A stretch of 64,000 nt of DNA from Octopus vulgaris (taxonomy: Eukaryota): positions 58,900,001 through 58,964,000 of the forward strand of contig OX597830.1 in the NCBI GenBank assembly GCA_951406725.2, in the 5' to 3' direction. Each line of letters begins with the position of its first letter. Within the stretch, counting starts at the first letter, position 1. A program made the translations under genes and the position numbers. The notes below the pieces were generated by a model, which worked only from the letters and a program-made list of their open reading frames with translations, was not told the DNA's origin and ran no database searches. Positions 1 through 64,000 of the stretch are shown piece by piece.

Positions 1-448
1 CCTTTAGGTTGTGAGTTCAAATTCCGAAGGTATCAACTTTGTTTACCACCCTTCCGAGTTTGTTAAAAATAAATACTAGCCAGAAACTGAGATCGATATA
101 ATCGATCATACCCAAACCTTGCACCCATATATGAAGACTTGAGCATACAAGAAATCAATATTTGGTACATTTAAAAACGCAAGGTTACAGGAATCGTCGA
201 ACATAGAGTGAAATTCTTTAGAGTATCTGAGTTCATACGAGGATGTTCCCTTCCGTACTTTTGATTTTTAAACTAAATACCAGTAATGTCTTCGAGTATA
301 CTATGTAAAACAGACTCAATACAATGAAAGAGACTAGTCTGTGCCACAAAACATAATTAAACAAGATTTAAAAAAAATATTCCATTAAATTATTCGTTTC
401 TTTCCTCAGTATTTTTCGTCAGTTATATTTCTTTTGAACAAAAATAAT

Positions 449-1032
449 CTTTTCTACTCTAGGCACAAGGCCTAAAATTTTGGAAGATGGGGACAGTCGA
501 TTAGATCGACCTCAGTACGCAACTGGTGCTTAATTTATCGACCCCGAAAGGATGAAAGACTAAGTCGATCTCGGCGGAATTTGAACTCAGAATATAAAGA
601 CAGACGAAATACCGATTTCTTTACTACCCACAAGGAGCTACATACAGAGGGGACAAACAAGGACAGACACACGGATTAAGTTGATTACATCGACCCCAGT
701 GCGTAACTGGTCCTTTTTTTAATCGACCCCGAAAGGATGAAAGGCAAAGTCGACATCATCGGAATTTGAACTCAGAACGTAGCGGCAGACGAAATACTTA
801 TTTCTTTACTATCCACAAGGGTCTAAACACAGAGAGGACAAACAAGGACAGACAAACGGGTTAAGTCGATTATATCGACACTAGTGCGCAACTAGTACTT
901 AATTTATTGACCCCGAAAGGATGAAAGGCAAAGTCGACCTCGGCGGGATTTGGACTCAGAACGTAACGGCAGACGAAATACGGCTACGCACTTCGCCCGA
1001 CGTGCTAACGTTACTGCCAACTCGCCGCCTTT
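449..1032 (-). mobile_element. Tandem trimer of tRNA-derived CORE-type SINE (octopus OR-like)
   Basis: Three successive copies of the CORE motif (CCTTTCATCCTTTCGGGGTCGATAAATTAAGTACC-like, minus strand). The tRNA-like head GGCGGCGAGTTGGCAG is present only on the 800-1030 copy. The array is flanked by direct repeat GAACAAAAATAAT (436-448 / 1034-1046). Confidence 0.85.
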
Positions 1033-1559
1033 CGAACAAAAATAATGCATGAGCTTAATTTAAAGAAATCATCATGTATTGCATGTTTTCGTAATACCAG
1101 ATAAACCTAAGTACAAAAGATAATAAGCTAGTAGCAAATTGTGACTGCGTCATTTGGTGAAATATTTGATAAAATATATTAGTTATAATCACACTATGTA
1201 AATGTATTTAATAGGCGGGCATAGTAGATTAGATAGTAACATTTCAGCGCGTTGAGTAAACGATTTGGTTAATGCAGTTACCTAGAAGTTCTGAGTTCAA
1301 TCTGAAGCAAGGCACTAAAAAAATTCAACTGATGCCAATAACACAGCAACTTAATTCAATAGAAATGCAGCACAAGATATCTGAAGAAGGCTTGGAGTGC
1401 TTCAACAAGTGCAACGTAGTGAAACCATCAATCAAGTTGAGGTCGCCAGTCCGACTAAAGTCGTTTCTCTAGTTCAGTCGTCTTTTGTGTTTTTAAGCAA
1501 AGAAGGAAACAACTGCCGAAAGAGAGAGAGAGCAACTCTACAACATTTGATTCCACTGG

Positions 1560-1790
1560 GAATTTAGTGGGAATTGTGGTCATGAAAGATGAAAGACGAG
1601 ATATAAGACCAATTAAGCACCTGCTGAGATGGTTTGAAAGTCTGGTTTGGTAACTTACAGTTCAAAAGTAGCATGGAGCTTCCGCAGAAAGCTACGTTGC
1701 TTGGAACAGCAAGTATTGTAAGGAAAGTCTTTGAGACCTGAAGCTCAATGAGAAATTATTCCGGTCTTTCACACAGAATAATGAAAATGA
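1560..1790 (+). mobile_element. Degenerate 3' end of R4/Dong-like non-LTR retrotransposon
   Basis: Translates to ...ELPQKATLLGTASIVRKVFET*, matching the C-terminal motif of the RLE ORFs at 47-62 kb (QKTALFETARILQKVLE, QKITLLGTAHILRRTL). Confidence 0.6.
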
Positions 1791-2082
1791 ACAATCTGGT
1801 GTGTAATTATAGGGGAGGCAGGCAGTCAGTAAAATCCATATAAGTTCTACTACTGGCGTTTACTTCCCTAGTTGAGAGTGGATAATGCAAAACTAAGAAA
1901 ATGCGAGCCATTGAAAGATTGGGAAAACTTCCAGCTAATAATTCAACTTGATCAATAGAGGAGCCTAGACTTTCAAGAATCTTCAGGCTGTCTCAAAATT
2001 GAGATTCGTTAAATTTGAATCCACAGTTTATACCTGTCTATCCATTGCCTCTGTCTATCCAATGCCTCTGTATCCATTGCTG

Positions 2083-2150
2083 CTGTCTGTCTGTTTGTCT
2101 GTCTGTCTATCTATCTATCTATCTGTCTATCTATCTATCTACCTACCTAC

Positions 2151-2226
<76 letters not shown>

Positions 2227-2283
2227 ACATATCTGTGTATATATGTATACGCATAACACACACACGCACATATGTACGTGCGT

Positions 2284-2345
<62 letters not shown>
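2083..2345. repeat. (TCTG)n/(TATC)n/(TA)n microsatellites
   Basis: Directly visible simple repeats. Confidence 0.95.
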
Positions 2346-2348
<3 letters not shown>

Positions 2349-3321
2349 GGGTGGTAGTGTATGTATTTGCATAAATAAGCTGCACATTTCAATTTCACTT
2401 CTTCTAGTTTCACGTCTCCGATTGTCAAACAAAATCTGAACAGCGAAACAGAAAGCATTAAAAGGAATATTCAAGAAACGAAAACAAAGAAATCAGTTGA
2501 TTGGATTCTTGTGTAAAGATAAATGCGAACGAATCAAAGTATTTTAACACGAATATAAAAACGAAAATAATTAAAAGATCGATGACATTCAAACCTATTA
2601 AATGAAAGCATATTAAGACATTCACGGAACTTTCATTGACGCCATTCACGCCATTCACAGAACATAACTCAAACACTGTTTGAACGTGATGAACGTGATG
2701 AATAGCCGGATGTGGATTCAGTCGCTTTACCGGAAGTGGATTCAGTCGCTTTGCCTGAATTGTGTCGCTATTTTGGGTTTTTTTTCTTTCCTGATTTCTA
2801 GATAAACGTAAACAAATATTTCTTTTTTTAATATACAATATTCATATATTATATTTATTTTTGCTTATCTTTACATTTACATCTCATCTTATGTTTATCT
2901 GTTAACGGTTTGTAGTTGCATCATCCGATTTTTACAAAATTTGAGGTTGAAAAATATATTACGAAACTCTACATTCAGTTTCGAGTACTCTCATTTTCCC
3001 TTCTTGTCTCTGCATCCCTTGAAGTCTTTGCTTTTAAGTGCTTGCTTTACACACACAAACACATACACACATACGCACACACACGTGTGAATGCACACGC
3101 GTAACAAAGTGAAAGATAACCACTCCTCTCGTATGTATATCTGTATATTATGCGCATGCAGTTAAAAAATAAATGTATAAATATTTATGTATGTATGAAA
3201 CAATGAACATTGGTTGAATATAAGACCCGATGCATTCCCAGAATCTAATATTTATTAGGATTTAATGGACAACTTTAAAAAGGAAACTTTTTTAAAGTCT
3301 TACCAATTATATACACATATC

Positions 3322-3570
3322 AGGTGGAGGGTGTGGAAGCGGTGTTTGACTCATGATCGTAAGATTATGGTTTCGATTCCCTGACTGGGCGACACATTGT
3401 GCTCTTGAGCAAAACACTTAATTTCTCGTTGCTCCTGTCCACTCAGCTGGCAAAAATGAGTGAATCCTGCAAGGGTCTGGCATCCCATCCCGGTGGGGAA
3501 TATATACGCCATGGAAACCGGAAAACCGACTCTCATGAGCCTGGCACGGCTCGAGAGGAAAACACTTTAT
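3322..3570 (+). mobile_element. tRNA-derived SINE with V/Meta-like central domain, degenerate
   Basis: B-box-like GGTTTCGATTCC, then CTGGCATCCCATCCCGGTGGGGAA...GGAAACCGG...ATGAGCCTGGCACGGCTCGAGAGGAA, homologous to 19673-19975. Confidence 0.7.
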
Positions 3571-3579
3571 TTCTTTTCG

Positions 3580-3786
3580 CTTATCTTTTATTTTTTCCTA
3601 GTTTCAGCCATTAGATTGTGACCATGCTAAAAATTTAGTCGAACGAATCGACTCCAGTACATATTTTTGTGTTTTCTTTTAAACCTGGTATTAATTATAT
3701 CTATTTCTTTTGTCGAACCACTAAATTATAGGGACGTAAACATACCAACACTTGTCGTCGAGAGGTGTTGGGACACACGCACACAT

Positions 3787-3847
<61 letters not shown>

Positions 3848-3881
3848 AACCTATATATATATAACAAAGTGGAGTTGCAAG

Positions 3882-3937
<56 letters not shown>

Positions 3938-4042
3938 GACGGGGTTCTTTCAGTTTCCGTGTACCAAATGTATTCACAAAGCTTTGTCACATAATGAGAC
4001 TGAATCCAGAACCATTTGGTCATGAAGCAAACTTCTTGCAAC
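3580..4042 (-). mobile_element. tRNA-derived SINE with internal (TA)n tract (family B)
   Basis: Homologous to 4735-5140: CTTTCAGTTTCCGT, GGGACGTAAACA and GACCATGCT motifs. Confidence 0.75.
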
Positions 4043-4696
4043 ACACGGTTATGTCTGTGCCTATTTCTTTTCGTTTAGAAGATAAAATTTGAAGAAATGA
4101 AGATAGGAATGTAGGTTCATAAATGTATATATGTATATACACGCATGCAGAGACAGAGCGGGGGAGGATGAGTTGCATAGGTCTATATTGAGCCATATGA
4201 CACGATTGAAACCTAAAAAGATATGAGGGAAAATGTTCAGATCCTAGACAGTGTGTGTGTGTTTAGGGAGGTTTAAATGTAAACGAATTTGAAGTCTGAT
4301 GTCGGGGTAGCAGTGTCGGTGTTCTTACATATCCATTACGCAGGTAACAAGATGCGTTAGTTGGCTTCGTAGAGCTTTCAGAACGCATTCGACCATGATC
4401 TAAGGACAAATTTTCACTCGTGTTTACAATTTTCTAGTATATCTGGTTTTAAATTAATGTAGACATCTTGTTGCTTTCTTTGGGAAAAAAATCACTTCTA
4501 ATATTTTAGGCTTATATTATGAAAATAGCTTAACCACTTCCAATGATGCTACAGGATAGACATACTAGACAGAATCAGGAAGAACGTGATCCAAACCTTC
4601 AGTAATTTAGAGCTAAAATTCACTATAGTGAGATTTTAGAGTGCTTTCCATTAGCTCCCAAATATACATACATACATACATACATACATACATACA

Positions 4697-4729
<33 letters not shown>

Positions 4730-4734
4730 GTGGA

Positions 4735-4891
4735 TGTGTGGTAAGTAGCTTGCTAACCAACCACATGGTTCCGGGTTCAATCCCACTGCGTGGCATCTTG
4801 GGCAAGTGTCTTCTGCTATAGCCCCGGCCCGACCAATGCCTTGTGAGTGGATTTGGTAGACGGAAACTGAAAGAAGCCTGTCGTATATATG

Positions 4892-4924
<33 letters not shown>

Positions 4925-5140
4925 TTGTGTGTCTGTGTTTGTCCCCCTAGCATTGCTTGACAACCGATCCTGGTGTGTTTATGTCCCCGTCACTTAGCGG
5001 TTCGGCAAAAGAGACCAATAGAATAAGTACTGGGCTTACAAAGAATAAGTCCTGGGGTCGATTTGCTCGACTAAAGGCGGTGCTCCAGCATGGCCGCAGT
5101 CAAATGACTGAAACAAGTAAAAGAGTAAAGAGTAAAGAGT
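4735..5140 (+). mobile_element. tRNA-derived SINE family B, near full length, internal (TA)n(TG)n
   Basis: A/B-box-like head TGTGGTAAGTAGCTTGC...GGTTCAATCCC, body GGGCAAGTGTCTTCTGCTATAGCC, tail CAGCATGGCCGCAGTCAAATGACTGAAACAAG(TAAAGAG)n. Confidence 0.85.
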
Positions 5141-5484
5141 ATATGGTTGTCCTAGAAGGAACGTTGTTACTGTTCATTAACCCCAAGAAGCATCGTTTCT
5201 AGCTGGCTATACGACACACTGTGTCCTTATATTTTCGAAATCTAAATATTCGAACCGTGAATTCAGCAGCGCCATCTGGCCAAGCAGCTACTCTGTGTTG
5301 ATAAAGGGCATTAACCCTGAAACTAGTCCACAGATGTTGCTTTGTGCCAGGTGGGGATGCTGAATTCCTTGTTCGAAAATATACAATGACACAGATAGTG
5401 ACTCGTACAGCCAGCTAGAAACGATGAAACGCTGTTTCTTGAAGCTAAGGAATAGTAACAACATCCTTTCCAGGACAGCCATAT
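5141..5484. mobile_element. Fold-back element (~125 bp imperfect inverted arms) enclosing a hammerhead motif
   Basis: ATATGGTTGTCCTAGAAGGA... at 5141 pairs with ...TCCTTTCCAGGACAGCCATAT at 5484; CATCGTTTCTAGCTGGCT pairs with AGCCAGCTAGAAACGATG. The arms resemble the unit at 10.8 and 13.4 kb. Confidence 0.8.
5292..5334 (+). ncRNA. Minimal type I hammerhead ribozyme motif, degenerate
   Basis: TCTGTG-TTGATAA-AGGG[CATTAA]CCCT-GAAA-CTAG-TC-CACAGA. Stem I is 6 bp, stem II is 4 bp and stem III is palindromic (ACTAGT). The core has two substitutions relative to CTGATGA. Confidence 0.7.
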
Positions 5485-5572
5485 TATGTTGGCAGTTATC
5501 TTTTACTTTAAAGAATTGTTACGGAATGTCTCTCTCTCTCTCTCTCTGAGAGTTTTAGAAATAATAGTATTC

Positions 5573-5613
<41 letters not shown>

Positions 5614-5702
5614 TTGAAATTTACAAAAAAAAAAAAAGACGAAGACAGGTGTATAATCAACAAGCAGGTGTATTAGTTTGACGCTCAGGAAGATGAGAAA
5701 GT

Positions 5703-5738
5703 CTTTTATGTTTCGAGCCTACGCTCTTCAACAGAAAG
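5703..5738 (-). ncRNA. Hammerhead-like motif in a Penelope-type terminal repeat fragment (~5610-5750)
   Basis: Minus strand reads CTTT-CTGTTGA-A-GAGC[GTAG]GCTC-GAAAC-ATA-AAAG. Stems I and II pair; the core is variant. Confidence 0.55.
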
Positions 5739-6902
5739 GAACTCAAGGAATACATATATTTAGAAAATAATGTGTTTATCTCTGCAGCGAATAAACTAGA
5801 AAGTTAAATACATGCACAGAGACACTCATATATAATGAAGTAGAGTCTAATATAGTTAATCGAGAGATCCGAAATAATTTTTTTAATTATTTAAAATTAC
5901 ATCTATAATGAACAAAATTCTTCAAGGCGCTGCCCCAGTATGGCCACACTCCAATGACAGAAAGAAGTAAGAAATAAAAAAGGACAAATAAAGCTGTTGT
6001 CATTAAAATATTTATTAATCTTCTTAAGTCATGAACGTTATTCAATGAAATCCATTAAGTCTTTCTCATCTAAAACTCGAAATAAAATGTCCACGTAACA
6101 GGAAAGGAATTTTAAACTAATTATAGATAGAGATTGATTTGAATTTAAGACTGGTAAGATAACTGTAATTATAAATGTTTCCATTTGCCCATAACACGAA
6201 AAAAAAACGGCCAATAAAACTTTCAATTAATGCAAAATTCTTTCTAAAAAAACTACCGAAGAACCATAACAAAAAAAACCCAAAAAACAGTTAAATACTT
6301 AGATTAATGGAAACTGTCATCTTCAGCAGTCATTATAATGTAACAGTATAACATCCAATATAATAATTACTGCTTTCTGCTAATTGCTAATCAATATCAG
6401 TAAATTAAGTTCTTATCGTCAAGCAGTCATAACGGAAAAGCCATTTTTAATCCAACCAATCACTTGTTTATGGGATTAGTGGACCAGCTCTAAATGTAGC
6501 TACTGGGACGCCTTATTCCGTGCTTTTCCTTTCTAGAGACGATTTCAAAAGAGTTACAAAGCTCCGTCGTTGGATTGTGGATAACAAAAACAAATTGATA
6601 TTTTAAACTTGAAAAAAGTCTTGCATGTTTTTACTGTTCCAATTACAGATTGCAGTATGTATGTCTCTTCTACTTTTTAATTATTATAAATCTTCCACTG
6701 AGAAAGGAGCCAGTTTCCAACAAAGTTACAAGGCTCCATCTTTGGGATGTAATTAACACAAATTCATATTTGGAACTTGAGAAATGTCTTACATCTTTTT
6801 ACTGTTCCACTCACATCTTGCACTTGTAATGTATGAATCAGCCGGTCGATTTCTCTTTCTGAAAATCCCAGTTTATCCAGATTTTCCAAAACCTAGTGCT
6901 CC

Positions 6903-6903
<1 letters not shown>

Positions 6904-6933
<30 letters not shown>

Positions 6934-7035
6934 TGTATGTATGTATGTATGTATGTATGTATGTATGTATGTATGTATGTATGTATGTATGTATGTATGT
7001 GTGTGTGTATGTATGTGTGTGTGTATGTATGTATG

Positions 7036-7069
<34 letters not shown>

Positions 7070-7112
7070 TGTATGTATGTATGTATGTATGTATGTATGT
7101 ATTTATGTATGT
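6904..7112. repeat. (TATG)n microsatellite
   Basis: Directly visible. Confidence 0.95.
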
Positions 7113-7365
7113 ACCTGTTCCACTCCAATTAAAATTTTTATTCGCATATTTAGCAGCATTAGTGGCTAACAGTGAGCTGTATAGAAATTAGCTTATCGAA
7201 TTTCTTCGCAGCATCGATATGGGAAAAGTGTGTAACATTTGACGCCAATAATTATTTATTTCTTCTCATCGTACACCGTCCACTTTTTGTTCTTTACACC
7301 TGCCACTCACTGCTTCAAGCTTACAAACTTCCTATACTCGGATCCCCAGATAGTAAATATATATA

Positions 7366-8140
7366 CAGGGTGCGATGGGTAAATGTCGCCATATCATATT
7401 TTGAATTTCGTGCATGCGCATTGTTTTTGATTTTGTCGATTACACAGTATAGTAGGGTCAGTTTGGCACCGTCTGCCAGAAATTTGGAAACGACATGCTG
7501 TACTGCTTGGCATTTACTCCGGAAGCTCCAATACGAACATTTCAGAGAGCTTGTGTGTTAATCTGAGGATATGTACCGAGAAGGATAAAAATCAAACGTC
7601 CAGTCAACATCATGGTGTTTGGAATGATCACTAGTGATGGCGATGTTATGCCCCCATTCATCTTCTCACATGATATCAGGCTCAACATAGAGGCCCTGGG
7701 TCAAGGGGGTGACTGCTGGAAGACCCTATGTCTGATTGCAGGACTCTGCACCAGGCCACACAAGCTGGATAACCCATTCTTGGCTGTCAGACAATTTCTG
7801 CAACCACACCACTCCTAACGTCTGGTCACTTAACTCCCCAGACTGCAACCCCCTTGATTATTATGTGTGGGGCACAATTGAGCGAGAGACCAACAAAACT
7901 CTTTGTAACACCAAAGATGAACTGAAGGCAAGACTTATGGCAGCATTGACCAACTTAAACCAGGAGAGCGTCCAGAAGAGTTGCAGGAGATTCCGAAGTC
8001 GTCTGGGAGGCCGTGGTTGGAGCCAATGGCGGTTTTATAGAATAAATTGACTCTTTAGTATTTCAAATCTGTTAAAATGAGATGTCAGTGTTATTTTCAT
8101 TTTTGCGTAATTTAGATGACAGTTTATTCCCCGCACCCTG
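7366..8140 (+). mobile_element. Internally deleted Tc1/mariner-superfamily transposon, maT (DD37D) type
   Basis: Terminal inverted repeats CAGGGTGCGATGGGTAAA / TTTATTCCCCGCACCCTG, flanked by TA. Remnant ORFs read MVFGMITSDG...PPFIF and QDSAPGH...SPDCNPLDYYVWG, with 37 residues between the second and third catalytic Asp. Confidence 0.88.
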
Positions 8141-8817
8141 TATGTATGTATGTATGTATGTATGTATGTATGTATGTATGTATGTATGTATGTATGTATG
8201 TATGTATGTATGTATGTATGTATGTATGTATGTGTGTATGTGTGTATATGTGTATGTATGTATGTATGTGTGTATGTGTGTATATGTGTATGTATGTATG
8301 TATGTGTGTATGTGTGTATATGTGTATGTATGTATGTATGTGTGTATGTATGTATGTATGTGTGTATGTATGTATGTGTGTGTGTATGTATGTATGTATG
8401 TATGTATGTGTGTATGTATGTGTGTGTGTATGTATTGTGTGTGTATGTATGTATGTATGTATGTATGTATGTATGTATGTATGTGTGTATGTATGTATGT
8501 ATGTGTGTATGTATGTATGTGTGTATGTATGTATGTATGTATGTATGTATGTATGTGTGTATGTATGTGTGTGTATGTATGTGTGTGTGTATGTATGTGT
8601 GTGTATGTATGTATGTATGTATGTATGTATGTGTGTATGTATCTATGTATGTATGTATGTATGTATGTATGTATGTATGTATGTATGTATGTATGTATGT
8701 ATGTATGTATGTATGTATGTATTTATGTATGTATGTATGTATGTATGTATGTATGTATGTGTGTGTGTATGTATGTATTTATGTATGTATGTATGTATAT
8801 ATATATAGTGTGTGTGT
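8141..8817. repeat. Long (TATG)n/(TG)n compound microsatellite
   Basis: Directly visible. Confidence 0.95.
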
Positions 8818-9639
8818 AACACTTGAAAGGAAAACAACTGTCATGAGGTTTCGAACGCCAGTTTTTCTTCAGAAGGAAAAAAAATGAAAGGAAGTAAGAA
8901 GAGAGCAAGAGAGAGAGAGAGAGGAAGAGGGGCGAGACAGAGAAAGGAGGAGAGAGAGAGGGAAGAGAGAGAAAGAGAAAGTGGAAGTGAGTGTGCGAAA
9001 AAATTAGAATGATGGAGTATTTGGGGGAAAAGGGTGCGGGAAGGTGAAAGATTGAGAGCGCCAGGGAATATCATTCTATCAAGGGAGGTGGGATGGGTGT
9101 GTAGATGTGAGAGAGCCTGTAGGGTGGGGGTGGGGATGGTCTTTGTGCGAGTGTTTAGTGCGGTGTGCGTGTGTGTGTGTGTAGAGGCGTGTGCCGGTGT
9201 AAATTTGGCGGCGTCAGGTGTGAGCGTGTGAGAGATATCAGTTTGTAATTGAGTTTGGTGAGTAGCATGAAAGCGCGTGTTTGAGAGACGGTGCGTGTGT
9301 GTGCAAGTGAATATGTCGAAAATAAAGTGTAGGCCGGTGTGGAGAGATTGAAAGTGTGTGTGTGCGGTGAACGATGGTGTGAGTGTATGTGTGTGTGTAT
9401 GTGTGTGTCAGTGTGTGTGTATGTGTGTGTGTGCGTGTGCGTGTGTGTGTGCGTGTGTGTGTATAATTCAAAAACATGTAATAGTGGAAGAAATGGGGAC
9501 TTCACTGAAATTAATGTGTAAAGTGGGAAGTGTTGCTGAAAAACAAAAAAAAAAAGATATTCCTTGTGGGGTCGTGCGTTAGAAAGAAATTACGAAGAGA
9601 GGAAAAATTTAAGCCCGAGAAGTTTAAATCCAAGTCTAA

Positions 9640-9765
9640 GAATGCCTTTTATCCTTTCGGAGTCTATAAAATAAGTACGAGTTGAGTACTGGGTTCAATG
9701 TAATCGTCTAGCCCCTTTCCCCAAAAATTTTGGGGTTTGTGCTTATATTAGAAAGGAATTTTAAT
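9640..9765 (+). mobile_element. CORE-SINE 3' fragment
   Basis: GCCTTTTATCCTTTCGGAGTCTATAAAATAAGTAC...TTGTGCTTATATTAGAAAGG. Confidence 0.65.
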
Positions 9766-10773
9766 AGGCTTTCTTCAAAACATACACGGAAAATCTGTTT
9801 TTACTCCAAATTGCATTCTGCACGTAAGCCTGGTCGCATGATGACACTCTGTACTCGACCCCAAAATGGGTTCACCTCCGTTGAAGATGTAGTATATATT
9901 GAGGAAGTTGCAAATAGGTTCTGTACGACTTTCGATGAGTTCTGTACGAAAGAAAAGGATGAAAGACTAGGTTCTTTTCACACAAGAGAGTTTGAGCGAT
10001 CTGGTGAGGCAATTAGAACCGTCAAGAGACGAAGTAGAAATTCCTAACTCTTTCTGGACAGAAAGACACTTTACGTGAAGAAAATGAAGTAATGAGTTGC
10101 TGTCGAAAGCGAAATTTTGATTCAACAATTCATTTCAAAGTGGATGGTCTCCGCTCCTAGTAACTATGATAATGATCGTTTTGCAAGTTTATTTCAAGGT
10201 CACGCTATAAGCAACTTAAAACTAAACAGTCATCAGCATGAAATTTAAAAAAATGTTTTATTGCATTAAGAAAATTAAAAACTGTTTAAGCTCATCGCTT
10301 ATTTGCTATATTTAAATGAATTTTCTATGAACGTGAGGCGCTTTTTATTTCAATATAACGAGCTTCAATAGAATCTCTGAGGTTATCTTAACCCTGTTAG
10401 GTGCAACGTCTTTGCTGGATTCCTAGTAAAATGGTAATGGAACAACAAACATAAACAAATAGCTTCTACCGATTCTGTCCATTAGTTTGTCTGGAATCGT
10501 TATTCTTGAACTGTATATACAACTATTTATCTTTCTGCTCAGAAGCCAAGTGGAAGGTAGAGTTAGACACCGAGTCCTAGATCTGAGAGGGTTAAAATAA
10601 TTATTACGCTAATGAGCATGTAAAGAGGATTCACTAATCACTGATGCTTTCCATGTCTGTGGGACAGCCATAGGAATTATTACAGAATAGAGAGACCAAC
10701 CGACTCATCATATATGAAGAATTAACATTCAATGAGTTCCCTTGCTGGATATGATGAAAATATTCTTATTATT

Positions 10774-11172
10774 GAAATAATACATTTCTAAATCTCTCAG
10801 CGACATTTATGCAGTAGCAGCACGATAACATGATAGTATGTGGTCAACTTAATGTGGCAGTCCCATGAAAGGGAAGAATGCTACTGTTATTTAGCCCCAT
10901 GAAACATCGTTTCCTGTTGGCCATGACACATTTTCTGTGTCCTTATGTTTTCAAAGTGGAGATAAGGACCTCCACCCAGCAGAGCCAGCATCTAGAGACT
11001 AGATTCAGAGTCATTGCTCATTATCAGTCTGGAGTAGCATGGCTTGCTACCTGGAGATGCTTGTTCTTCCCTTTCATCGGACTGTCACATTAAGTTGACA
11101 ACATACCATCATTCTATCGTGCTGCTACTGCATAAATCTCTCTGAGAAATTTAGAAATGTATTATTTCTATT
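10774..11172 (-). mobile_element. Fold-back element (~105 bp inverted arms) with internal hammerhead motif
   Basis: AATAATACATTTCTAAAT...ATGAAAGGGAAGAA (10777-10878) is the reverse complement of TTCTTCCCTTTCAT...TTTAGAAATGTATTATT (11064-11167). Confidence 0.85.
10991..11033 (-). ncRNA. Minimal type I hammerhead motif, mutated paralogue of 13285-13327
   Basis: Minus strand reads TCCAGA-CTGATAA-TGAG[CAATGA]CTCT-GAAT-CTAG-TC-TCTAGA. Confidence 0.7.
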
Positions 11173-11224
11173 TTCGAAATCAGTGAATATATATATTTCA
11201 AGTGAATGTATTTCACTTGAAATA

Positions 11225-13264
11225 TATATGTTTTCAAAGGTGAATAGGCATCGACAGCTACGAAGCCACGCCTTTTTGTTGTTTTTGGGGAGTGGTCTAG
11301 CCGAATTGTTTTTTTGTTTTTTTTATTTTGCAAAGCCGCCATTGTTGGGTGGTAGTGAAACAATTGAAAAAATGAAGAGTTACGCGGAAGCTACTGGAGG
11401 TCGAGATGCTGTAGACCCACGTATGCTGAAGCCGATGAGCATGGAGCGGAATGAAGGGAAGATAGCAAAATAATATGGCATGATAAAAAAAAGAAGGGTC
11501 AAACATAAAAACGATCCTGCCTGAGGAGGAAAAAAGAAAAATGGAAAGCAGGAAGGTGATATTTAGAACATTTTCGAGTGAAAATAGGAGAATAGAACAC
11601 GCGTCGCATGAAGAGAGAGGAAATCTTGAAGGAACGAATGGGTAAAGGGATAACTTTCTTTACAAGAGGAAGGAAATACGCGACTATAATAGTAACCTTT
11701 GCATCAGAAGAGGAGGCGAAAATGAATGACAAGAGACTGATACTGGGAGAGAAGTGGACGTTGATGCCGAACTGTTTGGGCAAAAGAATCGTCAGGGTCA
11801 GGGTGGGAAGAATCCTACCGCCGATAGACCCCGAATTGGTAATAGTCGCAATTTTTAATTCAGAGCTGGTGAAGGGAAGTGAAAGCCTGGAGATTTGCAT
11901 AGTAAGCAGAACTCAACAATTGAATTGATGGGGGCATGGTATTGAAGTAATTTGCGCGGTAAGGCCAGAATATTACTACGAAATGGTGGAAACTGTGGAA
12001 TTACCAAACGGTTAAAGATTGGAAGTAATGTTGGAGGAGGGACCCCCAAAAGGTTACGGATACGGTGAAAGAGGGTACCTGAGAAGGGAATGACCTAGAG
12101 CAGCAGTAGAAATGGTGGAAGAGAGTTTCAGGGAGATATAGTGGTGGAAAAAAAGCAGAAGCTGAGAACAGAATATGATGGGAATTTGGCGGAGGTAAAA
12201 CCCAGGAAAAGAGAGAGAGAAGAAAGTCACCGATGACAGTGGAAGTGAAGAAGTGTGAAGGATTGGATGAAGAAACTCAGCCCATGACGAGAAACAGAAA
12301 GTGGAAGTAACAGCAAAGGAATTAAGAGGAAAGAGTCGTGCAAACCAGAAACAAGACAACCCAGAATTACGGAAACCTAAAGACATAGGCACACAAACGA
12401 AACACGTAGAGTTGCAGTCAAACGAACACACAGACGCACAAATACGAGAACACACAGACACACCAATACACGAACACACAGACTTAGAGACGGAAATACA
12501 AGAACCTATAAAACAGCAGGAAAACAGGAGCAAAAAGAGACAACATGAAAAGCACAAACGAAAAGAAAATTATAGTGAGATAGGACGGCGAGCTGGCAGA
12601 ATCGTTAGCACGCCGGGCGAGATGTGTAGCCGTATTTCGTCTGTCGTTACGTTCCGAGTTCAAATTCCGCCGAGGTCGACTTTGCCTTTCATCCTTTCGG
12701 GGTCGATAAATTAAGTACCAGTTACGCACTGGGGTCGATATAATCGACTTAATCCGTTTGCCTGTCCTTTTTTGTCCCCTCTGTGTTTAACCCCTTGTGG
12801 GTAGTAAAGAAATATATAGTGAGATAGGACACCCCAACTTAAAAGGAGTGTAAAATTGAAAGACAGTGTGAGAGATAGAAGTGGCAAGTCATTATAATTT
12901 TGTAAAGACTGTAACTGAGAGAAATGATTGTTTGAACTTTTTAGGAAAAAAAAAGGAAAAAATAATGTAAATTTTGAAACTGTTAAATGAACAGGTTTCC
13001 TAAAGTTTTTTGAAACATTTGGTTCTCTTTTAATTTAAAAAAAAGGAAAAAAAATAAGTAAGGACTGTATGAACATTGGTTTAAAAGGTTTGTAATGTAG
13101 GGTAAAAGCGAAGAGGGAAGTCGCGGTTTCGCCTCGGAGCGATGCTAAAGGTTGAGTAAAAGTTAATTGTAAATATATTCATATCACATTCATCCTTCAT
13201 ATGTTTTATGTTCCCGCATGTCTTTGTATGTCCCATTTGTAATTAGGCCCTGTAATAAAGAATC
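11225..13264 (+). mobile_element. Tx1/L1-clade-like element carrying only a decayed ORF1 (gag-like)
   Basis: ORF pieces MKSYAEATGG, FFTRGRKYATIIVTFASEE and a decayed zinc knuckle (PKGYGYGERGYLRRE*). Homologous to ORF1 at 39.98-40.92 kb (TRGRKFATVEVRFASE). AT-rich 3' region ends at AATAAA (~13254); no RT is seen. Confidence 0.7.
12584..12814 (+). mobile_element. Full-length CORE-SINE inserted in the ORF1 element
   Basis: Complete head, CORE domain and tail; target-site duplication TATAGTGAGATAG on both sides. Confidence 0.92.
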
Positions 13265-13490
13265 AAGCTAGCAAGCCGTGCTACTCCAGACTGATGAGGA
13301 GCAATGACTCTGAAACTAGTCTCTGGATGCTGGCTTTGCTGGGTGGAGGTCCTTATCTCCACTTTGAAAATGCAAGGACACAAGAAATGTGTCAAGGCCA
13401 ACAGAAAATGGTGTTTCTTAGGGCTAAATAGCAGTAACATTCTTCCCTTTCATGGGACTGTCACATTAAGTTGACAACATACTATCACTA
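13265..13490 (+). mobile_element. Second copy of the hammerhead-bearing unit (one arm), inverted relative to 10833-11050
   Basis: About 220 bp of clear reverse-complement identity to 10833-11050. Confidence 0.85.
13285..13327 (+). ncRNA. Minimal type I hammerhead ribozyme with intact core
   Basis: TCCAGA-CTGATGA-GGAG[CAATGA]CTCT-GAAA-CTAG-TC^TCTGGA. Perfect 6-bp stem I, consensus CUGAUGA/GAAA core, GUC cleavage triplet (cut after 13321) and palindromic stem III ACUAGU. Confidence 0.88.
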
Positions 13491-13669
13491 TACTCTTATT
13501 ATCCTTTCACATTAATCTTTGTTTAATGAAGATATGTGCCAGGGTCATTGTGAAAAAAACAAACAAATTAAAGCGGATTCTATTTGACTTTAGAAGTATT
13601 TAAATACTACAAAAATTAAAGGGATTTTTTTAAAGACCTTCAAATTCAAGAGATATTAAAAGGTAAAAC

Positions 13670-13840
13670 TCTTCAGTCTTCTGAAGTACATTTCTAACAT
13701 TAACATCTAGATTTTTCCTGAAAATCTTGGTGCAATTAATGATATTGAAGAAAGGATATCTCATTAAATCTATGAAAGCACACTATCGATGACTCTGGAA
13801 TGAAAATTATAGGAGGCTACTGCTAGATGTTATGCAATAA
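13670..13840 (+). mobile_element. Decayed DNA-transposase C-terminus, Chapaev3-like
   Basis: With frameshifts and stops it reads LKVHF*H*HLDF-PENLGAINDIEER...MKAHYR*LWNE...YC*ML. This resembles the HSHLDFFPENLGAVSDE..ERFHQD..Y.G.W...YCW motif; the family assignment is from memory. Confidence 0.55.
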
Positions 13841-14636
13841 TAGCGTAAAACGATATCTTCCAATTCTACATCAAGCATCCAGTCTCCGACAGACCGAATC
13901 ACAAATCATCAATAGTCGAAGACGACCACCAAATCTCAAAGATCGTAACAAAACGAAATCCACACCAGAGAAAGAAAATATTGCAGGTAACAAACTGTGT
14001 GAAGACTCTCGTTGTGGGACGTTGTGTGAAATAATTGAAGTGGAACAAGCAAACGATTCAAGAACGGGAAGGAATTGAAGGTGAAAGCAAACATGAATTG
14101 CAAAATAAAACATCTCATCTACTGTGTCAAATAGCCACAATGCACTGAGAACTAAGCGAACAAACAGGAAAATTAATTAACCTTGAGAGAGTTCACAAAG
14201 GGTAAATAACGAATTCATCTCTTAGTAATGTTCTATGAAATGAATATTTAGACATTTGTGCAAATGGAAGATTCAAAATATTTCTTCTGACTTTTTCTTT
14301 TTTGAAAATAAAAGAATATGATCAACTACGAGGGGCCACAGAGGAAAACTTTATAAAAACTAAACCGGAAAAAGTCAACTCCATTATTAAAAACAACTTC
14401 CTCTATAAAGTTTGCCCTATAACACTTGTGTCTGAAAAATTGAGCAACGAAAGCGCTTACACATAATACGAAAAGTTCAAAGTTCATTCCAAAAGTGTTT
14501 CGTGTCCTGATTTTCAAAGTAGTTGACACCTTTTTAAAAAAATCTTTCTTTAAATATTGTAACTGTATCAAGTATATTTTTGCAAAGTTTGTTATAAATA
14601 AATACTTGTAGTTGAACAATGTTTCAATGGCAACGC

Positions 14637-14945
<309 letters not shown>

Positions 14946-16977
14946 GTATAAATATATAAAATTCTTATTTTCCAATTTCCTTAATATTTCGCTGAAAGTG
15001 CGAGGAAGTCTTTTAAAAGTCATCCAAACAAAAACATGATTCTACAAAACAGGCTTTTAGTTTAAAACCCCTTAAAACGCACATTAATATCAAAAGTAGT
15101 GACGAACTCTGATACAGACTAATAGAAATGGATTGCGCAAGAAACCGGCTCCTCCACATGGTGGCAGTCTGTTACTTTTCGCCCTTGTTGTTTTCTTCAT
15201 TCCTCTAGTATGCGCGCGCGTATGTGCCTTTGTGCGTATTCATGTGAGTGTACGTGTGTGTGTTGTGTGTGTGTGTGTGTGTGTTTTCTGCTGTATGTAA
15301 GTGTGCATGAACGTGTACGTGCGATAAAGCTTTGACTGCACGTTGCCAGCGGTCACCCTCCTCCGTTGCAAAGGGGAGAGGCTGAGCTCCATCTAGAAGA
15401 CCCGCCTACTTCAAGAAGCTGTTGTACAACCGATGTAGGCCATTCATTCAACAGCCACAAAGACAGACGTCTTCTATATGAATGGCCTCAGTGCAACGCG
15501 AATTCTCTTTCAGAAAATGAAAGCTGCCAGGAAGTAGGTTAGGAAAATACGTAACTCGCCGCCGGCGATTGCTCGGGATGCCTTTTTTTGTTTTTAATAA
15601 GACAGTACTTAGTGTGTGGAACCTCAATTTATTCGTCATCTACACCACAAAATCCTCCTTTATTATTGAAGAAATAATAAAAGCAAACATAGCTGCATCG
15701 TTGCTTCTGGCAAAAAAGGAAAAAAGTAAAGAAAAGAACTATAAAGGAAAATCATTTTTTTTTTAACGAGGGCAAGTGATGAATGCATTCTGTACAGATG
15801 TACAATAAATCTAAATTGTTTTCTCCTTCATCGCCTTCTTTCCAGTTCGTTCCAATTTTTTTTATTAACCTTTTTATCTGCCGAGCAGGGTCACATTGTG
15901 AGATTAACTAAACAGATCCTTCTAAATAGAGGCATTGCCTTCTCATTCATTCAGATGCAGCATCCCATAAGATGCGGTCCCATCCCCTACTTTTCAGATA
16001 GTCAGAACGCTTAACTAGATGTATATAAAACATTTACATGTAATTTTTCCCAGAAGGGAGACAGCTATTTGTAAAGAAGAACAGAGATTAGAAAGCAAAA
16101 AATTTTAGATATTTTTATGCCAAGAATTGCCTGCTCTTGCATAATCATACACGATTTGAATTCATAGAGTCAGACAGCCTGGAAGCAATATTTGGTAATT
16201 TTAATGAGTCGTTGAAAAATCCCCATCAACAACGGCTTCGTCTTCACGCAGTATGTAGAAAATGAAATCTGCCTTGCAGAACCGAATCTGTTTTCAGTGG
16301 AAGTAAAGTAAAATGGATGGACGAAAATAAGGAGCCTGTATGACAGGCTCCTCTTGACGGAAGATTACCACTACTGTATAGTGTTCTCACTGAAGCAATG
16401 TTCTGGAATCTTCAACGCCATTGTTACTGAATAGATGACTGTTTTATCTTTCTATTAAACACTGAGTTGTCTATCATTCAACATTAATAAAGTAGGTGTG
16501 CAGACAAACTGAAGTACCAGGTGTGACGGTCGATTTCAACTTGAAATATTCAATGTCTGCAAGGTAAAAACAATTCATTACTCTTTTTACGTGGAAGGTT
16601 TGATAATAGTCGATATGTGTGTGTGTGTGTGTGTGTGCGTGTGTGTGTGTGCGTGTGTGTGTGTAAAAGAGAGAGAGAGGTGAGTAAATGGTATCTGGTA
16701 ACGTGTGATATCTAATCTAAGGGTTCTGGCGGTAAGTAAACGGGTTTCAAATGGCTACTAACATTGCGTTACCATTCAAAATTGTCTGGGTTGCTTTTCA
16801 ATAAATCATTCAGAAGAAATGCAGTCCCTGTAAGCTTTTTCCATCACCTCGCAGCCTCCATCCCAAGATGACTCAGAATAACTTGCTGCCTTGCTCTTGT
16901 CAGCTTTTCCCAATCCCATGATGTGTGACTTGGGTTCAACAGAATAATTGCAGTGGTAAGGGTTTGTAGGAATTAAT

Positions 16978-17144
16978 TATTGTTTCAGTCATTTGACTGC
17001 GGCCATGCTGGAGCATCACCTTAAGGGTTTTTAGCCGAACAAGTCGACCCCAAGACTTATATTCTGTAAGCCGAGTACTTATTTTATCCGTCTCTAAGTT
17101 ACGGGGACGTAAACACATCATCAGTTGTCAAGTAGAGATGGGGG

Positions 17145-17200
<56 letters not shown>

Positions 17201-17300
17201 CAACGAGCTTCTTTCAGTTTCCGTCTACCAAATCCACTTGCTCGGCCCGAGGTGTCACGCAGTGGGACTGAACCCGGAACCACACAGCTATGCCTGCGCC
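16978..17300 (-). mobile_element. SINE family B copy with internal (CA)n(TA)n
   Basis: TGTTTCAGTCATTTGACTGCGGCCATGCTGGAGCA...GCAGTGGGACTGAACCCGGAACC. Confidence 0.85.
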
Positions 17301-19672
17301 TAATGGTTAAAATATAGAAATACATTTTAATATAATCGATGAATGTCAATGAGACGTGGTAAAATCAAAGTCGTTATTGAACTGAGTAGATTTTATTGTA
17401 CGAGATATTTATTTTATCCGAAAACAGAAACTACGACAAAGATAGCCCGAATAGGATTGGCAAACAATTCAATCACTTGGATTGCAATTAACTTTTGTCT
17501 ATTTTCTAAAGTAGGTATTTTTTTTCTACATTTTATTCTGCGTATTATTCTCTCCCCAGCGTCATGTGACTGCATCATGTAACTGCGTCATGTAACTGCG
17601 TCATGTAACTGGCAAGAGCGTGGTGTAACAAGACACACTGTAGTGTAACTTGTAACAGTGTAATGTAACTAATATTGTAACGTAACTAGTAATATCAATG
17701 AAAACACAATCTTTCTAATTTGTCATGCTGTCGTACATTTCTTAATCTTCGACTAATAGAAGCTGTTAGTCTTTTGCATGTAAAACACTTTCTACAAGTT
17801 AGTTGTTTATGTAGTTTATCTGTGTGTGAGAACAGCATACTATATGCGATGTAACAGCAAACGATACGTTAATAAGCTCGGTCGAGGTGATGACTGGTCA
17901 AAATGACAAAGGCGTGTGTAAAGACAACATACTAAAGTGTCCGAAGAATCGACTGCTTCTACCGAAATGTAACGCCCAAGTTGTAGACTGAGGAAACGGA
18001 TATGTACAATGACTGAATGTTTGTGATGACTATAGATGAAATTATTCATAGTCCCATGAATTTTAAAAACTTGCTGCAGATACATACATACATGCCCACA
18101 TACCTATATAAACTCCATGTCACACTTACGGACCATAAACAAAACGTATTGGTTATTCATCTTATAGGTAAACAGAGTTGATCGAAAATAAGTTACATAA
18201 AGTAAAGAAAAACATTTTAAATACGATTTTCCTTAAATTAAACAAACAATTGTTCATTAGTTTAGTATATTAACAACAGGAATTTTAAAAAGTTCACTTT
18301 GTTGAAGATTAACGAATTATCGTCTTTGATAACTAAATGGTTGCTTAAAAAGCATTAGTTTTCGCCAGGGGTTATATATCAATATCGGTGATTCGAATAT
18401 TAAAATAATTATACATGAAAGAAGAACGTTACATCATTTCTCGATTAAGGTTCTAATGATAAAGAGAAAGTAGGCAATTTTTTTAATGTCAAGATAAAAT
18501 CGATTCCACTGAAATTTGTGAGCTCAAGTATTTATGTTTTGTATTTTTATATAATAAATTCAATAATTTACACCCTGAGTTATATAGAGATGAAGGACTT
18601 GTTTTTACACGTAATGTGATGTAAGAAAATTTGAGTTTTATACCCTGAAGTTACTACCTCAAATTGAGCAACTTATAAATCAAATAAAAGTTGCAGTATA
18701 TAAAGGTAGTTTCTAATCATTCACCTGTTATTGTAAATAATCGTTAGAAACCTTGATAAAATATTCGTTTTAAAATATCCTCACTTTTATCAGACCTCGT
18801 TTTCATTTAACGCAGTTGCTCCTTATTATGATGTGGCAATAAAGCGCAGCGAATAAGACTAAATACTTAAAAGTACGATTTTCATAAAGAAAAATATAAA
18901 ACGAAAACTCTTCCCACAATTCTCATTTTGTATCATTCTATATACAAATTGCTTTAATTTATTAAATATTTTCAAAAAAAAAAATAATAAAAAAACTAAA
19001 ATTGTAAGTTGTTAAACAAAAATAATGTGATTGCTAGGTTAAAATCCGAAATATGCGAAATCATGCATATTTGAGATTTCACATTGAATTTTAATTGTAT
19101 ACAAAATTTAGCTGCAGAAATATTTGATATTAATAAAAACCTTAAATTCTATCCACATTTAGTCTTTTTCGTTTGAATCACAGTAGAAATTCTGAAATAT
19201 CCTTAATTTGTATTTTTTAAAACACCATCAATTACCGCATTCACTGCTAAATTTCAGTTTCTAAAAGTTATATTGATTTCACTGGATATCTGTTCAAATT
19301 AAAGTATAATCAACATAAGATCATGTTTATTGAAATCTTAAACGATAACCCGATGCATCAATGCTTTCTGAATATATTTAGATTTCAAAAATAAGAATAT
19401 TAGAAAGTCTGAAATCATTTGGCTCATGTTAGTAAATGCCAAACTATGCACACGATGAAGCAATTTTTGTAATATCTGCATATCAGAAAAGCTTCACATA
19501 TTTTCCAGAGATGTTCCACCCTTTAAAATATTTCGAGATAACCTTCTTTTGTTACTATAAACTTCAAATTTGTCCAAATATTTCAAAATGCTCTACAAAC
19601 AAATGCCATGCAACCCTACTTAATACTGTTAAACGCTACGCGCCAATAATAAAAGCTTTCTTTTGTTTATAT

Positions 19673-19975
19673 GTTTGTTCCTTCTCGAGCCATGCGTGGC
19701 TCATAAGGGCCGGCTTCCCGGTTTCCTTGGCGTATAGGTTCCCCACCTGGATGGGACGCCGGTCCGTCGCAGGTGAGCTGCAAGATGCAGGAGGAGGAAA
19801 GAGTGAGAGAAAGTTGTGGTGAAAGAGTCAGCAGAAGTTCGCCATTACCTTCTGCCGAAACAGCGTGGAGCTTAGGTGTTTCTCTCATAAACACACACAT
19901 CACCCGGTCTGATATTCGAACCCGCGATCCCTCGAATGCGAGTCCGCTGCTCTAACCACTAGGCCATATGCCTCC
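19673..19975 (-). mobile_element. Full-length tRNA-derived SINE with V/Meta-like domain
   Basis: Head GGCCTAGTGGTTAGAGCAGCGG...GGTTCGAAT, domain CTGCGACGGACCGGCGTCCCATCCAGG, and a 14-bp target-site duplication TCTTTTGTTTATAT (19659-19672 / 19976-19989). Confidence 0.88.
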
Positions 19976-20190
19976 TCTTTTGTTTATATAAATTTAAGAT
20001 TTTGTTTATATTCAACAATTTATTTGCTTTTATATAAATATATCCACGTTTTATTGACTTTGTTGTTTCTGGATTGGAAATGTGAAGCTCGGAGCAAGGA
20101 TTTGTATAGTTTCAACTTCAATTTACGTATACATATACTACCTACCTACCTACCTACCTACCTACCTACATACATACATACATACATACA

Positions 20191-20244
<54 letters not shown>

Positions 20245-21429
20245 CTTATATATGTATACATACATACACACACACGCACAGATATGCACATAAATCTATA
20301 TACATAGAAATGAATATACACCTATTCTTTTGTCTTCTCTCCCAACCCCAAAGCAAGCGTATACACACATATGTACGAGTGTGTGTCTGTGTGTATAACG
20401 TTATGTGAATCTCTCGTTGTCGATTGATTAACTCACCGACCATGGTTTACACCTATCATTGTTCGTTCATGCCATCTTTTTCGCGATCAATATTAAGGAA
20501 ACCTCATCGAAACTCTATAAAGAAAATGTTGGACGTGGCTGCAAGTAGATGATTTATGCCTTGAAGGAAGAGAGGAGGAAACAAACACGAACCTTGGGTG
20601 ACACTAGAGTTAATTGAGAACGTATCAGAAAGAGCTCTGTTAGCAAATGCTCCGGCGGTGTAATCAGATGTTATCACTCCAAGAGATAGGCAAGAAGATG
20701 CCGAGAGATGAGACAGTATTGATCCAAGATGAAGTATTCAGCGTTCGTTTGTATAATTAGAAAATAAAAGATATTTTGTAAAGGAGTCTTTTTTAAAGAA
20801 AATATCTTTTTGCTTTAATTGTTGCGTTGGAAATAAGAGGATGTAACGATGAAGTTACAAAGACCCTTCCAGGATTGATCCAAGGGACGTTCATCAGAAA
20901 GCTGACGATTATAAGTCGAGTAAACTTATGTGGTAGCTCGAACAACTAAAAAAGACCCCTAATTTCCCTTAAACTATACTCTATCGCTTTGAATAAAAAC
21001 AAATTCAAGAAAGATAGAATGGTAGTCCTGAAATTCTTTAGGTTATAAGTCTGTACGATCTGGGTTGACTTGGATACAAAAGATGACAATAACAATATTT
21101 ACAATAATAATAGTAGCAACGACGACGACGACAGCTGGTGAAGCAGCAGTAACGAAAAGGGCAGGAATGTACTTTGTGTGGGTTGACATTCTAGAAAGGA
21201 GGAATTAACCAAAATAGTTAATGAGAAGCCAAGTGGATGAGACTCAATATTCGTGACATAAAAAGAAGAGGCAGGTGTATATCTGTGTAGTTGTTGTATG
21301 GAACTGAGATAAAGACCGTTTATAGTTGAGGGAGGAAAAAGCGAATGAGGAAACGGCTCATCGATCAGCTCAGTCAATTGGCCATTCAATCGGAGATGAC
21401 GCTCATTTTCCGACATAAACACTTGCTTA

Positions 21430-21630
21430 TATATTGATTTCGAATTGAAGCACAAAGCCAGCAATTTCGAAGGAGAGGGTAAATCGATTAAATTGACTCT
21501 AGTTTTCAACTGATACTTATTCCATCGACCCCCAAAAAGGGATGAAAGGCAAAGTCGGCGAATTTTCACTCAGAATGTAAAGACGGACGAAATGCCGCTA
21601 AGCGTTTTGTACGGCGTGCTAACGATTTTA
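21430..21630 (-). mobile_element. CORE-SINE, degenerate
   Basis: GATGAAAGGCAAAGTCGGCG...CTCAGAATGTAAAGACGGACGAAATGCCGCTAAG. Confidence 0.75.
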
Positions 21631-21836
21631 TTTGAATCATATGCCTTCAACAAATTATAGATCTATACCGAAGCATCAGTGTCATAGGCATATCTGTGGG
21701 TTTTATATACCATCAAATACACTATATTAAATTGTTTTCGCTTTCTGAGTTCTCATGAATAATGATATTTTATGACATAACCCAGTATGAAAATATGTGT
21801 GTCTGAGTGTGTGTATGTGTGTGAGTAGGCATACAG

Positions 21837-21924
<88 letters not shown>

Positions 21925-21949
21925 CTTTGGTATTTATTTGATGTCCTTT

Positions 21950-23620
21950 TTTCCTTCTCTTGCTGAATTCAAGCAAGGTTCTTTTGCTTAAACAAAGACA
22001 ACTGTCGGGGTTTGTGGTCTCATGGATTGGTTGATGCATGCCAATATGTGGGTGCGTTATGCATCTGGATGAACTTGCATTCGTGGCTGTTCATGTTCCG
22101 ATTGAAGTATATGTTTCATTACAGTTTGGATACCCCTATGTATATGTGATTTTGTGCACATGCCCACCCAGGGACCTCAAATGGAAAACCCTTGAAATGT
22201 TTTACAAATGTTTGCTGTGTCTCTAATCGGCTGTATCTGATGAATGCAAAACAATCTGCTCTGTTCTATCTTAAAGAACCCCGGTATCTCTATGTCGCTA
22301 TGCAGATAGGTTGTGACGTCGCCCAGCGCTTTTATGATAATAGAAACAAATGAAGATCTATAGCTGGGATGTAAGAGCTGTTGGCTTCTCAACTGTCCTC
22401 TTTCTTAAGCTGCTCTCACTTTCCCAAACTTTTGAAGCAACATTATTCACATCTGTTTGGGCGGCTGATCTCTTCAACGATGCACCATAGTTTCGCCTTG
22501 TCTCATACAGTTATATCTGGCCTGTTGTGCTTACACCTTGTTGCTGTTTTCATTGGTCTGTCCCACTGATAATAATCGCTATTTTTAAACATGTGGATAT
22601 TCTCAGGTTCTGACGTGCCTTTGGTCTGGTCGTCAGGAGAATCCTTCCCGCGTATAGCATTGTAGACTGTCTTAATGGCAATGCTATGTCTCATAAAAAG
22701 TAATATCTTGCGGACATTTATGGACGGCTACAAATGATATGAGCGATATCTTCCACATTGGTTTGGCGCAGACGACACTATCACAACGTGGAGGTCTAGA
22801 GGTAGCCTTATTGCTCTTTTTGATCAAGTATTGAGTAACTATCTCCTATTCCTCGATAGCAAATGCATAACATTGTAGGTGAGATGTGAAATGTGATGCA
22901 TCCAGAAGAGGTTACTCTTCCAGTCAATACTCGCATTTTCTAGTTTGCTGGTTATGTACCCGTGCTGGTATGATGACTATTTTGCGTCTTCTAAGTCTCT
23001 ATTTGAATAGGTCAGTCCCCTAGGTTTACATGGAAAGTACTTGTCCAGGAGTTCCTCGCTCAGTCTTATTATATTATTACTTTCACTGTTGAATATACAT
23101 GTGGTGTATTAATTTCTCTCTTTAAGTAGGCGATGTCTGTGTGACGCAATACAGCATTCAAAGATTCACTGAACTGATCTTGTGCTTCAACCTCTGTCCT
23201 TCCATTTATATAAAGCCTGTCGATGTTACTATTGATGTAGAAATTACTAGTCATTCTAAGTATCTTCATAGTCCTGATATCCAGGTTGCAGATTTCTTAA
23301 AGTATCCAGTCTAAAACGTCAAACGTTGGTACTAGCATTGGCGTTGCGAAAAACATTATAGGATATAGTTTGGTTGAACAGCTCTAACTTCCATTTCCTC
23401 AGAAGCCTGCTGAAGTACTTTTTGTCACCCTGTCAGTTTCAAGGTATTTGTAACATTCATTACTGGTGATAGGGGAAATAGACAGGCAGTTGATATCCAT
23501 ATTCCTTCTCTATTCGATAATTCTTCTTCGTTTGACTTCTGAATATGAATACTTGTTCTGACCTAAGTCCATATCTGTGTTCCGTGAGAATGTTATGACA
23601 AATTCTGCTTTTTGGCGTCA
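21950..23620 (-). mobile_element. Old, decayed RLE-type (R4/Dong-like) non-LTR retrotransposon 3' half
   Basis: Remnants YKYLE (RT C-terminus), NIDRLYIN, a decayed Zn finger followed by RHSIAIKTVYNAIR, and WDRPMKT...NRPDITV (PD-(D/E)xK RLE). Related to 44.6-45.0 kb. Confidence 0.75.
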
Positions 23621-23711
23621 TGAATATTACCTAAGAGCATTACGAGAAAAAGGGTATATTATTTACATTATTTACATTTGACGGATATTTGTCCTCATCT
23701 TGTTTGTTGTT

Positions 23712-23757
23712 AACACAACGTTTCGGCTGATATACCCTCCAGTCTTCATCAGGTGTC
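23712..23757 (-). ncRNA. Minimal hammerhead motif, left arm
   Basis: GACAC-CTGATGA-A-GACTG[GAGGGTATAT]CAGCC-GAAACGTT-GTGTT; stem I GACAC/GTGTT, stem III palindromic ACGT. Confidence 0.7.
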
Positions 23758-23810
23758 TTGAGGAAATTTCGAACCTAGATTCTCATTCCTAAGGTTCGAA
23801 ATTTCTCCAA

Positions 23811-23856
23811 GAAACCTGATGAAGGCTGGAGGGTATATCGGCCGAAACGTTGTGTT
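23811..23856 (+). ncRNA. Minimal hammerhead motif, right arm
   Basis: GAAAC-CTGATGA-A-GGCTG[GAGGGTATAT]CGGCC-GAAACGTT-GTGTT. Confidence 0.7.
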
Positions 23857-24371
23857 GACAACAAACAAGATGAAGGCAAATATCCGTCAAATGTAAATAA
23901 TGTAAATAATGTACATAATTCCCCAACTCTTAAATATAGAATTGAGAAAGCGGGTGACTGAAATTAATCTCTCTTTTATGTGCAGCCCCTATCATGTACT
24001 CTTTGCATTTCCTAAACAGAGCAGCAAGGGGATCACTGCCAGGACGAAAGGTATTTCAGATAATCTGTTATTGGAACATCCCTGCCGATAACGTAATTCT
24101 GTTTCTGACTGTCGGAGTAGCTTTCGTTCGTGACAAAAGCTCTGTGGACCACGTTGTTAGGCTTTTGATGGTGTTGATTCTAGCAGTTGGAACCTTAATA
24201 AGGCGTATTGATTCTATTATCTGTAAGTGAGGGACAAGGTCAAATACCTTCAGTGGTGAAATTTCGCTTCAAGGACAGCTTTATTGGTGAGGTGTGGTTT
24301 GCTAGAGTCGCAGACTTCTTTCTTTCCTCCAACCTGTTCTTCAGTCATTTCACAATGATCCTGGATGGATG

Positions 24372-24687
24372 TATGAAGGTGAGTCAAAAAGTAATGCCAT
24401 TTTGTTTAGGACAGGTAAAATTACCAATACAGGAACATGTATCATTCATCAAAATGAAGCTGGTCCTCTTCTGAATCATAGTCACCGTTTCTCTCAACAG
24501 CAATGTTCCACCTTCAAATGAGAGCATGCTTCCCTGCCCCGTAAAATTATGTTGACTGTTCTTTGAGTCACTTCTTCATTAGTTTACACTGGAATAATTC
24601 AGCGCCTTCAGACTATCATCTCTTCGGCCCCATGAAAGAAGGTTTGAGAGGCAAAGCTTATTCCAGTGACGAGGAAGTGAAACTGTA
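24372..24687 (+). mobile_element. Mariner (DD34D-type) deletion remnant
   Basis: TIR-like TATGAAGGTGAGTCAAAAAGTAATGCC; 24600-24687 encodes SAPSDYHLFGPMKEGLRGKAYSSDEEVK, matching the mariner YSPDLAPSDYHLF motif. Confidence 0.75.
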
Positions 24688-24794
24688 GTCGGTTTATTGC
24701 AGGAGTTTCTTTTCACCTTTTCTTCATGTCGCAGAGGAAGTTAGTTCTTTGGATGCACGGGTACGTTTGTATATATATATAAGCGCCTGTTTAT

Positions 24795-24795
24795 A

Positions 24796-24884
<89 letters not shown>

Positions 24885-24911
24885 AGTGTGCGTATGGTTG
24901 TGTGTATATGC

Positions 24912-24960
<49 letters not shown>

Positions 24961-25992
24961 TATATATATATGTGTGTGTGAGTGTGTATATTAAATGCAC
25001 TCTTCTCAAGTGGAACGTAACACCCGCATATACACAATCATATGTGAGGGTGGCTGTATATGTGTGTGTGTTTATGTATCTGTATATCTCTCTACATCTG
25101 CATGTGCGTGTATATGTATCTAAGTACATATGTATGTGTACATATATACATATATACATTCAAACATACATGCATATACTTACATGTATATATACATACA
25201 TGCTTATATATAAAGGCATATGTACAAGCACATGACACGCACACACACAAATGTGCACGTACATATATACATACATATATACATAAGTATGTATGTATAT
25301 ATACATATGTGTGTGTGTGTGTGTGTACATTTGTCCTGTCAAATAATTCCTGAACAGGACAGAAGAGTTGTAACTTTAAGAAAATAAAAATGGATAAATA
25401 AATATTAAAATAAATATAAAAATAAATACATAAATGCATAAAGAATGATGTGTAGTGGGGGGGGAGAAAGAAAGAGAAAGATCGAGATTTAGAGTAAGGG
25501 AGGGAGGGAAAGAGGAAACAAAAGAAGGTGATAGATTTCGGGGGTGAAATATAGAGGAGAACGTTAAAGAGAAAGAGAAAGAGAGCAAATGATAGAGAAA
25601 GAGAGAGAGAGAGGGGGTAGTGAATGAGAGAGAGTGAAAGAAAGAGAAAGTAAAGTGGAGTGTATGGAGGGGAGGAACAAAACAAAACAATCCCATTGAA
25701 GAAAGGGTGAAAGAGATTAATGTGGGATTGATCTGGTTGAAGCTATTGAAGTTGTGGTGACATGGCAGAGGCCCCAGCGTCTCGCTGAATGCAGTCCCTC
25801 ACTCTACTCCAAACAACCACCGAGACTCCAACGTGGGGCTCCAACGGAGCACGTGCTCGGTCGCTTCTGTCACTTAAACCTAACATCTGTACAAGACTTA
25901 ATTTCAAGATTAAAGAAGGAAAACGAAAAACACACAAAAAAGAAGAAAAAAAATCAACTCCCCCCAAAATGGACAAACGTGTGTTTTTGTGT

Positions 25993-26062
<70 letters not shown>

Positions 26063-26135
26063 TGGCGGTAGTAGGAGATAATGTTTGGCTGGTCTCCGTT
26101 TGGCAGTGTCATGATGGTTGTTGTTATTGTTGTTG

Positions 26136-26167
<32 letters not shown>

Positions 26168-26652
26168 GGTGGTGACATGCTACGGCGGCTGTCGGTTATG
26201 GTGATGGGATACGGTGATGTTGTTGGTTTTGGGGGTGATGGTGGCGATGGCGATGATGATGATGCTGGTGGTGGTGGTGGTGGTGGGTGTGGTGATGATG
26301 AGGATGATGATGGCAGTGGTGGTTGTGATGATGTCATTGTTTTCGTGTATGTTTGAGATGTTAGATGTGTGTGTGTGTGTGTGTGTATTAATGGGTGCGT
26401 GTGTTCTGTGCGTGCATCTGTGTTGCCGTCTATCGCACGCTTGTTTGTGTGCTCATGTTGTGTGCATGTGTGTGCGTGCGTTTATAATCATGTGTGTATG
26501 TATGTGTGTACGTGTGTACGTATGTGTGTGCATGTATGTGTGTATGTATGCGTGTGCGTGTGTGTATGTGTGTGTGTGTAACAGCTTCTTCGTGATTAAC
26601 ACACTGCCATTAAAATGCCGTTAGTGAAAAGGGCGTATACATACATACACAC

Positions 26653-26685
<33 letters not shown>

Positions 26686-27171
26686 TACATACATACATAC
26701 ATACATACATACACCCAGACATGCATACATACATACATACATACATGCATGTATACATACATACATACACACATACATACATACATACATACATACATAC
26801 TTACACATACAGAATACATATACACACAAACACACACACATTCACACATACACATACGCGTACACACGTGTGCACATAGATACACGCGCAAATGCGATTT
26901 CATAGCGGCAATGAAATGCAGCATGGACGTTCGCACCCACATTGTACATTGCGTATAAGTTTCCTCAAATATACACACAAATATATACATACATTTATGC
27001 ATACACATGCGTAAATACATACACACGCGCGCGCGCATACATACATACATACGTCGATATATGTCCATAATTGCATCTATGTATGCATGGCTGAATACAT
27101 TGGTTAACAATTTATAAGGCATATCGAGACGGGTCGGGGAACATCCCGTAAACACACACACACACATGTAA

Positions 27172-27240
<69 letters not shown>

Positions 27241-27391
27241 CACAGATGTTTACATATACATACATACGTACGTATATACATACATACATACATACATACA
27301 TACATACATACATACATACATACATACGTACGTATATACATACATACATACATACATACATACATACATACATACATACATACATACATAC

Positions 27392-27447
<56 letters not shown>

Positions 27448-27660
27448 GATATATATATGCATGTATATATATATATATATACATATATATACATATATAT
27501 TCAGATATAGAGATATGCACACATAAACACACATATATACATAATGACAGACAGTTCTATACACATACATACATATACATACACACACAAACACACTCAA
27601 ATATATGCATAAATGCATAAATCTATATACTTAGATAGTTACAGCTACATGCGCACACAC

Positions 27661-27700
<40 letters not shown>
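24795..27700. repeat. Block of compound (TA)n,(TG)n,(CATA)n,(GA)n,(GGT/GAT/GTT)n low-complexity repeats
   Basis: Directly visible, with short unique islands in between. Confidence 0.9.
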
Positions 27701-27705
<5 letters not shown>

Positions 27706-28009
27706 CACGTATTAAAAGGAAGAAAGAAAAATGACAGACAGAAGGCAAGAAAGAAAGAGAGAATGAGAGAAGAAAAAAGGAAAAATAAATAAGAGAATGA
27801 AAGAAGCGTTTTGTGAATAGAGTGGATGATAATGTAATGAGAATAGGGCAGAGACAAGGTTTCGAGCGTTCAATGGCAACATCTCCGCAGTTCAGCAAAG
27901 CAAACGTCTTCTTCGCTGTCGTCGGATTACTTAAATGTTTTGTTTGTCGCATCGCAAGCAGCTGAACATCCTTAATGTCAGAGTGAGGCGAAACAGAATA
28001 AATAGATAA

Positions 28010-28930
<921 letters not shown>

Positions 28931-28954
28931 ATATGTATGTTTGTATGTATATTA

Positions 28955-29299
28955 TCTTTTTATCTTTGACTTGTTTCAGTCATTAGACTGCGGCCAGACT
29001 GGTGGTAACTGCTTTGAAGAGCTTTTAGTCGATTTTTTCTTTCTTTTTTCTGTAAGGCCTGGTATATTTTTTTTGCCGAACTGCTAAGTTACAAGGACAC
29101 AAACAAACTAACATCGGTTATCAAGCGGTGATGAGGCAAAAACACGCACACATACACATACGCTCGCGCGCGTACATACGTCAGGCTTCTTCTCAGTTTC
29201 CGCCCACCCAATCCACTCACAAGGTGGCATGCAGTGGAACTGAACCCGGAACCATGTGGTTGGAAAGCAAGCGCTTTATCACACTGTCACATCTGTGCC

Positions 29300-29302
<3 letters not shown>
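28955..29302 (-). mobile_element. SINE family B, degenerate
   Basis: TTGTTTCAGTCATTAGACTGCGGCC...GCAGTGGAACTGAACCCGGAACCATGTGG. Confidence 0.75.
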
Positions 29303-29732
<430 letters not shown>

Positions 29733-30100
29733 AGTAACATGTAAACAACAATATAGTATTATTAACAGAAAAAAGAACTGAAAAAACTTTAAATTGATAA
29801 ATTTCGGATGTATATGTATCATATGTCTGTGTATGTTTGTGTGTATGGCTGTGTGAGTGTGTACGTGTGTGAATGTGTACGTACGTGATTGTATCTGGAG
29901 TATCTATTTTCACTGCCCCCCCCCATCTCTCTCCTCACTCCACACCAATCTGGGTCCAATTTGCCCTCCTCTCCTTTCCACATGAATACAATAATCTATG
30001 AGCCTACGCACACGCATATACGCACATATTTATATATACACATATACATACATATACAGACAGATGCATATAGATATATATATACATACATATACATATA

Positions 30101-30154
<54 letters not shown>

Positions 30155-30175
30155 GATAAATAGATAGAGAGAGAT

Positions 30176-30220
<45 letters not shown>

Positions 30221-30460
30221 TAGTGGGGAAATACTGAGCGATAGAGATAAGGCGCATGACACGTGTGCGTGAATTAATGTTCAAGTGTGTGTGTATGTGA
30301 GTATATATTTGCTTGTATACAATATACACGTGGTTGCACATCCACACACGCTCACACATTCAGAGAGACACACGCATACACACACACACACACAACATGA
30401 AGTATGTACAGAGTTGTGTACACATTTGTGTGTTTGTATATATATATATATATGCATGTA

Positions 30461-30502
<42 letters not shown>

Positions 30503-31321
30503 GCGTACGTACAAGTGAGGTGTAATGTATATACGAAATACACGTGGGTTTTTGGAGAGAAGAAATACTTCAATGGTATACTTGAAGGGGAAGGTGCAGC
30601 CAATGGAAAAGGATGAGGAAGAAGTGAGCCTGGCCGGGCCAACACACGTGCTTTACGAGCAGGCGAGGAGTAAGTTTATGGACGGAAACTGTACGAGGCC
30701 GTCTAAAACCCTGTCAACGGCACACGTGCCCCCTCTCCGTCCGTGGCACATAATGGTTCTTCAAGGAAAACCAGCTCTACTAGTCGTTATACTTGCAGAG
30801 TTTTTAATTTCATACATACATACATAAATATATATATATATATATATACACACTCTCATACATATACATACATATAAACACACACACGTACATACACACG
30901 CATACATATACGCACACACACATACATATATATACAAATATATGTACATGCAGGTGTGTATGTATATATATGCACTCTATGCTTAATTATCGAAAGCATT
31001 ACCTTTTTTTATATATAGCGATGTAGGGAAGCCTTACTAGTGCATATTTTATTAAACACACTTTTTTTTAGTTGTGCACCAAAAGGAAAAGTGGAAACTC
31101 TGCTTAAAGCACACTTTTTTTCTTTTTCTTTGCGTTTTTTTTTTTTCGTTCTGTGAACAGAAAAAAAGAAGATTGGTCAGATTGGTTTCAGTGACTTTTA
31201 TCGTTTCATCATCAGAGATCGGTTACTCTTCTTTAATTTTTGTTCTTTGCGATCACAGAAATAACAATACCGTATAGCTATTTAGTGTGTCCCAACTCAG
31301 AAAAGTGATCAATTGGTTTAC

Positions 31322-31415
<94 letters not shown>

Positions 31416-31573
31416 CATACATACATATGCGTGTGACGTGTGTGTGCGTATGTATGTATGTATGTATATATATATATATATATATATATGCATGTGTATA
31501 CGTATAAATATGTGTATATGAATAAATACAGGCATACATTTAAGCTTGTTTGCGTTTGCTTATAAATATGTGT

Positions 31574-31625
<52 letters not shown>

Positions 31626-32931
31626 TATTCATGCATTCACGTTTTGACATACACATGCATACACAACTGATCCTTGAACATTGCTTGTCTGTCAAATTAC
31701 GGTATTGCCTTCATTAATAATATTTTCAGGCCCAACGACACTGGAAGCCCCATGGTTCCAAGGTCACACTCAGCAGGTTCGATCCTGAGTTACATATCTG
31801 TCACATATTTTATCGACGCTGGAACGGTTCGAACACAGAACGGAGATGGACGAACACCCAACCCTCTCTCATCCTACGACTCCTTGTTATTGTTGTTGCT
31901 GTTTAGCCAGCGGTCAACCTTGATCCGACCTGTGGTCAAAGGCTTTCCCCAAAATTGTTGTGTAACTAGAATTAAACTATCTAACGTGTCCTTGATTTGA
32001 GGCACATTTAGCTGCTATTCCTTGCACGATGTGGGACCACTTAGAGATTTTGTTGTTGGTCCGTATGTGTTTTTGCTTATACGTGTTTTGTGTATTTTGG
32101 GAATAAAAAATTTCGATGCTGTCGTAGCTGTTGTTGATGTTGTTGTTGTAGTTCTTCCAGCACATCTCTGATTAAACCCATTCCTACCATGACCATCCCG
32201 TCTTTTTGTATATCCAGGCTTGCATTGTCCAATGTGTCCTTACTGTCTGAAGATTCTAAAAAGTGAGTTGAAGGTAATGTGGGTGCTATTTCTAGCTAAT
32301 CGATTGACCAGCTGGAGTGTCTCTAAGTTGTACGGTTGTTATGTACGAGTTTATTTTCTTTTTCTTTTCCAATCAGCTGTGTCATAGTTTGATTGGTAAT
32401 TTTTTCATCAAAGGTACATTAACATTATTTAATATGCAACAAATAAGAATAGTTTTTTTAAAAAAAACATTCACTCGATTAAATACGATAGCAAAAATGA
32501 AAAACAAAATGTAAAAAAGTCACAAAACACACAAATAAACACGCAACCAATCCAAACATATTCTCTCATTTTGCGGTGGAAATATAACTTGTCATATTCA
32601 TGTATGTCTTGAAGATAACAGCAAAATTGGGTGTATAATATCCATAGCTGGAATTGAACCTGGATCGTATATATCAGCATGTATCGAACTCAGAGACTAC
32701 GATACAAGCTAAATCGGAGAAAGAAGGTTTGATTAGTTATGGCGAATTATTGACATAGCGTTAATATTTAGTTTTTCAGTTGTCGATCTAAAAGCACATG
32801 TACAAAAAAATTATTTCTTGATTCATACGGAACACAAAATCATTAGAGTAGCGTGCCAGATGTACCGGCTGATGATACACACAACACAGTATTCAACAAA
32901 TATATACTGACATAGTAAATTCAACATTTAA

Positions 32932-32970
<39 letters not shown>

Positions 32971-33155
32971 ATCTGAAGAAAAGATTAATACGAAAATGTA
33001 AAACATAAATTTAAATGTGTAAAATAAAAGAATAAATAAAATTGTTATTAAATTGATGTAATTATTAAAAACAAAAAAAAATACAGAAGAAAAACAAAAA
33101 ATCAATAACAAAAACAAGAAAGAAGAAACTTTACAACGTGGTTATCAGTGTGAGC

Positions 33156-33200
<45 letters not shown>

Positions 33201-33593
33201 CATACATATGTATGTGTGTATGTATATTTATATATACGTACATACATGCGTACATGTGTGTGTGTACACATTCCCACACACATGTGTATATATGTTTGTG
33301 TATATTATTATCCGTGTGTAAATTAGTAAGCCTCTCTTGAGGATGGTGCTCATCAGATGACCTCTCATGACCTTTAAACCAAAATAGAAGTTTAGAATAT
33401 GAACGAGTATTGAACCCAGCCGACGTGCAGTTGAGGGAGGCGTCCGACTGTAATTGGTAACCAGTATTAAGTAAGGAAGAGAACGGAGGGGTAGAGAGAG
33501 AGAGAGAGAGAGAGAGAGTATAAGGAAAATAGTAAGAGAGAGAAGGGGGAGAGAGAAGGAGAGGGAGTGGGGAGATGTTTGTCAAGGACTTAC

Positions 33594-33927
33594 CTCTATA
33601 AGGTGAACTCCATGTAGGTTCGATGCTTGTATTTTGACCATAGGTCATGTTGTAAAAAACATTATAGTCAATCAAAACACCACCATGGTAAATATAGTTC
33701 GGTGCGTGTACGTGCTCCGGTTGTGACGTAGTAGCCGGCTCCGAGAGCCCAAGCACGCTTGCATTGTTACCCCGGGCACCAATACGGGTGCTAGCCGTGG
33801 TGGTAGTGGTAGTGGTCATCGGTGAATGTCGAAGCGTCTTATTAGCGGCTCTATACTCCTTGGTCCCCGCCACCAGGGCTAATAGCATGGTAAACAGTGC
33901 TGGTAATAAAGTTCCCTTGTCTCCCAT
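33594..33927 (-). CDS. Probable first coding exon of a host secreted or membrane protein
   Basis: MGDKGTLLPALFTMLLALVAG (hydrophobic signal-like), a Thr run, and N-X-S/T sequons NKT, NAS, NMT and NTS. Non-repetitive and GC-elevated; ends ...WSSPYR at donor AG|GTAAGT (intron starts 33593, phase 1). The ORF beyond the donor runs into microsatellite. Confidence 0.7.
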
Positions 33928-34059
33928 GATCGGCTACATCCACTTCAGTAAGACGCTAACGCAAGCCAGGGAGAGTGCCGTCGAAAAGTCTAATGGTGAA
34001 AAAAGCGCGGGAAAAGCACAATGTTCCCTAAACAATGAAAACAGAGCAGTCGCGGTTCA

Positions 34060-34420
34060 GGTGGAGTCAATTGAACCCTATTTGCTGCCAACTACTGGCG
34101 CCTTTTATGACGTTTCAACATGTAGTCTACCAATGATAAACTTAATAACTAACTGATCATTAGTTGAAAAAGGCTCTGAGTTTCTCCTATTTTTTTGCCC
34201 GATAAACACAATAGATTTCAAAACAGGCGGAGACTGTCACCTGCCAATCACAGGTGTGCGCGGAGAACGGGCGGGGAGCGTATCGTTTGGCAGTACTTCT
34301 ATAGCACTGGCTGCTGCTGCTGCCGTTGCTGCTGCTGTTGCCGCCGTTGCTGCTGACACTGCTGCTGGTGCTGCCCATCAGGGATGATGCTACTGGTGCT
34401 GGCTATTCAACCCTTGCTGC
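34060..34420 (-). promoter_or_regulatory. Candidate proximal promoter of the 33.9 kb gene
   Basis: TATA-like CATAAAAG (minus, 34102-34109) next to TGACG; CCAAT at 34244 between inverted E-boxes CACCTG/CAGGTG; GC box GGGCGGGG at 34269-34276; (GCT)n-rich, CpG-retaining sequence. Confidence 0.5.
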
Positions 34421-35453
34421 TGCTGTTCTCATCCACGACGACCTTATGCACAGCTTATACAGCTAACTTCCATTTACACCAGACTAGAGGTCGTTGCCCA
34501 GCTTCCTTCCCTTCATCCCTTTTTTGCCACAACCAAAAGAGAAACTTGCAGTTCAAGAGATGGAGGAAATTTCCCAGTGGTTCAAACGACGAAGAGAAAG
34601 AGAGAGAGAGAGAGAGAGAAAAGGCAAGGCTTTTTGCGTGTGTGCACGCGTGCACACGCGCATGTGTGCGTAATGTTTTGTATGTGTTCACACACACGCT
34701 GATGTGTGATGCTCTTTCTTGCATCTGTGTGTATGTAAGGGCATGTGTCACTTGGGGAGCGACTGTTACTCAACCAAAATAACTTATCCACTCGTGAATG
34801 TGAATACATTCGCGTTGCATCTTCATCGTAAGGGTGGGAAAAAAAATCAATTGGGCATCTCGTTGTGACTCAGTAAAGAGAGGAAGAGAAAATGGATGAA
34901 GATGAGGAAAAGAATGACGAAAAAGAGAGAGAGTTTGAGAGAGAGGGGGTGGGAATTCCAGGGAATGGAATTCGGTTAGGGTCAATGTATGAAGTAACCA
35001 GCTACCTTTCTGAAAAGGTCTGTAATAGAATGACCAGTGGAGAGAAACGCTGTCCGGAGAGTATCAGCCAGAAATTTATTACTACATTCGACTGAGTTAC
35101 GCCTTTTTTTTTTAAAAAAAAGAAGGAATATTGTACATCAACAATAAAAAGTATTAAAAACAAAAACAAGGACAAGAACGTCACTGGAAGTATTTGTTAG
35201 TTGAAGTAGTAATAATAAAAATTTAAATATTATAACAAAAAAAAACAATGATTTGTTTCTTTATTTGCCTCAGGGTCGATGGAAGAAAGGATATTACAAT
35301 AACAAATCCCCCAAAAAATTTTTTAAACGGTGAGGAATTTCATAGAATCGAGTAAGCGAAAACGGGCACTAAAAAAGAGAAAAAAAGAAAAAAGAAAAAA
35401 AAAATCTTGTAAAAGAATGTGAAATGAAAACGTCCCTGTAGGGAGAATAGCTT

Positions 35454-36056
<603 letters not shown>

Positions 36057-37100
36057 GGCTTTAATCTGATTTGATGATATGAACATGTATTTCATCTAGT
36101 ATCAAATATTAAAAAAAAAAGGTGTGGTGGTGGATTTTTGCCGTTCAAATAGCACCTCTCCCCCAAAGTAATAAAATTCCAATGATATGTGTATCTCCAC
36201 GCCCCTAATTTGTGCTTGTAGCAACAGTAGTCGTTGCAGTAGCATCCGTTTTTTCCCGATCCTTCAAATCCTGTTGCTCTTTGCAATGCAGTCGCTGCTC
36301 AATGTTGCAACTGGTGACTAATCCAGCTTGTTTATTCCCAACTTAACAAAATTATATTTCTAATATTTAGGTTTAGATATTTACATTTCCTTCCCCACCT
36401 CACCTGTTTTTTGTTATGCCTAGAATGAAGTATAAAATTTAATGTTATAAAAAATATCTGAAATATTTGTCACTAAAATAACGAGTTGACACAACTGACA
36501 TCTGACGTCTCTCAATTGCAATGTGTTCTTAATATTAAATTCAAAACACAAACAATGGCCTTTTCCTTACTATTTTGGGCCTGATAACTTTTTGAAGTGA
36601 AGACCTGAGGTTGATCAGCAAACCTCATTGTAAAGAATGTGTCACAAGGAAATCCCCAAACTCTTACTTCGGTGACATAATAATGCTAATAATAATGATT
36701 TAAAACAAATTTGTGAGAGGGGTTTTGTCGATTAAAACTAATCTTGTGCTTGACTGATACTTTAGAGGCCCCAGAATGATGACATGCAAAGCTGTCTTCG
36801 GCGCCTGGTATAAACACCGAAGTTCAAGAGTGGAAACAAATAGCACAAGGAATTTTCTCCGATGCAGTAGTGGTTCTGCCAATCTACCACCTGTTTCAAG
36901 TTTTAGCAAAAGACCAGCAAGCTTAAGGGAGTGGGATCAGTTGATTCCATAAACCTTAGTGGACAACTGGTACATATTTTAGCGCTGTCAAATGGATGAA
37001 AGGCAAAGTGTATCGGTGGCGGAATTTGAACTCAGAACACAGAGACAAGAAATGCTGCAAAGCATTTTGTCCGTCTTCACCACCCTACTAATAAAAATAT

Positions 37101-37331
37101 ATTTCTTTACTACCCACAAGGGGCTAAACACAGAGGGGACAAACAAGGACAGACAAACAGATTAAGTCGATTACATCGACCCCAGTGCGTAACTGGTACT
37201 TTATTTATCGACCCCGAAAGGATGAAAGGCAAAGTCGACCTCGACGGAATTTGAACCCAGTACGTAACGGCAGACGAAATATGGCTACATATTTCGCCCG
37301 GCGTGCTAACGTTTCTGCCAGTTCGCCGCCT
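37101..37331 (-). mobile_element. Full-length CORE-SINE; two older copies precede it at ~36700-37080
   Basis: Complete head, CORE domain and tail; target-site duplication ACTAATAAAAATA. Confidence 0.9.
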
Positions 37332-38385
37332 CACTAATAAAAATAATGACAACAATGGTTTCTTGCCATAAAAAAGTTCTAAGTTTGGAAATTAAAAGTT
37401 TGGAAATTAAAAGTGTAGTTTAACGTTATTGATATTTTAAAATTGTTGTTAAGTAAGAAGGACATATCGCCATGACCGATCCAGTTCACGAAAATACATA
37501 ACAGATGCAATAATAATGAGAAAGCCAAGACAATGAATCTCCTTTCGGCTACAAAACGAATAACGAGAAGGAACCACGTGAAAAGATTTGCTAGTGGGAT
37601 GCACCAAAATTAAATTTTGTGATGGTGTCTTAAGATTGTAGCAAGTATTATGCTAGAAAATTCCATACTATATTCTCAGGTGCAACTATGGAAATTTATT
37701 TAATATTTATGGGGCGTGTGTTGAGTGAATTTTGCAAAAATTTTCTTTTCCAAACTGAAATGGTAAATCACCGTAGACGAATAACACAGTTTTGTAGCGT
37801 CAATATTTACAAGAATTTTTCATAATCAAAATGTGAATTTTGAAATGACACTAGACATTGAATCACACTACTTTCCATATGAAAAAAATAAAAGCCAGAT
37901 TTTTAAACCATTTAAAAAAAAACTAAACACTAGCAGGTCATTCAACCACCTACAAGCTTCGTCATTGGTCTATCTCAGTAATAATTTTGTTGTTATTTAG
38001 CATCAACTGAACCCTGATACAGCAAACCTATGCTGCTATAAAAACATCTCTGGTTATTAAAGAAGGGTTTTGTTAGGGGAGATTTTCAGTTTAAATTTTT
38101 CTGTTGTCGAACATTCATCGCTTTCTCAATGGACCCGGAAGTTGTTGTTCGCAAACAGCAGCAGTAACTTTCTTCAGCTGAATACACGTCATTGATTGGT
38201 TAAAATTACCCAAATAACTCCTAAAATAAAACATTTTATCAAAAACGACCTCGAACCCACAAGTGTGAACAAGAGAGACAGAGCAAGGCAGAAACAAGGA
38301 AAATGCCACTTATATTTGAACACTATACAAATATTCCTTTAAAAAAACATTTCTTTTAATTTTTCTAAATTTAATTATTTAATCG

Positions 38386-38428
38386 TTACAGTTGAAAAGG
38401 TCTCAAAATGACTGAAACCGGTACTGAA
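38386..38428 (+). ncRNA. Degenerate minimal hammerhead motif
   Basis: CAG-TTGAAAA-GGTC[TCAAAAT]GACT-GAAA-CCGG-TA-CTG. Palindromic stem III ACCGGT; the core differs from CTGAAGA at two positions. Confidence 0.55.
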
Positions 38429-38512
38429 ATGTTCTTTATAAAATTATTTTAGCATCTTCTATTTTGACTTATTTTTTCATATATATCAACTCGTGTGCTC
38501 CTTTTCATCCTT

Positions 38513-38552
<40 letters not shown>

Positions 38553-38564
38553 GAATGGAGCAAA

Positions 38565-39558
38565 AGCGCAATAGAGGACAATAAAACATTCGGACAGATA
38601 GATGATACAAAGGCGGTCAAGTTAGACAACAATTAGGACAAGCAAAAAAAAAAAAAAGACGGGTAATTCATGGCCTGCTTTCCTCAGTCAGGTACCAGAA
38701 GTCACGACCGTTTCGGGCAGTTACACGTGAGACAGTTCGATCACGTTGCCCCCCAAAAAAGTTTAAGCTACGAGCATTGGATCCCTTTGTAAGAAAGCTT
38801 GCGAATGTGTACGGCAAGAAAGACAAACAGATGGAGAACATGGTACACAAAAAGACAAAAAACGGATAACATGGTACACAATTACGAATACAAGCAACAA
38901 GAAAATAACAACAGGTGTCTTTCGACTGAGAACGAATACAATTGAGCTTGCGTGTATGAAATGAAAGCCTAAAGGCAGGAACATAGGGTATGGACATAAG
39001 AGGTATTGGCGGTCGGCAGTCAGGCCAAGAAAGAAAGATCATGGCTGGCCGGCCACCAGTTACGTGGAAGGAGGAGTGATGAGTAGGGTGCAGCGGTATT
39101 GAAGGATTAGTAAAAAATCAGAGACAAAGAGAAAGATACAGGGGAGATAAACGAGTGGGAAATAGTGGTAGTTAAAGAAAGAGAGGGCCAAGAAATGTGA
39201 GAGGAGGGGCAGCGAGAAAAAGAAAAAAAGTAAGAAAGTAAGAGAGGGACTAAAAGGTAGAGTAAGTGTCGTACAAAATTTAGATCCATACCTACTATAA
39301 GGTGGGCACAAGTGTGTAGTACGTCGCTATATGTATATAAATATAAAAGTAGAACAAAAACGCAGTACACGACACTAAAACATTCGGACAGATCGACAAT
39401 ACAAAGGCGGACGAGAGAAAAAACAATTAGAAGGACAGGCAAACAAAGGCGGGTCATTAGTGGCCTTCTTTCCTCAGTTAAGTACCAGAATTCACGACCG
39501 TTTCGGGAAGTTACACTAAAGGTGGTTCGATGTGGTTGCCCACAATTAGTCTAAGCTA
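38565..39558 (-). repeat. Diverged ~200 bp direct repeats (38565-38775, 39345-39558), pseudo-LTR-like
   Basis: Shared TAAAACATTCGGACAGAT...TACAAAGGCGG...TTTCCTCAGT.A.GTACCAGAA.TCACGACCGTTTCGGG.AGTTACAC...TAAGCTA. Confidence 0.75.
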
Positions 39559-39599
39559 ATATACAAAACACTTTTGAGACACTTTTCCTCACTTTTTTT

Positions 39600-40995
39600 A
39601 CAACATTAGAAGTTACATTCAAGGTGATGAAAAAGCACCATTAGTGGAAAACAAACTCATGTCAATTTCCTTTTCTAGGTCCGCTATTTGATCTCCCTAC
39701 TTTTCCTTTAGCTTCATCGTTGCTCACCACTGCGCACTCAACGTGCTCGGGCCAATCCTTACACTTTGTCCAACGACACACGCGAGTTTATCACTATTCT
39801 TAATACATTTGCATACAAAATAGCATACATTTTCTCTTTTTCTGTTTTCTTTTCCTTTTCGGGTGGGATGGAGGAATTTCGGGCATCTGGGTGTCTGCGC
39901 GAGTATCTGTATCAGGAAGGGCAGGGTGAGGGTCGGTGTCTGCATGGGGAGGGTGGGACAGCATGGGATTAGCTGGAAGTCAAGTAGGATGGGGGTTCAC
40001 AATTTTCCTCCGTTCTTTTCTTTTCTCTTTTCTGCCTTTTTGGTGCACACTCCATCCGTCCGATTTCTGGTTCTCTTCTTCCTTCCCCGGTTCCTCTTTT
40101 TCATACGACGTCGCAAGAGGTGGAGGTGCGGCTTCTTTCATCGGTTCTTTTGCGCTGGGTTGAAGGCATTCTACTTTTATGTGACCCTTTTCGCCACATT
40201 TAAAGTATCGGGGCGTCTTAACTTCCACCATAGCTCTCAACTTTACGTCTTCACCGACTGTGATGGTTTCCACCATCCTCTCCAAATTTTCTGGGGCGGC
40301 ATGGATTACCATTTCCAGGCTCTGCCCTTGTCAATTCCTCGTAAACACTCTCTTAGCCTGGAGGACCACAGTTTTGTCGTCCAGCTACAACAGGATGGTG
40401 GCCACCAGCCAGGCAACATCCCCTCAGGGGGAGTCTCTTCTACCCTTACCCTAGAAGCACGTCTTGAGGTAAGTCACGGTATGCTGCCAGGCCACAGCCT
40501 CTGACGCAAACCGCACCTCCACCGTTGCAAATTTTCTTCCTCTAGTGAGGTAATTTATTTTCTTCCATATGGGTTTCAAAGCCCTTTCAACCTCTACTTT
40601 GGTTGTGATCTATATTCGACGGCGTTTCACGCTGTGCGTTCTGTACAGTATAGTTCTTCTTGTGACTTCTTCCATGGTCTCGCTGTGACGGTACACCTTT
40701 ACTTCGTTCTCCTCCCTTTTCAGCATATCTTTGAATTTGTTCAAATCTCCTAGGCATACGTCTTCATTCTTCTCCTTTACCGGCTCTGCAAATGTCTTCA
40801 CCTCTCTCGTTTCATCAATTTTCTTTAAACATTTCCCCAGCTCTTCCTCAGACGACGACAAGTCTGAGGAGTTAATCTTCTCTATTAACATTTCCATTGC
40901 GGCGCTTTCCCTTTCAAACAAGGAGGAAAGTCGTTAACAAGGCCGCCATAAACCGCAAAACAATGCGATCGGTAGTAGTTCCACCCTAAGTTTCT
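39600..40995 (-). mobile_element. Tx1/L1-like ORF1 (gag-like zinc knuckle) pseudogene
   Basis: ORF pieces 40610-40921 and 39980-40312; motifs TRGRKFATVEVRFASE and PRYFKCGEKGHIKVEC (CCHC knuckle with first Cys replaced by Tyr). Confidence 0.78.
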
Positions 40996-40999
40996 ATAG

Positions 41000-41635
41000 G
41001 TTAGTGGAGGAAAAGTGCGACGACGTTCTCGAGGATCAACTTACTGGTCTCTTGCGGAGAATTTTGGGGCCGGCGCCTATGGATAACTTCCAGAAATCCC
41101 TCGCCTGAAAGTGCTACCGCGGGGCGCTGCCTGTTCGAGATAACCTTTACAGGCACGGAAGTGCTGTTAGCCGGGCCTGCCCGGGTTGAGCTCAGAGCGA
41201 CGAAACCGTTCTGCACGCACTTGTCCAGTGTTCGAGCATTGCTGACCTGTGGGTTTATGTGGAACAGCTGCTGTCGCGTGTAGGACGGATCCGGCTATCA
41301 GCTAAATCCATACTAAATCCATACTGGCCTCCTTTTACCGGGAGGGGAAGGCAATTTTCATTAGCCTGGTGGCTGTAGCAAAAGAGGTGGACTCGATTGA
41401 AGGGGCTAAAGTCAGACACTTTCCTCTTTGGCCAAACCCTCATCAACTTTGTCAAGTATCACTTGAAAAGGAAAGTGAGGTTGGAGAAGGAAGTGTTGTC
41501 TTCTAACAAGTTTGCTGAAAGATAGATGAATGTTTGAAGAATGGCCAGTGTGAAAGGAACAATTCAGAGCATTCACCTGTAAAAAGGAAATGAAAGGAGA
41601 AGGTTTCTCGCCCTGCTGATCAGGCATACAGTCTG
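41000..41635 (+). mobile_element. Tx1/L1-like ORF2 3' fragment
   Basis: ACPG*AQSDETVLHALVQCSSIADLW (C-terminal Zn finger of L1/Tx1 ORF2). The 3' end is homologous to 62190-62310 (minus). Confidence 0.72.
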
Positions 41636-42045
41636 TCTGTGTTACTTTTTGGGTGGTATAGCCCATATCTAGTTAGCAACTTCATTGTCTTTCTGTCCAA
41701 GATGTTTAGTTCGTCTGCTGTCTATGGGGTTACCCTGGCTCTATATCTAAGTAGTAAAACTGCCCAGGTATTGATAGCTTCAATCTATTGCCGTCCATTT
41801 AATTTCGACTTAAGGATAAGTCTCAGTCTGCGCAAGTGCTCCACCTTAGATTTTTCGATCACTTCTTTCTTCATCGATTTATACATTTCCAATATCCCCA
41901 AGTACTTTAGTCCGTCTCTTCAATCTGCTGCATAACCTCCCTCCACAGTATCGCTAGCCCGTCCATACATTTGATTTTGCCTCTTTTCAAGACTAACATA
42001 CCACACTTTTTTAGTCCGAACTCCATTCTGGTAGCAACACTGAAA
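41630..42045 (-). mobile_element. R4/Dong-like RT C-terminal fragment next to (TAA)n
   Basis: LKYLGILE...RLRLILKSKLNGRQ*IEAINTWAV...LDRKTMKLLT.YG.YHPKSNTDRL. Confidence 0.78.
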
Positions 42046-42093
42046 GTATTATTATTATCATTATTATTATTGTTGTTGTTGTTGTTGTTGTTG

Positions 42094-42175
<82 letters not shown>

Positions 42176-42177
42176 CA

Positions 42178-43055
<878 letters not shown>

Positions 43056-43599
43056 ATTATTTCTTTCATTACACATAAATTTAAAATCTGAATGAGAACA
43101 TCTTTTAATCTTATAAATCTCATCGTAATTGAAGCAGAAAACATTTTCTTATGAAGAAAAAAGAGTGAAATATGATATCAGTGTTGTGTAGGAGAAAATT
43201 AGTTAATTTGTTTGAAAGATATAAAAGAAAAGAACCTAGTACTGAAAACTGTGTCAAAACTGGTGGAATCAAAAGTTTTGTGTATAAACTTCAATAAAAA
43301 AAAGTGTGCAGAAAAGAGGAAATGGGTTTGGGCTTCACTTTGTATGTAAATAATATTCTTAACCATCGCCAAACTTGCCATCTGATGCTTGCATTGTTAT
43401 GATGAGATGATGTCTCATCTAAGAGAAGAGGCTTGGTGTGTTACAAGTATTTCTCAATAATATAATTAAACTCCTTTTACCTCACATTGGTTGGCTCATC
43501 TTTGCTTTCTAATTCATTTATTGCTGCTTTCTTGGCGTTTTTCCCCTTCGTTTCGGGTTCCTCGCAGACACTTTTGCATAGTTTTTTGCCGATTTGTCT

Positions 43600-43790
43600 A
43601 TTTACTCTTTTACTCTTTTACTTGTTTCAGTCATTTGACTGCGGCCATGCTGGAGCACCGCCTTTAGTCGAGGAAATCGACCCCAGGACTTATTCTTTGT
43701 AAGCCTAGTACTTATTCCATCGGGCTCTTTTGCCGAACCGCTAAGTTACGGGGACGTAAACACACCACCATCGGTGGTCAAGCGATGTTG

Positions 43791-43868
<78 letters not shown>

Positions 43869-44023
43869 CGACGGGCTTCTTTCAGTTTCCGTCTACCAAA
43901 TCCACTCATAAGGCCCGAGGCTATAGTAGAAGACACTTGCCCAAGGTGCCACGAAGTGGGACTGAACCCGGAACCATGTGGTTGGTAAGCAAGCTACTTA
44001 CCACACAGCCACTCCTGCGCCTA
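43600..44023 (-). mobile_element. SINE family B, full length
   Basis: Head GGCGCAGGAGTGGCTGTGTGGTAAGTAGC, internal (TA)n(TG)n, tail GAAACAAGTAAAAGAG. Confidence 0.9.
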
Positions 44024-44112
44024 TGTTTAAAACTTAAAAAAAAATCTTCATCTTTTGTATTTTTTAAAGTTTTGACTCAATAGCAATTATTTTTATCGCT
44101 TGAAAATATTTC

Positions 44113-44340
44113 TTTCTTTATTGCCTACAGAGAGCTAAACATAGTGGGTACAAAAGGGCAGACAAAGGGTTTAAGTCGATTATATCGACCCCAGTACGTA
44201 ACTGATTCTTATCTAATCGGCCCCGAAAGGATGAAAGGCTAAGTCATCCTCGGTGGAGTTTGAACTGAGAACGTAACGATAGATGAAATACCGCTAAGCA
44301 TTTCGCCCGGCGTGCTAACGATTCTGCCAGCTCACCGCCC
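44113..44340 (-). mobile_element. CORE-SINE
   Basis: Head and CORE motifs; flanked by AAAATATT on both sides. Confidence 0.85.
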
Positions 44341-44629
44341 TTAAAAATATTGTCTGTAAAAAGAGTGAAGTAGCAGGGAAAATGCGGGTGCAGGAATGGT
44401 AATTCTTAATTAACGAAACTGGGAAATCTTCAAAATATTCTCACTAAAGTTGGAATTTAAGTAATATGCTTTGGGATTAGGAAAAGTAGGGAAAAGATTG
44501 GAGAAAAAATCAGAATGCACTTTGGCAGCATGTTGGTAATGTCATTAAATTTGAAGAACTATTTCATTTTCTCTGTGTGCATGTCTGAGATAATACTCAA
44601 AACCACTACATTACATCACACTTTGAAGG

Positions 44630-45030
44630 CTATGCGTTTGCAATCCAGGAACAGGAGATAGCCACAAAGTACCTGGTGAACAAAAGAGACAGTGACGCTC
44701 TTGTAACCCCAAGGTGCAACCGCATGTGTAGGCTATGTCATGCTTCTGTGGAAGCCTGTGATTAGCAGCTGTTCTAAAATGTCGTCTCGGCACTACTTCT
44801 CTTCTGCGGATGACGTTGTAAATTGCTTTAGCAACAACATCGTGCTGCATAGGAGGGTAGCACTGTGATGACATTTTAGGACAGCTCTAATCACGTGTGA
44901 GATATCTTCTACAGGAACATGACATAGCCTACACATGCGGTTGCACCTTCGGATTACAAGAGCGTCACTGTCACTCTTGTTCACCAGGTACTTTGAGGCA
45001 ATCTTCTGTTCCTTGATTACAAAGTGGAAG
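44630..45030. mobile_element. Inverted duplication (fold-back) of an RLE retrotransposon Zn-finger segment
   Basis: 44636-44795 is the reverse complement of ~44858-45025; both encode AIQEQEIATKYL...RCNRMCRLCH... Confidence 0.85.
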
Positions 45031-45559
45031 GTCCGCATTTCTTTTAACACAAGGGATAATTCTATCAATGATAGACTTATTAATTCTGCCCAAGTCAGAT
45101 TTGTTTAGGCAAATTAGCCTAACAGTGGGTTATATATAAGCGATATTTTGTAGTTTGATCAATCGAGTTGCACAAATACTCGAACTTCATATTAAACTAG
45201 GCTGGCTAGTTTTAGTATTCTACATTTGAGTACAACTCCTGCCAATCTTGTCCCTCTTTTCACTGAGATGGATAAAATAATAGTCATAAAACTAAAATCA
45301 GTTCAAGTTACAACGCCGTATGATATGATCTCCCAGCCAGCCGAAACTGGTGCTCTTAAAAAATAGAAAACGTGTACGCGTTACAAACATCCCGTCTCCA
45401 CTTTATTCCCCGAAAAACCGAGGCACCTGTGACTCTTCAAGTAAGATCAATTATTCATTTCACTAAAATTAATTTTTACTTCTTAGGAACACCCATTTAA
45501 TACATGAAGAATTGGTATCCTACATTGCCTGCTGCGTTGTGCTTTGTATATCAGGGAAA

Positions 45560-47495
45560 AGACATTTAACATTGAAGAAACGTATAAACATCTGGGAATA
45601 CTGACAAAATCCAAAGCATTAAATGAAGATAGTAAAATACAAACTGAATGTGGGAAACATCATACAAGCAATGAACCTGAGAGTAGTATCTCTAATAAGC
45701 TGCGGAACAAGAATTATAAATGGCGGAAGGATGAGCTAATGGGCCTTGACATAAAAACAAAGAAGTATTTCAGAGCACAAAAAGCATGCATTCCCCAAAA
45801 GGCGTGGCCCAGTTATGCTGGAAAAGAGTAGAAGGGACAAGAGAGATAATGAGTGTCTAAGAGGTAGTAGAGCTAGAAAAGATAAGTCTAGCTTTCTATC
45901 GAGATGGAAAGAAGGAGAGCTAATAACAACGTGTAGAATCGAAAAAAGAGAAAACAAGAAATGTAGGCCCTTCTACAAGTTAACAGAAACCAAGTTGAAA
46001 ATAATCACCTACTTTATATGGATCATCGTAAATTGTATTCTAAATAACGAGAAAGACCTGGATTCTCTAATCCAAACAGTAGAAGTATTCCGCAAGGATA
46101 CTGAAACATAGTTCGGGTTAAAATAAAAGCACAACGCTTGTTATGAAGAAAGGACGGAAGATAAGTTCTGATAGCAGAAAAGAACCACAAAACAACGTCT
46201 TTAGATCGCTGTGGAATGATGAGGGGTACACATACCTAGGGATGCAGCAAGACAATCAATCATGGAAGGAGAAGGGAAAGAGAAAAGCTCTAAAGGATAC
46301 AAGAAGAGAGTTCGGAAAGTGCTCGAAAAACAATTAAATGTGGGGAATATAATTGAAGCAATAAACACATGAGTTACTCCCATATTAAGATACTCTTCAC
46401 CTTTTCTAAAAGAGGACAAAAGTTGAGTTACAGAACCTGAATAGAATAAGTTTCCCACAATGCCCAGCGCATACCGACAGACTCTGCCTATCAAGAAAGG
46501 AAGGAGGCAGAAGAATACAAAACGCAAAAGAAACCGTCACTGCCGCGATATTAGGGTTGAAAAATTATGTTGTACAGAGTAAAGAAAGAATAGAATCGGC
46601 AGTTCAAGATGCCCCAAAGTTACTGAAACAGGAGGAGAATTCAAGGACAGAAGGAAGAACTGCAAATGGAAAGAAATGAAATCACATGGCCAGTTCATGC
46701 AACAAATCGAGAATGTCGGAAGTAAAAAAGGTTGGTTATGACTGAAAGACGGAAATCTTAAACAAGAAACCGAAAAGCAAATTATAGCCCTCAAGTCATT
46801 AGGACGAATCTGATAACGGCAAAGATCGACAAAACTCAGTCAGACAGCAAATGGTAGAATCGGCAGGAAAGGAGTCGAAAGTTACAACCTTCTCTTGAGT
46901 GAATGTAGAAACCTTGCTCAAAAAGAGTATAAGCACAGATATATATGATTGCGTTGGTAAAAGAGTGCGTTGGGATGCTCGCTGAGGGTGCAGTTTCAGA
47001 ATAACAAATCAGTGGTATGAACAGGACCCAGAGACTGAGATAGAACATGAGAATTTCCAAATATTATGGGAATTCTCCAGAAAAGCTGATCATACCAGTG
47101 AGGCAAGAAGACAGATACAATCATAGAAAACAACATAAGCAAACAGTGTCAGATCATAGACTTTGCAATTCCCCAGGAAAACAGAGTCGATACCAAAGGA
47201 ACTGAAAGAAAATGAGAAATCCCGGGATTCAGCTTGACAGCGGAAGAGAGAGAGAGGGAGAGAGAGAGAAGGGGGAGAGAGAGAGAGGGGGAGAGAGAAA
47301 GAGAGAGAGAGAAAGAGAGAGAGAAGGACTGAGATAACAATTATTCCTGTGATAATTGGTGCATACGGCACAACACCCAAAACGCTACCAAGCGGTTGAA
47401 AGATATTGGAATTGAGAGTCGCATTGTCGGCCTGCAGCCAAAGTACCATTCTATATTCTGTAAGAATCCTAAGAAAGTTCTTGAGATTTGAGAAG
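45560..47495 (+). mobile_element. Highly decayed R4/Dong-like element(s)
   Basis: ETYKHLGI, HLLYMDH (RT YxDD remnant), YTYLGM, IEAINT, HGQFMQQ, ILWEF, IIDFAIP, IPVIIGAYG, ILRK. Confidence 0.75.
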
Positions 47496-47589
47496 TCTAA
47501 ACATTAAGACAATATAAGATGTACTTGCTTCATGATGATGATAATAATAATAATAATAATAATAATGATAATAATGATAATAATAATAA

Positions 47590-49030
47590 TAATGCTACTA
47601 TGAAGGAAAACATAAGAAAGGTATACTATAGGAGAATAAGGCTTGTACTGAAGACTGAACTCAACTCCAAAAATTGCATTGAGGCCATTAACACCCTGGC
47701 ACTTCCAGTAGTCCAGTACAGTTTTAACATCATTAACTGGAGCCCTACGGAACTCCAACGCTTGGACAGGAAGACAAGAAAATTACTGACATCCAAGAAC
47801 ATGCACCACCCTAAGGCAGATGTAGACCGCCTGTACCTAGCTAGAAGCAGCGGGGGGAGAGGAATGATGCAATTAGAGGTGTGCTATAAGACCTCCACTG
47901 TAGGAATGAACAGGTACCTATCTGGATGCTGCGACTTGTATGCGAACACGAAAGCAGCAAAAAGCTGCATTCTATTGTCAAGGAAGCTTATAAGTTCGAA
48001 AGGGAACTAGACATTAACCTTGAATCAGATGAAGAGCCGGAAACCACTGTTACCAAGCAAGCAAAGCGAATCAAGCAGACTGCAAAAAAGAACGGGCATA
48101 ATGAAATTGAGAGGCGGTGGAGCCAGAAGCCCCTGCATGGACAATATATTCTCCGAAGCCAAAATGCTGATGTAGACCAAGCAACAACCCATCAGTGGCT
48201 GAAGAGTTCAGGATTGAAAGCAGAGGCTGAATGCTTCATACTGGCAGCACAAGATCAAAGCTTGTTTACCAGAAATTATCAGGCTAACGTTCTCCGAAAC
48301 GGTACTGACCCTAAATGCAGATTCTGCGACACATTTGACGAAACAATAGACCATCTCGTTTCGGGATGTCCTGTGCTAACACCAAACGAATACAAAAATC
48401 GCCACGATAGTGTAGGACAGTATATACATTGGAAGATATGTAAACTCTACAAATTCGGCACTCCTGCTAACTGGTGTGAACACCGTCCTCAGCCAGTTGT
48501 TGAAGGTAAAGATGTCACCATCCTCTGGGATTTTCCAGTCAACACTGACAGAACGATCAAGGCTAATCGACCAGACATAATTGTTAAAGACAGGGAAGAA
48601 AATACCTGCAGACTAATAGAGGTAAGCGTCCCCACTGATAAAAATATATCTGTAAAGGAATTTGACAAACTTAGTAAATATAAGGACCTGGAAATTGAAA
48701 TACAAAAGATGTGGAATCTTAAAACAAAAACTGTTCCTGCTATTGTAGGTGCCCTAGGTATGATAAAAAAGGGATGTCAGAAACACCTAGACAATATCCC
48801 TGGAGAACCATGTCTCAAGGAAATCCAAAAGATTGTGCTAACAAGTACTGCCCACATCCTTAGAAAAACCCTATCAATGTAAATGTGTGTGTTGTATTAC
48901 ATGGAGATATTTCTCTACTTCCCCTCCCCAAGCTTTCAGCTATATTTCAACAACGCTTACCCTTCACTTGCCCTAGGGCGCTGGGTGTGCCCCGGCAAGT
49001 GATTGCATCAAACATGCAGATTAAAAGTAA
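47590..49030 (+). mobile_element. 5'-truncated R4/Dong-like element (family X) between (TAA)n arrays
   Basis: ORFs 47519-48010 and 47926-48882 (one frameshift): HHPKADVDRLY, CRFC...ETIDHLVSGC, RHD, NRPDII, KLSKYKDL. The 3' UTR ends in (TAA)n. Confidence 0.92.
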
Positions 49031-49035
49031 ATGAC

Positions 49036-49136
<101 letters not shown>

Positions 49137-49224
49137 TAATAATAATAATAATAATAATAATGATAATAATAATAGTGATAATAATAATAATAATAATAAT
49201 GAGAAAATGTAGGAGAAAATGTAG

Positions 49225-49764
49225 GAGAGTAACCATTCTGTGGGACTTTCCAATACATACAGACCGAACCATCAAGGCCAATAAACCAGATATTGTTGTG
49301 AAAGACCAAAACAATAAAGTTTGCTTATTGATCGACATGAGCATCCCCTGAGTTCATAATATCTCAGCGAAAGAGTTTGACAAGCTCAGAAAATATAAAG
49401 ACCTACTCATTGAAATTGAGAAAATGTGGCATCTCAAGGCGGTTACAATACCAGTGATCGTAGGAGCACTAGGAATGATCAAGAAGGGAACCGAAAATTA
49501 TATGAGAATGATCCCTGGCTTACCATCCCTGCAAGAAGTGCAAAAGATTGTCTTAACTGGTACATCACACGTATTGAGAAGAGCATTGTCGATGTGAGAA
49601 CTGTTGCTGCTCATGTATTTTAATTTAACTTAAAAAAAAAAAAAAAATGAACGAACTATTGAGTTTGGTTTAATGGCCTACCAATGTATACTATGAGTTT
49701 CTTTGCCCTAGGAGTCGGGAAGACACTCGGCAAGAAATGAAAGCAAATTTGAAAGAAGAAAAAA

Positions 49765-49765
<1 letters not shown>
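49225..49765 (+). mobile_element. R4/Dong-like 3' fragment (family Y) between (TAA)n arrays
   Basis: VTILWDFPIHTDRTIKANKPDIVVKD...LLIDMSIP...IPVIVGALG...QKIVLTGTSHVLRRALS. Confidence 0.88.
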
Positions 49766-49844
<79 letters not shown>

Positions 49845-49902
49845 AACAATAATAATAATGATAATAATAATAAAGATAATACTGATAATAATAATAATAA
49901 TA

Positions 49903-50009
<107 letters not shown>

Positions 50010-50076
50010 AACAATAATAATAATAATAATAATAATGATAATAATAATAAAGATAATAATGATAATAATAATAATA

Positions 50077-50210
<134 letters not shown>

Positions 50211-50242
50211 AAGAAGAAGAAGAAGAAGAAGAAGAAGAAGAA

Positions 50243-51384
50243 AAGAGGGTGGCCGTCGACTTTTACAACTGGAATTAACAAGGAAGATTGCCACAACTGG
50301 CCTAAACACCTCCCTGAAAAACTGTGATAACTGGATATTAAAACTTATCTTAAAGCATGAAAACAAGAAGACATCAATACTCAGTAACAAAATGGACAAA
50401 GAAATAATTAAATGAATTCCAAATACAACAAATCCCAGAGTTAGAAATACTGGAAATAAGCAGAGAGAAAGCTAAGCGTATGAAAACCGGTGCTAAAACT
50501 GCTGCCTGTGATATTCTTGATGATAAATGAGAAGAAAAATCTCTCAATGAGAAATACTCAAAGAGAGCTAATAATGCCGACGTTGACAAAGCCCTTACCC
50601 ATCAATGATTAATGTCTTCTGACTTAAAATCAGAAACGGAAGGGTTTATCATAGTAGCCCTAGATCAATGCCTACCTGCAAGGTGCCACCAGGCCAACAT
50701 ATTAAAGAACGGCAGTAACCCAACATGTGTACGTAAACAACAAAATGAAACCATTGATCATGTTGTCTCCATGTGCAGTCTTCTTGCACCTACAGAGTAT
50801 CTCAACAGACATGATGGAGCAGCACAGTATACTCACTGGGTAATTTGCAAAAATTTGGACCTTCCCATGATAAAAACTGGTGGAAAAACAAACCACCTCC
50901 CGTGCTTGAAAATGACCATATCACACCCATCTGGAACTTCACCGTTCAAACAAACTGAAAGATAGATACGAATAGGCCAGACATTATATTGAAAGACTTC
51001 AGACAAAAATCATTTACCTCATTGATATGGCTGTCCCAATCGACATAAATGTATCTGTCAAGACCTACCAAAAACTGAGCAATATAAAGATCTTGAAATA
51101 GAAATTAGCAAAATGTGGAACCTCAAGAATAAAACAATACCTGTTGTTATAGGTGACCTTGGAATGATAGCAAAAGGGGCTGATTGCTACCTAACTCAGA
51201 TACCAAGAAGCCCCCAAATGGCAGAAATTCAAAAGATAGTGCTCATGGGAACTGCCCATATCCTACATAAAATCCTGTCTATAAAATCTCAAATTTTAAA
51301 AGGAACTTATAATTTTCATGTTTTCTTAAACATTCTCTAGAATGTGCAAAACCAAATATATGGCACCCTAGGCATAACACCAAG
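50243..51384 (+). mobile_element. R4/Dong-like 3' fragment (family Z)
   Basis: EGGRRLLQLE, LKSETEGFI, ETIDHVVSMC, RHD, NRPDI, IPVVIGDLG, QKIVLMGTAHIL. Confidence 0.88.
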
Positions 51385-52698
51385 TTACGGCTGTAAAGAT
51401 CAACTAATGATCAATAAAGCCATAACTGAAGACAGCCGCAGAAAGAAGAAAGGCCTCAGTATGGCGTGGATCGACTACCGAAAGGCTTTTAATAGAATTC
51501 CCCACACGTGGATCCCCGAAACACTAGCCATGAACAAGGTAGCACTAATAATTATAAAATGCATAAGGCACTATATGAATTAATGGCAGACAGTGCTACA
51601 GCTCCAAACAAAAGAACTCGTGAAAACCAAAGCCATCCCCATTAGAAGAGGAATGTTCCAGGGAGACACGCTCTCTCCACTTCTTTTCTGCTTGGCACTG
51701 ACACCTTTATCTGATATGCTACATAGAACTGGATGCGGATATAAATGTTACGGCAAAACAATAATCAGCTACCTCTTATATATAGATGATCTAAAAATAT
51801 ACGCTATTAATGGTAAACAGCTGGAAACACTATTAAAGACAGTTCATGGATTTACCAAAGAAATAGATATGAAATTTGGATTAGCAAAATGTGCCAAAGC
51901 AACCTTGAAAAGAGGGAAACTAGTTAAAAGTAGCAACATCGCACTAGATAAAGCCAATGAAATAAGAGAATTAGACCAAAGTCAGACATACAAATATTTA
52001 GGAATCCATGAATTAGATATGATACAACACACACAAATGAAAGAGAAAATAAAGAAAGAATACTATAGACGAATTAGTTCAATACCAAAAACAGTGCTCA
52101 ATGCAAAAAGCAAGATAATAGGTATTAACACTTTAGCCGTCCCAGTTATAAGTTACAGCTACAATATCCTTAACTGGACATTAAATGAACTAACCAAAAT
52201 AGATGGGAAAACAAGAAAAATAATGACAGGATCTAGGATGCACCACCCAAAATCTGACATAGAAAGGCTATATATACAACGTATAGAATATGGTATAGGC
52301 CTTATACAGCTAGAAAACTTATAAAATAACCACCGTAGGACTGCAAAAATATCTACTTCAGAAGTAAGGAAAACTAATACAAATAGCCACAAAACACGAG
52401 CAAAACAAAAAACTGCTTTCAGTATTTAAGGAAGCTGGCAAATACAAACAAGAAGTCATACTACCTAACAAATATGAAGAAGAAGAGGAATCAACAAAAG
52501 CTATAAAACAAATGAAATCCAAACTAAAAATAGAACAGCAACGAACCATGATAAAACGATGGCAAGAAAAGCCCCTTCGTGGTAAATACTGGACTAAACT
52601 AAATGCAAAAGAAATAGAGAGAGAAAAATCCCAGCAATGGTTGAGAAGCTCAGGACTCAAAGCAGACACTGAAGGATTTTTAATTGCAGCACAAGACC
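51385..52698 (+). mobile_element. Internal RT fragment of family V (close paralogue of 59.75-61.2 kb)
   Basis: GCKDQLMINKAI...WIDYRKAF...RRGMFQGDTLSPLLFC...LYIDDLK. Confidence 0.92.
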
Positions 52699-52886
52699 AT
52701 GTGTTTCTCCAGCCTTCTTCCTCCAACCTTTCTATTCTTCTGACAGTAAATTCTGGTAAATGCTTTCTGAAAGCATTCCTGTTAACAGTTTCCACACTAA
52801 AGGTAAGCAAGTGATTGGTCTATAATTGATAGCTGTATTACCCTTGTTTTTATCTTTCATAAGGAGTCTTGTTCTCCCTATTATTA

Positions 52887-52962
<76 letters not shown>

Positions 52963-52966
<4 letters not shown>

Positions 52967-53712
52967 TAGTTTTATTTTTATAGTGTGCTTTCACTTCACT
53001 ACCGAGCGCAGCTCTGTGTGCCTTGGGTATGTGCTGTGATTTGTTGTGATGTTCTGATGGTTACTGTATTGAAAGTGTTTTGCGTAGGATGTGTGCAGTG
53101 CCTAGTAGTGCAATTTCCTGTATGTTATATGTGTTTGTAAGTCCTGGTGTTTTTGTTATGTATTTGTCTGAATATTTTTTATCATACCTAATGCGCCCAC
53201 TATGAAAGGAATTGTTTCTGTTTTTAGATTCCACATTCGAGTTACTTTTATTTCCAGGTCTTTGTATTTTGAAAGTTTCTCCATTTCTTTTAGAGAAACG
53301 GTGTCATCTGCTGGTATTGATACATCAATTAGAAAACATTTTTTTCCTTCATGATCTCTGACAACTATATCTGGTCTGTTGGCCTTAATTTCTCTATCTG
53401 TGTGTATTGGCATATCCCAGAGTATGGTTGCTTTCTCATTTTCTGTGACCTTTTCTGGTGTGTGCCTATACCATCTTTTTTCTGTTGTTATTCCATAATG
53501 TTGGCATAGCTTCCAGTGTATGTAGGTCCCAACTCGTGTCTGTGAATATATTCCTTCTTAGCCAGGACTGGGCAGCTAGAGATAATATGATTTATCGTTT
53601 CTTGTCCATCTCCACATATTCTGCAGTTGTTATATTTCTTTTCATTATATGTTTTTGGTAATTTCTGGTGGGGAGGCTTTGGTCTTGTGCTGCAATTAAA
53701 AATCCCTCCGTC
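52963..53712 (-). mobile_element. 3' end of family V, flanked by (TAA)n on both sides
   Basis: Near-identical to 61165-61920: MPIHTDREIKANRPDIVVRD..., and 3' UTR ...AAAATAAAACTACTGAAT(AAT)n. Confidence 0.92.
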
Positions 53713-53730
53713 TTATTATTATTATTATTA

Positions 53731-53786
<56 letters not shown>

Positions 53787-54268
53787 GCCTATGCATATTT
53801 TCTAAGGCTGGAGATGTACTATGGTGTCAGCTGTTCCCTACCAGTGAACTTAGGTAACACCTTATTTTTCGAGCACCTTCTGGAGTATTCGAGCGGTTTC
53901 AAACAGTGCCGTTTTCTGCAAGTGCTCCACCCTTATTGCAGCCCCTATTTGTTCCACGTACTTCTCGAGATTTTTGTTCACTGTTCCCAGGGCTCCGATA
54001 GTTATTGGTACTACTGCTACGTTTTTCATCGACCACAATTTCTTAACTTCCCAAGCTAACTTGTCATATCTCTCGACTTTTCTTTCTTCCTTATCGCATA
54101 CCTTGTTGTCAGCTGGGCATGCTATATCTATTATCCAGCATAGTTTGTTTTCTTTCTCAATTAAGACTATGTCCGGCTTGCTATTCTCTAGCTCATGGTC
54201 GCACTGAATCATAAAATCCCATAGGATCTTTGCATTTCCATTTTCGACGATGCCTTCAGGTTTTGCCA
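53787..54268 (-). mobile_element. R4/Dong-like 3' fragment (family W)
   Basis: KILWDFMIQCD...KPDIVLIEK...IIDIACP...KVERYDKL...VPITIGALG...QKTALFETARIL; followed by (TAA)n. Confidence 0.88.
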
Positions 54269-54381
54269 ATTGTGGCAATCTTCATTTTTAATTCCAGTTG
54301 TAAAAGTCGACGGCCACCCTCTTTTTTTCTTCTTCTTCTTCTTCTTCTTCTTCTTCTTCTTCTTCTTCTTCTTCTTCTTCT

Positions 54382-54428
<47 letters not shown>

Positions 54429-54467
54429 TTCTTCTTCTTCTTCTTCTTCTTCTTCTTCTTCTCCTTA

Positions 54468-54528
<61 letters not shown>

Positions 54529-54584
54529 CATCATCATCATTTTTATTCTCATCCTCATCATCCTCATCATCATCATCATCATCA

Positions 54585-54633
<49 letters not shown>

Positions 54634-54634
54634 A

Positions 54635-57600
54635 TCAGAGTCAGAAAATTCTAGTGAAATATCTTTATGTAGTACGTCACATATAGGGGTTTTCTAAGGA
54701 TGTGAGCAGTACTTTTCAGCACAATCTTTTGAATTTCTCCGAGACAAGGTTCTCCTGGGATCTTATCTCGATATTTCTGGCATCCCTTTCTTATCATACC
54801 TAGGGCACCTACAATAACAGGAACAGTTCTCCCTTTAAGATGCCACATCTTTTGTATTTCAATTTCCATGTCCTTATATTTACTTATTTTCATCAGTGGG
54901 AACTCTTACATCTGTTAGTCTACAAGTATTTTCATCTTTGTCTTTCATAATTATGTCTGGTCGGTTAGTCTGAATCGTTCTGTCAGTGTTGACTGGACAA
55001 TCTCAGAGGGCAGTGACAGTTTTACCTTCAACGACTGGCTCAGGATGATGTTCATATCAGTAAGCAGGAGAGATGATTTCGTAATGTTTACATATTTTCC
55101 ATATGGTGGCGATTTTCGTATTCGTTTGGTGTCAGCACAAGACATTCCGAGACGAGATGATCTATCGTTCTATCAAATGTGTCGCAGAATCTGAATTTGG
55201 GGGTCAGAACCATTTTGAAGAATGTTAGACTGGAAGAATGTTATTTTGTCATACCTTCAAAGCCTTTGGACTTAGTAGTTTTTTTGTGAGCAAGCTTTGG
55301 TATTGTGCTGCCAATATGGAAGTCTCTGTTTTCAGTCCTGAACTTCTCAGCAGCTGATGGGTTGTTACTTGGTCCACATCAGCATCTTGACTTCAGATTA
55401 TATACTGTTCATGCAGAGACTTCTGGTTCCCTTGCTTCTCAATTTGTTTCAGCCTGTTCCTTTTTGCAGTCTGCTTAAACCGCTTTGCTTGTTTTGTAAC
55501 AGTGGTTTCAGGTTCTTCAACTATTCTAGGGTTAATTCTAAGTACCCACGTGAATTTGCAAGCTTCCTTGACAATTGAATGTAACTTCATGCTGCTTTTG
55601 TGTTTGCACACAAGTTGCAGCGTCCAGTCCTCTGTACTTGGTAAGTACCTGTTCATTGTTATTGTGGAGGTCTTATAGCACACTTCTTCCTGCATCATTC
55701 CTCTTCCCCTATTACTTCTAGGTAGGTACAGATGATCAACATCTGCATTTGGGTGGTCCATGTTCTTAGAAGTTAGTATTTTTTCTTTACTTCTTGTCCA
55801 GGTATTGGAGCTCTGTAAGATTCCAGTTAATGACGTTAAAACTATATTTGACTACTGGAAGTGCCAGGGTGTTAATGGCTTCGATGCGATTTTTAGAGTT
55901 GAGTTCAGTTTTTATTATGAGTCTTATTACCTTGTAATATTCTTTTCATATTTCCCCTCCATAGTAGCATATTGTATACCATCTCCTTCGTTTATCCCCA
56001 AGTATTTGTAATTTTCTTGTGGGTCAAGCTCCTTGATGGTATCTAATTTAATGGAAGCTGTTTGCCTGAGCTTGCCTCTTACAAAGGTTACTTTAGCACA
56101 CTTATCACAGCCAAAGTCCATCCCGATGTCATTGCTGAATTATTTCACAGTTGTTAGCAGCCCTACTAGCTCGTCGTCATTTCGAGCAAACAGCTTCAGA
56201 TCGTCCATATAAAACAGATGATTTATTGTCGTATTGTAAACTTTGAATCCATACCTGGTGTTATTTAGTTTATTTAAGAGTGGGATCAGTGCCATGCAAA
56301 AGTGTAATGGGGAGTGGAAGTCACCTTGAAAGATGCTTCTCGTTTGAAGTTGATGTTGGTAATTTGGCTCATCCCATTACTATGGTTTAGAAGGAGACGT
56401 GTGTTCCACCTGGCCATGCTACCTTGCAAGAATTTGGAAACGACAGGAGAGATCTTAGGGTTAGGGTTAGAGTTAGCGTTAGGGTTATATTTCAAGGGCT
56501 TTGAGTATCCAATTGTGTGAGACACTCTAAAAACATTTCCTGTAGTCTTTCCATGCCATATTCAGATTTTTCTTTTTGCTCCGGAAATTCTCTGCGATCA
56601 TTTTACTTATGAGTAATTGATATTTGCACCCATAAGAATTCCCTTTACAGCTTTTTGGGGCTTGTGGAAGAATAGATCTTTGTTCAAGGAAAGCGTATAT
56701 TCAGTCAATTAATATGGATGTGAGGATCTTGTAAGTGGCGTTGAGACATGTTATTGGTCGGTAGTTCTTTGGATTTTTTGTGTCTTCAGTTTTTGGTAAA
56801 AGGTATGTTGTTCCTTCGGTCAGCCAGGTAGATATTTGTCCTGGGTTCTGGATGACATCAGTCAGAGATGTAACTAGATTTTGGTGTACTTCTGTCACAC
56901 AATTCAGCCAGAGGTTAGGGATTCGGTCCAGTCCTGGAGTATTCTTAGACTTCCTAAGAACTCATCATAGTTCTTCTTTCCTATTGCTTTCCATTTCTGC
57001 TCTTCAACTCTATCCAGTCTCACTTTCTCACGCTCTATCCAGCTAGCTTTATCATTATATTCTTTTTTGTTGTCTCACATCTTCTTCCAGAAGATGGCTC
57101 CTTTATTTCTATCTTACTTTTGTCGATTTCCGTACAAAATTTCTTTGCATTTGTCTTGAATGTCTTGTTTTGTCGATAACATTTAATTCTTTCGTCATAC
57201 CTTCTAAGCGTTGGGCTTTCAGTTGTATTCATTATTTCAATTGTTCCTTGGTTGCAGGGGGGGGGGGGGTTATAGACTCTTTGATTTTATATTTTTGCTT
57301 GATTTTTCTAGCTCGTTTCGTCTTAGCATTTACTCCTCAAGCAAGTTCATCGAGAACTAATACATCCGCCCGCAGAGATTCGATCTCTTTTTGTATTGCT
57401 ACGTTCCACTTAGGCGTTCTATTGACATGATTGGTCCTTTTCCGTGTTGTCCTGATACCTAGTTGAACAGTTACAACTTTAGCAGTGGAATAGATGAAGT
57501 TGTTTAAGGTTGTTAGGTCATTTCCCTTATTGCTTAAGATCTAAGAGCAACTTTATATATCATGATTATGTTGGTTTTTATGTTGTTTGAGAACTTTGCC

Positions 57601-58127
57601 AGTGGAACTCGATTGATGATGTCCGTAGACTCAGTCTTGCTGATCTCTCTGATAATATCTTCGTTTGCTTCTATGATCTCCTCTTTATTATTCACTTCAA
57701 ATTCTGTCATACCTATTCTGGTGTTCTCGAGGTCTACTTTCTCCTCTTTGTCCGCATGTCTGTTCTTCACTATTCACTCTTCAGCTTCCTCGCTGGGATG
57801 AACTGCTCGTACACTGGGTTCTGTGCATCTGTTACCTATTTCATCTGCATTGTTGTTGTTTTCTTTCGGTCTACCATGACATATTTGTGTCCTAATTGGG
57901 CTAATTTCAGCGTCAGTTAACCTTTTATTCTTAATGATGTTTCTACGTACGTTACTTAGTTTATTTGCATCTATATATCTGCGTACTTTATTGCTTACTA
58001 AGTTTCTCCAGGAAATGTAAGTTTGTACTATGAGGTTATTGCTTGGGTTTAGTTGCGCTGTATAGAAAGCTTTCAACACATCTCTATAATCCTCTCTGGT
58101 ACAAGCTGCTTTGCCTTTATCGGTCAT
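54635..58127 (-). mobile_element. Near full-length decayed R4/Dong-like element (family X)
   Basis: N-terminus TREDYRDVLKAFY...ANKLSNVRRNIIK; RT motifs NYRPITCL and LFYMDDLKLF; RLE C-terminus GCQK...PGEPCL.EIQKIVL, as in 47.9-48.9 kb; followed by (TAA)n. Confidence 0.9.
56455..56487 (+). repeat. Short interstitial telomeric repeat, ~5 units of TTAGGG
   Basis: TTAGGG TTAGGG TTAGAG TTAGCG TTAGGG TTA within RT coding sequence. Confidence 0.85.
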
Positions 58128-61100
58128 GTCTCCTTGTCGTTCAGAAAATGACGACAGTCAAAATAATGGGCCGGACGTTGTTCCTCATGTCCCGCAAATA
58201 AAACCGAAAAGACATAAATGGACACGTGAGGAATACATTTCTATCCTACACGTTTACTTTACAGCAGTGCTCTACCCAAAGAATGAATATACAACAACAC
58301 ATACATACAAAATATGGAAGAAAAATAACATAAATAAAGACCTTGATACAACAATGAACCCTAATAAACTAGCAAATATACGGAGATATATTCTCAACGC
58401 AAAAAAAAAATATCAGAAATAGAAATAGAACATTTAAAAGAAAAAATACATCAGGAAAATGTAGATAGAAGCCACACAACAATGCCCAAATAATATAAAC
58501 ACTGAAACAGTAAAACACGAAGACAAACGTAACATTTCCAACAAACACGATGTAAACAAAAAACAACAAACCCAGACCGTAAGGATACATAATAATACAT
58601 GACAAACAGTAAGCCAAAACACGACAAACAAACATACGGATAAGAGATAGAAAGCGACACAAATCTAAAATCTGAAAACAACGAAGAGGAGCCTAATGAT
58701 TATGAAACTATGAAAAGTAGAATAATCAAAGAACTGAAAACCACAGAGCTCAAAATGGACCACCGACCATACCTCCCAAAAATCAAAATAGACGAAACAA
58801 CAACACCAATTATAAACAGCATAAACCTAGCCGTCACGGAACTAATAGCCACTGAAACAAAAAGCGATATCACTGAGCTAAATGACTCAGTATACGCAGC
58901 AGCCACTGCAGCCACAAAAGAAGCTGGATACTCACTCAAACCCATCCAAACAGGAGTACCACCACCCAAACAGACCCTGTGGATAAATAACATCCAAAAC
59001 AAAATACAAAAAATGAGAAAAGATCTGTCGATTCTTAATGAAATCAGTAGACAATCAACGCTACTGAGTAACAAAAAGAAAACAAAAATACTCCGCAAAT
59101 ACAACACTACAGAAAAAGATTTATCTGATATAAAAGAAATGCTAAAGCAAGATATCCTTGCCAAAGCACAAAGGATCCGCCGGTACGAGAAACGCCAACG
59201 TTTCTTTGAACAAAACAAAAAGTTCAACTCCAACCCCAAAAAGTTCTACCAAGAACTTGGCAAAAATAAAATAGAAATCACTGCAGCACCAACGGCAGAA
59301 GTGGAAGAATTCTGGAGAGAAATATGGTCGGCGAACGAACAACCAAATAAAGGAGTATTAAAACAACAAACTCAGCATCTGAGCAACTTTGGACACCCAT
59401 AACAACTGAAGAGGTCACTCAGGCACTGCAAAGACTAAGCAACTGGAAGGCACCTGGGCATGACAAGATCCCCAACTTCTGGTTGATATATCTAACAGGA
59501 ATGCACAAAAAGCTGGCTGAAAATTTTAACAACATACTGGCAGAGCCAGAGACAATGCCTGAATGGCTCACGAAGGGGAAAATCATCTTAATTCCCAAAT
59601 CAAATGAGACAGCAAAACCAGAAAACTACAGACCAAAAACCTGTCTCCCTACAATGTACAAGGCATTTACTGCAGTGATATCGCAAAGGTTGAACAAGCA
59701 CCTGGACGAAAACAACCTGTTTCCAGAAGAGCAGAAAGGATGCTGCAAAGGCTCATATGGCTGTAAATATCAACTAATGATTAATAAAGCCATAACTGAA
59801 GACAGCCACAGAAAGAAGAAAGGCCTCAGTATGGCCTGGATTGACTACAAAAAGGCGTTTGATAGCATCCCCCACACATGGATCCTCGAAACACTAGCCA
59901 TTAACAAAGTTGCACCAACAATTATAAAATACATAGGACACTCTATGAATAAATGGCAAACAGTGCTACAGCTCCAAACAAAAGAGGGACTCATGAAAAC
60001 CAAAGACATCCCCATTAGAAGAGGAATATTCCAGGGAGATACGCTCTCTCCACTCCTTTTCTGCTTGGCACTGTCACCTCTATCTGATATGCTAAATAGA
60101 ACTGGATGCGGATATAAATGTTACGGCAAAACGATCAGCCACCTTTTATATATGGATGACCTAAAACTATACGCTGCAAATGACAAACAGCTGGAAACAC
60201 TATTAAAGACAGTTCATGGATTTACCAAAGAAATAGATATGAAATTTGGATTTAAAAAATGCGCCAAAGTAACCTTGAAAAGAGGAAAACTAGTTAAGAG
60301 TAGTAACATCACACTAGATAAAACCAATGAAATAAAAGAATTAGACCAAAGCCAAACTTACAAATACTTAGGAATCCATGAACTAGATAAGACGCAACAC
60401 ACACAAATGAAAGAGAAAATAAAAAAAGAATATTATAGACGAGTTAGATCAATACTAAAAACAGAGCTCAATGCTAAAAACAAGATAATAGGTATTAACA
60501 CTTTAGCTGTCCCAGCTATAAGTTACAGCTACAATATCCTTAACTGGACACTAAATGAACTGACCAAAATAGATAGGAAAACAAGAAAAATAATGACAGG
60601 ATCTAGGATGCATCACCCAAAATCTGACATAGAAAGACTATATATACAACGTATAGAAGGTGGTAGAGGCCTTATACAGCTAGAAAACTACTATAAAATA
60701 ACTAAAAATATCTACTTCAGAAGGAAGGAAAACTGATACAAATAGCGGCAAAACACGAGTAAAACGAAAAACTGTTCTCAGTATTTAAGGAAGCTGAAAA
60801 ATACAAACAAGAAATCATACCACCTAACAAATATGAAGAAGAAGAAGAAGAAGAACAAGAAGAAGAAGAAGAAGAAGAAGAAGAAGAAGAAGAAGAAGAA
60901 GAAGAAGAAGAAGAAGAAGAAGAAGAAGAAGAAGAAGAAGAAGAAGAAGAAGAAGAAGAAGAAGAAGAAGAAGAAGAAGAAAAAACAACAAAAGCTATAA
61001 AACAAATGAAATCCAAACTAAAACTAGAACAGCAAAGAACCATGATAAAAAAGTTGGCAAGAAAAGCCCCTTCATGGTAAATACTGCACTAAACTAAATG

Positions 61101-61920
61101 CAAAAGAAATAGACAAAGAAAAATCCCAGCAATGGTTGAGAAGCTCAGGACTCAAAGCAGAGACAGAAGGATTTTTATTGCAGCACAAGACCAAAGCCTC
61201 CTCACCAGAAATTACCAAAAACATGTAATGAAAAGAAATATAACAAGTAACTGCAGAATATGTGGAGATGGACAAGAAACAATAAATCATATTATCTCTG
61301 GCTGCCCAGTCCTGGCTAAGAAGGAATATATTCACAGACATGACAGAGTTGGAACCTACATGCATTGGAAGCTATGCCAACATTATGGAATAACAACAGA
61401 AAAAAGATGGTATAGGCACACACCAGAAAAGGTCACAGAAAACGAGAAAGCAACCATACTCTGGGATATGCCAATACACACAGATAGAGAAATTAAGGCC
61501 AACAGACCAGATATAGTTGTCAGAGATCATGAAGAAAAAAATGCTTTCTAATTGATGTATCAATACTGGCAGATGACAACGTGTCTCTAAAAGAAATGGA
61601 GAAACTTTCAAAATACAAAGACCTGGAAATAGAGGTAACTAGAATGTGGAATCTGAAAACAGAAACAATTCCTATCATAGTAGGTGCATTAGGCATGTTA
61701 AAAAAATATTCAGACAAATACATAACAAAAACACCAGGACTTACAAACACATATAACATACAGAAAATTACACTACTAGGCACTGCACACATCCTACGCA
61801 GAACACTTTCCATACAATAACCATCAGAGCATCACAACAAATCACAGCACATACCCAAGGCACACAGAGCTGCGCTCGATAGTGAAGTGAAAGCACGCTA
61901 TAAAAATAAAACTACTGAAT
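58126..61920 (+). mobile_element. Near full-length R4/Dong-like RT-RLE retrotransposon (family V), several frameshifts
   Basis: KWTREEY N-terminal motif; RT 59483-60736 (NYRP, IDYKKAFD, GIFQGDTLSPLLF, YMDD, YKYLG); CRICGDGQETINHIISGC, RHD, NRPDIVV, KYKDL. Ends at (TAA)n 61918-61998. Confidence 0.95.
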
Positions 61921-61921
61921 G

Positions 61922-61999
<78 letters not shown>

Positions 62000-62310
62000 T
62001 ATTCTTTTATTAGCCACAAGGGCTCACATGCAAAAATATGAAATGACATACAGCATGAAAGAAATATACATGAAGATACAATAGGTTTTCACGTGTCACA
62101 ATGTAATAACAATTAAAAATTGAACAAATTAAAACTCCCAATAGGGGAGGCGCTTTAACGTCCTTGTGGAAAACCCCACAAAATCCCAGGGTGCCTGATC
62201 AACAGGACATGTGTCCTTCTCCTTTGATTCTCTTTTTACAGGTGCACACTCAGAACTGGTCCTTTCACACTGGCCATTCTTCCAACATTCACCCACCTTT
62301 CAACAAACTT
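62000..62310 (-). mobile_element. Tx1/L1-like 3' terminal fragment
   Basis: Reverse-complement homology to 41500-41625. Confidence 0.65.
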
Positions 62311-62520
62311 GCTACAATGAAGAGAGTAGACGTGATACCAATAGTAATTGGTACACTTGGAAGTCTCAGCACTCAACTACCAGCATGGCTGAAAAAGATC
62401 GGTACCGGTGTGAAGGTAGAACACCTACAAAAAACAGGCCAGTCTGTTGATTGATTTTCGTCGATGCTCAAAGTCACCCCGAGAACATCTTATGACTTTC
62501 GCTGACAAGCCAAATTATCC
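62311..62520 (+). mobile_element. R4/Dong-like 3' fragment
   Basis: MKRVDVIPIVIGTLGSLS...KKIG..VKVEHLQKT. Confidence 0.7.
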
Positions 62521-62784
62521 GGCTAGTAGAAAGTTGTGAGCGTTTGACAATATTCCAGTTGCTAAGCGCCCTGTCTCGGTTTTCGTATGATACAGGACTG
62601 CAAATTCGTCGAAGAGACAAGCTATGATAAAACGTGTCTGACAAACGGCGACATACCTCATTACTGTTGAGGGATCTCTGTACGATTGCGTGACCCGGGT
62701 GCGTGTCTGCGTATTACTAGCTATAGCATGCCCAATCCTCCACGTAGCAGTTGTTGGCAGCAAAAGACTTGTTTGACAGTGAAA

Positions 62785-63140
62785 CGCATCCCATCTACAA
62801 AGAAAATCGACCCCAGTGCGTAACTTGCACTTATTTAATCAACCCCGAAAGGATGAAAGGCAAAGGCGACCTCGGCGGAATTAGAACTCAGAACGTAGCG
62901 GCAGACGAAATACCGCTAAGCATTTCGCCCGGCGTGCTAACCATTCCGTCTTAACAATAATAATGATAATAATAATCCTTTCTACTATAGGCACAAGGCC
63001 TGGAATTTGTTGATGGTGGGATAATCAATGACATCGACCGCAGTATTTGACTGGTGCTTAATTTATCAACTCCGGCGGAATTTGAAATCAGAGCGAAGTG
63101 CTCGTCCGGCCTGGTAACGAATTTGCCAGCTCGCTACCTA
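62785..63140 (-). mobile_element. Two CORE-SINE copies (62785-62945, 62975-63140)
   Basis: CCCCGAAAGGATGAAAGGCAAAG...CTCAGAACGTAGCGGCAGACGAAATACC; AGGCACAAGGCC tail. Confidence 0.8.
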
Positions 63141-63242
<102 letters not shown>

Positions 63243-63928
63243 AATAGTAATGACTTCATTTATTTGCCACAAGGGCGAAAGATGAGGAAGACAGACATAA
63301 TGTGTGGGACTTTACATATAATGAAATGATAAGAAAGAAGGAAAGAAAGAAAGAAAGTGTACACTGAAAAAGAAGGGGCATTTGCATAGCATTAATAATA
63401 ATTTTTTCTAGGCTAGGTCTTCCTACAGTGACAACATTTTTCCCCCTATCGGAATATGGGGACGCCTTGGAGAGAATGAAGTGTGAGCTGTCTGACCAAC
63501 CGAACATGTGATAATGGCATGTGCTAATGTCGAACAGAATATTATCATATATGATAGAAGACAGGCAGACATTTGCTTCTTTTAACTTTGAAGCAGGTTT
63601 CTTTGTTTGGTTTTTGTTGACGATGAAATTTAATTTCAAAAGGGAGGAGAAAAGACATTTATTTAATTGACTCATAAATCGGTCTCAAACAATAAGAACC
63701 TCTCTCCCCGCAAATACAAAATTGGTAATCAAAACAGACACGCACCCACATAGACACACATACATGCGCATACACACGTATGCACAACTATACACACACT
63801 CACCTAGACACACGCAAACACACTAACACATTCACACCTGCACACATATGTATTTATACATATATATATATATATATAATATACATATATGTATATAAGT
63901 ATGTATTATGTATGTATGCGCAAATATG

Positions 63929-63960
<32 letters not shown>

Positions 63961-64000
63961 TACTCTCACACATATATATGCATATGTGTATGTATGTTTA

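Follow-up and report, generated by a model that had tools for sequence, protein, structure and literature searches.

A variant type I hammerhead ribozyme in a dispersed octopus repeat that LINEs and ORF1-only elements enter at a fixed site

Type I hammerhead ribozymes are known by the thousands in animal genomes, and finding one more such motif is in itself ordinary. The canonical metazoan representatives are described as cutting in dimeric form and as carrying a highly conserved G10.1-C11.1 pair (PMC4209133), and for the axolotl hammerhead weak cleavage of the monomer and strong cleavage of the dimer have been reported (PMC7229834). Animal retrozymes are argued to be non-autonomous derivatives of Penelope-like elements (PLEs) (bioRxiv 10.64898/2026.07.22.740005). 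The insertions of PLEs are marked by 5′-truncated partial tandems and inverted 5′ copies (PMC8557442), and two internal starts of reverse transcription are described for these elements (PMC11167929). Among LINEs, Tx1 families that target other repeats and their reliance on a flanking promoter are known, the target-specific members including Tx1 in Tx1D, Keno in U2 and Tx1-Mar in Mariner-N4 (PMC4494074, PMC4640811). The locus described here touches on all of these systems.

We analysed a 64,000 nt stretch of the Octopus vulgaris genome (assembly GCA_951406725.2, contig OX597830.1, positions 58,900,001 to 58,964,000 of the forward strand), termed the window, and coordinates refer to it unless a locus is named. 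On the + strand, positions 13285-13327 carry a type I hammerhead fold of 43 nt. Specifically, the 5′ arm of stem I (13285-13290) pairs at six of six positions with the 3′ arm (13322-13327), the CUGAUGA core begins at 13291, stem II (13298-13311) has four pairs and a 6 nt loop, GAAA lies at 13312-13315, stem III (13315-13320) is a perfect palindrome, and the GUC triplet at 13319-13321 predicts a cut after 13321. The initial annotation had reported a complete set of conserved core nucleotides, a perfect 6 bp stem I and this cleavage site, and all three bear out. The CUGANGA, GAAA and UH elements of canonical type I hammerheads are present together with a 6 bp helix I, the open end lying in stem I, and a short palindromic helix III. 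A strict hammerhead descriptor matched the window once on the + strand and nowhere on the − strand, the mean in 100 first-order Markov simulations being 0.0 matches. Among 30 relatives stem I is paired at a mean of 5.3 of 6 positions, against 3.2 when arms are crossed between copies. Folding predicts a longer stem I with an internal loop (13268-13342), whose 5′ foot is the LINE insertion point considered below. The internal loop and the 6 nt loop 2 are places of possible tertiary contact and may resemble the Schistosoma motif.

Helix I of 6 bp, helix II of 4 bp and the short palindromic helix III are features also described for the canonical type I hammerheads of metazoans and for non-LTR retrozymes (PMC4209133; PMC7229834; bioRxiv 10.64898/2026.07.22.740005). 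In contrast to the closing G10.1-C11.1 of helix II in canonical type I hammerheads, the octopus position is mostly unpaired: it is G-U in the window copy and U-U in 26 of 30 copies of its family (family A), the remaining three stem II pairs being present. With this first pair of stem II not being G-C, the window hammerhead counts as a variant within a known type, and family-A hammerheads may cut poorly. An Rfam search with the window hammerhead returned no hammerhead at the gathering score and none at E values up to 10. The best predicted fold of the monomer is an inactive alternative that buries the core (−10.6 kcal/mol, as against −8.8 for stems I and II; z = −1.08), and a monomeric stem III closed by a 2 nt loop is not a fold that ViennaRNA permits. 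Two stems III paired with one another give a predicted 6 bp duplex of −6.2 kcal/mol. The motif is thus modelled as a type I hammerhead with a short palindromic stem III that is predicted to cut only as a dimer.

The same expectation, drawn in the initial annotation from the self-complementarity of stem III, gains from the comparison of families, in which the palindrome not only recurs but covaries. Across 18 copies from families with an 8 nt stem III, 90% of cells are paired and double changes occur at 10 of 14 pairs, counts that are inflated by kinship among the copies; none of 500 shuffles scored as high, and slid controls drop to 13-44%. For the stem III palindrome in these copies, 94% of cells are paired and three of four pairs show double changes, while pair 10.1-11.1 is unpaired in 12 of the 18. 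A mixed-family alignment, which failed to align stems I and III, was left out of the count. The palindromes of stem III differ among five families, which argues for selection for dimer pairing during the spread of these families. Covariation of the stems and of the palindrome therefore appears to support the dimer model.

Judged from copies elsewhere in the genome, the hammerhead belongs to a dispersed non-coding repeat of about 368 nt and not to the ORF1-only element that neighbours it. A search of the 2.8 Gb genome with 230 nt around the ribozyme gave 2711 first-look candidates, of which 40 were scored and 30 loci, 89-93% alike, were fetched; these loci are top matches and not random copies. 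Exact matches to the core number 151, and the reversed control gave 0. In the 29 loci other than the window, the sequence before the ribozyme is of the host type seen at window 11060-11270 in 23, an element end in 4 and not anchored in 2. The unit closes on itself at about 368 nt, since sequence past its 3′ end loops back into the sequence that precedes the hammerhead, and it holds no ORF. Copies are 5′-truncated partial tandems with an inverted copy at the 5′ side in 19 of the 29 other loci, and their 3′ ends, counted from the cut, fall at +166 to +171 in 13 loci, at +219 to +236 in 14 and elsewhere in 2.

The window insertion has the same anatomy. Its 3′ part (13266-13492, +) ends about 168 nt past the cut, at one of the two usual family ends, and its 5′ part (11064-11268, +) makes it a partial tandem, with 11064-11111 repeating 13440-13487. 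An inverted, 5′-truncated copy lies at 10771-11055 (−) and shows 90% identity across 225 nt; G8 and A15.1 are lost from its hammerhead (about 11033-10991, −). The intact core of the window copy is no sign of selection on that copy, because 27 of 30 family copies, picked by likeness to the query, keep theirs. Contigs from four sequencing runs of guessed kind cover the repeat, although such contigs carry no strand, end or locus information.

The partial tandem, the inverted 5′ copy, the hammerhead within the repeat and the two alternative 3′ ends, which amount to an optional tail and match the two internal starts of reverse transcription, are all features described for PLEs (PMC8557442; PMC11167929), and the repeat was likely copied by Penelope-like enzymes. 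It differs from the described PLEs in having no ORF, in a tail of about 60 nt as opposed to 30-40, and in that no autonomous partner was found. The likeness to non-LTR retrozymes lies in a non-coding unit with a type I hammerhead, within the 170-400 nt size range of these elements, and in the dimer model (PMC4209133; PMC7229834; bioRxiv 10.64898/2026.07.22.740005). Unlike retrozymes as described in these sources, the octopus copies are dispersed 1.x-mers with inverted 5′ copies and not tandem arrays, and the unit holds an snRNA-type promoter motif. None of the 30 loci is a tandem array of two or more hammerhead units, and no head-to-tail intact cores at unit spacing occur among the 100 matches listed of the 151. 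The repeat works like a retrozyme but is not filed as one, because no tandem arrangement was found among these copies.

The search for an autonomous PLE carrying the host repeat covered a 778-aa family, Neptune-like GIY-YIG loci and loci with hammerhead pairs, and found none. The 778-aa family and the Neptune-like loci were rejected since they have no terminal repeat resembling the host repeat, and no such repeat was present in 60 GIY-YIG loci of other families, which were the top candidates. Of three same-strand hammerhead pairs 1.6-2.8 kb apart, one was due to a second insert of ORF1-only type, one to a segmental repeat and one to stacked elements. Among the GIY-YIG loci, such as L142 and L234, are at least two Penelope-like families that are young and high in copy number, their open frames measuring 778 and 781 aa; a pattern search found no canonical hammerhead in the flanks of these.

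Between the two parts of the host repeat in the window lies an ORF1-only (half-LINE) element (11269-13265, +) without an ORF2 match. Its ORF1, from 11372 on the + strand, is broken by stops and frameshifts and retains a zinc-knuckle remnant near 12050-12100. The element is flanked by copies of a target-site duplication of about 13 bp, a degraded 5′ copy (11256-11268, +) matching the 3′ copy (13266-13278, +) at 10 of 13 letters; the latter marks the predicted +1 of the snRNA-type promoter of the host. A short, high-copy, SINE-like repeat (12586-12814) sits within the element between 15 bp duplications (12571-12585 and 12815-12829). The AATAAA of the element (13254-13259, +) is followed about 6 nt later by its end, without a poly(A) tail. 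The initial annotation placed the ribozyme about 30 nt downstream of this signal, a fair estimate given the 25 nt that separate AATAAA from stem I. By these boundaries the ribozyme is not a 3′ part of the ORF1-only element: the element is, on the sequence, a later and decayed insert into the repeat of the ribozyme itself. The window copy is most likely an inert fossil.

The element belongs to a multi-copy family of 1.67-1.80 kb bounded by duplications; an ORF2 match is absent from the window copy and from 13 others of 1.67-1.80 kb, and a Pfam search with the ORF1-only protein returned no family. Identity between its ORF1 and the ORF1 of complete LINEs is about 25%; these LINEs have an ORF2 with APE, RT and zf-RVT domains, share a similar 3′ end with the ORF1-only family and stack at the same site. 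This partner LINE looks Tx1-type, a label drawn from domains, target habit and motifs and not from a tree with named clades. The ORF1-only family resembles HAL1 (half-L1; PMC5753468) as a multi-copy element of about 1.7 kb with ORF1 and no RT, and differs in that its apparently Tx1-type partner is site-specific and only distantly similar in ORF1.

Several related loci depart from the simple arrangement. A second ORF1-only family, with an ORF1 about 29-34% identical to the others, occupies L298:1384-3357 (+) and lies between two family-A hammerheads of the same sense, 1627 nt from one to the other. Its 5′ side holds the ribozyme and about 100 nt, a duplication far longer than usual, and L011 has a similar 3′ end. 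L084:2420-2840 is a 5′-truncated chimera in which a piece of LINE ORF2 is fused to the 3′ end typical of the ORF1-only family, and it has the family-A duplication. At the 5′ junction of L164, what comes after a C-type duplication is a remnant resembling a B-type target, as if the element bore at its 5′ end the first part of a previous host.

We scored the landing of elements, in sets of top matches and not of random copies, by a strict test, in which a core with at most one mismatch lies 36-39 nt after the AATAAA of the element, with duplicates removed, and by a looser one; the background was 1 of 655 for the strict and 33 of 655 for the loose test. In the ORF1-only set, a strict core follows in 23 of 38 ends (26 by the looser test), 11 ends show the target duplication and then other sequence, mostly another element, and 1 is of another kind; 4 ends without a signal were set aside, and a few ends of this set belong to complete LINEs. 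When complete LINEs were picked by a mid-ORF2 match, a choice blind to flanks, 17 of 31 ends had a strict and 24 a loose core, 3 were stacked and 4 were other (4 of 37 loci gave no end and 2 ends had no signal). Complete LINEs picked by their 3′ end gave a strict core in 7 of 23 and a loose one in 8, with 6 ends showing the duplication and then other sequence and 9 others, most of them accounted for by one sub-lineage that lands mostly elsewhere. With 24 of 31 flanks in hammerhead repeats by the looser test, the partner LINE, with APE and RT in its ORF2, is target-specific in the sense of more than 20% of flanks lying in one repeat type (PMC4494074).

The landing base is a single, fixed position lying 25 nt before the core, and the hosts are about ten related hammerhead-repeat families that are 65-76% alike in pairwise matches. 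Target duplications measure 13-22 bp where cleanly found, both flanks show host-specific variants in several but not all copies, and 91 of 92 element junctions are without a poly(A) tail, the single A-run being target sequence. Target-specific Tx1-clade LINEs likewise combine APE and RT domains with a fixed site in a different repeat, and they too show duplications, stack in tandem and have non-autonomous passengers (PMC4494074; PMC4640811). What sets the octopus LINEs apart from those described is the choice of targets: about ten diverged families of hammerhead repeat and a U2 start, tied together by the distance to a promoter motif.

Insertions into these hosts were independent, since the elements are far more alike than the repeats that hold them: likeness among 12 E-type elements is 97.6% and among their hosts 85%, and for 8 F-type elements the values are 98.1% and 90-92%. 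Sister LINE lineages that are 95% alike keep to the different host families E and F and differ at 6 endonuclease residues, and in the tree this young lineage splits by host, with F on one branch (99/95). Hosts B, C and D are intermixed among older LINE lineages and among the ORF1-only copies. On the ORF1-only tree, copies in host A cluster, and copies in B, C and D, hosts with the first ~9 letters in common, are intermingled (3 changes, against 9.6 when shuffled). Loci L166, L170 and L206 show a sister sub-lineage that inserts at a fixed site of another repeat, one without a hammerhead or PSE-like motif.

The motif ATCAG(T/C)(G/C) occurs at −57 to −61 in 19 of 19 U1 and 15 of 17 U2 promoters. 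Of 20 other hammerhead hosts, 18 have it at −54 to −60 as counted from the landing base; the hosts were hand-picked, and 2 of 25 were not anchorable. The background is 0.2%, and two sites of a target without a hammerhead do not have the motif. An earlier reading of the upstream motif as a covarying hairpin was dropped, as the U1/U2 comparison explains it better as a promoter element. At L263:1-1500, a LINE 83% identical to the hammerhead-targeting family abuts with its 3′ end the +1 of a U2 gene. From the 7-letter motif and its spacing, the landing base is likely the start of an snRNA-type promoter of the repeat. In the window this PSE-like motif (11179-11186, +) stands at −77 and not within −54 to −60 because of an internal duplication. 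Newt satellite 2 likewise has an snRNA-type promoter motif inside its unit.

Two alternatives concern what the repeat and its inserts are. That element and ribozyme repeat spread as one composite, through a single insertion with hitch-hiking or as a protein-coding retrozyme, might be read from the few loci bracketed by two same-sense hammerheads (L298, L300). Hitch-hiking is contradicted by the identities of elements and hosts given above, and the composite is further opposed by host-specific variants in both duplication copies, by the occupation of five host families by one ORF1-only lineage and by 5′-truncated LINE copies at the same site (L002, L084); we hold it to be very improbable. Somewhat less remote, though still improbable, is that the repeat represents an orphaned terminal repeat from an autonomous PLE and not a self-standing non-autonomous family. 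The PLE insertion anatomy would suit this origin, and most PLE hammerheads are described as single motifs of truncated copies (PMC4209133), but the 368 nt unit closes on itself without an ORF and no PLE ORF lies directly upstream of the repeat in any locus examined.

Two others concern how the site is chosen. The endonuclease could have ordinary specificity for a short motif common to related hosts, the match to a transcription start being a by-product, a possibility that we take seriously but consider rather less than even. The homology of the hosts and the CTAGC or ATC that several share at the site fit it, as do the six residues that separate the E and F lineages, one of which lies in the loop before the ID motif, a specificity loop. 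Sites E, F, A and U2, however, share little beyond 3 letters and all keep the promoter-motif distance, and a motif of 3-5 letters alone cannot yield 17 of 31 in 2.8 Gb. A role of the hammerhead in the service of the LINEs, in which RNA running past AATAAA would be cleaved by the ribozyme and its 3′ tail, derived from the host, would pair with the next target and thereby select it, is unlikely in our estimate. It would draw on the shared strand and fixed spacing, on junctions without poly(A), which fit priming on read-through RNA, on the loyalty of the close sister lineages to E and F, on the mixing of ORF1-only copies only among hosts with common first letters, and on the statement that co-transcription with the target strengthens specificity (PMC4494074). 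Against this, element ends never fall at the cut, relatives at the U2 start and in hammerhead-free repeats imply that the ribozyme can be dispensed with, a lone insertion offers no second hammerhead in cis as a partner, and pairing by a read-through tail would need no cleavage. At the window locus, moreover, an RNA started upstream would pair with the inverted copy (−378 kcal/mol).

We therefore favour as probable the reading of a dimer-cutting type I hammerhead in a Penelope-copied repeat of about 368 nt, into which a half-LINE later inserted at the likely promoter start. In an intact repeat, transcription would start at the landing base, two hammerheads would pair their palindromic stems III and then cut, and the unit-length RNA would be copied by a Penelope-type RT starting inside the RNA, which would place the ends at +168 or about +228. 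Insertion at +1 by Tx1-type LINEs, and by the ORF1-only elements that depend on them, would give these elements the host promoter and leave the ribozyme whole on their 3′ side. A bolder version is doubtful: LINEs and dependants would colonise snRNA-type starts, take the host promoter at 5′ and the hammerhead at 3′, and let a host-derived RNA tail pick the target, so that switching would need almost no endonuclease change. The suggestion of the initial annotation that read-through transcripts could be cut at this ribozyme holds as a possibility in principle, but it is unlikely at the window locus because of the single + strand hammerhead, the dead inverted partner able to pair, the displaced promoter motif and the broken element.

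Other parts of the window carry further motifs of this kind. Hammerhead-core-like motifs of another family form an inverted pair at 23721-23752 (−) and 23816-23847 (+). Two copies of a CUGAAGA...GAAA motif (51426-51444 and 59796-59814, +) lie directly past AATAAA and near long ORF fragments of another retroelement family.

In titles and abstract openings we found no published account of hammerhead repeats as targets of Tx1 elements; such families may already be on record in Repbase reports, in subscription papers or in supplements. The targeting of hammerhead repeats by LINEs appears to be a new form of Tx1 target specificity. One repeat here links a retrozyme-like unit, an snRNA-type promoter motif and Penelope-type integration. 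The candidates for what chooses the target of site-specific LINEs are the enzyme, the promoter complex and the RNA of the element itself, and sister LINEs that differ at six endonuclease residues and use hosts about 75% alike offer a direct test of target choice and switching.
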